A DNA stretch of 64,000 nt from Hydrolagus colliei (taxonomy: Eukaryota), in assembly GCA_035084275.1 (NCBI GenBank), contig CM068748.1, forward strand, positions 11,966,001 through 12,030,000, read 5' to 3'. The position numbers and the translations under genes were made by a program. The notes below the pieces were generated by a model. It had not been told where the DNA came from, did not search any database, and was given only the letters and a program-made list of their open reading frames with translations. Of the stretch, positions 1 to 64,000 are shown one piece after another (position 1 is the stretch's first letter; the number at the start of each line of letters is the position of its first letter).

Positions 1-889
1 CATCTCTCTCATAGTTCAGCTGCTTTGTAGCTACCAGGCAGATGCACGCACTCACAGATCTTCCAATTGGGAAATGTAATCAAACTCACACACATCACAG
101 CAGCAGTCGCAGCGAACACAAGCATTATTATGTCACACTAATTTTATTGCAAGACGCTTGGTTCAAATGTTTCCCCAAGGAAAACAAAATTGTGTTAAAG
201 CACTGTTAAATGTATGATTCTTAAATGAGGTGTCATTGCAGATTCCCTTGTTGAATTTTCAAGAGTCCAAAATTGGATTGAAGCAGTCTTTAAGTGGAGA
301 AAAAAACATTGCAACTGAGTTAATATCCCAGCCACTGATAAATAAGTTTAATGTACAATGCCAAACATGTCCTTTACATATGTGGGCCTAAGAGAAACCT
401 AACACTGGTTGCAAGCCAACACCCCCGCCCCCACATATTTTTCGTAATACCAAAATAAAAAGCTCTCTGTTGAGGACTTTAGAAGGCTATTAAAAAAAAT
501 GTATGAGTGAAGGAGAACAGGTATTAGCAATAGTAATAAGAGAATATTGACTACTAGAGAAGTGGGATGAATCTTGGCAGGAATAGATAGGGGAAGTTTT
601 GAAAAATAATGCGAAGATGAGAAAATATCAATAGAAATAGAGAAGATGAAGAATAATGCGAAAGTATCAAATAAGTTGTTGGTAGATTTTTGGAAGAGAT
701 AATGGTGGAACTGTTCCTGTATTCTACCTAAAGGAGTACCAGTAAAGATTTTTGGAAGAAGTAATAAAAAATACGAATTAACACAAGCAGAGCAAGGGGC
801 AAATTTGGAAAGAAAACCAAATGACTGTACATTGTTCTGTGAAGAATATTGAGTGAATTTAATTAAAAATGTAATAAGAAGAAAGAATT

Positions 890-1228
890 AGCATTTCAGT
901 AGCGCCTTATCATACCAGACAGCTCAAAACACTTCAAAGGAAATCACTGTCAAGTGCTCTGTTTTTGTAGGAAAGCACAGCAGCTATTTGTTCGTACAAG
1001 GTCTCAAAACAGCCATGAGGTGAAATTAGAGGATTGTTGCTAAGGAGAACCTGACTTTTTAAATATTGTCATGGGATCTTGACAGATGCCTGAAAAACAG
1101 ATAGAAAGGAACTGTCCAGAAAGGTGGCCTGTCTGACAATAGACAACTCACCCATTATTGTGCTGGGGTGGATTTCTAGGCTATAAGCTAGAATCTCAAC
1201 CTTATGTCCCAGTGGTGAGAATGCTGTC
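890..1228 (-). mobile_element. Decayed Deu-domain SINE (SacSINE1/AmnSINE1-like)
   Basis: Reverse complement resembles the Deu core (aagatcccatgaca, cacctttctggacag) plus an L2-like tail; matches copies at 26100 and 42685. Confidence 0.6.
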
Positions 1229-1312
1229 AGAATAACAAGGAACATGTTTGTAGGATAAGTGGAGATTCTACTGGAATTAATTATTAAAGGAGTAATGGGA
1301 GTTTCATAAGGA

Positions 1313-1630
1313 GAACAACAACAAAATTACACTTGTACAGCGTCTTTCACGTCAGGAGGGCATCCCAAGGCACTGAACAGTCATTGTTTCAGGCGCGAGC
1401 TGGGGTTGGGGACAGGGAGGGTGGAGGGAAAAGGGGGTTTTGGGGTGATCGATGGGACTGTCAAAGAGGAGGGTTTTGAGGCGGGACTTGAAGGAGGTCA
1501 GGGAAGTGGGCACGGCAGAGAATCTGTGGGATGGAGTTCCAGAGGTTGGAGGCAGACTGGCTGAAGGCTCGCCCACCAATGGTGAGGTGGGAGGGTCGGG
1601 GAACGTGGAGCAGGCCGGAGCCTGCTAACA
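1313..1630 (-). mobile_element. L2-clade LINE 3' fragment
   Basis: (TTG)n tail with ccttgggatg...gtgaaagacgctgtacaagtgtaattttg; encodes the L2 ORF2 end SFKSRLKTLLF. Confidence 0.85.
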
Positions 1631-1699
1631 CTAAAATGAATGCAAAAGTTGACTAATGGACAAAGATGTAAGCAGTAATTCAAACTAGATTAGGAAAGA

Positions 1700-2290
1700 A
1701 TGCAAGAACTCTTGTAATGGGAAGATTATTCTGAGGAATAATTGGAAATATCTTTGATGGTGTGAAAAGCTGATTATGAAGCTGAACAAGATAGCTTACA
1801 GGAGGATTTGGACATACTTGGGAATTGGGCAGATCGATGGCAGATGAAATTCAATGCGGAGAAATGTAAAATACTTCATATGGGACCAAAAAATCCTGGA
1901 AGGGACTATTATTTGTACAGAAGGAAAATGATATGTTTGGAAAATAAAAAGTGCTTGGGGGTGCTGATTGACAACAACAACAAAATTACATTTGTAGAGC
2001 GCCTTTCACATCGGGACAATAAATTGATGCTCTCCCAATAATGCTCTGTGGCAGTGAGTAAAGCAAACCAGATATTGGGATATATCAAAACACAAATAGC
2101 AAGCCGAAACAATGGGGGTAATCCTGCCACAAATTACCAAGAATTGGATTGAATAATAATCATACCAACAAATAGGGAAGATAAGGCTCAGATACAAATG
2201 TTCAAACTAGAAATTATGAAAATGGTTTGGAAAGATTAAAGTGCTCAACATTGAAAAGAATAAATGAGAAGAAGAATCAGTTAGATGAAT
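1700..2290 (+). mobile_element. Decayed CR1 LINE reverse-transcriptase C-terminal fragment
   Basis: LQEDLDILGNWADRWQMKFNAEKCKILHMG signature; interrupted by a short L2 tail at 1975-2014. Confidence 0.85.
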
Positions 2291-3285
2291 ACAGCCAATG
2301 ATGTAACCATGGCAACACTGTTGAGATATTGAGGACGAATTTCCTGTTTCTGAATTTCTTATTCAATGGTAAAAGAACTCCATCGAAAGATTATAAGATC
2401 GGTAATATGTTACCCGGAGCTTTATACATGAACATTTCATAAAACGCAATATTTCTAAATAGCACTCTTTAATATGAAATCTGAGTCACACAATATACAC
2501 CTTCCGCTAACTGGAAATACATCATGTATTTCTGGAGCGGCCTTTGGTGTTAATTCAATTATGGAATCTGTTCAGAAATTATACCTATTTTAAATAGAGG
2601 AAATTGGGCCCCTTTCCAAGTTTTCTTTGTAAGAGTTTTGTAAATTCATTCATCTTCTGCCACAAAAACAAGCATTATTTTTGCATTTGATGGTAATTCA
2701 AGATCTGTGCCACTTTGGTAAAACTGCTTGCTTTGTTTCTGAATGTTGTACCAGCTCCAAAGGTACACAGCCCATTTCAGGTTAAGTGGGAAAACTCATT
2801 GTGATTGTCTATGATGGAAGGAAATCTTACAGGAAAGGGTGGCGTTGCTCAGGCTTTCCTGAAAGGAGCCTTTGTTTTCCAGCTCTTTGAATACTACTGA
2901 CTGCAATGTTGTTGCAGTTCAACAGTCTGGTTTAATTGTTGGGAGTGTGATGTTTACACAAGCATTGTCCATACACCATTTTTATGGAAATACAGTATTT
3001 AATTTCAGGGGATTTAGTAAAGAGTATTTGTTAGGACGGGAATGACATGAATTTTGAATATCCAGTATAACCGAGAGATGTTACAAGCAGGCAGCTATAA
3101 ACAATCATCATTTCAAAAGGACCCTTTCATTCATCTACTTATTCATGATATATAAAAGATTCATCAAATAGGATTTGAATCTCATTGTTTATAAACTATC
3201 CTTTAAGCTTCACCTTAATGGCTCAGTTGTAAAGTGTAATCCTGGTCAATGATGATTTAAACCGGGAAAGCAGTGCAAGGTTAGT

Positions 3286-3408
3286 GTTAGGTTATGGTGA
3301 GAGAGCTGGGCAGTGGGATTGAGTTGCTCTTTTCAAAGAGCCGGCAGAGAATAGATGAGCCGAATGGCCTCCTTTTGTGCCGTAAAATTCTATGATTCTA
3401 TGATTCTA
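3286..3408 (+). mobile_element. CR1 LINE 3' end
   Basis: gatgagccgaatggcctcct...(ATTCTATG)n tail. Confidence 0.88.
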
Positions 3409-4423
3409 ACCACGGGACTCAACATGCGCCCTGCTGAGCAGACCAAGCTGGACAAATGCATATTCATTGTTGAGTCAATGTACGAGCAGAACTTTGCAAC
3501 TCAACTGTGCCTTATGCCACAAATGTAATGGTTTATAGTAAATCATGCTGTAACATTTCAGTCTTACAGTTCTCACAAAACCAACAACAACAACAAAATT
3601 ATATTTGTGTAGCTCCTTTCACTTGGTTTCAGTCAGAAGATTGAAATTGCTATCTCAAACTCCCTGCCTTCTATTGTTAATCTTTGCAATGAACAAGCTA
3701 AGTTTGGGCAGGACCCTTGTATGTGCTTGAGTGTGTCAAAGAGATGGTGATTGCATTGAATCTTGTGGGGTGAATGTCATGTAACTGACACTGTAGGATT
3801 ATAATCTGTTTTCAGGATATAGATTGCTCAGAATTACAGCATCTGTATTATATTTTATATCTTTACTGAATGGACGGTGAGGCTATTTCAGTTCCTCAGT
3901 AACTTGCTTACTCACTGCAGTGGTGATATTTTCAGTATGTATTTCATCTACAGGATCGTTTGACATGTACTGTCAAATGTTTCAAACAGATGAGTCTCCC
4001 TACGATATCTCCCTGCAGTGGAAGCACCTGCTCTCAATTCCTACCTCCCCCTGGTACGCAGGTTGACTATGAGATCCAAATCCCAGCCCCTCTTAACACT
4101 ATGTGAAGTGGTTTCACTACTTATATTTGATTATATTTTATGCTCTTCTCTTCCTTCCTTACTTCCTCTTCTGACTGTGGTACAGTTTTTCTCCGCTATC
4201 TCATATAAATGGCTATACACATTGTGTCCTAGAAAGGGGCAGTCAGCGGAGTGTTTAACTGTAAATTGGGGCGGAGAGGAAATGAATCATCAGAATCAGG
4301 TTTGATGCAGAATGACAAACATTTTGGCGTAAGAGGCCATTCTGCCCACACTTGTTCACAACTGCAGCTATCCATTCTCATCCCATTTCTCTGTTTTTCC
4401 CCTATTGTCATATCTTTGTACTT

Positions 4424-4770
4424 GAGCTCCTGTGGCTTAGTGGTTAGAGCACTTGTCTTGTAAGCTGGGGAGACCAAGCTGGGGAGACCTGTGTTCGAAT
4501 CCAGGCAGGTCAGGGCGAAACCTTGGGCAAATTTCCTTACTCCACACACCTAATAATAATCCGTCCAAAAAAAACACAATAATAAAATTGGTCATTTCAA
4601 TCCACGACTGTGTGTGGGACCCTGCTGTGCCCAATTGGCTGCTGCATTTCCCCACAAATATATACAGTCAATTCACTTTACAGTGTACACTTTACACTTC
4701 TGTGAAGCGCTTTGGGACGTTGATAAGATGTGAAAAGCGCTATACCAAAGGCAAGGATTATTATTATTAT
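4424..4770 (+). mobile_element. Full-length tRNA-derived SINE with L2-like tail
   Basis: A box tggcttagtgg, B box gttcgaatcc, tRNA-Thr-like head, CORE-like ccttgggcaa, tail aagcgctttgggacg...gtgaaaagcgctata and (TAT)n; internal 14-bp tandem duplication. Confidence 0.9.
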
Positions 4771-4861
4771 TGTGTGGTATATTATCGGTTTGTGACATCT
4801 GATCAGTGCAGCTCGATGGGGAAACATTTGCTAATAATTGTGATATGATTTGGTAATTTTT

Positions 4862-5074
4862 CTCATGCGTTTACGTTAATGGGATTGTCAGCCATAACTT
4901 CAGTGTCTGCTCAAATCTCCATTAAAGGGATTGTCTGCCATGGACTCAGGCGGTGATCACACGTCTCTTAAAGGGATTGTCTGCCACGGTCACCAGCTCA
5001 GCGCTCACATGGTTCTGTTAAAGAGGTTGGCTCTCATTCTGTTCACATGTTTGTGTTAAAAGGATTGTCTCGCA
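4862..5074 (+). repeat. Degenerate minisatellite, 5 units of about 38-50 bp
   Basis: Core ttaaagggattgtctgcca (or variant) starts at 4876, 4922, 4968, 5018 and 5056. Confidence 0.8.
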
Positions 5075-5177
5075 AAGCTTTGGGCTTTGTGTTGTGTATT
5101 TCCCCCTCACGTGCTAATTGTTTTCTTTTCATTTTTCTTTCCCATGCTTTCTCCCTGTCTCGTGTGCTGACTGGCAG

Positions 5178-5186
5178 GAGGTGGAG
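5178..5186 (+). CDS. SPOCK2: SPOCK2 9-nt microexon encoding EVE (phase 0-0)
   Basis: ctggcag|GAG GTG GAG|gttagt, preceded by a long pyrimidine tract and a gctaat branch-point candidate. EVE is the tripeptide between WNRFRD and DDYI in testican-2. Confidence 0.88.
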
Positions 5187-5631
5187 GTTAGTGGGAGTTT
5201 TTCTTTGGTATTTGATAATTTTATGAATACTGTATTCTAATGGTGCATGATTCCAGATTTTAAAAAAAATTCTATGCACTTCATAAAAACAACCTCATCT
5301 TGTACAGACCTGCTTCTAAATCCCTTTTGTTCATTTTTGCCCTTGTCTGTTCATCAGCTGTGTGGGAGTGAGTGGTGAAAGCAGTCCATGGTGCCAGTCA
5401 AACCCACACAGTTGATTGATGAAAGTGAACTGACTTCACACTTTTACATAGCTACCTCTCAGTAACTGAAGGGTACTGTATTGGAATCTATTTTTCATTT
5501 TAATTGAAACTATTTTGAGAAATGCTCTGAACTTAAACACAATTGTGGAGGACTACAGTTGAAACCAGTATCAAATCCTTTTGCAGTTAAAGGTAATGAC
5601 AGTACTTAAGTCTTTTTCCACTGTTTGAGTC

Positions 5632-5835
5632 ATAATAATCCTTGCATTTGATTTGATATAGTGCTTTTTAGACGTCTCAAAGTGCTTCACTGAATATACT
5701 GTAAAGTGAATTGACTGTAAATTCATTTTGAGGGTTTATTATCAGGCATCTATAGTAAGGAAAGTTACCCAAGCTTTTGCCCTGCCTGGAATCGAACTTG
5801 CAAGGCAAGTGATCCAACCACTGAGCTACAAGACA
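5632..5835 (-). mobile_element. tRNA-derived SINE, internally deleted copy
   Basis: Reverse complement shows a tagctcagtgg head, cttgggtaactttccttac and the same tail as the 4424 copy. Confidence 0.8.
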
Positions 5836-8800
5836 TGTACCCATATTTATAATGGCAGTAAACATTCAGTTCAGTAGAAATTAAAAAATTGTACATATTC
5901 CCACTTCTTTGTAAATTACCCCTTGTTACTAGGGTAGGTTTAGGATCCAAGTCAAAGATAATAATAATAATCCTTGCATTTGATATAGCACCTATAAGTT
6001 GTATGTAAACCAGCATTACAAAATATTTATTTAAAGTTTAGTGGCGAAACGCATCGCTGTGTATAACAGGAGGCTTAAGGTTTCAGTTTGCAAAACAAAA
6101 GACTGCAGGTTTGAATCCCAGTCAGCGCAAAGTTAGCTGGTAACTTTGGGATGTCCTCTCGATGTGAAAGGCACTATACAAATGTAATTTTGTTGTTGTA
6201 GTAGTGGTAGAGAGCACGCATAGTCAGAGGAACGACTAGTTATGTAAGTAAGATTTAGAAGAGGAATACATTTACTGAACAGAGGTCACTAGATCACAGA
6301 TTAGAGGTGACTGAGGTGAGTCCAGGAATGCTGCTGGAGTTGAGATGTTGCTCACACAAGGCAAATCTCCACAGGCAAAGTCCCTGATCAAAGGCTAACA
6401 GCACCTCCTCCATCTGCTCCCATCCCAGCAGAGTGAAAATTGGAAGGAAAATCACATTCAGCTACACCTCTTACAGCTACACCTCTTACAGAGTTTAAAC
6501 TAATGCTGCAGGAAGGCGTACAAAATGTAATTCATAGGGTAAATTCATTGGGTTGAGCATTTCTTACGTAAACACAAGAGTTATGTTTACCAGCGTTTTA
6601 AGCAAATTTGGAGCAAATATTAGAACTGGCCTTTCTCAATGCAGTCCCTTCCTATCCTGATTTTCAGAGCGTTCCAGTGGACAGTGCACTCGGACTGTCA
6701 AACAGCCTATTGAGCCTGAGCCACACATTACCCACCTCCTGGCAGGGACTCAGTGGCAAATTAACTGAGGCTACATCCTGCTGGTGAACTTCACCACCGT
6801 ACCTGCCCTGGTTACCAGTGGCAGTCACAGCGCTCATTCCAGGTAGCTAAACAGGTGGCACTGCTAGCGGTGAGATCAATGGCATTATGTGGCATCCTCA
6901 TTGATGTCACAAGCTGGAATTGACATAAAAGCAAAATTTGTCCTATTGCAATATATATGCAACTGATTCACAAACAGGACAAACCTAAAATGCTAATTAT
7001 TCCAATTATTAATAGTTCCTGTTGACATCTTGATGCCATGGTTTACAGATCAACTTCCTAAGGAAGGCTGTACTGTATCTGATCTGGGGCTCGGAGGTCA
7101 GAGTAGCTTTTACAATTAGCTTCATGTTAATGATGTGCCAAGAGCTGCATCAAAATTAAAGGATGACAGAGGGTGGCGATAAGCATGTTTGGATAGGCAT
7201 TGCTAAAATAAACACCCTGACTTGGTAGGGGGAAATGTTACAGATTTTCAGAAGAGATGAATGGTGAGATGTGTTTGAACTCATAAATGGGGTATTATTC
7301 AGGGGAGTTTTTCCCGGGGTATTTCTTCAAGGCATTAATCAGGAGTGCACACAATTCACGATTGATGATATTATCAGATCCGCCCGATTGAATTACCTCC
7401 TTGTACTTCACTGTTGGCCATCAATTAGTCTCTCTGTGGTGTTCATGGCTTCTCCAAGCACAAGCACACTGATCAATAAACACACTTTTCAGATGAGCTG
7501 CTTTTAGCCCGGGGGTCCATTAAGGAAAAAGAACGACACTAAGCCAATTACGGCACTAAATTTCCCAGGAGCAGACTCCACAATAACAAAAGCAGTATAA
7601 TATCGACCACACTTATCTCTTAATACCAAACTACACCAATTATCTTGCCTAATGGCAGACTATATTTTTCTAGAAATATGAATTGCTCCTACACTTTGCA
7701 TATTCGTGAACCACTGCTCTCTTTAAAAATCTCTTTACTGCACTAACTTGTGCCAGTTAATTTGGAAATATACATTTACTGTTATACTTTGCTTTGCCCC
7801 AGAAGCAAAAGGCCACTTCTATCACATTAAGACGGCCCTTTGGCATACTTTATCAGTCAGTACATTTCCCATTATTACCCTGTGGAACCTCTTAGAACTA
7901 TTGTTCCCATTACTAAACAGTAACACAAGTTAGCTGGCCTATCAGGAGGTCATTTGTGGTGCAATGCAGCTACACTTAATGCACATTTCTGGCTAAATTT
8001 AGTGACCTTGGGATTGTCCTGCTGGGTAGCCATTGCTGCGATAAACACAACAGAAAGAAGAATAAGGCTCTTCTTTTTAAAGAAGTACAATTGATGGGAT
8101 CAAATACAGAAAATGCTGGAAATGGACACAAAAGGTTGATCGGCATCTGAAAGAGAAAGCTGTGCAAATATTTTGGGTGTGACCCTTCATGAGAACTAAC
8201 TTTCAGACTCTGATGAGGTGCTGCGCATTGCTTGCCTTCATTAGTATTTTCCGCCAGTAAAATAACTGAAGATAGCATCTGTGAGAATAGTTAAGTGGGA
8301 GCAATAAATCCCTCAACTCACATCCTTGTGCTGTCATAGTCAATATAAGTATCATTTTATATGCAGTATTCATGCCAGTTAGCACTTAAATTAAGAAAAC
8401 AAACAGATAAAAATTAGATTGAATCAGTTATCTGCAGCAGAATGGTCGGGAGCTTCACATCACTGCAGAGTGTGGGAATGAAGGAGATTTATGAATATCT
8501 GCTAGAGGAAACTAATTTTACATAAAAAGAATTGTAAAAGATAAATTCTCTTTATTATGTGATTAGAATGTGGTTACACAGGATCTCAGGGAGTAAACAA
8601 TCTTATCTCATGGCTCAACAGAAGCAGAGACAGGATTCTGGAACCTGAGCTCTGCAATCAAACCAGCCTATTGGATCTACCTCACCCATTTCACAAAGAG
8701 TAGACCTTGAAGCAGAAACCATGATTAGGGAGATAGACGGAGGCACAATAAATAGCACAAGCAGCAAACCAATTACGGGATAAATACTGTAAGGGAATGG

Positions 8801-9556
8801 GAATCCATTTTGCTGACAGGATCAAACCAGTAATGAAAATGCAACTGAGCTCAAGTAGATACTTCACCTAAGGCTATGCGTCCCATGTGTACACACCTCT
8901 AACAGAATTAGATTGGCTGCAGATATGCATGGGATACAGGCTTATAACCCTAGAGGGCACTCGTGATTACTCATTGTTGTGGGTGGGGACACACAAATTG
9001 TAGTTATAGACAGATATGTAAAAAGAATAATAAATTGGAAATGAATTAGTGTGTTTCCTGCCCTCATCTACTCTGCTAACATGTAAAGTAAAACATTATT
9101 GGACCAAGCCATACATTCAATCCTTCAAAGGACAATTGACAATTCATTTGGGCACACTAAATATAGAAAATACAATACTTGGCTTTTATATATCATATTT
9201 GTTAAACATTAGCCTCCAAAAACTCTTAGTGAATGACAACCCCTTATTTAAATCCAATATTTGAGTCTTGAGATTGGGACAAGATGGTTATCAATGAACA
9301 CTTTGTTCTAGAATTCTAGATTTGACAGTGGCTGGAGTAATAAACACTGTCAAGAGAATACAACCCCGAAAACATGCTTAATTCTCAGATCACTCACACA
9401 GCCCTTTTGTTCAGTAGGCACTATAAATTAGCCTTTGTGTCATGGATTTCCTGTTCACAGAGAACTCTTCTGAACTAGGCAGAAATTACAACTGTACCCT
9501 TGTTCTGTTCACTTTCACTTAGCCTAGATTGAAATTGTGATTGCTTATATTTACCG

Positions 9557-9579
9557 TATATATATATATGTATATACAG

Positions 9580-9611
<32 letters not shown>

Positions 9612-9612
9612 T
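9557..9612. repeat. (TA)n(GA)n microsatellite
   Basis: Seen directly. Confidence 0.9.
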
Positions 9613-9993
9613 AGAAGCAAACACACACATACAGTCCAGCCAATGATTGTTGATATAGACAATTGTTATTAGCTCACCTCTAAACTTTTACATTTATAGA
9701 GCACCTTTCACGTTGGGATAACGCCCCAAAGACGTCCATGCTACACTTTTGGGTGACAGTTACCTCATATTGACCTCTCTCAGCGCTAAACTGTATTTCT
9801 AACAGCCTTAAAAGATTGTTCCTTTAGGAAAAGTAATGTATAGCAAGGAGCAACAGTCTCTTCATGATGTCGATAATCACCTTGTAATTTGCATGGGGGA
9901 AAATGTTGTGCTCCATTGCAAATCTGTCTGAAGAATATACAAGTTTCAGTTGTCAGTGCAACTGAATATATTTTATTGGTAATGTTGTAACAT

Positions 9994-10530
9994 TAGCTGG
10001 AGTACTGTATCCAATTCTGGTCACCACACTATAGAAAGGATGTTAAGGCATTGGAAAGGGTGCAAAGAAGGTTTACTAGAATGGTACCAGGATTGAGGGA
10101 CTTCAGTTATGAGGAAAGGCTAGATAGGCTAGGTTTATTCTCTTTAGAACAGAGAAGGTTGAGAGGCTCATAAAATCATGAGGGGATTCCGACAGGGTGA
10201 ATAAGGAAAAACTGTTTCCACTGGTGGGCGAATCTGTAACTCGTGGTCACAGATTTAAAATCGTTTCAAAACGAAGCAGAGGGGAGCTCAGGAGAAATTG
10301 TTTCACTCAGCGGGTTGTTCAAATCTGGAATGCATTACCTGAAAAGGTGGTGGAGGCCGATTCGATGACAGCTTTTAAAAAAGAATTAGATCTTTATTTA
10401 GGGAGAACAGGTCTGTTAGGTTATGGGGAGAGAGCTGAGCAGTGCGATTGAGTTGCTCTTTTCAAAGAACTGGCACAGACTAGATGGGCCGAATGGCTTC
10501 CTTTTGTCCCGTAAAATTCTATGATTCTAT
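9994..10530 (+). mobile_element. CR1 LINE 3' fragment (ORF2 C-terminus and 3'UTR)
   Basis: [29 protein letters not shown]...TRGHRFK...FTQRVVQIWNALP; (ATTCTATG)n tail. Confidence 0.93.
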
Positions 10531-10599
10531 GTCGAGGTGACATTTATGGTTTAATCTGATCTGCCTCTAAATCTAACACAACACTTCACAGTAACATGG

Positions 10600-10925
10600 A
10601 ATCCCTCGCCTCACAAGTGACCCGTGTTTGATTCCCAGGCGAAGCAAGTTTCCTTACTCCAAATGCCTCTAGTTACCCATCATTAAGTAGAAACCCAGGT
10701 GTTAGTCGATTGGCAGATTGCTTTCTGGAGGTAATAATCCCTCCCAAATGAAATAAAAAATGATTTACTCAATCCATGACTGTGTGTGGGCCAAGGCTCT
10801 GTCCAAATGGTTGTCACATTTTGCTCAGAAAATACAGTCAATCCACTTTACAGCATATTCTGTGAAGCACTTTGATGCGGCTGAGACAGCTCAATAATGT
10901 GATAGGACATTATAGTAATGCAAGC
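10600..10925 (+). mobile_element. tRNA-derived SINE, longer variant
   Basis: ctcgcctcacaagtga head remnant, caagtttccttactcc, shared tail. Its extra middle segment also occurs in the minus copy at 20405-20680. Confidence 0.75.
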
Positions 10926-11146
10926 TTTGTTTACAACATCATGTACTCAAAAAATATCATAACAAGGGTGGGAAGTGCTAATTAGAGCCCCCCGAATGAT
11001 CCGTGTGGTCAGATTGAGGTTGACAGTTATCAGTGTCCCTGAGATGGAATAGAAAGAATGAGACCTGGTTCCTGATTCTAATTTATCTCAACTAACCTCT
11101 GGTGGAAAGTAAATGTGTGACCCTCATAGGCTAAGCTTGCATATAA

Positions 11147-11298
11147 AAAATTGGATAGGTACTTGAAAAAGAAAATACTGCAAGGATATGGGGAAAGAGC
11201 GGGCGAATGGGACTGATTGGGTAGCTCTTCCAAAGATCTGGCATTGACACTATGATCCAAATGGCGTCCTTCTATGCTGTTATATTCTATGATTCTAT
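11147..11298 (+). mobile_element. CR1 LINE 3' end
   Basis: ggatatggggaaagagcggg...aatggcgtccttct and (ATTCTATG)n tail. Confidence 0.85.
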
Positions 11299-11629
11299 AA
11301 TAGATTTCAATTGAGTGCAGCTTAATTTTATACACAGAAGACACTCGCTGTTTACAATGCAAAATAACATATGTACTGTGAGGGCAAACTATTTCAGTCA
11401 CAGTGAGACACTGCTTGTATTTCTATAAAGGGAAGGTGACAATCCTCTGCCCTCTTCAAATCAGTGCTGCTTTAGATTACATTGTTGTGATAAAATTGAG
11501 AAGGCAAAAACACTGTTTAAAACAAAGCAGTGTTTTCAGGAGTGAATGTAAAATACGTTTGTGTGCATATGTTTCTTGTGTTTGTAATATTCTTCTCAGT
11601 TCTTAGATCATCCTTATTCTCTTGTGCAG

Positions 11630-11675
11630 GATGATTACATCCGAAGCTGGGATCAGAAGCAGTCTTTTGATGAAG
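11630..11675 (+). CDS. SPOCK2: SPOCK2 exon, DDYIRSWDQKQSFDE(G), 46 nt
   Basis: tgtgcag|GATGATTACATC...GATGAAG|gtgagt. Resembles human DDYIKSWEDNQQGDE; the phase-1 end fits the next exon. Confidence 0.92.
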
Positions 11676-12563
11676 GTGAGTTGTCCTTTTACTGGAAATA
11701 CTGAGCACGTATTGACTAATTTGATGCACTGTTTTGAGACCAAGGACACATCAGAGTTTCAAGATCACCCTCAACTTCAGTTCTTGAAAAATGTTCCATC
11801 AGGAGTTGAACAATGTCCTCTGGCCTCTGGGATTTGGCTTCAGTTCCAGCTGAAGGCAAACGTTACAAAATTGTCCTGATTTAAACAATCCAACACGGCA
11901 GCAGCAAAGGATGGCAGGAGGAGAAATGGAGCTGTTGTCTATGTGTAACCTATTCTTGGAATGGGTTGAGTTTATTATAAAAGGTCACAGCTTGAAGGGA
12001 ACTGCTAACACTGTTACCCCACCACAATCGTAAGGCTCATATTGCAGTTAAAATGTACAATATGGACTGCCTGACACACTAAATCTAAATAAGTAATGAA
12101 TGTGGGGGGACTATCACGTGCAGCAGTATTACCAGGTTAAGCAGTTGCATGCTATTGTAGGCCATTCCCTATTTGTCTTCTTGGGAATGAAAATCTATTT
12201 TTTTTCCTCCCTTTTCTTCAACCTTCAGTGCTGTGGATCAGAACCGCCTGATAGAGCACACAGATCGGGTATCCCCATTACCAGTATGAAATATTATTCA
12301 CTAGTAGGTGATTGAGAATGACAGGATGCCACTGGCATTCATGCCTGAGCATACCCTGCTACCATGTTCCCTCCCTTTTGGGAAGTACTTTCTCTCTGCT
12401 TATCTTGCATACGCTGTCTGCAATTCTAGACTCTTACCATTACCCCACACATATAGTACTTTGGATTTGCAAAATACTCTGCCTTTACACCACCCAGCAC
12501 AGGTTAGTTGAACCCTTTGGGTTTATGCCTCCAGTCGGATGATTCAAAAACAATTTTCATTTA

Positions 12564-12712
12564 ACACAAACAGAAGTTGCTGGGAATACTCAGCAGGTCA
12601 GGCAGCATCCATGGAGAAAGGAAAGTGAGTCAACGTTTTGGGTTCACGACCCTTCGTCAGAATTGGTCTTTGTTTCAGATTTCCAGCATCTGTAGTATTT
12701 TGTGTTTTGACT
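12564..12712 (-). mobile_element. Short foldback element, probably Penelope-like-derived, with decayed hammerhead core
   Basis: Inverted termini (acacaaa...tgctggRaat), flanking 11-bp direct repeat attttcattta, minus strand CTGACGAagggtcgtgaacccAAAACgtt. A related decayed copy lies at about 8100-8195. Confidence 0.65.
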
Positions 12713-14499
12713 ATTTTCATTTAGTTGTGTTGTAGCCTGAAAAAGATATCAATTCTCAGCATTGGTGCAGAGAAAGTCCAAGGACTGATGCGCATCTTTA
12801 CCATTATTAATCACATGGAATTAGATATCCTTGCTCTGCGTTTCTTCTAATAAATGCAATTGTGTTTGTTGGTTCCACTGAGCACTTTGGGCAATAAGAA
12901 TCATGTGCAATATCTTTGCCCACTGCCGTTAATAGGAACAAATCTCCTGTTTTTGGTGTCTGCCTACAGACTGATTGTGGGCTGAATTTTTTTTCAGTCC
13001 CTATGGACTATTTGCCACGTTGCCAGGTAAGTGATCTATGAATGTTTGCATCTATTTCTGTGCATTCTGCATTTTCCTCTGTCCATTCTTCTTTCAGATG
13101 TGTTAAAGCCTACAGATTGGTTGCAATGCAGTCTGTAAGACTGTGAATTCACAGTGTCCAGAGGGAACATTCATCCCTAATTCTCTGCTCTACTCGCAAA
13201 AGGGATTTTGCTCAGGGAATGCAGAGTGGGAGAGGGAAGTGTCGTTGCACTTCTTATAGTTAATAAATTCTGGTGCAATGAATGGAATCATTCTATCAGA
13301 CCATGCATCTATTCCACACCCTATTGCCAATATATGCTTTAGAGGCAGGTGTTCTCTGGTGCTCCCTGAGAGGAGATTTCAGCAAACCTTGGCATCCCAG
13401 CTTTGTTTGCTTGAAGTAAAAACTGAAATTGTTAATGATCTGACATATGCCTTATTGATGGGTATGCAGGCCAGTCCATGCCCATAGGACCATTTAGTAG
13501 ATTAATCTTCACTCTCAGATTTAAAATGTTACATTACACACCATTACTCCATGGTGTGTAATGTAATAGTGCATTACACACCATGGAGCCAGCCGGGCCA
13601 GCCTCTCTGCAGCCTCTCCTCTCAGTAAGTTGGATGAAGTAAAGTGATACAGAGTCATTTGTGTCTTTCCTATAGGAGGTTCTGGCCAGTGCAATTGTGA
13701 ATGGCTGGGAACTGGCAGTTACAGTGTCCCTGGCACCAATACTGTCATACAGCCTTTTTTTAATCAAATTTTACATGAACATGGGTCCATTTGAGGGCAG
13801 AGACTAAATCTGTTTGAAGAGAGAATGAGGAGGCGTCTGGGTAGAAATTATGAATCGATTCTAACCTTCTCCCCCTCTGCAGATCCTGGCTACTGCCTCA
13901 TTATATTTCTGCCTGTGCTGTTCAGTGACACAGATTAGCACAAAGCAATCACATCTGCTAAAGGGAAACAGATCAATGTCTGCACTGACTGCTGAGCTTC
14001 TGGGCTCCATGTAACCTGGTGTTATGATTACTCGTCTTTCTTACCTGCCAGAGATCGATCTGAGTGCACAGAGTAAACCGGGGCTTATCTTTTAACAGTC
14101 AAAGACTAGAGATTGATGCAGGGCTGAGTGAGCAGGGCTTTGAGAATGTGAAGTACCCTAAATGTCCATTAATTCCAAGGCAAAGGCAGCAACAGACAGA
14201 GGGGACTAACACAGAGCGATAACAACACTGTGCAACCACATAAGTATAAATCATCATTCTTCAACGGTGTGCGGGAAGACAGCAGAAATTGCACTGGGTT
14301 TCTATTTCTTTCAGATTAATGTGGATCCATATGACTCTTTCTTGAGATTTGGTGATGCATTTGTCCCTTAATATTTATGTCTCTTTTCTGCATTATGATA
14401 TCCCAAAACACCATGACTGGCGAAAAGCTGTTGAGGCATCTGTCTCCCAGGCCTCTGGTTCACAGACATCAGCTAAAGGTACAATAAGAAATACTGTAC

Positions 14500-14855
14500 A
14501 ACCAAATGTCACAGGTTAAACTCCTGCTTTTGAGTTTGCTGTACCCAGTCAGAGCATCAATCTAGTCACGACAGTTCACCTCAGTATCTGGGGCTACAAT
14601 GAGGAAACATCAATTGAGGGTCCCTTATCTTATCACCATCCAATAAATTCTGAAAACTGCCCATGTGTTGATGCTGGGTGAGGACAAGCTTGGGTTTGAC
14701 TGTGATGCTCCCTTATGACTAAGTCACCTGCCAACACGAACTGTCACACGTGAAGAATAAACTGTTGGATGAGGTGAGGGGGCGAGGGTGAGGGGTGGTG
14801 GGGATGGGCACTCATGGAATTCTACCCCAGGAAGAGTCAGGAGAGAAAACAAGAA
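14500..14855 (+). mobile_element. Ancient tRNA-SINE relic (AmnSINE2-like)
   Basis: gggtgaggacaag...ctgtgatgc...cacgtgaagaat...tggaattctaccccaggaagagtcag. Related copies at about 32520-32815, 40120-40440, 41570-41875 (+) and 46305-46520 (-). Family name from a recalled consensus. Confidence 0.55.
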
Positions 14856-16473
14856 AAAATGCAAAGGGAAATCAAAATATTCCTTGCATTTGATTATAGT
14901 GCCTTATAACGTCTTTGAAACGCCTGAAAGCACTTCACTGACTACACTGTAAAGTGAATTTTACTGTACATTTGTGGGCAAAATGTGGGAGGGATGTAAG
15001 ACTATGAGAACGTATAGGATTAGAATATTGCTGCTGTACAGGAACAGGTCTGGGCAGGCAGGCAGTCAGCATAATAAGATGTGGGAGAAAATGTATTCTC
15101 TTTGTTTTTGATATTTTAGAGTATAACAACACAAGACAGCTTATTTTATTTCAATTATATATGTTCTGCCTCCCCGTTCAGTTTGTAATGAAAGAATAAA
15201 CCTATTTTACACATTGCAGCGTTGCAGTTACAGGAGTTGCAAGTGAGACAAGCACAAGACGAACAATAATAGCTGGAATGGCTAACCTTTTACCCAGTAT
15301 GTATTGGCCTCCCAACAGCAGTTGACAAAGAGGAGCAAACAAGTCAGGTGTTGATGAATTGTTTACATATATGCAATTTGGCACAGGTGCATCTGAGCTG
15401 TACAGCAGCAGACAAGAGCCATTTGTTAACTGTTACCCAGCTGAATGACGGGGTGTGACACTTTGCGTGTGTTTGTGCTAGTGGAAGCGATGCAGTTTTG
15501 TTACTGGCTACCAATGGGGACCAGGCTTTTGGTCTTTCTGCCCCCACTCTTTGGAACTCCATCCACAATTCCTTCATCTTGTTCCCTCCCTTGTCTCCTT
15601 CAAGGTTCGACTCCAGACCCTCCTTTTCTACCGTGCCTTCAGCTGTACCTCTCTGCCTGCCCTCATCCCAATTCTGGTCCCTGTCCCCCATTGGGGTCGA
15701 GATCAGGGAAGGTATTTACTTTCGACAGACCTTAGGAGAATGAGTGGAACGTGATTGTCACTTGATGTTTATATTGCTGTGGGTGCAAAGTGCACGACTC
15801 CTGGAACTACCTCCTCCTGGTGATCTCAGGAACAACTGACCTTCACATTAGCTCATCCTCTACGTACATTGTATAGTTAATGGCAAATCATTGCCAAACA
15901 GTACGGAGCTGCTGGCAAGCATGCAGAGCAAATGCAGCACAAGACATAAGATGAGTCATACAGACCCCACTGTGAGTAGATTGTTAGCTTTTACCCAGTG
16001 TGTAATGGATTTGACAATGAGCCATGCTGTAATCACACACTATCAGACATTTTTACCTGACTGTCAATCGGACGTACACAAGTCATACAATACAAGATGT
16101 GGATGAACCGTTATATCTACTGTACATCTAGAATATACCCAGGATCTGACACTGAAACATGAAACCCCGGGTGTGAATGAGTGGTTAGTTTTTAGCAGTT
16201 GCGCTACACAATATGATGATGATTAGTCGAGCTGTCTGCCTGCAGCAAAGCAGCATTCATTCTTAGTGACGAGCTAAGTAAATAGACATGGGGGGTGGGG
16301 GGAATTTAGTATTATACACCAAAGTACTTTGTCACTGTGGACAGGATCCACAAACCAAAAAAATTAATCGGGGATTCAAAAGGCTGACACATCATAGAAT
16401 TCAACTTTTGTGAATGCAAAATACCAAATTACATTTTTGGTATAGCACCCTTCATGTCGGATTAATTTACATG

Positions 16474-16725
16474 TGGAGTCCTGCAGCTCTGTGGTTAGAG
16501 CACTCGCCTTACAAGCGAGAGATCTGGGTTCCATTCTTGGCAGGAATAAATTGGTAATTTCAATCTATGATTGTTGGTGGGACACTGCTGTGTGCAATTG
16601 GCTGTCACGTTTCGCCCACAAATATACAGTCAATTCACTTTACAGTATATTCTGCGAAGCGCTTTGAAATGTCTAGAAGAAGTGAAAAGCGCTATATCAA
16701 GTGCAAAGATTAATATTATTATTGT
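16474..16725 (+). mobile_element. tRNA-derived SINE
   Basis: ggagtcctgcagctctgtggttagagcactcgccttacaagcgag head and shared L2-like tail. Confidence 0.88.
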
Positions 16726-17429
16726 TGCTGTTAGAGATTTTCAGGAATCATTTTGTAGACAGGTCCAGTAAAAAGTATTCCCTTTGTTTCTAGTTCCTTT
16801 GCCTTCTATAGTCAGTATGTATTGAGGAGATGCATGAAAACACCTCTATCACATACTGTAATTACGCTTCACAAACTCTGGTCTGATAGATGAGTTGTAG
16901 GGCTAACATCTTGTACCTTTGTGGCACAGTGTGTTGGAGCCAGCAAAGCATGACAAGAGTGTTTCACAATCCAACTTGAAACTAAGTGCAGACATATTAA
17001 ATTCTGTGCAGACAGTGGGATTGAATAGCCATGCGAGCTGACCTCTGTTATTAAAGACACAGTGTTTGACAAGTTGAGAAGAACAAGGCGGACACAACAC
17101 TGCGGAAATTGCACATGGCCAAGCACAGTGACAGGCAGAAACCTTTCAAACAGAGAAATGAGTAAGTCTGTAAGGCCAGCATTGTTCAACTCTTATTTAC
17201 TGTCTGATTCTATTAGTGAAAAGTTGGGTCAGAAAAGGGTCTCTGTGCCAAAGACCGGAAGCAAGGGAGACAGACTGGAACCTTACAAAAGGTTAAAAAC
17301 AATCCTAAACAATGTATAAACAAGCCTTGGTAATGAGGACAGCGTGAAAGAACTGCCGGTTGGGTAGATTCAGGGAACTCTTTCTTGTGTTTCAAACTTT
17401 ATCATGCCACTTTATCAAGTTAAATACAG

Positions 17430-17855
17430 TGACCTGGAAAGATTATCCAGAACTTTGCAGCTCACATCCTCTCCCATATTGGGCTGGTTCAACAAGTCCA
17501 TCATCTCCATCCTTGCCTTGAGCTACTCGCTCCTCATCTCCCTTGTAGATCAACTTCTGCAATCTCCTGTGACTCTACTCACCTGGCAACTCATTCCACT
17601 CCACTGAACTCTGGTCTACTTCATGCTCCTGCCTGCTCCACTCCACCATTGGCAAGTAAACTTTCAGTCCCTACACCCTTCTTCTTGGCTTCCAAAACCC
17701 ATCTAAAATCTACCTCTTTGACTGCACCAGTTTTTGGCCAATTATCCTTTACGCCCCCCACCCCAATCATCCTTTGAACTCTGGCTCACGTCCGTTACTG
17801 CAAAGCTCTCTGAGCCATTCTACTTTTATGAAAGACACCATATAAATATAAGCAC
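17430..17855 (+). mobile_element. Decayed L2 LINE 3' fragment
   Basis: Pyrimidine-rich L2 end (ctaaaatctacctctttgac...tgaaagacaccatataaat). Similar relics at about 15505-15680, 32870-33350 and 38300-38605. Confidence 0.6.
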
Positions 17856-20404
17856 AAAGCATTGTGGAATACTTACCATTGGCTCTCATGGTCTACAATG
17901 GATATGTGAGGGCTGTTGTTTTAATACACGTGAGGAGTTGTTATTTTGTGTAATATATATAAGGCCCTATTGTTGTGTATATTATATATCAGAGCCTGGT
18001 GTTAACTATTTTACCCGTATAAAAAAAGGTAAATAGCCAGAATGAACACAAGCAGGATGCTGATTATGGAGAAGGTTATTTAATGGTCACATAAAAGCAA
18101 TGACTGCTTGACATCAAAGATAGATAGAGATAACCTTTGAGAAAGATAATGTCCATGTTCTGATATTTGACTGTGTCATTTACAAGGATATAATCTTCAG
18201 AAAATAGTGCAGTAAAGAGTGATGTGTATGCATTACACACCATTAAAATCTTTTAGTTGCAAATGTATTCCCAGTAACTCCTCTATATAACACGGATCCT
18301 AATGATTATTTAATGAAGTCATAAAAATTTAAAGACTCCTGTTTTTCATAGATTTGCAGACTGTGTTCTTACTGAATGGCACATTACCAGCAATGCTAAA
18401 CATTGTAATGCAGTCTTCTGAGTGAGTTACCCACAACACCACTTCTTGGGACAGACATTGGTAACATCTTGTCGTCACGATGTACAGTATAAGCGATAGT
18501 TAGCTGCATTTCCTTTGCAGTTCCCAAAACACAGCCACTGTGATCTCCAACTGTGCAGGATGACACAAAAGTAAGCGATTACTGAGTAATTTTAACAGCA
18601 TCTTTTGTGAAGCATTTTTCATGAAAAAAAATGTTTCTTGCTGTCTATAGAGTTTTGCAGCATCACAACAAATTAGCAGGACTCTGGCTGGCTCCCTGTT
18701 TTACTGATCCGGCATAGAGTATATTCAGAGCAGCATCGACCTAATTCTACATTATGGCATTCTCAGTACAAGTTGCCTGTGTGTGTGTGTGTGTGTAAAA
18801 AAAAGATGAAAAAGCCTCTGACTCCTCAAAGAGTTAAATTCAAGTCATTCAGAGACAGCACACATATGATGAGTGGCTGTTTGCAAAAAAAATCTGATCA
18901 GGTAATACCAGATCCTATAATAAGGACAATGGTAATTGGTGCATGTTTTTGTTTCCTGTAGGGTATTAATTCTGAGAATAACCCCTCATTATAATGGTGC
19001 CTTTGGGAAGCTTAAAAACGGGATCAAAATAAAAGAATCATAGTACAAACAGACATTCATATCAGATATATCATCCCACACAGATGCACCCTGTCAACAA
19101 TTGCATCTCGAAACAGCTTCCTAATCCATTGGGAGCATAGCAAGATCTTGGCATTAAACCATTGCAGTACAGTGCTGATTGAAGCCTTGGCACTTCTGCT
19201 GATATTAATCCTACAGTGCAGTGTGGAACAGAGGCGTTTGGATGGGTGTGACGTCTTTCCCTAACTACTGTATGATTCAGGAACACAAAATATCTCTCAC
19301 ATATGAAACCTGAAGAGGTAATTTTAATAAAGCATTGCAGCAAATAGCTGGGTAAATCCTGTCCTATAGAAATTACTGGGTTTCCGTTACATAAGTGCAG
19401 TCTTTATGTTATATACCGGATAAGGTCCATCCTGAAATCCCTAATAACTGGTGTGTGTATGAATCCAGTATCTCTGGTGCGAATATGAGAGTCTGTTTCA
19501 GGTCCGTATTAAGAGAGGCATTGGCACTTGTCAATCACAAGCAGCCACGTTCTGCTACAAATTTATACAAATTTTATACCACTACTTTTCAGAATCTTTA
19601 ATAATAATTATTATTATTATATTATTTTCAAAATCTGTCAACAAATATCACCTAAGTCCCCTCAGCTGAAGAGTCAGATGGTAAATGTAGCTCCCTGTGC
19701 CACCTCATTATATTATACAGGGCTTGAATCATTAAAACACCACAGTCAGTCGAGAACCAGCTTGTTTAAACAATGGGGTCAGAAATAGAATCCAGATACA
19801 AGCCACTCATAGAGACCTCCAATTAGAAACATCAGATTTCAAGATTCATTGTGAGATTTCTGTTGGTGAGACAAACAATTTAGTTAGACTGTCAACAATG
19901 CCCCAGATAAAATTGGTAATTCATTTCATAACTGTTTGCAAGACATTGCTGTGCGTAAATTGACTGCCGAGTTTGCCTACAAATACACAGTTGTTGCAAT
20001 TACATCAAATCCTTTGAAGCACTTTGAGGCGTTTCGTGATAAGGAACTAGAGTTTATCAAAATAATCTTGAAAAAATCTTTCAGATCTTGAAAAATCTGG
20101 AAAGTTATCTCAGGCGATTAGCGATTGAAATAGAAATACTGGGTTAATGTTTCAGATTGATCCCTCATCTAAACAGAAATGAATGGGCTGGAAAAGCCAC
20201 TTGATAGAATAGGGATGGGAATATGGCCAAGGAAATAAAATCAATAGGAAGTCATAAATATTACTGTGATTGCAATATCTGGTGAAGAAAGTGTGAACAC
20301 TGTACTTGTGAGGTATGGCTGGGATTCTGCATTTGTGTGGTTGTACGTGTGATAGAAAATTCAGTGCTAACTCTCAGTTATTCAAAATGTGAAGAATGAT
20401 AAAA

Positions 20405-20680
20405 AGCCTTACATTTGATGCAGCATCTTATCACGTCTTCGAGTTCTCTCAAAAGTACTTCACGGCACATACTGTAAAGTGAAGTAACTGTGTATTTTGT
20501 GGGCGAAACATTGCAGGCAATTGCACACAGCAGTGTCCCATAAACACTTATGGATTGAGTGACCAAATTATTATTATTAGTATCATTTTGCATTTCTTTT
20601 TATGGGATTATTGCTTCCTGGAAAAGCGATTCGCCTATCGACTAACAACCGGGTTCCTACTTTCTGTTGAGTGCGGTATT
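20405..20680 (-). mobile_element. SINE fragment (same variant as 10600)
   Basis: Reverse complement of the shared tail and middle segment. Confidence 0.7.
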
Positions 20681-21562
20681 GAAATTCAACAGGAAGCTGA
20701 AGAGATACTGATGTACAATTCTCTATAGATCTCCAACCTGTAAATGTCAGCAGTCAATAATGAATGCGAAAGCCTGTGGTCTGCTTTTTACCCGGTGAGA
20801 AGCAAATATAAGTGTGCGGCAGAGTCTGCTACAGCTCCTGCACACAGTGCCTGGGGCAGGCATTAATTTCTCTCACACTGCTGGAATATTTCTTTTGATG
20901 AAATATGTCAGTTTGAATGGCCTCTTTCATGACATTACTGAGAGAAAAAGGGGGAGTCATTGAAGCGAATAACCTCTGAATACATCACATACAATTTGGG
21001 GATTAAACCTGGCATCTACCTGATGTGTGGTTCAGATACTCACTGAATATAATTGTTGAGCCATCAGGGAAGCTATCTGTTCATCTTAATTTTAAAAAAA
21101 GTCATTTATTTTTAATAATTGATCTTTTTAAAAATTGCATATACTGTAGTAGGAAGTGGTATTCCAGCAGAAAATGCCTTGAGGAAAGAAATTACAACAA
21201 CAACAACTTTGATTTATATAGCGCCCTCCACGCCGGACGGCTTCTCAGAGCGCTTCAATTACCCTAGCTTTCAGCACGTACAGTCATTTTCAACATAGAT
21301 ATTTGTAACAAATAGAGAGGAATATTGACTGATTCAAATAATGTTATGAACCAGCATGAATATTGGAAGCTTGCAGCCCTGTGCTGCAGGAATACTCCGT
21401 CAGTGTCAGCGCTGAAACTGGTTCTTAAACTTAGTTTTTGTAGCCTAGCACTTTCTGCAAGGCAGATTGTGAAAGGAATCTCTGCTTCTTTTGTGGTTGT
21501 CGGTTCTATTTTTTATGGACATTTAGAACCAACTCACTGTAGAACGATTCCTTCTTCCGCAG

Positions 21563-21677
21563 GTCTTGACCCCACCAAGGACCCCTGCCAGAAGGTGAAG
21601 TGCAGCCGACACAAGGTGTGCATCTCACAGGGCCCACAGAGAGCCATGTGTATCAGTCGCAAGAAGCTGCAGCACAG
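21563..21677 (+). CDS. SPOCK2: SPOCK2 exon, follistatin-N region (G)LDPTKDPCQKVKCSRHKVCISQGPQRAMCISRKKLQH(R)
   Basis: ccgcag| ... CACAG|gttaga, 115 nt. Near-identical to testican-2 KDPCQKVKCSRHKVC. Confidence 0.96.
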
Positions 21678-21828
21678 GTTAGAGCTGCGTTTCCTTCACA
21701 CCATTCTCTACATTCCAGTAGAGTGCCTCTTATGTGTGCTTGAGCTGGAGGGAAGTTTGGGAGATCCCTGAGACGGAACACATAGTTCAGTGAATGCATT
21801 GCTTACTGCTAATTCATGTTTGTTTTAG

Positions 21829-21943
21829 AATCAAACAGTCTTCCCCGAAACCCCAGGGGCACGTGGAGAGTGTGTGCAAGCCATGCCACATGACGCAGAC
21901 TTCCCCAGTGTGTGGCTCAGACGGAAACACATACACATCACAG
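21829..21943 (+). CDS. SPOCK2: SPOCK2 exon, start of Kazal domain IKQSSPKPQGHVESVCKPCHMTQTSPVCGSDGNTYTSQ
   Basis: ttttag| ... CAG|gtaggc, 115 nt. Kazal PVCGSDGxTY motif. Confidence 0.96.
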
Positions 21944-22920
21944 GTAGGCAATGTGCTCAGTTCTTCAAACCGAATGTTCCTGTACTTTAATGGAGTAGGA
22001 TTCCAACATTTAACATCAAAAAGTTGAAATCCCAACAATGACAACAACAATAAAATTACATTTAAGGTAGGAGGGATTGAAGGATGGAATTCCAAAGGTT
22101 ACGGCAGAGTGGCTGAAGGTTCACTTGCTGATGGTGGGGTGGTTGAGTCAGGGGACATGGAGCAGGCCGGAGCCCACTGAGTGGAGAGAATGGACTGGTT
22201 GGAAGGGGGTTAGGAGGTTGCAGAAGTAGGGTAGCAAATACAAACCGTGTAATTCAAGCACCCAAATTTAGAGGATTTAAATATCAGACTTTCAATAATT
22301 TTCCATTAGATTTAATTAGAAGCAGAACAGCTGACTAATAACTTGCTGGGTCCAGGCTCTCAAAAGCCCCAGTGTTGTCCAGATAATTGTTGGACATTAC
22401 TGTCTGGTCATAGCCACACATGAAAATAATACTGCAAAAAACACTGGCATTTCATATTGTGCCTTGTGTTGAAACGTCTTAAGGTGCTTCACAAGTGAAG
22501 CGCATCAGACCTGCTGACAGTCTTCAATGAGCTTGTGATGATGGATCCGAGGATGCAAGAGCCAATAAAAGTTGTGTTGTTAAGGAATTATCTCCTAAAG
22601 ACGTTAGGCTTTGCAAAACTATAGTTTGTGTGAATTCATCCGCCTTTCAATGTGTCACATAAACAACTAATAATGCCACAAATCTTTGGAAACTTTGCTG
22701 CTGTGGAAGCAGTACTTATTGCCACCTGCATTCGATGAAGAACTTTTTTTGAAAATAAGTAAACTATAAATGCGGTGTTCAGCTCACCAGCTGAGAACCT
22801 TATCGACACATCGACAACTTTATGTCAAACACTCCTTCTTGATGGAATAAGCTGATCTGGCTGAATGCAAATCAATTCACGTCTAACCTCAGCTCTCTCT
22901 TTTTCCCCTTCTTCCTGCAG

Positions 22921-23035
22921 TGTAAACTGGAGCAGCAGATATGTTTGACTGGAAAACAGCTTACCCAACAGTGCCAAGGCCAGTGTCCATGTCCAACACG
23001 ACTTGCACCAACAGTCGAAACAGAGAAGAAACCAG
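22921..23035 (+). CDS. SPOCK2: SPOCK2 exon, end of Kazal domain CKLEQQICLTGKQLTQQCQGQCPCPTRLAPTVETEKKP
   Basis: Long pyrimidine tract cttcctgcag| ... CCAG|gtaaat, 115 nt. CKLEQQxCL...CxGxCPCP. Not in the + ORF track. Confidence 0.95.
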
Positions 23036-23392
23036 GTAAATAATTTATACCGTCTGAAAGACAAGGTGAGGTCCCAGAGCATAGTCAGTGGAGAGGAGAT
23101 CAGGTTAGTTCCTACAAACATTCTGAATGTGATCTGGCACCTTTCATGACCAGGTTTTAGCAATATCCACTTGACAACTCCCCAATGATCTGATAGAGGT
23201 ATGGGTCTCACCATGGGCAGGATCTCATCATAGTCCTGTGGCGCAGGATGTTAACCAATATTCTTATAAAACCCAATTTGAATATAATTAGGGCAGATCA
23301 GGTTGAGTTTAAACATTTATACTTGTGTATAATTTTTATGGACTATATCAAACAGTCCATTACTGCAAAATCTCTCTCTTTTCTCTCTCTAG

Positions 23393-23512
23393 AAAGCTGT
23401 ACAGGGCAAGACCTCGCAGATCTTGGGGATCGGCTCAGAGACTGGTTTCAACTGCTGCATGAAAATGCCAAACAGAACAATTCAGGGAGTCCATTTTCAA
23501 GCACAACCAGTG
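23393..23512 (+). CDS. SPOCK2: SPOCK2 exon, start of SPARC/EC domain (E)SCTGQDLADLGDRLRDWFQLLHENAKQNNSGSPFSSTTS
   Basis: ctctag| ... AGTG|gtaaga, 120 nt. CTGQDLADLGDRLRDWFQLLHEN favours SPOCK2 over SPOCK1 and SPOCK3. Confidence 0.96.
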
Positions 23513-23877
23513 GTAAGACAAGAAAAGTCACCAGGTTCACAGGCAGATAAACTTGTTTGAGTCTTTCAGGAAATATTTTACTGCAGGATCATTCCACACA
23601 GGATCAAAGAACTTATTGTAATCTTGGAGTGACAACACAGACTTTATAGTCCATTGTTACCAACTCCCAAGTTGGGAGGGGTGGAGGGGAGGGGAAGAGA
23701 ATCTTTCAGTACTTATCTTCTTGTAACCTTTGTGGATTTCAAAAACCTAATTAGATTTCCCCTCTTAATCTTCTCTGTTCCAACCAAAACAATTTTTTTG
23801 GCGTGGGAAAGTGATGGGTTAGTTAGCTCCAGATTGTGAATTCACTTCCTCACAATGTCCTTCTCTCTTTCTGAAAG

Positions 23878-24096
23878 TGCTGGACAAGAGCCTGATGGCC
23901 AGCTGCAGGGATTCGATTGGCTGGATGTTTTCCAGGCTGGATAGCAATACTGACCTGTTTCTGGATCAGACGGAGCTGGCAGCCATCAATCTGGACAAGT
24001 ATGAAGTCTGTGTGCGACCTTTCTTCAACTCCTGCGACACATACAGAGATGGACGGGTTTCCACGGCCGAGTGGTGCTTCTGTTTCTGGAGAGAAA
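23878..24096 (+). CDS. SPOCK2: SPOCK2 exon, EF-hand pair of the extracellular calcium-binding domain
   Basis: ctgaaag| ... GAAA|gtacgt, 219 nt. SCRDSIGWMFSRLD...DKYEVCVRPFFNSCDTYRDGRVSTAEWCFCFWRE. Confidence 0.96.
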
Positions 24097-25117
24097 GTAC
24101 GTAAGAGAACAGCAGGAGTGTATATGTGTCCTGTGTGTGTGTGTGTGTTTGTTGTATCAAGGCAACAAGTGAGAGTAAGAGGGAGACAAAATCAGAGAGA
24201 CAGATTGAAAGGCTGAGTGTGTTATGAAGGGAAATGTGCTTGGTGGCAAGTACATGAGAGAGGTACTACATGTTTACTGGAGAAGAGAGGAGATAAGGTG
24301 TTAAGGGGAAGAGAGGCTATGTCTGTTTGGAGGTCTGTGAGCTTTCACTGCCCAGCCTCATGCATGAAAACTGTCCCATTAAACAAGCGCAGTTAGTATA
24401 CAATATAATTTACATGTATATTGCGCCTTTCATGTCAGGAGGACGTTCAAGCATTTAGCTATATTGGCTGGGCACCCGAGCTGGTAGTGGGAGCGAGGAG
24501 GGTGGGGAGGGAGTAACAGTGGAATAATAATCCACCTTAGGGAGGATAAACAATGGTGAGAAGGGAGTACCAATTGTTAATGCGAAATATAAGTCTCAAT
24601 TGATGGAAACTGTAAACTGGATCTTACAATTCCTATTGTGTCCAGTTTTAGACCAGAGCCTCTAGTTACTGACACCAGTGAATTAATGCCTGGTGCTACA
24701 GCGACAAATACATGACAGAGTGATCTGTGAGTTTGTGCCTACAATTCACTGCCTGGTGAAATGCCAACGCTGCCCCATAGCGGGGAGCTGCTGACTACGG
24801 GCCAGAGAAAAAGAAATCTTGAGAGCACTGTCCACCCTTTCAGCTGGGAATAGTGGTATATGTATATGTTTGTCATAGAAATAATCAGAAAGAGGAAAGG
24901 TAGCAAAAAATACAAATGTTTTAACGGCAGCAAAGAGTAATGGAGCTTTATGGTGATATGGGAAAGTTTGCAGAAATTTTCAGCAGGCTTTTAACCAACT
25001 GAATAGTCAGGGGAAGGGCAAAGAGTAGGAAGATAATGATTGAATAGGCTTTTGTTGTTGCTTGCTTTGTTGTTTGTGATATCACAGATTAATTTGCATT
25101 GACGTACATTGAAATAT

Positions 25118-25326
25118 TGTAAGCATTGCCTGAAATGGTGGAGGCGAATTCGATAAAAACTTTTAAAAGAGAGGTAGACATTTATTTGGGGAGGACACGT
25201 TTGCGAGGTTATGGGGAGAGAGCTGGGGAGTGGGATTAAATTACTCTTTTTAAAGAGCCGGCAAGGACTCGATGGGCCGAATGATCTCCTTTTGTGCCGT
25301 AAGATCCTATGATTCTATGATTCTAA
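25118..25326 (+). mobile_element. CR1 LINE 3' end, followed by a SINE tail (25345-25485)
   Basis: gatgggccgaatgatctcct...(ATTCTATG)n; closely similar to the 9994 and 3286 copies. Confidence 0.88.
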
Positions 25327-25572
25327 CCTAATGCACTTGTTTAATAACTGTGCGCAATTGGCTGCCGCGTTTCACCCATAAAATATACAGTCAATTCACT
25401 TTACAGTATATTCTGTGAAGCGCTTTGAGATGTCGATAAGACACGAAAAGCTCTATATCAAATGCAACAATTATTATTACTAGTATTATAAACTGAGTAG
25501 TTGTATTGTAAAACTTGGGCTTCTCAAGTGTTAATCTTTCAGTCTGTTATAATGCTATTCCTGCTCTCACAG

Positions 25573-25635
25573 AGCCACCCTGCCTGGCTGAGCTGGAGAG
25601 GATTCAGTTGCAAGAAGCAGCATGGAAGGTACCTG
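25573..25635 (+). CDS. SPOCK2: SPOCK2 exon, start of thyroglobulin type-1 domain (K)PPCLAELERIQLQEAAWKVP(G)
   Basis: ctcacag| ... CCTG|gtgagt, 63 nt, phase 1-1. Confidence 0.95.
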
Positions 25636-25811
25636 GTGAGTACAGTCCCCAACCTCAACAGTATTTTTCCACACTAATAGTGACTTTATGTCTCCCGGCG
25701 AGTGCTTATGTCACAGAAATAGGCTGATCTGAATGAAACCTGCTGTGTAAATAGGCAGATGAGGAACATCTTGTCCCAGCTTTGGACAATATTTAAGAAA
25801 ATCTAATATGT

Positions 25812-25955
25812 ACAACAACAAAATTACATTTATAGAGCGCCTTTCACGTCGGGAGGACGTCCCAAGGCGCTGAACAGTCAGGTCGGGACCCGGGCAAGGG
25901 AGAGGGGGTAGGGTAGGGGAGAGGAGAGGAGTGGGAGAGATTTAGGAGGGGAGGG
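25812..25955 (-). mobile_element. L2 LINE 3' end
   Basis: acaacaacaaaattacatttatagagcgcctttcacgtcgggaggacgtcccaaggcgctg with CpGs intact, suggesting a young copy. Confidence 0.85.
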
Positions 25956-26099
25956 AGAGAGTTACCACACGATATTCCTCCCTGATCAGTTCAGGGAGAG
26001 CCCTTAACAAATACTCTAACAATGCTCCCATTTAAAAGGCTTTGAGAAGGATTCTGGATTAAGTACTCGGAAATATTCCTTCCCCATGTTTCCCCAATG

Positions 26100-26390
26100 T
26101 TGAGACTTTGAGCTCATAGTCAGCTAACACTCCAATGCACTGCTCAGGTGTCCTGCATTATCAGAGGCGCTATTCTGTGACTGAATCTGCAAACTGGTGT
26201 CCCATCTGTCCATCCCAGATGGACGTTACATATTCCATGGTGCCTTTGAAAGGGGAAGGGTATTTCATCCCTGGCCAATAATCCTCCAGATGAATTGCTT
26301 ATTCATCTGTTTGTGGGACCATTATTGTGCGCAAAGTGGTTTGGGTTTGGAAAGTGCCCAGACATCAATGCAGGTTGTGTGAGGTTCGAC
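26100..26390 (+). mobile_element. Deu-domain SINE relic
   Basis: gactttgagctcatagtcagctaacactccaatgca...gatggacgttacatattccatgg...cctggccaata...ctgtttgtggga. Confidence 0.7.
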
Positions 26391-28144
26391 TGTTAATAAT
26401 TTGCATTAGGATAACTGGTTATTTGCAGATTCAGATGTTTAAACTCCCAGTAAATTGAGACATAGATTAGAACAATTCTATAGTTTATCTCTACTACCCG
26501 CTCGCAAACCTCAAGAGATAATCCATAAGAAGTGATGACTGTTTAACTTGTTGGCCTCAAACGTGTCCCTACGACTGCCTCACAAGAGTCATAAAGCAAT
26601 GCCAGTTTACTTTTGTTTAAACACATACAATTACATCAAGCAACGAAGACCCCAGATTAAACAACATAAAAATGCTGCCTTTGCAAACCCAAACCGAATG
26701 GGGTTTCAATATATGGGATGGCAGAACAGGGTGGGTGGGGGATTAAGATCAAGATATCAGTTCTGGAGTGAGATTTCAGTGCCTGATAAATCATTGAAAT
26801 TCAATTAATATTTAGTCACATTACAAAATAGAGAAGCAAGTATCAAAATATATTTTAATTTTTAAAACAGATTTGGGGTGTCCTGTTGATTATACACTTC
26901 AGACATATCTAGATTCCATATTCGCAGTGAAATCTGTTTAGGAAGATGGCCCAGTTGGCGCTGTGCATTCACCCACTGTGCTTTGCAGTTGGTAAGACAC
27001 AAGCAGTTACATATTTACTCCAATCCATGCTCTTCACAGTTAACCCCTCTCCCAAACCTTTGAAAGCCTAGAGGCAAGTTCCTGCCTTGACTGCCTGCTA
27101 TTCTTCAGAGAACTATGCTTGGCACTAGTGGAAGGTCTTAGAATAAATGGGGGAAAAACATTTTTAAAAAGACTTTAAAAAATGGTTGGGTGTTAAGAGA
27201 AGATTTATAGCACACGCTGAAGCCCTGTACAAATACATTAGAAGTTAGTCATTTGTGGAGCAACTTTTATTCATGTTTACCCAAAGACTTGTGCCTCCTG
27301 CTGTGAACAAAGATGTTACTTTAACACTTTACTGACCTGCCTATGTGCTTCAGACAATGGGGTCGTGGGAGTGAAGGGAATACAGGATAGCAGCTAATAT
27401 GCAATTTAAATTAACCAGTTCCTAAGTAATGAAATTGAATTAACTGGAAATGCCAGAGGTGGATTTATTACGCAATGTCAATGGCATTCATTCAATTTCC
27501 ACCTTACCATTGCAGGATTCATAACACATGTTGCAACTTGACGATCTACATATAACCTATTCCACTCCTTTTTCTCAATTAATAATAATGATAAAACCTC
27601 AAATATTCGACAGCATCAGCTGTTGGGATAACAAATATTCCTTATAATAATCCTTGCATTTAATGTAGCATTGTATCATGTTGAAGTTGACACTCAGAAA
27701 TACATACAACTAACTCACAACAACTGTTGTGAAATAGACCCAAGGCAAATCCTGCTACCAGAGGTAGTTCCAAATAAGTGATATTACACACCATGCACAC
27801 GCACATGTAAGCAGACACGTACACATTGGATACCATTCACTTAATGAAACTGCACTTGCCAAACAGTTCTTTGAGACGGGTTGGTTACTGTCTCCTCCTA
27901 TACCCACTCCCCATAACACAAACCATTCACTTGCTAAAGAGAAACCCACATGATTTGGTCCCCAACAATATGCATTATTCCTTATTCTGCTGCCTCGATA
28001 TATCGGGAAGAATTGTTCTAGGTTTACTTTCTCCGTGAGCATCTTAAATGCCTATAATTAAGATCCTTACTGAGACAACTCTTTTCCAGGTTGAAGATAC
28101 TTCTATGAGGTCTTCTACATGTAAGCCAGTGATCTCTTTTGCAG

Positions 28145-28282
28145 GCACTTACATTCCCAGCTGTGATGAAGATGGATATTATAGGAAACTGCAATGTGAT
28201 CCCTATTCTACCGAGTGCTGGTGTGTCGATCAGCATGGCAGTGAGGTGACTGGAACACGCACACGAGGGAATCCTGATTGCG
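28145..28282 (+). CDS. SPOCK2: SPOCK2 exon, thyroglobulin type-1 domain with CWCV motif
   Basis: ttttgcag| ... TGCG|gtaact, 138 nt. YIPSCDEDGYYRKLQC...CWCVDQHGSEVTGTRTRGNPDC. Confidence 0.96.
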
Positions 28283-28299
28283 GTAACTATTACTTTATA

Positions 28300-28545
28300 C
28301 ATCAGAATATACAACACAGAAACAGGCCATTTGGCCCAACCGGTATACGTCAGTGTTTATGCTCCACATGAGCCTCCTCCTACCCTTCCTCAACTAAGGC
28401 TACAATAATAATTATATCATTATTATCATTATTAAGCCTACAAGCCTTCTATTCCTTTCTCCCTCATGTACCTATCTAGATTCTCCTTAAGTACATCTAT
28501 GCTAGTTGCCTCAACAACTCCTTGTAATAGTAAGTTCCACATTCC
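28300..28545 (-). mobile_element. CR1 LINE 3' fragment, second subfamily
   Basis: Reverse complement reads ggaatgtggaacttact...gttgaggcaactagcatagatg...gttgggccaaatggcctgtttctgtgttgta. Confidence 0.8.
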
Positions 28546-29030
28546 TTTGGGTTAAAATTTTAAATTCAGCAGACAACATAAGAAAATGTTAAACACTGAG
28601 TCATGTCCTGCTTACTGGGCTGTATGACAAGCACACTAGTCGTAAACTGAATGGCAACCTGAAGTTTGTTTAACAAGGAAAGCATAGATTTCAGGAAGAT
28701 TGGCTACTTCAAATGAGCATGCGTTTTCTGCCACCTTTGGTGTTGTACTATACGACACAACAGGTCACATCAGTGATTCAATGAAATTCTGCAGAAGACA
28801 AGAAGCACATCACTCCTTTCCTTATTTTGTTCTTGTCGTTGGTTCCTCTTGTCCTCTGCTTGCCTTTTCTTGCTTGCCTTTCTGCCTCCTCTTCTTCATC
28901 TCTTCCTATCCTGTTTCACATCCTACCTTTCTCTGCACCCCGAATGTTATACTTCTCACTCTTCCCGGTAGCCATAATCCTCGATCTTGTTGCTGTAGGT
29001 TTGAACGTGTTTTTCTCCTCCTGTTTACAG

Positions 29031-29176
29031 ACGATGTGATAAGTTTTTCTGGTGACTTTGGCAGTGGGGTCGGCTGGGAGGATGAAGAAGAGAAAGAGAC
29101 AGAAGAGAACATTGAAGAGATAGAGGAGGACGAGGGGGAAATGGGGGAGGCTGATGACGGAGGCTACATCTGGTAG
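29031..29176 (+). CDS. SPOCK2: SPOCK2 last coding exon: glycosaminoglycan-attachment SG sites and acidic tail, stop TAG
   Basis: gtttacag|...FSGDFGSGVGWEDEEEKETEE...EADDGGYIW*, the testican-2 C-terminus. Confidence 0.96.
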
Positions 29177-31599
29177 AGCTAAACAACTAGCAGTACCTGT
29201 ACTAACCCACCCTTTGCACATATTCTCCAAACATCCATACACCACTCCTAACTAATTCATCCTATGCTCCACATTGTACATCACCAGCCATATTGCCACT
29301 GAAACTCCAGGCACTAGTGAGCACACTATTAACACTACTAACCAAACTATTTAACACCACTGATTTATCATACTAACACTACTGGGTGGAGCAAACTCCA
29401 ATGATAACACTGATGACTGACCACAATAACTCAAACAGTGACATTAATTGTCTCCCCACCACTTCCCCCAGCAATCACAACAACACATTGACATGCTACA
29501 GTCCTGAAAGTATCACTCTCCTACATGGGGTAGAAACAAGGACCTCACTGCTGTGGGATGTATATGAGTATGAATGTAGACAGACAGAGAGAGTGCAGTT
29601 CAGCAGTTTCATTCCAAAGTGTATAGTGGACAACTTCGGAAAACCATGCATTCTCTCATCCATTTCCTGTCCCACCCAACCCCTATATGCACACACACAT
29701 ACAAACAAACACACACAAACACACAAAGACCTGTATTTACATATAGTTACTGTTTCTAAAATGATTTATGTTCATTTTGACATGAAAGTCAGTACACTGA
29801 GGACTACAAGGATAAGAGGAGCGTCGTCACCATCTGCACGAGTGCAACATTTCCTTGTATGTGATGCTTGTGGGCTAGAAATGGGCCCGCCAGAAGGGTT
29901 GAAGCAAGGGTTGAAGCAAGTGCAGTTTAAAGAGGTGCCATCAATAGGTAGGATTAAAGCTTCTACATGAACGCCAGATATCATTGCAACCATATCAACA
30001 AGTGCAGCAGATTTTCATAAAAATTCATAAAAATTGGTCAGAGTATCCAGTATGAGTGTCATTGAAAATGGATTCCTGAAAAAAAATGAGGGAGAGAAGG
30101 TCTGACTCCTCCAAATTATGAATAATACATTATTTTCAATCTTTATAGCATTTGTGAATGTTCATAATTCCTATTCATCTGTTGAAACTCATGAGACAGT
30201 GCTTCAGAGAAAAGTCTCCATTAGTGTGAAATACGCTCTGAATATAATTCCCCAAATCTAAAAGTGTCAGGACTAAGTGGTAGAAGGTCATATTAACTTA
30301 ACTTTTTTTTCCAAAAAATACAGAGACAGTAATTTATGTTACAACTTTCTTATCCTGCTCCCCTTAATGTTTTACATTTTCTTTTTAAAGAAACACTAGT
30401 GCACCTTCGAGGGGAAATGAGAATGCAGATTATTTTGTTTCTTAACTCCTTTCACAGCGAATCATTCAACAAACTGACATGCACTACTGAGTTTAGGAAA
30501 TATTCAGGAGTAATGAGGCAAATATGTCTACAAATTAAAAGAAACCACAACTTAACTTTGTCACTGCACAAACCTACACTTAATGTCTGATCAAAACACT
30601 CTCACACAATAAGCTAGAATTCTGTTTTACTTCCATTTATCCCAGTGTAGTGTTATTATCTTCAAAGCTCTCCACGCATGCTATGCCTCTGCCTTTCGTA
30701 ATTCTGTTGGTATTCAAGGTGCACGAGAGCAGTGCAGCTTGACTGGTTCTCTCACTAAGTAAAGGCACTTGAACTCCCTTCCCCTCAAGGTGGCTCAGCA
30801 GAGCTAGAAACTGAACATGCAGCGAATACTGAGTTTGGAAGCAGCACATCACAAGCTAACTCATTATTTGGCTTCTAACACCAACCTTTATTGACAATAA
30901 GAGAGTGTGACAAAGAACCATATCCTTTCCTGAGCATTGTCTGCATATTGTTTACACATCTTAAATCTTTTCACAGTGCACTTGGGCAAATTCTGCAAGC
31001 ATTGGGTAAATCTTGTCACATACATTGTTTGTTATTCACATAGCAAATCACAAAAGGAAAGATTAATTTGACTAACTTTACACTATTTTTTAGAGGTTGC
31101 GGGGAATGTTTCTCCATTGGACAAGAAACATGTGGGTTTAATATAATACATTCTCAGTGATATGAGTCATTTTTCATCTGCACTGATTCTGTGCTCAGAG
31201 CAGCAAGACCCTGGGGAATGTGATTAGAACTGCACCAGTATATTAGGCAATAAAAACCTGCCAATTGAAATGAATCCCCTCTAAACAAGATTACAGCTGA
31301 TTTGAGGGCTTACTTGTCTGGGTGCTGAACTATAACAAATTTAGCAGGAGATGAATCAAGAGTTTTTTTTATACTGCTGCTGCATATCCTTGATTCTCCA
31401 TTCAGCTACACACTCTCCCAAGGTCAGCCAGGCAGAGTATTACTCTGGCGATCTTTCGGTTGGTTGCCTCTGCTTTATAAATACAATAGTTGGAGATTCA
31501 TGCATTAGCGAGATAGTCAGTGTATTGCTTAAGGAATCACCTTAAATATGTTGTTAACAAATAGGGATGGAAGGGTGCAGTGGGTCGTTAAATTTCTGG

Positions 31600-31960
31600 G
31601 ACTTGGGTTTGAGTCAACGAATCCAGCACCGACTGAGGAGAAAGACATCTCTCTGATGGTGCCATGATTCTGAGTGACGTAAATGTGGGTTAAACTAAAA
31701 CCTATTCCCAGTAGGCATCAGCCTAAGGCAACTAAATGTGCATTGTTAGGCTACTGATTACTGGCATATTACTAGCGTAACTGAGAAAGAAATTGAATAA
31801 ATGGAAATTTTGTATCAATTTTCTTCTGAGGTTGGGGTTAAAGTGCATTCCTGAGACAGAGTAGAGGGAGCTTTACTCTGTATGAACTCCTACTATATGT
31901 GACCTATGAAGGATTGCTTCTGACAATGGGTGCAAATAATGGGGGGGAAAGGAAGTTCAT
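31600..31960 (+). mobile_element. LF-SINE-like relic
   Basis: gaggttggggttaaagtgcatt...gtagagggagctttactctgtat; related segment at about 57350-57480. Family name from a recalled consensus. Confidence 0.5.
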
Positions 31961-33996
31961 TCAAACACCAACTGGAGCAGGAATAATTTAGTACAGAAGA
32001 GAATTACTAGGAGTGTGACTTTATTTGGTTATTTTCACAATGGAGAAGAGGAAGAACGTCACCATTAGGTCCACTGGATGTCAATGCCCTGTTATTCCAA
32101 ACATCTTTGCAATGAGTTGCTTCCATGTCTACAAGGCAAACACTGTACAAAGCACACACAGCAGGCAAAGCCCACCCGAGCATGCACAAGTACATATTTG
32201 TTGGACATACAGATGACATTACTTTTATGGTTCTCACATTCCCTGCCAAAGCCCAGCTTCTTGTCCATAATGCTATCCATGAAACAGCTTTTTGAAACTA
32301 TTCTGTGAGTTACCAGTTCAAAGGGCAGGCATCCCGGTCAGCATTCTCTCACAGACCAAATCATCCTTTTACTTATTACTTATTCCCATCTGTCTCTTAA
32401 TTGCTTTGAATGTGTTCAAGGGTGAAATGTTACCTTCTTTACAATATCCTTCCTGTTCAGCTTGCAACTACAAATGCTCGAAATTTTATCTAGGTTTTTA
32501 ATCAAAGCTAAACGTACGAAGACATCTCAGTAGGTGAAGAGCCTCTCAAATGTAGTACTCTGGAGCAGAAAGTTACAGGTCGATCACTCAGTCTGTGCTG
32601 TTAGCCAATTAAACCCTTGGCAGCTGTTCATGAGCCACAGCTGGCTTCATTGACCCTGCTGGACAGTGTGTTAATGTTAGTACAGGGTTGATTTAAGCTT
32701 TATGCCCTTCCCAGGCAATGGACTCGCTGCACTCAAGGCTTAGGCTACATATGTAAAATGATTTGATCTGTGGATCTATACAAGTTAATGCCTTACAAGA
32801 GAAATTGGCAAAAACAAAAGCGGAAATGGAAAATGTTTTAAGATGTTGAAATATTCATAACTTTTCCAAAACTTAACTCACTGGCCTGCCCAGCTCCACC
32901 CTCCATAAACTCCAGACATCCACATCTCTGCAGCCCATTTCCTCATCTGCCTCATTCTCTGCATGTCTATGCATGTCCTTGTCCGACTCCACTCCCTATT
33001 ACCAAGTGGATCGTCTTTAAGATTTTACCCTTAAATGTCTCCATGGTCTTGCCCCACCCAAACTACCTCAGTAATATCCTTCAACGCTACTCCCCTAGCC
33101 ACTCCCTCTGTCCCACCAGGTCTGGCCTATTTTATGCCCCATGCATGCTCTGCCCCAGCAACAGCAGGTAAGCTTTCATCCACTTTGCCCTGCTCTCTAA
33201 TATTCTCTTTCTAAATCCCTCTATTTCATCGTCTTACCCCCCCGCCACCCCCCATCCACCACCACCACACTTTGAGGCTCGTACTCAGTCATTATGAAGC
33301 ATTTTGACATATTCTTCCTATGTAAACGGCACTATGTAAGTGTGAATTGTTGATGCTACATCAGTTGCCTTCATTGTGGCACCAACTTGATATGACTACT
33401 AAACCACGGCTGAGTCTCCCCAAATATTCATATTGAGATGAACAGGCAGGACGAGCGAACTGAGTTATTGTCAGTGAGGAAACAATCATTAACCCAGGTC
33501 TGTTCCAGCACTAATTGTTAATCTTTCAGCTCCTTCCAGGTTCAGTGACTCCACCAAAAACAACTCATCCTATAATGTCTCAGTGTGTGTTTGTCAAGCA
33601 CACAAAAATACAACAAAGAAATAAGCAAAAGCTATTAATAAATATAATGTTTTAGAATGAGGGATTAGGATGCTGACTCCTGCTTATTAATGGGTGACAT
33701 TGTTGACACACTACTTGAAACATTTCACAAATTCTTTACTTGAAATGTTATATATACTTGAATTTTACACTCACTATGAAAAGCTGGCATAAAAGTATCC
33801 TTAATTGCTTCCATTTTGTTTGGATCAAATATTGCATTGTGCACATACCTGTAACTGTAAGCTTGTACTTGTTTGGTTGTAGGGTGCAATGCTCATTATG
33901 TGGACTGTGAATGTTTTTACTAAAAGTGTTAGAAAACGAGGCTCCTGCAGGCTTCTTACAAGACTGTCACACCAGGAAAACTCTTGACCCCAAAAC

Positions 33997-34274
33997 CAGG
34001 CCCTCTTAAGAGGTTCAGAGAGGCCCAGGCCACTTCCAACTTTTGAGACCCCTGGCCATAAAAAAAATGACGGTTAAGTTTCAAATCACAGCCTCACCAT
34101 ATTTAATAACTACGATATTAGGAAATTATAATTAAAATTTAGTTTTTTTTAAATGAACCTAATAAAAACGTGTAAACATTTTTAAAAAAATGAACGTGTC
34201 TAAATTTGAGGCCCCCTTTGAGCTTGAGGCCTAGGCCAAATGGCTCTCCCGGCCTCCCCCTCTGATTGGCCCTG
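33997..34274. mobile_element. Putative hAT-type MITE
   Basis: Termini caggccc / ggccctg, GC-rich ends with repeated gaggcc motifs around an AT-rich core, and flanking 8-mers cccaaaac / cccctaac (6/8 match, the hAT target-site length). Confidence 0.55.
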
Positions 34275-36473
34275 CCCCTAACTACTGAGTTACTGGCTTA
34301 TCTGACCATTGAACTCAGTTGGTTTCACTTGCAGTGTGAGTGTCATGAGTCTTTGGCAGGAGTCACTTTTGTTACTTGTACCATGTGTATGATTGTCTGA
34401 ATTTCAATCATAGTGAGACCTGTGAGCAAATAGCTTGCCTGGAAGGCAGAGCAAATTCCATTGTTTTGACCATTCTGCATGGTCCCAGCAGTGATGTGAC
34501 TCACTTGCTGTCACAGCATTACTGGAAACTCCGGCATTGAAACTATCATATTCACAAACTAGATTTGATTCAGGTATTGCTGATGTACGTAAAAATATGA
34601 GAATTGTTGAGATTTGGAAGCTTCTAACCAAAAATCCCAAGCCAGAAAGCCCAGCAAAAGAGGTAGTAATGTTGCTGGCTAGTCCTTTATCAGACATTTT
34701 CAGCTTCAGATTTGTAGTCTAAAACCTGGCAAGGACAGGCAGGCTACAATTGAGAGTTGAATCTGATTTGTGAATATCATATTTTCCACCTAACTGGGCA
34801 CTGATTAAAAAAAAGTGTAAACTGAATGTAGGTTAATTAATGCAATACAATCTTACTTTGTCTTGTACAGAAATGGGATTTTCATAGATGCTGTTGATCC
34901 ATCTTATATTTAGAGATAATGCTCAAGTTATAATTTATCTGGACCAGTACAATACATACTCGAACAATACAATAGAAGAAGCAGAATGTCTGCCTGCCCA
35001 GCTCTGTGTTACAGAGATTTATTTTACGTGGAACAAATTTGTTGCTGCTGCTGTTCTACTTGTAATTTAGGTATCTTGAAAATTTTGAAATAACTTCTGT
35101 AAATCATATTTGATAGAGCAAATCCTGGATTTGTCACAAGTAGGTGAAGTGTGAGAATCCTTGCCGTAGTTAGCGCAGAACCAGCATGAGTGCAGTTAGG
35201 AAAGCTGTCATCTTTCAGGTCGTCGGCATTCCAGGCATTAAAGAAGAAATTCTTCGCACTGGATTTCTCAATGGATAAATGTGTTTCACTTAATCATTTA
35301 GACATGATCTGCACTGAGTTCATTGATTTCAGTCAATGGAAGTAGGGGATACTACCAGCCAAAGTCTCTCTTCCCTGATTATAACGTAATGACCGTTTGC
35401 TGAAAGTTCATGTATGTGTATTGAGAATAGTCTTGCGTTCTGTTAAGACCACTGATGCCTCAGTGGTCTTAACAGTCCCACGACATACATTCTCTCAGTT
35501 CACACTTGAAGAATTAATCCTTTCAGTAATTACAAGAGGATACAACCAATGGAATCCAGGTGAGACATGTTCAGGAGAAGAGGGATAAGGCTAGAATGAT
35601 AGTGGGACGTTATGATTGAAAACAACACTCAATTATCATACTGTGTCCAGTGTAAAGCCTTTGTGTAGTAACATGCTGCACTCCAGGAAAAGAGAACACA
35701 GGTTAGAATATTATAGAACCCAAGTGTGCAAGTAAAGCTGCGTGGTTGACTCATTCATTCATACAGACGCTGTGCCTTTCTGGATTAGATGCTTTTAGAA
35801 GACCCACTGCACAGAAATGTCTCTATTGAATGGCGTAAACTGTTGTGATCAGTTGTCCAATCACCCACCTCAGAATAAGAACGGAACCGCTTGCTTCAAT
35901 TGGTTGCCTTTTGTGGGAAAAGTGCTCCTTTTGTTAAACAATTGCAAAGGTGAATTTCGGTATCATTTCCAGTGTTGATAAATTAGTTTTTTTTAAAAAG
36001 TTAAAGTAACGTTGTGTTTGCACGTCCGTCTTTTCCAAGAGCAAATGTGCAGTTCATGTACAAACTAAAGAAGAAATTCTTGAAGCATATATACAAACTA
36101 GCATAATGTAGCGATTAGAGGTGCATTTTAGCAACATGGAATAGCTTGGAACTTAGCACAGTCCCATTCCTGCACAGCTGCAGAGATTTTTAGGGAAGGT
36201 GGGTGGGAGGGGGTTTGAGTGAAACCCCGCAATCTTGTTGTATGGTATTAGTGGGGAACTCTTATCTGCTTTCCTTCTGTGACAGTGGAGATGTCTGTAA
36301 TGCTCTAATAATCTGTATGTAGATCAAATGCAATTTCATATTCACTCACCGGATAGATTAATGTATGCCTTGAGATTCAATGGGGTTATTCTCAGAATGT
36401 ATAAATCCTGTCTGTTGTACTGAATGTTACTGCTTGGAACTGTCTTACTCTCGATATTTACATTGTATTTGAT

Positions 36474-36479
36474 AATAAA
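36474..36479 (+). terminator. Candidate distal polyadenylation signal of SPOCK2 (would imply a 3'UTR of about 7 kb)
   Basis: AATAAA closing a repeat-poor, TGTA-rich stretch (about 35900-36480). Other AATAAA hexamers lie upstream (e.g. about 31248), so usage is unproven. Confidence 0.3.
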
Positions 36480-37331
36480 ATAACCCATTTATCTGAACAC
36501 TCTCTTGCCACATCATTAAAATGAAATTAATTGGGATTATTTGCTTCACCAGAGCTTTGCCAGAATGTTCAAGACATAGTCATATAAACAAACTAGAATA
36601 ATGGAGCTGATTAGATGGTGAGTTGTGACGATGTGGAACGTTAGGAATTCAGCAGTCCCATTCCTGCGCACTTCTTTGCAAGAAGAAACACAAAATTAGT
36701 TTATATTTTGGACTTTGAGCTCATAGTCTAGAGGCTGACGATGCATTGCTGGGGGATTATCTATAATGGCTGTGTGCAAATGTTATGCCCTGTTTGCCTA
36801 CACATAAAAAGTCACTATATTTTAAAGTATTTTCAACATGATAAGGTGCTATATCAAGTGCATGGATCATTATTATTAAGGGGCTGTGATGAAGGGGAAA
36901 GAAAAAGTAAGAAAACTGACAAACCAGTGTGTGAGATAGTTATTCTGTGGGCAGTAGGACTCTGGCAGTGTTTAATCTACTGAAAAGGCCTGGCTTGCTG
37001 CCCTGACTACCTCAAAACCTCAATCGGAACCAAATGTCCACAGCCTGGGTCACGTGATAGCTGAAACACAAAATATTATTATTTACTCAGGATCTCCCTG
37101 GGCCTCAGTACAGGACAACTTGGGGAGAGAGAGAACATTAAAAGCAAGCTTTGTACATCAGCAAATGTAATCTATTTTATTTTAATAAAGTAAACAGATC
37201 AAACTATTTGCGACATTACTGTAACACACGCACATGCGTACAACAATCTTAAAAGTGAAATGATTCAGAGGAATTGGGAATCTATCCTGCATCAGCATTC
37301 CATGCACCACTGGAAGAAATCAATTCTATTC

Positions 37332-38055
37332 AACAACAACAAAATTAAATTTGAATAGCATCTTTCATGTCTGGAGGATGTCCCAAGGCGCTGGACAAGT
37401 GTTTTGGACACGATCTGGGGATCGGGATGGGGGAGGTTGGAGGGCAGGCGGGGAAGGAGGGAGATCGAAGGCACAGTCAAAGAGGGGATGAGACTTGGAA
37501 GGAGGCAGGGAAGTGGGTGAGGCGGAGGGACTGCTGGAAGGAGTTCCAGAAGGTGGGGGCAGAGTGGCAGAAGGCTCGCCTGGCAATAGTGGGGTAGGCG
37601 AGGTGAGGGACGTGGAGCAGGCCGGAGATCGCTAAGCGCAGGGAGCAGACAGTTTGGTAAGGGATTAGGAAGTTGCAGAGGTAGTGGGAGCAAGGCCCTA
37701 GAGGGATTTGAAGGTGAGAACCAGGATCTTGAACTGTATCCTCTGTGTGAAGGGGAGCCAGTGGAGTCGAGTGAGGATGGGGTGGGAGGGTCATGGAGCT
37801 GGTGCGGGAGTAGAGACGGGCTGCAGTTCTGGATTTTCTGCCGCCTATGGTGAGAGGAGTTGGGGAAGCCAACAAGCAGGGAGTTTGCATAGTCGAGCCT
37901 GGATGTTACGAATACATGCATGAAGGTCTCAGCGGCCTGCGGGGTGAGACCATGACGGAGTTGGGCTATCATGCTGAGGTGGGTGAAAACAGAGTAGGAC
38001 ATGACACGGATGTGGGGTAGAAAGGTAGAGTGTCAAACAAGACACCAAGGTTCTA
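37332..38055 (-). mobile_element. Longest L2 LINE fragment (frameshifted ORF2 C-terminus and 3' tail)
   Basis: HVFVTSRLDYANSLL and RRAFCHSAPTFWNS L2 motifs; (TTG)n tail. Confidence 0.92.
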
Positions 38056-41000
38056 GATTCCAGTAAGATGGAGTGTGCATCCTTGGATGGTGATTCACGG
38101 AGTGTTTGCTCAGCATCTCTTACCATGCAAATCTTGTTTGGTAGTGTGAGCACTTATCATATGCATAAATCAATGAATCCAGGCATATATCACTAGCTGG
38201 TTTGTCTTGTTTGCTGCAGTTTATCTAAGACAGAATATCAATAACTTGAAGAACTGACAGCAGCAACAGTACCGATTCTGGATACAGAACACATCCATCT
38301 GCTCCCTGGCACCTCCTTATCTCTCCGAACTTCACATATTTTACTCCTCTGCTCAGCTAATTCAGGCTTACTGTGCATCTCCTGCCCTCTCCGGTGGCCA
38401 AGTCTTAAGTTCCTATGCTCCCAACTCTGGAACGCCTTTCCTTCACCACTTTGTCTCACCCCCTTTCAGTTTTTAAATCTCATTTTAAATTATGCCTATG
38501 ACCACTTCCTCACCCCACTGCCTCAGCATCTGACCTCATTCATTGTAAAGAGCACCAGAACATTAACCCCTAAATGAACATCCCTGGATTAGTGCAAGTT
38601 GTTGCACTTATATACTGATATCTGAATGGGGATTTAGATCCTGGCTCCTGCTGCACTGGCATGCCTCTGATTTTGAGGACATAAAATAGTTTATGTAAGC
38701 AAAAATCAGCTCACAGAGATTGGGAAATATGTGTGTGTGTTTGGGGGGGTGGGGAATGGTAAGACGTGTGGTGTATGCATGATGTCTTATTTGCAAGATG
38801 ATAATCTGCCCAATTCTTTATTTAACTGACAGGCTCTTATTCTTAAAGTGAGCAGTTTCACCCCTTGCCTTTGTTAATCCTTGCTGCACTGTCCTACATA
38901 TCAAGAATATGTATCTGGTTACTCAAAATGTGTTTTAAGTTATACAGAAAGCAGACAGTGGCGGGATTGACAATTGGGATCAATGTGATCTACTTAGACA
39001 GTGAGTTTTATTTTTCTCTTTTATAACACAGTAAAAACTAAGAACTTGAAGCCTGTGGAGACAAACATGTATCGCATTATAATGTGGCATTGGCAACCCA
39101 CTAGAATAGGCCCCCATGGAGTCCTACACCAGGCCAGCGCAATGGCCTATTCATCTTTAAAGTTTTTACTCGTCATAAGCACTCACACATGTACTGTACT
39201 TACGTAGAGTAAAAGCAAATGCTGACACACTTGCATGCTGTTATGCAGGCAGAATTTCTACAGTTGTTGACTCTTAGATGTTAATGACTTGCATGATCTT
39301 ATGCAGATGTGTGCCATTTCTCCAAAATCATACCTGCTGTACCTGAGAGGGGCAAATATACTTTGACTGATAATAAAGCTGAGTTTGGCCCAGAGACTCT
39401 GTAAGTTCCACAAGAGTCTCTTTCACAATCTAAAAGTTGCGAATCTCCAATGAGATGAAAAGAAAATGTTCCTTCGAGTTAATGTTTCAAGCTAGTAGGA
39501 ACAGAGATATCTGCTAAACTTCTACTCTACATATTTCTACTCTTGCATCTGTCATTTCCCCTGTCACCAATTCCCCAGTTTAAAAAAAGTACATTTCTGT
39601 ACGAGCACAAGGCAACCCACATAGGAGGCCTTTCATGTTTGATTTGATGCGATACAGGTTTGTGACTGCCCAGCAGTGCTGTAAAATGGAACAGGATTGC
39701 CAAGTTGCCTCGATTATATTGCAATGCAGAATCCATTTACGTCACCAGATCCCAAAATAACCAGACAAATAAACACCAGTTTCTTTGTCTCCAATACAGT
39801 ATGAAATGAAGTGATATTATCTCTTCTGTTACGACTGTTGTGCAGTTTATTCAAATCCTAGTAAAAATGGCCCTTCAAAGTCAGTGAGCTCTTTATTGTG
39901 ACAATGTGAATCAACCTAGAATCCATATATGTTAATCAACGTTGCTATCTTCAGCTTCTCCTTAGACTATAGAGTTTAGGGTTTATCCTGGAGACATGAG
40001 ATTAGACTTGTTTGTGTGAAATGTTATCAAATGGGCTTTTCAGAAATGCTGCATGAAAAAAGAACTCCCATGATATGTAAAGGCACTCCCGAGTGCAGAA
40101 TTAGATTATATATTTGAGAGGAAAGTTGCAGGATTAGACCCGGATTTGTGCTGAATTCGCTCATCTTAACCAGCAATTGTGGTTCTACAATTGTGTTTGG
40201 GGCTGGGGAAAAATAGTTCAGACTCTGAACTCTGACTCTTTAGATTGCTGTGTGAAGACCCTTCCTAGAAAATGAAAATGTGTATAGAGGTTCAGTAAAA
40301 ACAGGATCAGACTAGGCTATGATTCTCCTGCAATCAAATAGTCTCTCAGCAAGACGAACGTTCCTATCTCCAGCTTCTCCTTAGCCTATAGAGTTCAGGG
40401 TTATCAAGGACAACCATTTCAGTACAGTGGCCCTGAATAGAATATATGAGCAGGATTCTTGCCTGTTTCTTTTACTTCAATTGCTGAGTGATTGCAGAGT
40501 TCAATTGTATATCCTCTGTTTTCCTATGATAATCTGAACTAAATTCAGAGCAGAAAACATACCTTTACCTGGTCTGTAGATGCTACCATGATGCTGCATG
40601 TATCCCTGAGTGATTAAGATTCTGTGTATCGAACAGGACAGAAAAGACCCTCACTATTTAAATTGTTATCCTACGCTTTTTGCCATGGTATTTTCTCTGC
40701 AAGCCATGTTCGTGTGCCAGTAAATTATCATTCATGTTGCATTGGCATTGACATCATTTTCAAACTTGATTCTGCTTCAGTCTAGAGGTGCTGATAAATG
40801 ATAATAGGCCCTGGGAAGTAGCAGAGTATTGATAAAACATCACCATTCTCACACTGTGTCACAACAGAAATCTTACAAAATCCAGACCTCTATCTCCCGG
40901 GGAGAGGGATCACTGCCAATATTTGTGCCATTTAAAATTTTTAAAAATATATATTGAATCACAAGAGACACAGGAGAATATAGCATCTTAGTTCCTCCAA

Positions 41001-42684
41001 GACATATACAGTATATTCATATAGGCACTACATGGGAATGCTAATACATGTTAGATCTAAACGTTAGATCCATAGCATTGCAAAACTGACTTCAGAAAGC
41101 AGTTTGTGGCCACACTATTTTAATCTACTGCATATTATTATTTTCACTCCCTTTTAAGGCTAGCTTTGGTTTGCACCTATTCCCCTGTTGAAAGAGTAGT
41201 CAGGCAACCTGCCAAATGTTACTGTGTGACTGGCTCCTTTTATTGCACTGCAGATTCAGCTTCAAGATGTACCGGATGACCCCCACCTCCACCCCTCATC
41301 TGTTTTTCCACCATCTCCCTGTGGGGAGGCTCCCAATTTTCTGTTTGCAGAGCCATCCAAAACATGGCTGAGAATAAAAAATTACAATGTAGGAAACTGA
41401 AGAACAAACTTATGTCCGATTACTCCAGGGGGTAATTTCTCTGGTTGCAGCAAAACCATAGACATTAATTTATGATGAGGAATTGCATGATAAACCCACA
41501 CCGCCAGAGTCCATAAAGTTACAAATAAGTCGAGAATTATAGATATTTTACAATGGCTATCATTTGTTCTCAGCAGACAATTCAGTATGCCATGCAGATC
41601 AGTAAGGTCTTAGGTTCAATCCCTGGTCTATATGTGATTCAGCCTAGACAGGGCAGGAATAGGAGCACTACAATTCAAGAAGGGGCATGTGAATAGTTGC
41701 TGAATTAGGATAGAATTGACCTACATCATGACACATCTCTTATGATCACATCATCTGTTTATTATCTCTCTGCCACATGAAGAATGGCGATTTGGTTGAG
41801 GTAGCAGATTGCCTGCTAGTCCCGTGGAACCATAATATAACCTGACCCAGTGTTTTCGGAGAGAAAAGGAGAATATTTTTTGTGGGGGGTGGATGGGTTA
41901 CTGAGAGAACTGCACAAGGCGTTTCTTCAGTCAGGATATTCTTGAAACAATTGCACGTTTTATATTTTTTTACCTTAGAGCAGAAATGTAACTCTCAAAG
42001 GGTTAAAATAAAAATTTTAAACAGCTCCATCTGCTTCTGAGCACAGAACTGTCCCAGTATCAACATGCTCTGCCTCAGTGGGAGGATTTCAGTTTCCATC
42101 ATTGTGATCCCAACTGAATGTGCTCGCTCAGCAATTTCAGTCACCTCTGACCCTCACTCACCCCCCCCCCCCCCCCCCCCCCCGCCATCCCCCAACAATC
42201 CAGTTCATCCAGTTCACAGGCTGGATGGTGTTAAATTACCAGCCTGCTGCATATGTTCTGCTTCCTTTGAGGCAAGAAGTAATAGGATGCCTGTCCTACC
42301 ACAGCTTCTAAAAACCTTGATATGAATTGCATATTACCTTTATTTACCACAAGCATTTTGTACCCATTGCACTTTTTATAAGCATTTCTCCTCTTCCCTT
42401 CATTTTCTCCCCTATTCTCCTTAGTTATTGACTTGTGATGGGATCTCAAATCAGGTTACTGAGCATAATCCACGACTGTGTGTGGGACACTGCTGTGCAT
42501 GATTAGCTGCCACGTTTCGATCACAAATATACAGTCAATTCACTTTACAGTATAGTCTAGAAGAGGTGAAAAGCGCTATATCAAATGCAAGGATTATTAT
42601 TATAAATGGTTCTGTTTCACACTGAACAATGGCTTTGTTCAACTAAGCAATCATGGCTGTCTCAACCTTTTAATAATAGTCATT

Positions 42685-42975
42685 GAATTTAATATAGAGC
42701 CTTGTCACATTGTCGAGATATCTGAAAATGCTTCACAGGATATATTGGAAATAGGATTGATGTTTTGTGAGCAAAATGCAGCAGGCAGTTGTGCACAACA
42801 TTGTCCTACAAATAGCCAAGGAGTGAGTGACCAATTTTTAAAATTTTGGAGATTATTGGCCAGGACACTGGGAACAGCTCCTCTCTCTTATCAGATTGCG
42901 CCATAGGATCTTTAATATCCAACTCAACAGCATATAAGACCTCAATTTAAAATCTCATCTGAAGGATGAGGCATC
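42685..42975 (-). mobile_element. Deu-domain SINE relic
   Basis: attattggccaggacactgggaa...gccataggatctttaatatcca...aatctcatctgaagga. Confidence 0.72.
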
Positions 42976-44017
42976 GGCTAAGAGCACGTTGAGCACAGTA
43001 TCTTCTTATCAGTCACACCGTGCGTCGCGCAATTCCTCACAGTGAACTCTGCTTTTGAGGTCTCAAGAGCGGTGTAGCCCTACTGCTCTGAGCCTCCCCA
43101 TGATTTTTATTCACGGGGGATAGATGCAGCTGATCGCAGGAATGCCAGCCCTCAACCTCTTTTGGCTGGACTCAGTATGGCAGCAAAGCTGATTTTGGGA
43201 GGTTGATCACCCATTACATGGAGGAGTAGAGAATCTCGAAAATGGATCACCAGGCTCAGGCCAGGCCGGGCTTGCCTGGGTCAGAGAGGTGATCCATCCA
43301 TTTGAATCATGTGGTGATGATACAAGCAATCTGGTCCAGGTTGTCTTTTTGACGATTTGGGGCTTGGATTTAGGGGGAAAGGGATTGCTCATTCACCAAA
43401 CAAAAAAAAGAGGATTCTGAGCTGTACTTTGGGTTTTCTCCGACAAAGAGTTCCTGATTGCAGACGTAACTTCAGGGAAGGTGCAGGGCAGCGGGGATCT
43501 TGCATGTGAGATATCAAAGGGAGAGATAATCTGAGCTGTTTTCAGACTGCTCTTTTTTTATTAAGGTTAGGGTTTAGGGTGAAGGCAAAGGCCTGATAAT
43601 GTATTATGAGGAGCTAAAGGAGTCTTAGAGCCTTGTCAAAAAAAATAAAAACATGTGAATAAGGGAAACAGGGAAGATATAAAAACTATTAATATCGGTT
43701 TACTGAAACCTATCTCAGAGATATTTTACTCTGAACAAAGTAAAATCAGAGTAACCTTTCACTGTTTACACTTGCATTGCAATGTTAATCATCTGCAGGC
43801 TGGTGATAATGGGATATTTACCACAGTTGTTCTGTTTGAGTGAAGAAACTTTACTGCTTCTCTTAAATCTGAACAATATCTTGAAGTCACAACTCCTCAA
43901 GACAGAAACAATTGTAATATTGTATTAAAGTGGGATTTCAATAGGTTGGAAAATAAAAGGAGATATTGTCCTCTCCCAAAATCTGGAGTTGAGTTTTATG
44001 GGATAAAGGGATTAGGA

Positions 44018-44138
44018 GATATGGGGATAAGGCAGGCAGGTGTTGTTAGATTAGAAGATCAACCATGATTTTATTGAATGGCGGGACAGGCTCGAGGGGC
44101 CGAATGGCCTACTGCTCCTTATTCTTATATTCTTATGT
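44018..44138 (+). mobile_element. CR1-type 3' end
   Basis: gatatggggataaggcagg...attgaatggcgggacaggctcgaggggccgaatggcctact with a ttcttat-repeat tail. Confidence 0.8.
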
Positions 44139-44515
44139 AAATGGACCCTTTCTTTTGCATAAAGTGATTTAGCTAAAGGAACCAAGAATGGTCAACTGCT
44201 CACATAACCCAAATGTTTCTTGTGTTTGGTTTGTGAAGTCCTCCTGACATTACAGGAAGTGGCTGCAATCTGTTACTTGCCTCTGCAGCTGCAACCTGAT
44301 TTGCGCAATGAGATATTCTGACTAATGTCAGTGCAATAGACAGGAGCTGGAAGTTGCCTTTTGCGTATGAAGTGTGAATTATTGTCTGCTTTACGGTAAC
44401 TAAGCATTTCAAGTCATTGTTGACTCAGCCTTGTCTGCTCTTAGCTCTTGACACAATCACTATTGTTTGCCTAAATTCTTGGTCGTACTGTATGGGTAAC
44501 ATAACTGATTACAAT

Positions 44516-44760
44516 AACAACAGCAACAAAATTACACTTGTATACCGCCTTTCACGTCGCTATACAAAGACAAAGATGTCCCAAGGCGTTGGACAGTCAA
44601 TGTTTTCAGACCTGAGCCGGGGTTGGGGATAGGGAGGGTGGAGCGAAAGGAGAGGATTTGGGGTGACCGATGGGACTGTCGAAGAGGAGGGACCTCTAGG
44701 GGTATCCTCCTGAAGTGAAAGGTGCTATACAAGTGTAATTTTGTTGCTGTTGTTGTTGTT
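44516..44760. mobile_element. Two L2 3' ends fused in opposite orientation, tails outward
   Basis: 44516-44555 is the near reverse complement of 44715-44754. Confidence 0.8.
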
Positions 44761-45183
44761 TAGCAGTTCTCAGGGTCTGGGCAAATGGGCTCTATATCAT
44801 TCAGTCAATATTATCTCCACTTGTGCATGGGCGATCACTGAAAATTGGTGGCATAAATTATTGGAGTCACCGAGAAATGCTAACATGTTCATAAAATGTG
44901 AGTGAGAGTATCACAGATGTGTATTCTTAATCCAGATACACTCTGTTATGTCTATAGAAACACTATATGTCTATAGTGCTTTTTCATTATATTTATATGT
45001 TTTTACAGAAAATGATTTGCAATGCAGACAAATTGCTTCACATATCATGACTGACGCTTCAAATTTTTGATCCAATGCCAACTTCACTGAAGTTAAAGTT
45101 GGTATCAGTATTTTCTTCCAAACTGTCGTCTGTTTACACATCCTTTGTAAATTCTAAACATTTTGAGAAGTTGATCCTATATT

Positions 45184-45482
45184 GGAGTCCTGTAGCTCAG
45201 TAGTTAGAGCAATCACCTTGGAAGCGAGAGAGCTGGGTTAAATTTCAGGCAGGAAGAAATCTTGGACAAGTTTCCTTACTCCACAAGCCTGATAATAATT
45301 GCTAAAAAAAAAATCCTTTGGTCATTCAATTCACGACTGTTTGTGGTACACTGCTGTGCACAATTGGCTGCCGCGCCCACAAATATACAGTCAATTCACT
45401 TCGCAGTATATTCTGTGAAGCGCTTTAAGACGTCTAGAAGATGTGAAAAGCGCTATTTCAAATGCAAGAATTATTATTATAT
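45184..45482 (+). mobile_element. Full-length tRNA-derived SINE
   Basis: ggagtcctgtagctcagtagttagagc head through (TAT)n tail; an inverted tail copy follows at 45565-45665. Confidence 0.9.
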
Positions 45483-48400
45483 TAAAAGAGGCTATGGAAG
45501 CAAAAGTTGTTTGTTGAACTGTAAAACATATGTACAGTATACAGGTGTAATTTTTTTGTTGTTAATAATAGTAATCCTTGCATTTGATACAGTGCTTTTC
45601 ATGTCTTCTAGATGTCTCAAAGCACTTGACAGAATTTACTGTAAAGTGAATTGACTGTACATATGTTGGTGTATATCCTGAAATTATCCTTTTCAACTCT
45701 AAACCTACATCTTCTGCTGAATTGTATTAGTCTTGAGTTTACGCTTTCAATGCCATTTAGAATGTAATACTGTATGCTGCTTTTTGCTCAGGTAAAACAT
45801 GCAAAGGCTTTCCAAGGGACATGTTGTCTAGAATACAGTACATTGATAGATTTTCGCAATTATGCTTAGGCAGAAATTTCAAACCTGATTGCTCAAGTGC
45901 TGTCTAATTAACATCAGCACAAATTCTCAGTGAATGATCAAGCAGAACGGACCACGTTGACTGCTTTCTTCATACGCTATGGGTTAATCCCATGTCAAAC
46001 AGATAGAGCGATTTGCTGTTTTGCGAAATATGTATGCATACAAGAACAAATTAATCCAGATTTCAAACTAACATGTCAATTATTTCGTAGTAACGTGAAC
46101 TGGAGTGCATCAGAATGCAACCTCCCTATGTGGGAGGTTCAGGGAATATAACACCTATAGATCACTGACAAAGTGTCTGTCACAAATGAGCACTCAGGCC
46201 ATTGATTGAGGGCAGCAGTAATTACAAGTAAGCATAGACATCAGATATCACCTCTATCTAAACTGATCAACTGAACTGATAATCCAGTGACTTTTCCCCC
46301 CCTCTAATTTTCTCTCCTCACCAGAAGGCATTTTCCCTTCATTAGGGTGCAGTTCCACGTTACTGTTTGGTATCTAACCAAAGTGTCTACTTTACATGTG
46401 AGCCCAGAATGAAAACAGCTAACTCAGTACAGACTAGGAATTAAACCTAGGGCTTTTGGGATTTGTGACGATCTTGCTAACTGTGCTTTTTAGATTGGAA
46501 GAGACCTCACTGAGCTGACTATAAACATGAATCTCTGTCTTATGCTTTAAGGAGAGAATCAAGAATTATTATTTCCCATATTGAGCATTTCCCCCCTATC
46601 CACCTGGGGCGCTTTGAGACGCCGTCCGGCATGGATGGTGCTATATAAATTGAAGTTGTTGTTTTTGTTGTTGTCGCCTTCCTCTCAGACTCCACTCAAT
46701 CCATTCCATTTCCTGAGGCAAGGTTCTGCAAAGTCTCTCCCTGTCTACAAGGGTAATAAAGCAAAATGTATTTCATCCAAACCTACTACAACCTACATTA
46801 TTTAACCCTGACAAGCTGCCCTTCAAAGTGTGCTTGATCAGCTATCCTGTCCTCTAGTCTGGTGTAAAACACACTAGAACATATCTTTAAAGCTGTACTA
46901 TCACTTGTTCATGTAAATCTAAGTTAGTTATCTACTGCTATAGCCCACTGCTGCAGTCAATATTTGTACATTGTTAGGGCAGACATTAAAAAAACACCAT
47001 AATGTGATTCTACTAGATTAGAACAATGCCATTTTGTGAAAACAAGACAAACCAATAACCTTGTGATGGTTTTATAATACAAACTGTATGTGTTAGCACT
47101 TGTGGAAATGGTTGATCTTGTTCAATATCTGTGAAAATATATTTTTGAAATTCATCATATCTTCACAAAGGGTTTATGACCTTTAAACATGGTGGTGTGA
47201 CTTAAACATCTTTTATTATTCAGCCATTCAGGATCCAATGCGCAGACGTGACTATTATGACACACTCATGAGAGTGACATACTCATTTTATTGGTAATAC
47301 ATAACAGTACAAACAGGTCAATGGATAACTTGATGTGAACTGAGTGTTACATTAAACTGCAATACGTGAGTCACAATTAGGTGCACAAGAGATACTGTGA
47401 TTGCATCATTTCCTTTGAAAATACTACGCATTAACCTGATGCAATGCTCTTTACCCATTTCCCTGTGTTGAGATAGTGCTTGACATTGCTGTTTACCAGC
47501 TTGGAGGATCCACAAAGTATGTGTCTGTCAATTGAGCCCTACAAATATCCCTTTATTTCAGTACAATATCTACAACTGTGAATGGATGAACATCAACATC
47601 AGCAACAATCAAGTCAGTGCAAACACATCCATTTTAGTATACAGTATTCTCACTAGCATGTATGTGTAATCATTTAAACCTTAGGCCTGAAATAATCCTT
47701 GTCAGACCATTTCTTTTTAAAAATTTATGATCAGCAAGAATTACGGAAATTTCTTAAATTCAATCTTTATTTGGAAAAAAAAAGCAGGTTCAAAATGAAA
47801 TCTGAATTTTTCAGTATTTCTACACAATTCTTAAATTTGAACACAGAATAGTTTGAAGGGCTATGATTTGGTGGAATTTATAACAACAACAAAACTTACA
47901 TTCGTATAGTGCCTTTTACATTGGGAGGACATCCCAAGGTGCTGGAATATTAGGGCATATTGTTCCTGCAGTCCAGATATCCCCCCTTCCACCCTCCCAA
48001 AATGCCAAAATGGATGGCGGAATAACACAGGGATTTGAAAGGATTATGAGTTCCCTTAACGCCTGCTTTTCACAGGCTTTCGCCAATGTTGCTCTGAACT
48101 GGATGACAGCAGATGCACAAGAAAAACTCTGGAACAAATAAATCCCTCATATATTTTGATCTATTTAAGACCAGGACTGCATATGGTGGTGGCGGAGGGG
48201 AACCCAAATCTTTCCTTGCCCTTTTCCGGCAATGCATTTTGGTTGTACAGCATGTCATAAATCTAATAATTCAATAACTGGTGTTTGTAAAGTTAATTTG
48301 GGTCATAGCTGCTGGATTTGTTCTCGCTTGCTCTTGTACTGAACAAGTCTGATCAGAGATCACTGCTGATCACTTGTAGAATATTCTGCTGTAAATTTTC

Positions 48401-51400
48401 TCTGGCTGCCACTTTCCCTGCTGGGGCTGGACAGTTTTAGGGCTGTAGTTATTAGTACAGTACAGTATGCGAGGGTATGTTAATACCCTCGCAAAAGAAC
48501 ACCACGCCATTACAGTAATAACTACTGTACTGTACTAATAAGTACTGTACTGACGCAACTAAAGTGATGAATTGCATCATTCTTTAACCCAGATCCCAAC
48601 CCCCATTCCTCAGCTCTTTTCTGTCTTCCAGCACAGACCGCCTGCCTGCATTGAAATTCACTTTCTGTATGTATACATCCATATATACATGTATATGTCT
48701 ATTAAAAAAACATTTTGAATTTTCTCTTTATTTAATATACAGTTTATATAATATATTCACTATCCCCCTGAAACTGCTCTTAAAAGTACGTGATTTTATG
48801 TATCATTAATGCATAAGATGAAATTGCAGCAACCTAACTGTTCTGCAAAAGTATACTCATTGGAGTATGTTTACTTCGCCTCCATTCTTCAGTATTAAGA
48901 GAGTATGAAGCTGGTGAGATACTGTACAACAGCAAGTGAGAAGGGGGAAGGGTAGGCAGGATGCAAACGAGCAGTAAAATACATGAGTAGACTAGGTTGG
49001 CTCTTTGTTTTGCTGTGAAACTGCTCATAGTTTAATTAATACAAGTGCAGTACTTGTGAAAATGTTAAAAATGGATTGATGCAACTAAAGTCACGTTGCA
49101 GACGTGAATATTGTGCATGGAGGTGGTGGGGGGGGGGGGGGGGGGGGTGAAAAAAAATGAACTTCACGGGTGTAAGTTTCACTTTAACGCATCCAAATCC
49201 AGTACTTTTTTGGCAGAAGTTTGGGGTAGTCAGTTTATGTGGCTTGGTATTTTCCAAAGAGATTTTGATATCTCCCCCCAAAAATGTTTGTTTTACAGGA
49301 TCTGTAAATAATACCCTCGCAAAAGAACACCACGCCATTACAGTCACTCTTTTATTCAGCTGTTTTGCATATCAAAGCAATTACAGTGAGCAGAACAGAC
49401 AGTTCTCAGGTGATCGGCTGTTGTTCAGCACATTGACCTATTTGGCTCTGGGGATTGCGGTTTTATTGCAAACTTTCAAACTGCACTGCAATAGCACTAG
49501 GTCCTAAAGCCATCTCTGTTCAATCTGGATCTCTCTGGTTAAATGTTCCCATTTTGATTGACGTGTACATTTATTTTAAACCACCAGAATATATTATATG
49601 TACGTATTTTAACTATCCCTATAGAACACCTCTGGCTCATTTCTACGTTGCATTTATTTTAATCGGTTACTGTTTGACAGGCCAGTGGTTCTTTCATTCC
49701 AGCTGCTGAAAATTCATTGGAGAATGAATATCCATAACATTTCTTCTCTGGGGGTGGTGGACATCCACTTGCCTGTGATTAGCAAACATATGCAGAACCT
49801 CAGAGGCCCAAAGCACTAAGTAAGCGTCTTCTTGAGGCTGATCCAATCCATTTCAGTGTTATTGTGCCAGGTTTAAGTTTGAAGAATCTTGTCTTGTCTT
49901 CAATGCTCCCCCCCACCCCCACTTCCCTGCCTGTGATATATTTACCATGAAAAAAAACAGCCTAGTAGAGGAATGTGCTCTTGAGCAGATAGATACAGGG
50001 TACGAAAATGATCCTGATCACCAGACAGTACAAGTTCAGCCTCTGAGCCTCCTGTAGCCAAAGATAAACCTGCTTCTACAATCAACAACTCCTGCATCTA
50101 TCTTGTCAAATGCTCCAGAGACCAAAGAAACAGAGAGGTCATGAATTGTGGAAGAAAATATACACCAACAGGGATGTTTATGTAATGCAAACTGACACTT
50201 TTATATCTCTGAAATTATTCAGGATTTTAATGTACCGGTTCTGCATAGACCCAGAGAAATGCTATTTGGCTGAGGTTATAAGTGTGGGGTAGATAAGGTT
50301 TTTATATTAATGTAGACGTGGCATAAAGGCACTAGGACCCAAGCGACAAACTGCTGTTTCTCCTTGAGTTGGTTTATACAGTATGTCTTTAATTTGGAAA
50401 GGGGAAGGGAGTGACAACATACATTTTAAACATATTCATCCCAAGGTTCTCAGGGACAAAGGGACACCACTAGGCAGATTGAACAGTCAACCCGCTTTGA
50501 CTGAATAGGATATAAAAACAATGGCCATGTAAAGTAAATCAGACAACTATCAGCAAAAAAATCAAAAAAACAAAAGAACATTTATAACAGTGGGCGGATG
50601 GACAACTGCATTGTATTTACACAATGCCATAGAATATAGATTTGGTACAAATACAATATTCTACAGCATTATGCAAATTACTATGGTCTTGTCCATTATT
50701 ATAGTGAATAATCTTTTTAATGTGTAAAAATATACATTAGAGCGAACCGGTTAGATTTTAAAGCTACAAAGGACAAATATTTTTTGTTACATATTCATTT
50801 GCTAAACAGTATTAATGTTCCATGTGGTATTCTGGAAAAGGGCTAAATTTATGCAATTATAAATAAACACCTGATCCCAGGCATCTTTACTGTTTCAAAG
50901 TCTTGCTTTAGTTTATAAATCTCCAGAACAGATTCGACATCTCGATTTGTTGGCTATTACTGTTTATAAACAGTTTGAACATAAGGGTTTTTACACTTTG
51001 GGGCCCTGGCCCGCTTTGTTGCAATAAAATCGTTTTGTTGCCGAATATCTTTGGGACAATGGATTTCTCTGAACTCAAAAGATTTAAGTTTGATGCGGAT
51101 ATTAAGCCTCTTTGCCCGTTTAAACATCTGATCCCAACTGCAAAGCCTCTTAGTTTGGGTTTAAGATAGACATTTGAGCTTCGGGTTCCTTTTCCCTTAA
51201 TTAATTGGCGAAAAACAAAATTGCTAACAGAAAACTCTCCAGGCTTTGTTTATAAAAATTACAACAGTTGCAACCCCCCCCCCCACACCTCCCCCCTCTT
51301 TTTTTTAAAAAAGCACACATTGTATTTGTGAAATTAATATTTTGTGGGTTGAGTTTTAACAAAACCTACATCTGAAAGCTGCAAATGAAACTTCTCCTTT

Positions 51401-51710
51401 GCTCTCTCTCCCTCCCCCCCCATCCCCCCTCCACACAGATCAATCTGACACAAACAACCACAGATGATGTTTTAATAATCAACCACAAACACTGAGCAGT
51501 AAATGCACAGACTACATTGTGTGCCATTGGTGAGTTGAGACTCATGTGAGTTGGGACTTGATGATCTGCCAGAGAGAGTGAGAGAGAGAGAGGCCTCGAG
51601 TTTCCTGTGTTGGCGATGTGCCAGAGAACATTTCACTGACTCTCAAACCACATACCCCGTCCCCCGACCTCTCTCTCCCCCAGCCTGACTATCTGCAGCT
51701 CTGGCTGTGA

Positions 51711-51910
51711 NNNNNNNNNNNNNNNNNNNNNNNNNNNNNNNNNNNNNNNNNNNNNNNNNNNNNNNNNNNNNNNNNNNNNNNNNNNNNNNNNNNNNNNNNN
51801 NNNNNNNNNNNNNNNNNNNNNNNNNNNNNNNNNNNNNNNNNNNNNNNNNNNNNNNNNNNNNNNNNNNNNNNNNNNNNNNNNNNNNNNNNNNNNNNNNNNN
51901 NNNNNNNNNN
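51711..51910. other. Assembly gap (200 N)
   Basis: Run of n immediately upstream of the DDIT4 core promoter; true size unknown. Confidence 1.
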
Positions 51911-51943
51911 TTCTCTGTCTGTCTCTGTCTGGGTGAAAGAAAT

Positions 51944-51955
51944 CACGTCTATAAA
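51944..51955 (+). promoter_or_regulatory. DDIT4: DDIT4 core promoter: TATA box with adjacent HRE-like core
   Basis: CACGT (ACGTG on minus) at 51944-51948 and TATAAA at 51950-51955. A putative short non-coding exon 1 follows (donor gtacgt at 52028; 88-nt intron to ag at 52115). Confidence 0.65.
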
Positions 51956-52116
51956 GTCTCTTTCTTCCCACCCAGTCACCGGCCGAGAGTGTTAAGTTTC
52001 TTCACTCCCTACAGCGGCTTAAACACTGTACGTCCCCGTCCCCCCACCCTCCCCACCCCACTCCCTCCTTCACTCCTCTCAACTTCATCGTCGCCCTCAC
52101 CTCCTCCCGGTGAAGG

Positions 52117-52290
52117 ATGTGTAACGGACGCGCTGTCGCCCCACCGCCTCCCCTGCCCTCCTCCTGGGGAAAGCTGTTGCAGAGAATCGCCGACCTGACC
52201 GGGACCTCACTGCCTCACCGGCGCCGGATCAACAGACACCGGGATCCGTGTGCGACAGCGGGGCTGGACATGCCAGTGACACCGACAGCG
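52117..52290 (+). CDS. DDIT4: DDIT4 first coding exon
   Basis: ATG at 52117. SWGKLLQRIADL resembles the N-terminal motif of fish Ddit4 as recalled; consensus donor gtaagt at 52291. Possible internal indel (see findings). Confidence 0.75.
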
Positions 52291-52925
52291 GTAAGTCAAG
52301 TCACACTCAACTCATAGTCAGTCTCCACTAACCCCTCTCCCTACACTTTATATACTGTACTGTACTGTACTCCCTCACAGCAACTAACCACCACGACTTG
52401 ACATTGCAGACAGCGGGGTAACCCTGTCAATCTTAATCCTTGCTTTTTATATTGTAATCAATGATATATAATATATAATAATCATTGCGTTTGATATATA
52501 TATATATATATGTGTGTGTGTACAGTACACCGTTTGGTTTTCTAGTCGTTTCAGAGCTCTCCACACAATGCACTGTGATGTAAAGTGAATTGGCTGGATA
52601 TTTGTGGGGTAGGGTCTCATCCCAGGCTGCGAGGATATTCTCACTTTTGACATTTTTTTAAAAAAAAACGGGTAGTGGGTTTGTGGTGGACTTTGCCAAA
52701 AATTTAACAATAATAATAATGGTGATGGTGATGATGATAAAAAATAATCCTTGCGTTTGATAGAGCGCTTTTCACGTCTTCCAGACGTCCAACCAAGGTA
52801 GTGAAATGTCTTGATTTTCTTGCTTTGAAACTTGTTGTTTGAGCACAAGAAACTCTTCAAGGGACGTGTTGAATGACATACATTTTTTTTTTCTCTCTGT
52901 GTGTGTGTGTGTGTGTGCTTGGCAG

Positions 52926-53412
52926 GTTATGAGAGCCTGGATTTCCCTCAGTGAGCAAGGCTCCATTGTAGACGACCCCTTCGAGGATCTCCTGTGCGCT
53001 GATGTGATGCAGCTGATCGAGCAGAGCCTGATGGAGGCCAAACGCGGCTCCCTTCGCTGCTTGAAGCTGCTCATCCCCGACCAGCTCACCGCTCACGTCG
53101 CCGAGGATCTGCTGCGCTTGGCGTCCAGCGAGCCCTGCGGCCTCAGGGGAGCTGTCATCGATCTGAACGTGGAGGACGACAAGCTGTTCAAGAACGTGGA
53201 CCGGTTCGCGGTGGACCACACCCTGTCGCCCACTTTCGAGCTCACCCTGGTGCTGAGGTTGGAAGCTGGGCTCTGGCCCAAGATCCAAGATCTCTTCACT
53301 TCGGGCCCTTCTTTCACACCGGGTTTAGCAAGCACTTCGACTGAGCCCGGGGTTCAGAATCATTAAGAGAAAATTGTACAGCCCCACAGAGCTGGTCATC
53401 GAGCAATGCTGA
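52926..53412 (+). CDS. DDIT4: DDIT4 last exon (RTP801_C domain), frameshifted near 53325 as assembled
   Basis: ttggcag| then LLRLASSEPCGLRGA...PTFELTLVLRLEAGLWPKIQDLF. The conserved tail LRLSPGFRIIKRKLYSPTELVIEQC* (TGA 53410-53412) is in another frame. LWPKIQ and linkage to SPOCK2 favour DDIT4 over DDIT4L. Confidence 0.9.
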
Positions 53413-54092
53413 GACCTGAGAAGCAGCCGACACTCCATGAATATGTTGATCATAAAGACAAACAGTGATGATAAGCTAGAACAAACTTTATAAACACCCA
53501 AACACTTGGGCTAACAGACCGATCCAGTCGTGGGATCCACATTTTGCACATTTCCAGTCCCATTTTTTAAAAACTCCGATGAAGTGGGACTCTTACGACA
53601 AGAATTGACTTTTAGAGAGCAATAATTAGTTGCAGACAGTTCCTTTGTACAGAGATCTTTAACATCTGAGCCGCATGAAGCTTTCGGCCCTCTCTTGGGG
53701 GATAATTCAGATTCATGTAGAATAGATATTCCTAGATGGGACCTTATAGGTCTGCAGGGCAGACTACTTTTAAGGGGAAATTGTTTTGAACCTTTAAAGT
53801 CTGCATGAACATTTTTATACACATACATGCCTACTTTTAAGTTCTACTCTGGTTTTTACTTAATAAAAAAAAACACAAATGTTTCTCTTTGTAACTTGCC
53901 TTTGTTATTTCTTCAATAGTTCTAAAAAAAAATTCACTTTCAGAAATGCCTTTAAATTTTGTGTGACCTGGAGAAAACTTTGCTGGTGATAAATTATTTC
54001 TAAAGGCTGCGGAGGGTCATCTATGCTTGCACTGCACAGTAGTTCTGTCCTTTTCAAAATTTTTATTATAGAACCTTTGCTACCTTTCATTC

Positions 54093-54098
54093 AATAAA
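54093..54098 (+). terminator. Candidate DDIT4 polyadenylation signal
   Basis: AATAAA followed by a GT/T-rich tract; alternative AATAAA at 53862. Confidence 0.45.
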
Positions 54099-55885
54099 AT
54101 GAGTGGGTGGACATGTCTCTGTGTTTCAAGATTTCCTTCATGGTTTTGTGAGAAATCCTGAATATCAATCCGAGTAACTGAACTAGAAAGTACACAACTC
54201 TCTTGGTACATCTCCTGCTCCCTCCTGCATTAAACCATTCAACTTGGTTCTATGCTGTGAGGGAGTTGATAATAATTAGTTTTATCTTGTTGAGCTGTCT
54301 CAAAGCGCTATACAGAATATACTTTTAAAGTGTGTTTTGTGGGAGATATTGATTTATTGAGTTGAGTGGGATTAGGGGAAGTCAGCCCCCGAGGAGAGAA
54401 AAAATAAAACACTATGCATTCTGTTCCCTGTGAGCAGAAGAGTGGGATAGCAGATTAGGGAGATGCTAGGGTGTGAAGGGATATATATTTCTGGTGCAAG
54501 GGTTGGCAGAAACGGAGAACTACAGATCCCAGCCTGATTCCCAAATCCACATTCACCAACATCAAGTTGCTCTCAGTTACTAACAGGCTTATGAACAGGA
54601 AAAATGCTTGACCTTATCTACCGAATAGTATCTGGAGAATCTAAAACCAGACACAATGTAGTTAAGATATTAAAATAAACCAGGTGGTAACAGATGTTGG
54701 AATTACTGTACCAATGTATAACCTGTGGGCAAGAATCCCCTCAGAATTCAAAGCAACTAAGTCAAGAGTTCTATATTCTCTCTTATGTAGGATACATGAA
54801 TATTACATTTACACATTACATATTTTATCTGCAAGTTACCATGTAATTTTACAAAATGCATTTCAGTTGTAATAAAACTGATTTGGGTTCAAATATACTT
54901 TCAAACTCAGTTTTCCCAAACAATTCTGCTCATAATTCAGTTTATTAAAAAGGCATTTTTTTTCCCTTATTGATTTTATTATGTTGCTATCACAGTGACC
55001 CTTCTCACTGTGGGATAGTGTAGACAATTTACAGGCACTGACCATTCTATTTTGGTGCCTCAACCAATACTTTACACCGTTCTACATCCGGTTAATCTGA
55101 TGGGGACTTTTTTTTGACATACCAGTTATATGGACGTTCTGGTTGATCGAGTCACGGATAAGCAGGATTTTACTGTACTTATAAATCAGGCAAAAAAAAC
55201 ACTCATAAATATTCTGATATTCATGGACTTTTAAAAAAATTATCTTTTAATCAACATTTTGCTAAGGCCAAGTTAGTTATTCTTGTACAGAGAAAGACTT
55301 AACGAATGTCACCTCAGCAAGTACTTTTGTTGAAGATTAACAGAGAATCGGAAACTCAAGATGTCTCCTTCCATTCCCAATGTGGTCTGAAAAGATTGAA
55401 GAGGAATGCCTGGAACTGCACTTACAACTTGATCATGAAACATACTCGTTCTAAATAAGCACAGATCAGTGCAAGTGGCAAAGATTCAATATAAATGTAA
55501 CAGATTTAAAAGACGTAAAATAACAAGCACTTTGAAACAGCCAATGTATTCAGCAAAGGTCACTTTTACAACCTATCACCTAGCACCTGTCACTCCTACT
55601 CCTATTTCCACCAGAAAGATTAAGAGAGCATCTGGAGAGATCTGCAGGGCAAGTAGGTCAGGTAAAGCATAACTATCTGAAATCCAATACTGTACTCTAG
55701 AACTTAACTCTTAAAGTGCTGCTGTTAACTCTACTGTGTTCTACTTCTTGATCAGGGGATACCAAATAATAATGGTTATATTCACAATTTTTAAAAAATA
55801 GATTGGATTTTTGACTTTAATTCCTGAAAAAAAAATGTTTGGTCACTGACATAGGAAGTGTAGCAACTTTTCGATCACCGTTCAC

Positions 55886-56103
55886 TTACAATTTACTCTT
55901 CTGTAAACTTGAAAGTCTCCCTTGGAGTCTCCATAGTGCATGCAATCTATCACTTGATGTGTTCAGTGTCTCAAAGACACTGATGTCCCTGCTTTGGGTG
56001 TATACAGAGAGTAGAGGCTGCAGGACTGTGATGGGAATGCTGAAGTTCAGATGGGGGTAACAGGCTCCCACAGTGTTATTTCGGGCATTGCTGGATACAA
56101 TTC
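55886..56103 (-). CDS. TYSND1: TYSND1 exon 4 ending in the peroxisomal targeting signal SKL
   Basis: aaacag|GAATTGTATCC...YPHLNFSIPITVLQP...QKSKL TAA, 218 nt. The four exons total 1761 nt and are in frame. Confidence 0.96.
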
Positions 56104-56929
56104 CTGTTTGGAAAAATACAGCAAATTTAACAATTAGTTACTTTCAGATCAGAAAAAAAATGTCAGGAACATTGAAAATCTGCCAAACCTCATTTTAACA
56201 AGACTGTTTCTGTTAGGAGCTAACCCGTGAATGACTTTCCTTCTGGTTTTCATTGGGAGACCTATTTTTAGCAATTTGACACTCAATTTGAAGTCAGCCA
56301 AATGGTGGGGAATCAGGTGTTGAGTCTCACCAGCCTGTGGTACAACAGCAGGTTGAGCTTTTTAACAGACAGAAAATGCATCATCAAAACTGTTTGATGT
56401 GCCTCCTCCTCCTCCTCCCATGAGGCCAGTGATTTGTTTGGGGATGTAGATCCACTGATGACAGCAACACTCCTCGTGACTGCTCTTTACATATGAGTCT
56501 AGATGTACACCCTCGTAAAGGGTAAATGTGCAGGTTGTTGTAGACAGCGACTGTCAGCGAAAGGTACATGATCTCAACAACACTTGATTTAAACGGAGCC
56601 TGAAACAGTGACCAGAAACAATAGTAGAGGCCAGGATGTGGGGCACATTTAAGAATCTGCTTGATATTCCAATGGGAAGATGTTAAGTTCGTTATTATGG
56701 AAAGGATAGAAGGGGTCATTCAGCTCTTTGCCTCTCTACCTATTGCGATCACCCCAAATATTAAATACTGGTTCTGTGTTTTGGTAAGTTCTCATCAGTT
56801 TGGTATGATTTTTACACTGTGGTTGGTTTCTACACTGTGTAACCACAGCTTTATACCTCGATGTGGCCAATAAGCTAGATACCACTCAACCCAGTACCTC
56901 AAACCAGCCAAAATGCTGCAACAACCCAC

Positions 56930-57115
56930 CCAGCAATTCGCCGCTGTTTTTTCTGAAGATAGGTCCACCACTGGCTCCAGCGTGGACGGCACATGTTGTC
57001 TGAAGCATCACAGGCTGACTGTCGTAAGTAACTACAGCAGACACAATACCACTTGTCACTGATGCACTGCAACGCTGGCCAAAGACTCCATAACCCACAA
57101 TGTAGACATCCTCTC
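56930..57115 (-). CDS. TYSND1: TYSND1 exon 3 with catalytic Ser
   Basis: caacag| ... CTGG|gtgggt, 186 nt. VGYGVFG...PVMLQTTCAVHAGASGGPIF. Confidence 0.95.
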
Positions 57116-58813
57116 CTGTTGACAGAGATACAATACGTTACTTTGTGGTGTTTTGTGATTCATATGGATGATTGTGTCCCTTTTTTGTTTACAAAATAAC
57201 GCTGTGATTATCAGCCCCAAGCTGATTCTTAGCTACTCATACTAGTTAAAATGCTCTTTGACAGGAGGGAAACTGTGCATTTATTATTTCTAAAATCCAT
57301 TCCCAGTGAGCACATGTTCACATAGAACTGATCACAAAATCAACCATCTTATCCAGGGGTACTCCTCTGAAGCTGGAGTTAAAATTTATTGTTGAACAGA
57401 TTAGAGGGAACTTTACTCAGTATCTGACTTGTCTCAAAATGTTTAACACTGCAAAATGTGCCAAAAATCCCATTCCCCCAGTAATGATTTTTGAAGTTTC
57501 TATTGCAACTAAAATCTAAATTATAATTTGGAGTGTATGACAGTGTATTCCTTCAAACAATTTCCCTCTAGTGTTCAGATTTTAAAGTTTATTTCAGTCC
57601 TGTAAATAAATGCATGCATTAACAGAAAATAAACATTGTTTGTAGACAGGATTCCCAAATACCAATAGGGAGATGAAGTTTTATCTAATACGGGTGCCTT
57701 GGTTCTCTCATTAGTTACCAACAATCTACATCGATTAAGATAGTAACCTCACCCCAACCCTTCTAAAAGGGCCCTAACATTGCCCTTGTATCTTCTTCAT
57801 TAGTGTGCAGGATCATGCTTTTCACTTGAGCGGAAATAGTTTCTTAACCTGGAATCAAGTGCGTAAACACAGTTATGAATGGGATCATGAACTAAAGTTA
57901 AATTTTAAACTAAACTAGAAAGACAACTGTACCTCAGTTATTCTCCGCTTTTCTCTGCAGTTTTTATTAATGGTTTGAGTCCATGTGGAATGGCCACTGG
58001 ACGTTAGTGTTGCTGGATTTTAAAAAGCAAAACCCTCCCTATTCTACTTCCCCTCTCGTCGGCACACTTACAGGATTAGGAGTGAGCAAGGGCCTTGTAT
58101 CACTTTATATTTGGCCACAAGAACACTTGTACAAATTATTTTAACACAACCTGGCCAATAAATATATTGTTCACTTGCACTAAGGTACAAGACTTGATGT
58201 GAGTAAGGCCATACAGTATGAACAAAGGTACCTGATAACCAAACAGTACATATATTTGTTGGTGTCCATTCTACAGGAGGATCAGATTTCCATGTTTATT
58301 TTTTTCACAAGGGGGCCAGCCACACAAGTGGAGTATCAAATAACGGTACAAATGAGTTATCAGACTCATAACTGGAAAACAAAAATAGCCATCATGGATT
58401 TACTTGTATTTGATCGCCCCTCCCCCCCCCCCCCCCTTTACTGGAAACCAGTGTAGGTTCATCAACTTCTCATTACAGGCCAGCAGAGATCAGGAACAAA
58501 GCATGTGGGAAGTTGAGATGGAGAAGCAGCACTCGCTGTAGTTAGCATTGACTCAGCAGCACAGTGGAGATCTATGGATTATAATAGATTTGAGGATGTC
58601 TGACATCTGAGGTGTAAATATCATTTCTCTATTATCTAGTGAACAACCCAAGTGCAGACTTGCTTAGTGATTTATTGTCACAGTAGATACTTTATGGCAC
58701 TGACTTATGATGTATAACACACTTCATCTACACAATTTGGAAAGTTTGGTTCCGATTTATTTATCTTTTCAATTTTGGACATAAAAAATTTTTTCTTTCC
58801 ATTTTTTCCTTAC

Positions 58814-58944
58814 CAGTGTTAAATCCAGAGGCAGCTGTGATTGCTTCAACAGCCGACAGACCTTCTTCGAGCTCCACCACCGCCACATCATAAGCCGAAT
58901 TATCTTTCGTCGCGAATAAGACTCTTCCCTTCAACACAAGATAT
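58814..58944 (-). CDS. TYSND1: TYSND1 exon 2, YLVLKGRVLFATKDNSAYDVAVVELEEGLSAVEAITAASGFNT(G)
   Basis: cccacag| ... G|gtaagg, 131 nt, phase 2-1. Catalytic Asp in YDVAVV. Absent from the ORF track. Confidence 0.94.
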
Positions 58945-59189
58945 CTGTGGGTGCAGTAAACAGGGAAACTTTCTTTTTTTTAGCAAAAATCAGTGAAGCC
59001 CAGCGATTAATGAATTGTGTTGAATTTACCCATTAAGTAGCCAAAAAACCATTGAGAGTCAAACAGGTCACAGGTTTGATTCTCGCTCTATGCAGAAAGC
59101 CAAACCCACCAGGGATGACTTTCCACCTACTTGTACCGTGTGAGCCGGTGCTAGCTTTGTGCAGTTGGTAGCATTCTCGAAGGTTATGG

Positions 59190-59535
59190 GTTATGATTTT
59201 ACGTTGGGACTTTCAGTTCACAATCTCTCCCTCACACTCCCTCGCGGTGCTATGGGAGCGCTGGATTGTCAAGAGAGAGGCGCTTGTCCTTCAGATCAGA
59301 TGTTAAAACGCTGGTCCGTTTTACACGGATGCTATTTGAAAAGAAAGGAGAGAAGGCCGGTTCTTTCTGCGTTCTGTGAAACATCAAGTCTCTTGCATAA
59401 AATGCATTCCTTTGATTTGTGGCTGTTGGCAAGACAATTCGAAATACACAGTTACTGAGCGAACACAACTCCTCTGCGAAGCGCTTTGGGTCATTTGGAC
59501 AAGGTGATGAGGTGTGATCATTAAGGATGCACATT
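59190..59535 (+). mobile_element. Decayed Deu-domain SINE in TYSND1 intron 1
   Basis: ccttcagatcagatgttaaaacg...ctatttgaaaagaaagg...ctgcgaagcgctttggg. Confidence 0.55.
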
Positions 59536-59664
59536 TACTGTTTCAAATCGTTCACAAGAAGATTTGAAACCCGTAAACGTGGGCGTCGAAATCAATGGCC
59601 ACAGGCTATGCCCTCGTAACCAAAGTCCAACCGCGGACACAGAGTAGATGTTTCATCGCTGTAC

Positions 59665-60890
59665 CTGTTGGAGTCAGGGTATATTTTCACTCTCACAGCT
59701 GATTCCCCATTTAACACATGTCTGCAGGTGAGGATCAGTTTGGGGCTGATCAACACCCCTGACCCCCAAACTCTTCCGCTCTCCAGCAGGGCCACTGTGC
59801 TCAGCAACTGAGTTAACCCGTGCCTCCCCGGAGGTACGGCCAGACGCTCGGGCAGAGTCAGGAACGACAAGGTCCTCTCGCCTCCGCAGTCCAATTCCTT
59901 CAAGAACCTCGCGATGTTCTTGACGAGGGAGTGCACCGAGCAGACCAAAGTCAAGCCGATCCACTCGTCGGCTTTCCAGCAGAGGGGGGCCACGATCAGG
60001 CCGGCCAGGTAATACAGACCTCGCCACTTGACGTAGACCCCGCCGCCTTCGGTGCCGGGCAGGCAGCGGGCGTCGGTCAATATCATGGCGTCGTCCTCCC
60101 CCGCGAGATTGCTGACGATCCCTTTGCTGAAAGTGTTCATGAAAACGGGGCAAGAGAGAGAGGCGAACGGCGAGGCGCAAGCCAACAGGGGCTGGCCTTT
60201 CCGCAAGGACGTGCTCTTAACGCACCGCGGAACGTCTCCTCCTCCATCTCCTCCTCCTCCTCCATCGTCCCAACCCGGGCACCGCAACACACCGAACCAA
60301 ACCAAATCGCGGCTGTGGTCTTCAGGTTGCCTCTCCTCCTCCTGGCTGTAGAAATGCCACTGGTCTGACCTGCTGAACAGAGTTTGGAAGATCCGCCTGA
60401 ATTCCGGGCAGCTGCACAGCAGCAGGATCCGGGCCCGGCTGTGGGGGGGGGGGGGGTCTGTCAAGGACACACGAGGCTTGGACACCGAGCCGAGGATCTC
60501 ACCGCGGTCCCGGTCGCCGCCGCTCACCGGGAGAGCCCGTTGGGGTCGGGGATCGTTCCCGGAGAACCGGACCCGAATCTGCAGATCCCGGTGGAAAGCC
60601 CCGGCGAGCAGGAGCCTCCGGCCGCTCAGATCCCGGTCCGGCTGCCGGAGGAAAGGCAGGAAGATCAGTCCGTGACACAGGACGATCCCGCGCCCGCGGT
60701 CCGCGATCAGCCCGCTGCAGCTCCACACTCCCTCCCGGTCACAGCCGCCCGGAGCCCGGCCGGGAGAGGAGGAGGAGGAGGAGGAGGAGGGGGGGGGGGG
60801 ACACACGGGGCTGGCGGGATCCTCAGTCACATCTCCCGCTCGCTGCACACAGGCGGACACCACACAGCCCCAGTCACCGGGAGAAATCAT
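59665..60890 (-). CDS. TYSND1: TYSND1 exon 1 (peroxisomal leader peptide-processing protease), 1226 nt, CpG island
   Basis: ATG at 60890 (MISPGDWGCVVSA, cf. human GCMVSA). Contains WSCSG, GIVLCHG, LTDARCLPGTEGGGV, APLCWKADEWIG, VWGSGV and catalytic His in LTCRHV; donor AG|gtacag. Confidence 0.93.
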
Positions 60891-61002
60891 CGGGAAAAGA
60901 GCTGGAAACAGCGAGAGAAACACATCATTATTGTTATCATTATTATTGTTGTTGTTGTGTGTGTGTGGACACAGCGAGTGCAATGGTCTGTGTTTCTCTA
61001 AC

Positions 61003-61010
61003 CCGGAAGT
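61003..61010. promoter_or_regulatory. ETS/GABP-type site in the TYSND1 promoter
   Basis: CCGGAAGT about 115 bp upstream of the ATG at the CpG-island edge, typical of housekeeping promoters. Confidence 0.5.
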
Positions 61011-61078
61011 AATGAATTGTTTCATCACTTAACCAGATCATAAAATCAGTTCAGCAGTCGCTTTGAATCAATTGGAAT

Positions 61079-61098
61079 ATATTGTATGTAGACAGTGC

Positions 61099-61130
<32 letters not shown>

Positions 61131-61166
61131 GTGTGTGTGTATGTGTGTGTGAGAGAGAGAGAGAGA
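61079..61166. repeat. Compound (TA)n(TG)n(GA)n microsatellite upstream of TYSND1
   Basis: Seen directly. Confidence 0.9.
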
Positions 61167-61556
61167 ATCACAGGTAATGTGCACGACAAATACAGTGGCT
61201 TCAATGTGAGTGTGTACCTGCCCACCCACCTATCTGTTCACTGGGAGGCTTTGAATCCACCAGGGCTTAGGGGCTGAATGTGCAGCTGCTCAGAGCTCGG
61301 GTCAATTAGTTTGTCAAACCCTGTATATCCACAGACGTTGGTGGGTCAAAACAGCTGGGATATGGTTTCGTCAGATAAGAGCATAACAGCCCTTATTACT
61401 ATTACATTGTGATTATTATCAGCGTCAAACAGGGGTTTTGTTAAAAACAGGCTGAGAATCCACAATTTACTGATTTACTTAGTGAGCTTCATACAGACTA
61501 CAATGCCTCAGTTATAAAGTACAGGATGTTAAAATTGGAAACTCCCACCCAGGGCC

Positions 61557-61856
61557 TAATAATAATAACAATAATAATAATCCTTGCGTTTGATATAACG
61601 CTTTTCACGTCTTCTAGACGTCTCAAACCGTTTCACAGAATATACTGTGAGTTGACTGTATATTTTTTGTGTGGGTGAAACACGGCAGCCAATTGCACAC
61701 AGCAAGTCATGGATTGTAAAACCCAATTTTTTCTGAGGGATTTTTATTAGGCGTGTAGTGTAAGCAAACTTGCCCAAGGTTTCGCACCTGCCTGGATTTG
61801 AGCACAGGTCTCAGATGTGTAAGGCGAGTGCTCTAACCACTGAGCTACAGGACTCC
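61557..61856 (-). mobile_element. Full-length tRNA-derived SINE
   Basis: Reverse complement reads ggagtcctgtagctcagtggttagagcactcgcc...ccttgggcaagtttg...gacgtgaaaagcgttatatcaaacgcaaggattattatt. Confidence 0.92.
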
Positions 61857-64000
61857 AACCAGGACTAAGGTGTTGAACACTTTATTAGAGTAGGAACCAA
61901 GAACTGGCTACTGAGTGATCTTGATAGTCGGAAACCTTAGGTTAGGCATTATTGCAGGCTTATGTTTTGATTTGCAGACTTGGATTCAACCAGAATTCTT
62001 CAAAATGTGGAAATTTAGTGAAAACACAAACAGCACATATGGCATATAACATTCAAACGTTTCAAATTTGTGAGCATTTATAAAATGCACAATTCTCATA
62101 GACTTCTTTTTTTCTTATATGATACAATGAAATGCAACAGATATCAAGATTGAAAGAAATCTTGGGCGTGAGCATCTTTTCCAAGCAAGATTGCTTTTCT
62201 ATTTATGCAGGATGCACTCGAATGGAATGGAAACGATACACCAATATATAATTATATGTTTATTTCAAATAAAGCAATGATTTATAATACATTTATACAT
62301 GTTGTAGGTTGTCTTTCTCTCAGATGGAAAATGAACTGACAGCGAGGGTATAAACTAGCTTTTGTAAGAATTGGTGAAGGCATCAATTTGGCGAGATTCT
62401 GTCACCAACACCCTCCTTAAAACTGTGCAGAATAATGACTACAAACATGTAGAACTGCAATAATGGAGTAATACTGCAGGTACAGTACTAACTTATGTGA
62501 GAAGCCCTAAAATCTTGGAGGTGGGGGGGGGGGGGGAGTTTGCATTCATGCTTTGGAGAATGGAGTGCCACTGACAATGCATAAAGCTCCTTAATTGGTA
62601 CCCGCTCCTAATCAAACTCTGATAAGCAAAACATTCCATTAATCTGCTCACCCGTATCAAGCAAACCATTTAAAAAATGTATAAGATGGACTTTTTCAAA
62701 ATACATTGCCATTAATAGGCTTCTGCTGTACTCCCATTTCAAGAAGTAATGCAACACTGTAAGGGCTTGCCACCATGGGGCTGAGCAGTAGCGTTGAGCA
62801 AACTGAAACCCCCCCAAAAGTTTGAGTTTAGGAACGGGAAAAGGTGCAATACTATTTCTAGAGAAATCTGCCTGGTCCATGTAGAAGCACAGCAAAGAAA
62901 AACAATACAATACTGCTACTTAGAATGCCTCCATTCTTTCAGCAGTTTGAAAGAACACCACCATTCTGACAAGTGACTAAAGCCTTCAGATGCACAACCA
63001 AAATAGTAACTATAGTACTTAGTGTTGACTGACCACAACTCACTCTTTTTGACTGACTACTGTAAAAGTTTTTTCTAATCAATAATAATGCTACTCAATT
63101 CAACTTTTGTGAATCAGTGATAAGCAAATCTTACAAAGTGAACAGAAAGAATATGAATTCCAAATACATTTGTTCTATTGTATTAGCTACCATTAATAGG
63201 AAAAAGGGAGAATATTTGCTGCCTGTTATCAATCTGTAGAACATATGGCGTCATCTGTAATAATGTTACAATCAAATCACACAACAAAGAAAGCTAAAAG
63301 CAACAGTATGGATCAAAAACACTTTCATTACAATTAAGTGTGCAAGAAATTATGCAGTTGAAATATTTACTAATATTTCAGTCGCTGAGAAGTAAATACA
63401 AATTCTGGGTCAAATTTGTTATTCACTGAATAGCTCTTGATTTTGCCACCCACCTGTGTTTATAAACTGGAAATTTTCTCTGCTCTTTACAATCACTCAT
63501 GAAGTTTTAAACAACTACTTCATCATACTCAATCCACCTGGGTCTTGGTTTTCTACATTTTTTTTTAACTCTCAAAATTATGAAGGTTTAAAAACCCAGG
63601 CCATCAGTTAGTTATAAGACACAATAATTTGTTTTTAAAAAATATTGTGGTGAATTTTTAACTTTACAGTTAATTAAAATCATACAAAATCAGACTGGCA
63701 GGTTTGAAAGGATACAATATTCGCATTAATATCGAAAGGTCTTTGAATATCCACCTTTGGTGTAACAATTAACCTGCACCACGCACTGATACAATAGCTA
63801 TAATCACTGGAGAATCGACAGCAAGATAACTGGATATTGAGCTAAGATATTGTGTACTTGTATTTATAAATCAGACAGCATTTTCACCAACCCAGACGGG
63901 TGAAAGGTACATATTTTGTAGTGAACTGTATCGCAACCCAGAATACATTAAGAATAGCTTCAATCACAAACATTAATTGGCAAAGAAATAAAACAGATGT

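What the first reader, a model, noticed from the sequence alone, without database searches (positions are those of the whole stretch)
5110..5250. 9-nt EVE microexon of SPOCK2 with a full neural-microexon splicing code
Seen: cag|GAGGTGGAG|gttagt at 5178-5186, a branch candidate gctaat (about 5113), a pyrimidine tract displaced from the AG, TGC between the tract and the AG (5165-5167) and TGCATG 58 nt downstream (5244-5249). Established: testicans carry an EVE mini-exon; UGC near the 3' splice site is the SRRM4/nSR100 signature; downstream UGCAUG is an RBFOX enhancer. Inference: this neural switch is conserved in cartilaginous fish. Automated annotation could easily miss it.
Basis: partly seen in the sequence, partly recalled or inferred. 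Interest (0 to 1): 0.7.

Follow-up and report, generated by a model that had tools for sequence, protein, structure and literature searches.

The report
SPOCK2 nine-base EVE microexon, chimaera ortholog
This is a real nine-base exon adding three amino acids (EVE) to the brain matrix protein SPOCK2 in a chimaera-like fish; it is likely switched on mainly in neurons, as in zebrafish, but it is an already catalogued vertebrate microexon, so the finding is ordinary.

Summary
Observation confirmed: every motif lies at the stated coordinates. The host gene is SPOCK2/testican-2 of a holocephalan (11 exons, 419 aa, 397/419 identical to Callorhinchus milii). The upstream exon ends at Asp then GT, so EVE is not encoded there. 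A high-depth contig from a related species joins upstream exon, microexon and the 11630 exon, so inclusion is shown in a relative. The acceptor has the SRRM3/4-type layout (98-nt AG-free zone, distant pyrimidine tract, UCUC then UGC at -13). It is the only such candidate among 245 in the 20.6-kb interval, and a paralog repeats the layout and the downstream UGCAUG. The exon is already known: C. milii RefSeq includes EVE, four cartilaginous fishes have database isoform pairs differing only by EVE, and the zebrafish ortholog is a published neural, srrm3/4-dependent microexon (dPSI +72 neural, -46 in mutants). However, the human ortholog is listed as not neurally regulated (dPSI 0.05), so the switch is not conserved across all vertebrates. 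Tissue regulation and RBFOX control in this fish were not tested. Low novelty.

The parts
5078..5175 (+). 98-nt AG-exclusion zone upstream of the microexon acceptor
   Evidence: 98 nt vs 13-43 nt at the gene's nine other in-window acceptors; 97 nt at the paralog's microexon
5113..5118 (+). candidate branch point (A at 5117, -61); predicted, not mapped
   Evidence: no substitution listed in the relative's contig, whereas the rival words CTCAC (5106-5110) and CTGAC (5167-5171) are changed there
5119..5161 (+). pyrimidine tract displaced from the AG, with two UCUC words (5150-5153, 5158-5161)
   Evidence: best 20-nt window 19/20 pyrimidine at -54; only 59% pyrimidine at -20..-4
5165..5167 (+). 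UGC at -13, predicted SRRM3/4-responsive element
   Evidence: no substitution listed in the relative; paralog has UGC at -15 and -11
5175..5177 (+). 3' splice site CAG (tandem NAGNAG with the exon's first GAG)
   Evidence: the spliced contig keeps GAG, so the proximal acceptor is used
5178..5186 (+). 9-nt phase-0 microexon encoding Glu-Val-Glu (residues 59-61 of the 419-aa precursor)
5187..5192 (+). 5' splice site GTTAGT
   Evidence: 7 of 9 on a crude consensus score
5244..5249 (+). UGCAUG at +58, candidate RBFOX enhancer; function untested
   Evidence: the paralog's microexon has one at +72; none within 200 nt after the nine other in-window exons
11630..11675 (+). next coding exon, 46 nt, begins DDY
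21563..29176 (+). remaining eight SPOCK2 coding exons (21563-21677, 21829-21943, 22921-23035, 23393-23512, 23878-24096, 25573-25635, 28145-28282, 29031-29176); the first coding exon lies upstream of the window at G000:C15:11956858-11957031
   Evidence: one open frame of 419 aa plus stop

Best explanation
The 9 bases at 5178-5186 are a frame-preserving cassette microexon of SPOCK2 (testican-2) that inserts Glu-Val-Glu into N-terminal domain I, and it is likely skipped by default and included mainly in neurons through SRRM3/4. Shown: the exon, its phase, its motifs, and inclusion in a spliced contig of a related species. Inferred mechanism: the tiny exon and the weak acceptor (branch point and pyrimidine tract 20-60 nt away from the AG) make it poorly recognised; SRRM3/4 acting at the UCUC...UGC element would rescue early spliceosome assembly in neurons; RBFOX on the downstream UGCAUG would add enhancement. 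The protein effect is predicted to be fine tuning: two more acidic residues in the testican-specific domain I.
For: Upstream exon ends GAC|gtgagt. Run X1 contig (245 nt, depth 2512, against 21 for the intron contig) reads upstream exon end + GAG + six letters aligned at 11624-11629 + the 11630 exon. Layout unique in the intron and absent from background. 2 listed substitutions in 5111-5194 vs a 9.7% intron rate in the relative (P=0.01, window chosen afterwards, gaps not counted). A paralog on C1 has the same 9-nt EVE exon with a 97-nt AG-free zone, UGC and UGCAUG. EVE-only isoform pairs in 4 cartilaginous fishes and 8 other anamniotes. Zebrafish spock2 DreEX0074881: 9 nt, neural dPSI 71.62, srrm3/4-mutant dPSI -46.1 (PMC12626424 supplement rows). 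Mouse Spock1 9-nt exon drops 16 points in nSR100 knockouts (PMC4387716 supplement row). SRRM_C and Fox-1_C genes are present in this genome.
Against: Human ortholog HsaEX0061496 shows no neural enrichment (dPSI 0.05, NO_REG), so orthology does not guarantee the regulation. No skipped junction was seen in any laid run (contigs drop variants, so this is not absence), and the tissue of X1 is unknown. Database models without EVE may be annotation misses. The inclusion evidence comes from a relative about 90% alike in introns, not from this species; the single mismatched letter at 11627 is inferred, not printed. UGC is neither necessary nor specific (74-79% of regulated microexons; 22% of background candidates; one constitutive exon of this gene also has UGC at -20 and -11). 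Nothing here tests RBFOX.
Confidence: 0.72

Rival explanations
1. The exon is real but near-constitutive in this fish, as the human SPOCK2 ortholog appears to be; the SRRM-type motifs are retained but do not make a tissue switch.
For: Human NO_REG, dPSI 0.05; only the included form was seen in X1; the current C. milii RefSeq model is a single EVE-containing one.
Against: EVE-only isoform pairs in C. milii (older annotation), Carcharodon, Scyliorhinus canicula and Chiloscyllium plagiosum, and in lungfish, caecilian and Xenopus tropicalis; zebrafish ortholog strongly regulated; long AG-free zone shared with the paralog.
Confidence: 0.17
2. The exon is alternatively spliced and neural-biased, but driven mainly by other factors (RBFOX, or relief of PTBP1 repression on the U/C-rich tract), with SRRM3/4 minor.
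For: UGCAUG is kept downstream in both paralogs; zebrafish loss is partial (-46 of +72); mouse Spock1 effect is only -16; PTBP1 binds the same element (bioRxiv 2024.09.17.613571 passage).
Against: Both zebrafish paralogous exons fall strongly in srrm3/4 mutants (-46, -68); the UGC position fits the published layout.
Confidence: 0.09
3. A chance intronic look-alike; EVE in the mRNA comes from another place.
For: The bare pattern is at chance level genome-wide; the contig junction does not by itself name the genomic source of the 9 letters.
Against: It is the only AG-EVE-GT between the two flanking exons; EVE is not at the end of the upstream exon, and the downstream acceptor reads differently; expected 0.03 per such interval; local conservation and a paralogous copy.
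Confidence: 0.02

Closest known systems
Zebrafish spock2 microexon DreEX0074881 (PMC12626424, supplement rows)
   Same: Orthologous gene, 9 nt; zebrafish database proteins differ only by EVE at the same junction (P0043/P0106)
   Different: Zebrafish regulation is measured (neural +71.6, srrm3/4 mutant -46.1); here it is inferred. The downstream intron is about 0.36 kb there and 6.4 kb here.
Human SPOCK2 exon HsaEX0061496
   Same: Listed ortholog of the zebrafish exon; the human protein carries EVE at the same junction
   Different: Classed as not neurally regulated (dPSI 0.05)
SPOCK1 and SPOCK3 9-nt microexons (MmuEX0044774, DreEX0074887, HsaEX0061500)
   Same: Paralogous genes with 9-nt microexons; zebrafish spock3 and mouse Spock1 respond to loss of SRRM3/4; human SPOCK3 exon absent in pancreatic stellate cells (PMC5122892 passage)
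   Different: Different paralogs; the zebrafish spock3 event lists a tandem acceptor giving 9 or 6 nt, not seen here
Callorhinchus milii testican-2 (XP_042192674.1, V9KM17)
   Same: 397/419 identical to V9KM17; EVE already present in both database proteins
   Different: Another species; no tissue data seen

Membership tests
SPOCK2/testican-2 orthologs | Kazal/follistatin, SPARC calcium-binding and thyroglobulin domains, testican N- and C-terminal domains, best hits named testican-2 | tested here: met
   6 of 6 hits to the first exon are named testican-2; two further testican loci lie elsewhere in the genome; a DDIT4-type gene lies downstream (human synteny recalled). No tree was built.
SRRM3/4-dependent neural microexons | 3-27 nt, frame-preserving exon that is spliced into mRNA | tested here: met
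   9 nt, phase 0-0; spliced contig in a related species
SRRM3/4-dependent neural microexons | Strong pyrimidine tract and branch point set far from the AG | tested here: met
   AG-free zone 98 nt, tract 19/20 at -54, branch word at -61; feature as described in bioRxiv 2024.09.17.613571. Branch point predicted only.
SRRM3/4-dependent neural microexons | UCUC ... UGC enhancer between branch point and AG | tested here: met
   UCUC at -28 and -20, UGC at -13
SRRM3/4-dependent neural microexons | Strong 5' splice site | tested here: inconclusive
   GAG|GTTAGT, 7 of 9 on a crude count; no MaxEnt scoring available
SRRM3/4-dependent neural microexons | Skipped isoform exists | tested here: inconclusive
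   Database EVE-only pairs in 4 cartilaginous fishes; no skipped junction seen in the runs laid
SRRM3/4-dependent neural microexons | Neural-enriched inclusion (dPSI at least 15) | not testable with these tools
   No tissue-labelled reads; zebrafish ortholog yes, human ortholog no
SRRM3/4-dependent neural microexons | Inclusion falls on loss of SRRM3/4 or rises on its expression | not testable with these tools
   Regulator domain present at G000:C28:6448655; zebrafish ortholog -46.1
RBFOX-enhanced exons | UGCAUG in the proximal downstream intron, conserved | tested here: inconclusive
   Present at +58, and at +72 in the paralog; its state in the relative was not visible because the table stops at 5242
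RBFOX-enhanced exons | RBFOX binding and dependence | not testable with these tools
   Three Fox-1_C loci exist in the genome; no binding or knockdown data seen

The most novel reading that the evidence does not exclude
The EVE microexon is a neural switch for tyrosine sulfation of testicans, older than the split of jawed vertebrates. Inclusion turns the context of the conserved DDY tyrosine from 4 acidic/2 basic to 5 acidic/1 basic residues (94 of 94 skipped vs 98 of 99 included proteins), which crosses the classical sulfation rule (recalled), and so retunes domain I binding. The switch was ancestral for SPOCK2, became fixed 'on' in the human lineage and may have been lost in rays and skates (0 of 9 readable batoid models carry EVE).
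Probability: 0.12. Interest if true: 0.6.

Novelty: already known. Interest (0 to 1): 0.15.

Why it matters
As it stands it is a correct annotation of a known vertebrate microexon in one more species. Its modest value is evolutionary. A holocephalan is the outgroup that can say whether the regulated state (zebrafish) or the unregulated state (human) of this exon is ancestral, and the same layout in a paralog dates the element to before the testican duplications. If the sulfation idea held, it would give a biochemical function to a family of microexons for which I found none in the searches made.

Tried and rejected
Run search: no RNA holder listed for 5000-5400; not used as evidence. First read-lay was swamped by repeats and showed no junction; only the X1 contig's substitutions were used. 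In one search, X5 laid 0 reads, X6 one read starting at or before 11624 with its loose letters not shown, and X2 only an unspliced contig; none counted. Genome-wide pattern search was at chance level and hit neither paralog interval. Third paralog (C19): neither an EVE exon nor the DDY exon was found in 38 kb; a 200-N gap lies in the interval, so no conclusion; one search used wrong exon lengths and one search repeated it correctly. One search's trial translation had a one-base boundary error, and three control exons were off by one; both were fixed. AlphaFold model of the C. milii protein: mean pLDDT 46, residues 12-79 under 50, uninformative for the insert. PDB search: none of the 29 hits covers domain I. 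CTGAC at -8 rejected as branch point (too close to the AG; changed in the relative). Literature: testican+EVE+exon 0 papers, SPOCK2+microexon 0 in main texts, testican-3+mini-exon 0, testican+tyrosine sulfat 9 listed, none on this by title or abstract start. Irimia 2014, Hartmann 2013 and Torres-Mendez 2019 were not held. PMC12626420 supplements had no spock rows (12 of 13 files searched). Earlier scan findings: none.

Full report
Observation. The sequence shows cag|GAGGTGGAG|gttagt at 5175-5192, gctaat at 5113-5118, TGC at 5165-5167 and TGCATG at 5244-5249. The 9-mer occurs once in the window. The window is G000:C15:11966001-12030000.

Gene. The first coding exon lies upstream of the window and ends ...WNRFRD at GAC|gtgagt, so EVE is not encoded there. 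With the microexon, the 46-nt exon at 11630-11675 and eight further exons, the gene reads as one frame of 419 aa, 397/419 identical to Callorhinchus milii testican-2. All 6 hits to the first exon are cartilaginous-fish testican-2, and the C. milii protein has the Kazal, SPARC calcium-binding and thyroglobulin domains. The organism is therefore most likely a holocephalan (inference). The introns around the microexon are 14,146 and 6,443 nt.

Is it spliced? Run X1 comes from a related organism (about 90% alike in introns; 'RNA' is the tool's guess). It holds a 245-nt contig at depth 2512 whose loose end is the end of the upstream exon followed by GAG, and which then aligns from 11624 with one other letter. 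The intron contig at the same place has depth 21. Both contigs end at 11657 and the shared one starts at 11628, which places the differing letter at 11627, exactly where the microexon's last six letters differ from the intron's. That letter is inferred, not printed. No skipped junction appeared, but contigs drop variants and the tissue is unknown. X2, X5 and X6 gave nothing usable.

More than chance? The bare pattern is not: 17 matches against 16 controls genome-wide. The context is. Of 245 in-frame mini-exon candidates between the flanking exons only this one has tract, donor, UGC, branch word and UGCAUG together; 0 of 8,267 background candidates do (filters chosen knowing the target). Its AG-free zone is 98 nt against 13-43 nt at the nine other in-window acceptors; 60 of 6,703 background acceptors reach 90. 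In the relative's intron contig, 2 substitutions are listed in 5111-5194 against a 9.7% background (P=0.01, post hoc, gaps not counted, list copied from the table, which stops at 5242). None falls in the exon, splice sites, UGC or gctaat. A paralog on C1 (probably SPOCK3; name by recalled resemblance only) has an EVE microexon at C1:65025337 with a 97-nt AG-free zone, UGC at -15 and -11 and UGCAUG at +72.

Is it alternative? Of 36 cartilaginous-fish proteins listed (3 further cluster members were not listed), 33 have a readable junction: 8 EVE, 24 none, 1 a different insert. Four species have pairs differing only by EVE. Eight more such pairs occur in ray-finned fishes, lungfish and amphibians; none was seen among the amniote proteins listed, which are a small part of their clusters (at most 15 listed of up to 677). 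These are gene models, and absence of EVE can be an annotation miss.

What is known. PMC12626424 (passages and supplement rows seen) lists zebrafish spock2 DreEX0074881 as a 9-nt neural microexon with dPSI 71.62 neural and -46.1 in srrm3/4 mutants, and its human ortholog HsaEX0061496 as NO_REG with dPSI 0.05; zebrafish spock3 is +85/-68 and human SPOCK3 +63. PMC9303857 (one supplement row; files 13-18 not searched) shows spock3 down in mutant eyes. PMC4387716 (one supplement row; file 6 not searched) shows the mouse Spock1 9-nt exon down 16 points without nSR100. PMC5122892 (passages) describes the 9-bp SPOCK3 microexon, its absence in stellate cells and earlier reports in mouse SPOCKs, and assigns MT-MMP-related roles to domain I. 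bioRxiv 2024.09.17.613571 (passages and one section) gives the layout used for the membership test and notes that UGC is not strictly required; its supplements are closed and might hold SPOCK or elephant-shark rows. PMC4859157 (passages) describes domain I as testican-specific. Irimia 2014, Hartmann 2013 and Torres-Mendez 2019 were not held; I recall that elephant shark data were used in that line of work, so regulation in cartilaginous fish may already be in print.

Mechanism. Shown: exon, phase, motifs, inclusion in a relative, and the presence of SRRM_C and Fox-1_C genes in this genome. Inferred (0.72): default skipping through small size and a displaced tract, with neuronal rescue by SRRM3/4 at UCUC...UGC and possibly help from RBFOX. 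The main rival (0.17) is near-constitutive inclusion as in human. At protein level EVE sits between the basic end of the upstream exon and the DDY motif. It shifts the 10 residues around that tyrosine from 4 acidic/2 basic (94 of 94) to 5 acidic/1 basic (98 of 99; the other has 4/1). By the recalled sulfation rule this could switch tyrosine sulfation on; it is speculation, and one search showed no paper on it by title or abstract start. The structure prediction was too poor to help.

Verdict. A real exon, well spotted, of an already catalogued kind and with catalogued orthologs. The regulatory claim is likely for this fish but untested, and it does not extend to human SPOCK2. Interest 0.15.

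Noticed in passing
window 52928-53410 (+): A DDIT4/RTP801-type exon (Pfam RTP801_C, profile 2-91 of 115) changes frame near 53325-53345; the expected C-terminal residues continue in another frame. Assembly indel or real frameshift.
   Followed up: no
window 59595-61028 (-): Long open frame with a partial Trypsin_2 match at its end; probably the first exon of a trypsin-like serine protease gene (a TYSND1-like identity is a recalled guess).
   Followed up: no
G000:C1:65025337-65025345 (+): EVE microexon of a paralogous testican, only 128 nt upstream of its DDY exon, with the same AG-free zone, UGC and UGCAUG layout.
   Followed up: partly
G000:C19:473390-511716 (-): Third testican paralog: neither the EVE exon nor the DDY exon was found; a 200-N gap at 482701-482900 may hide them.
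   Followed up: partly
proteins P0005, P0006, P0029-P0031, P0034-P0036, P0047: 0 of 9 readable ray and skate testican-2 models carry EVE (2 more unreadable); lineage loss or missing brain data.
   Followed up: no
proteins P0004, P0216: The Scyliorhinus torazame X1 model has a seven-residue insert in place of EVE, likely a mis-modelled acceptor; an Apodemus model has VE only, matching the distal NAGNAG acceptor.
   Followed up: no
window about 4480-4770, 5640-6200, 9960-11230: High-copy interspersed repeats inside the two introns, some with tRNA-like loose ends suggesting SINEs.
   Followed up: no
window 51711-51910: 200-N assembly gap.
   Followed up: no
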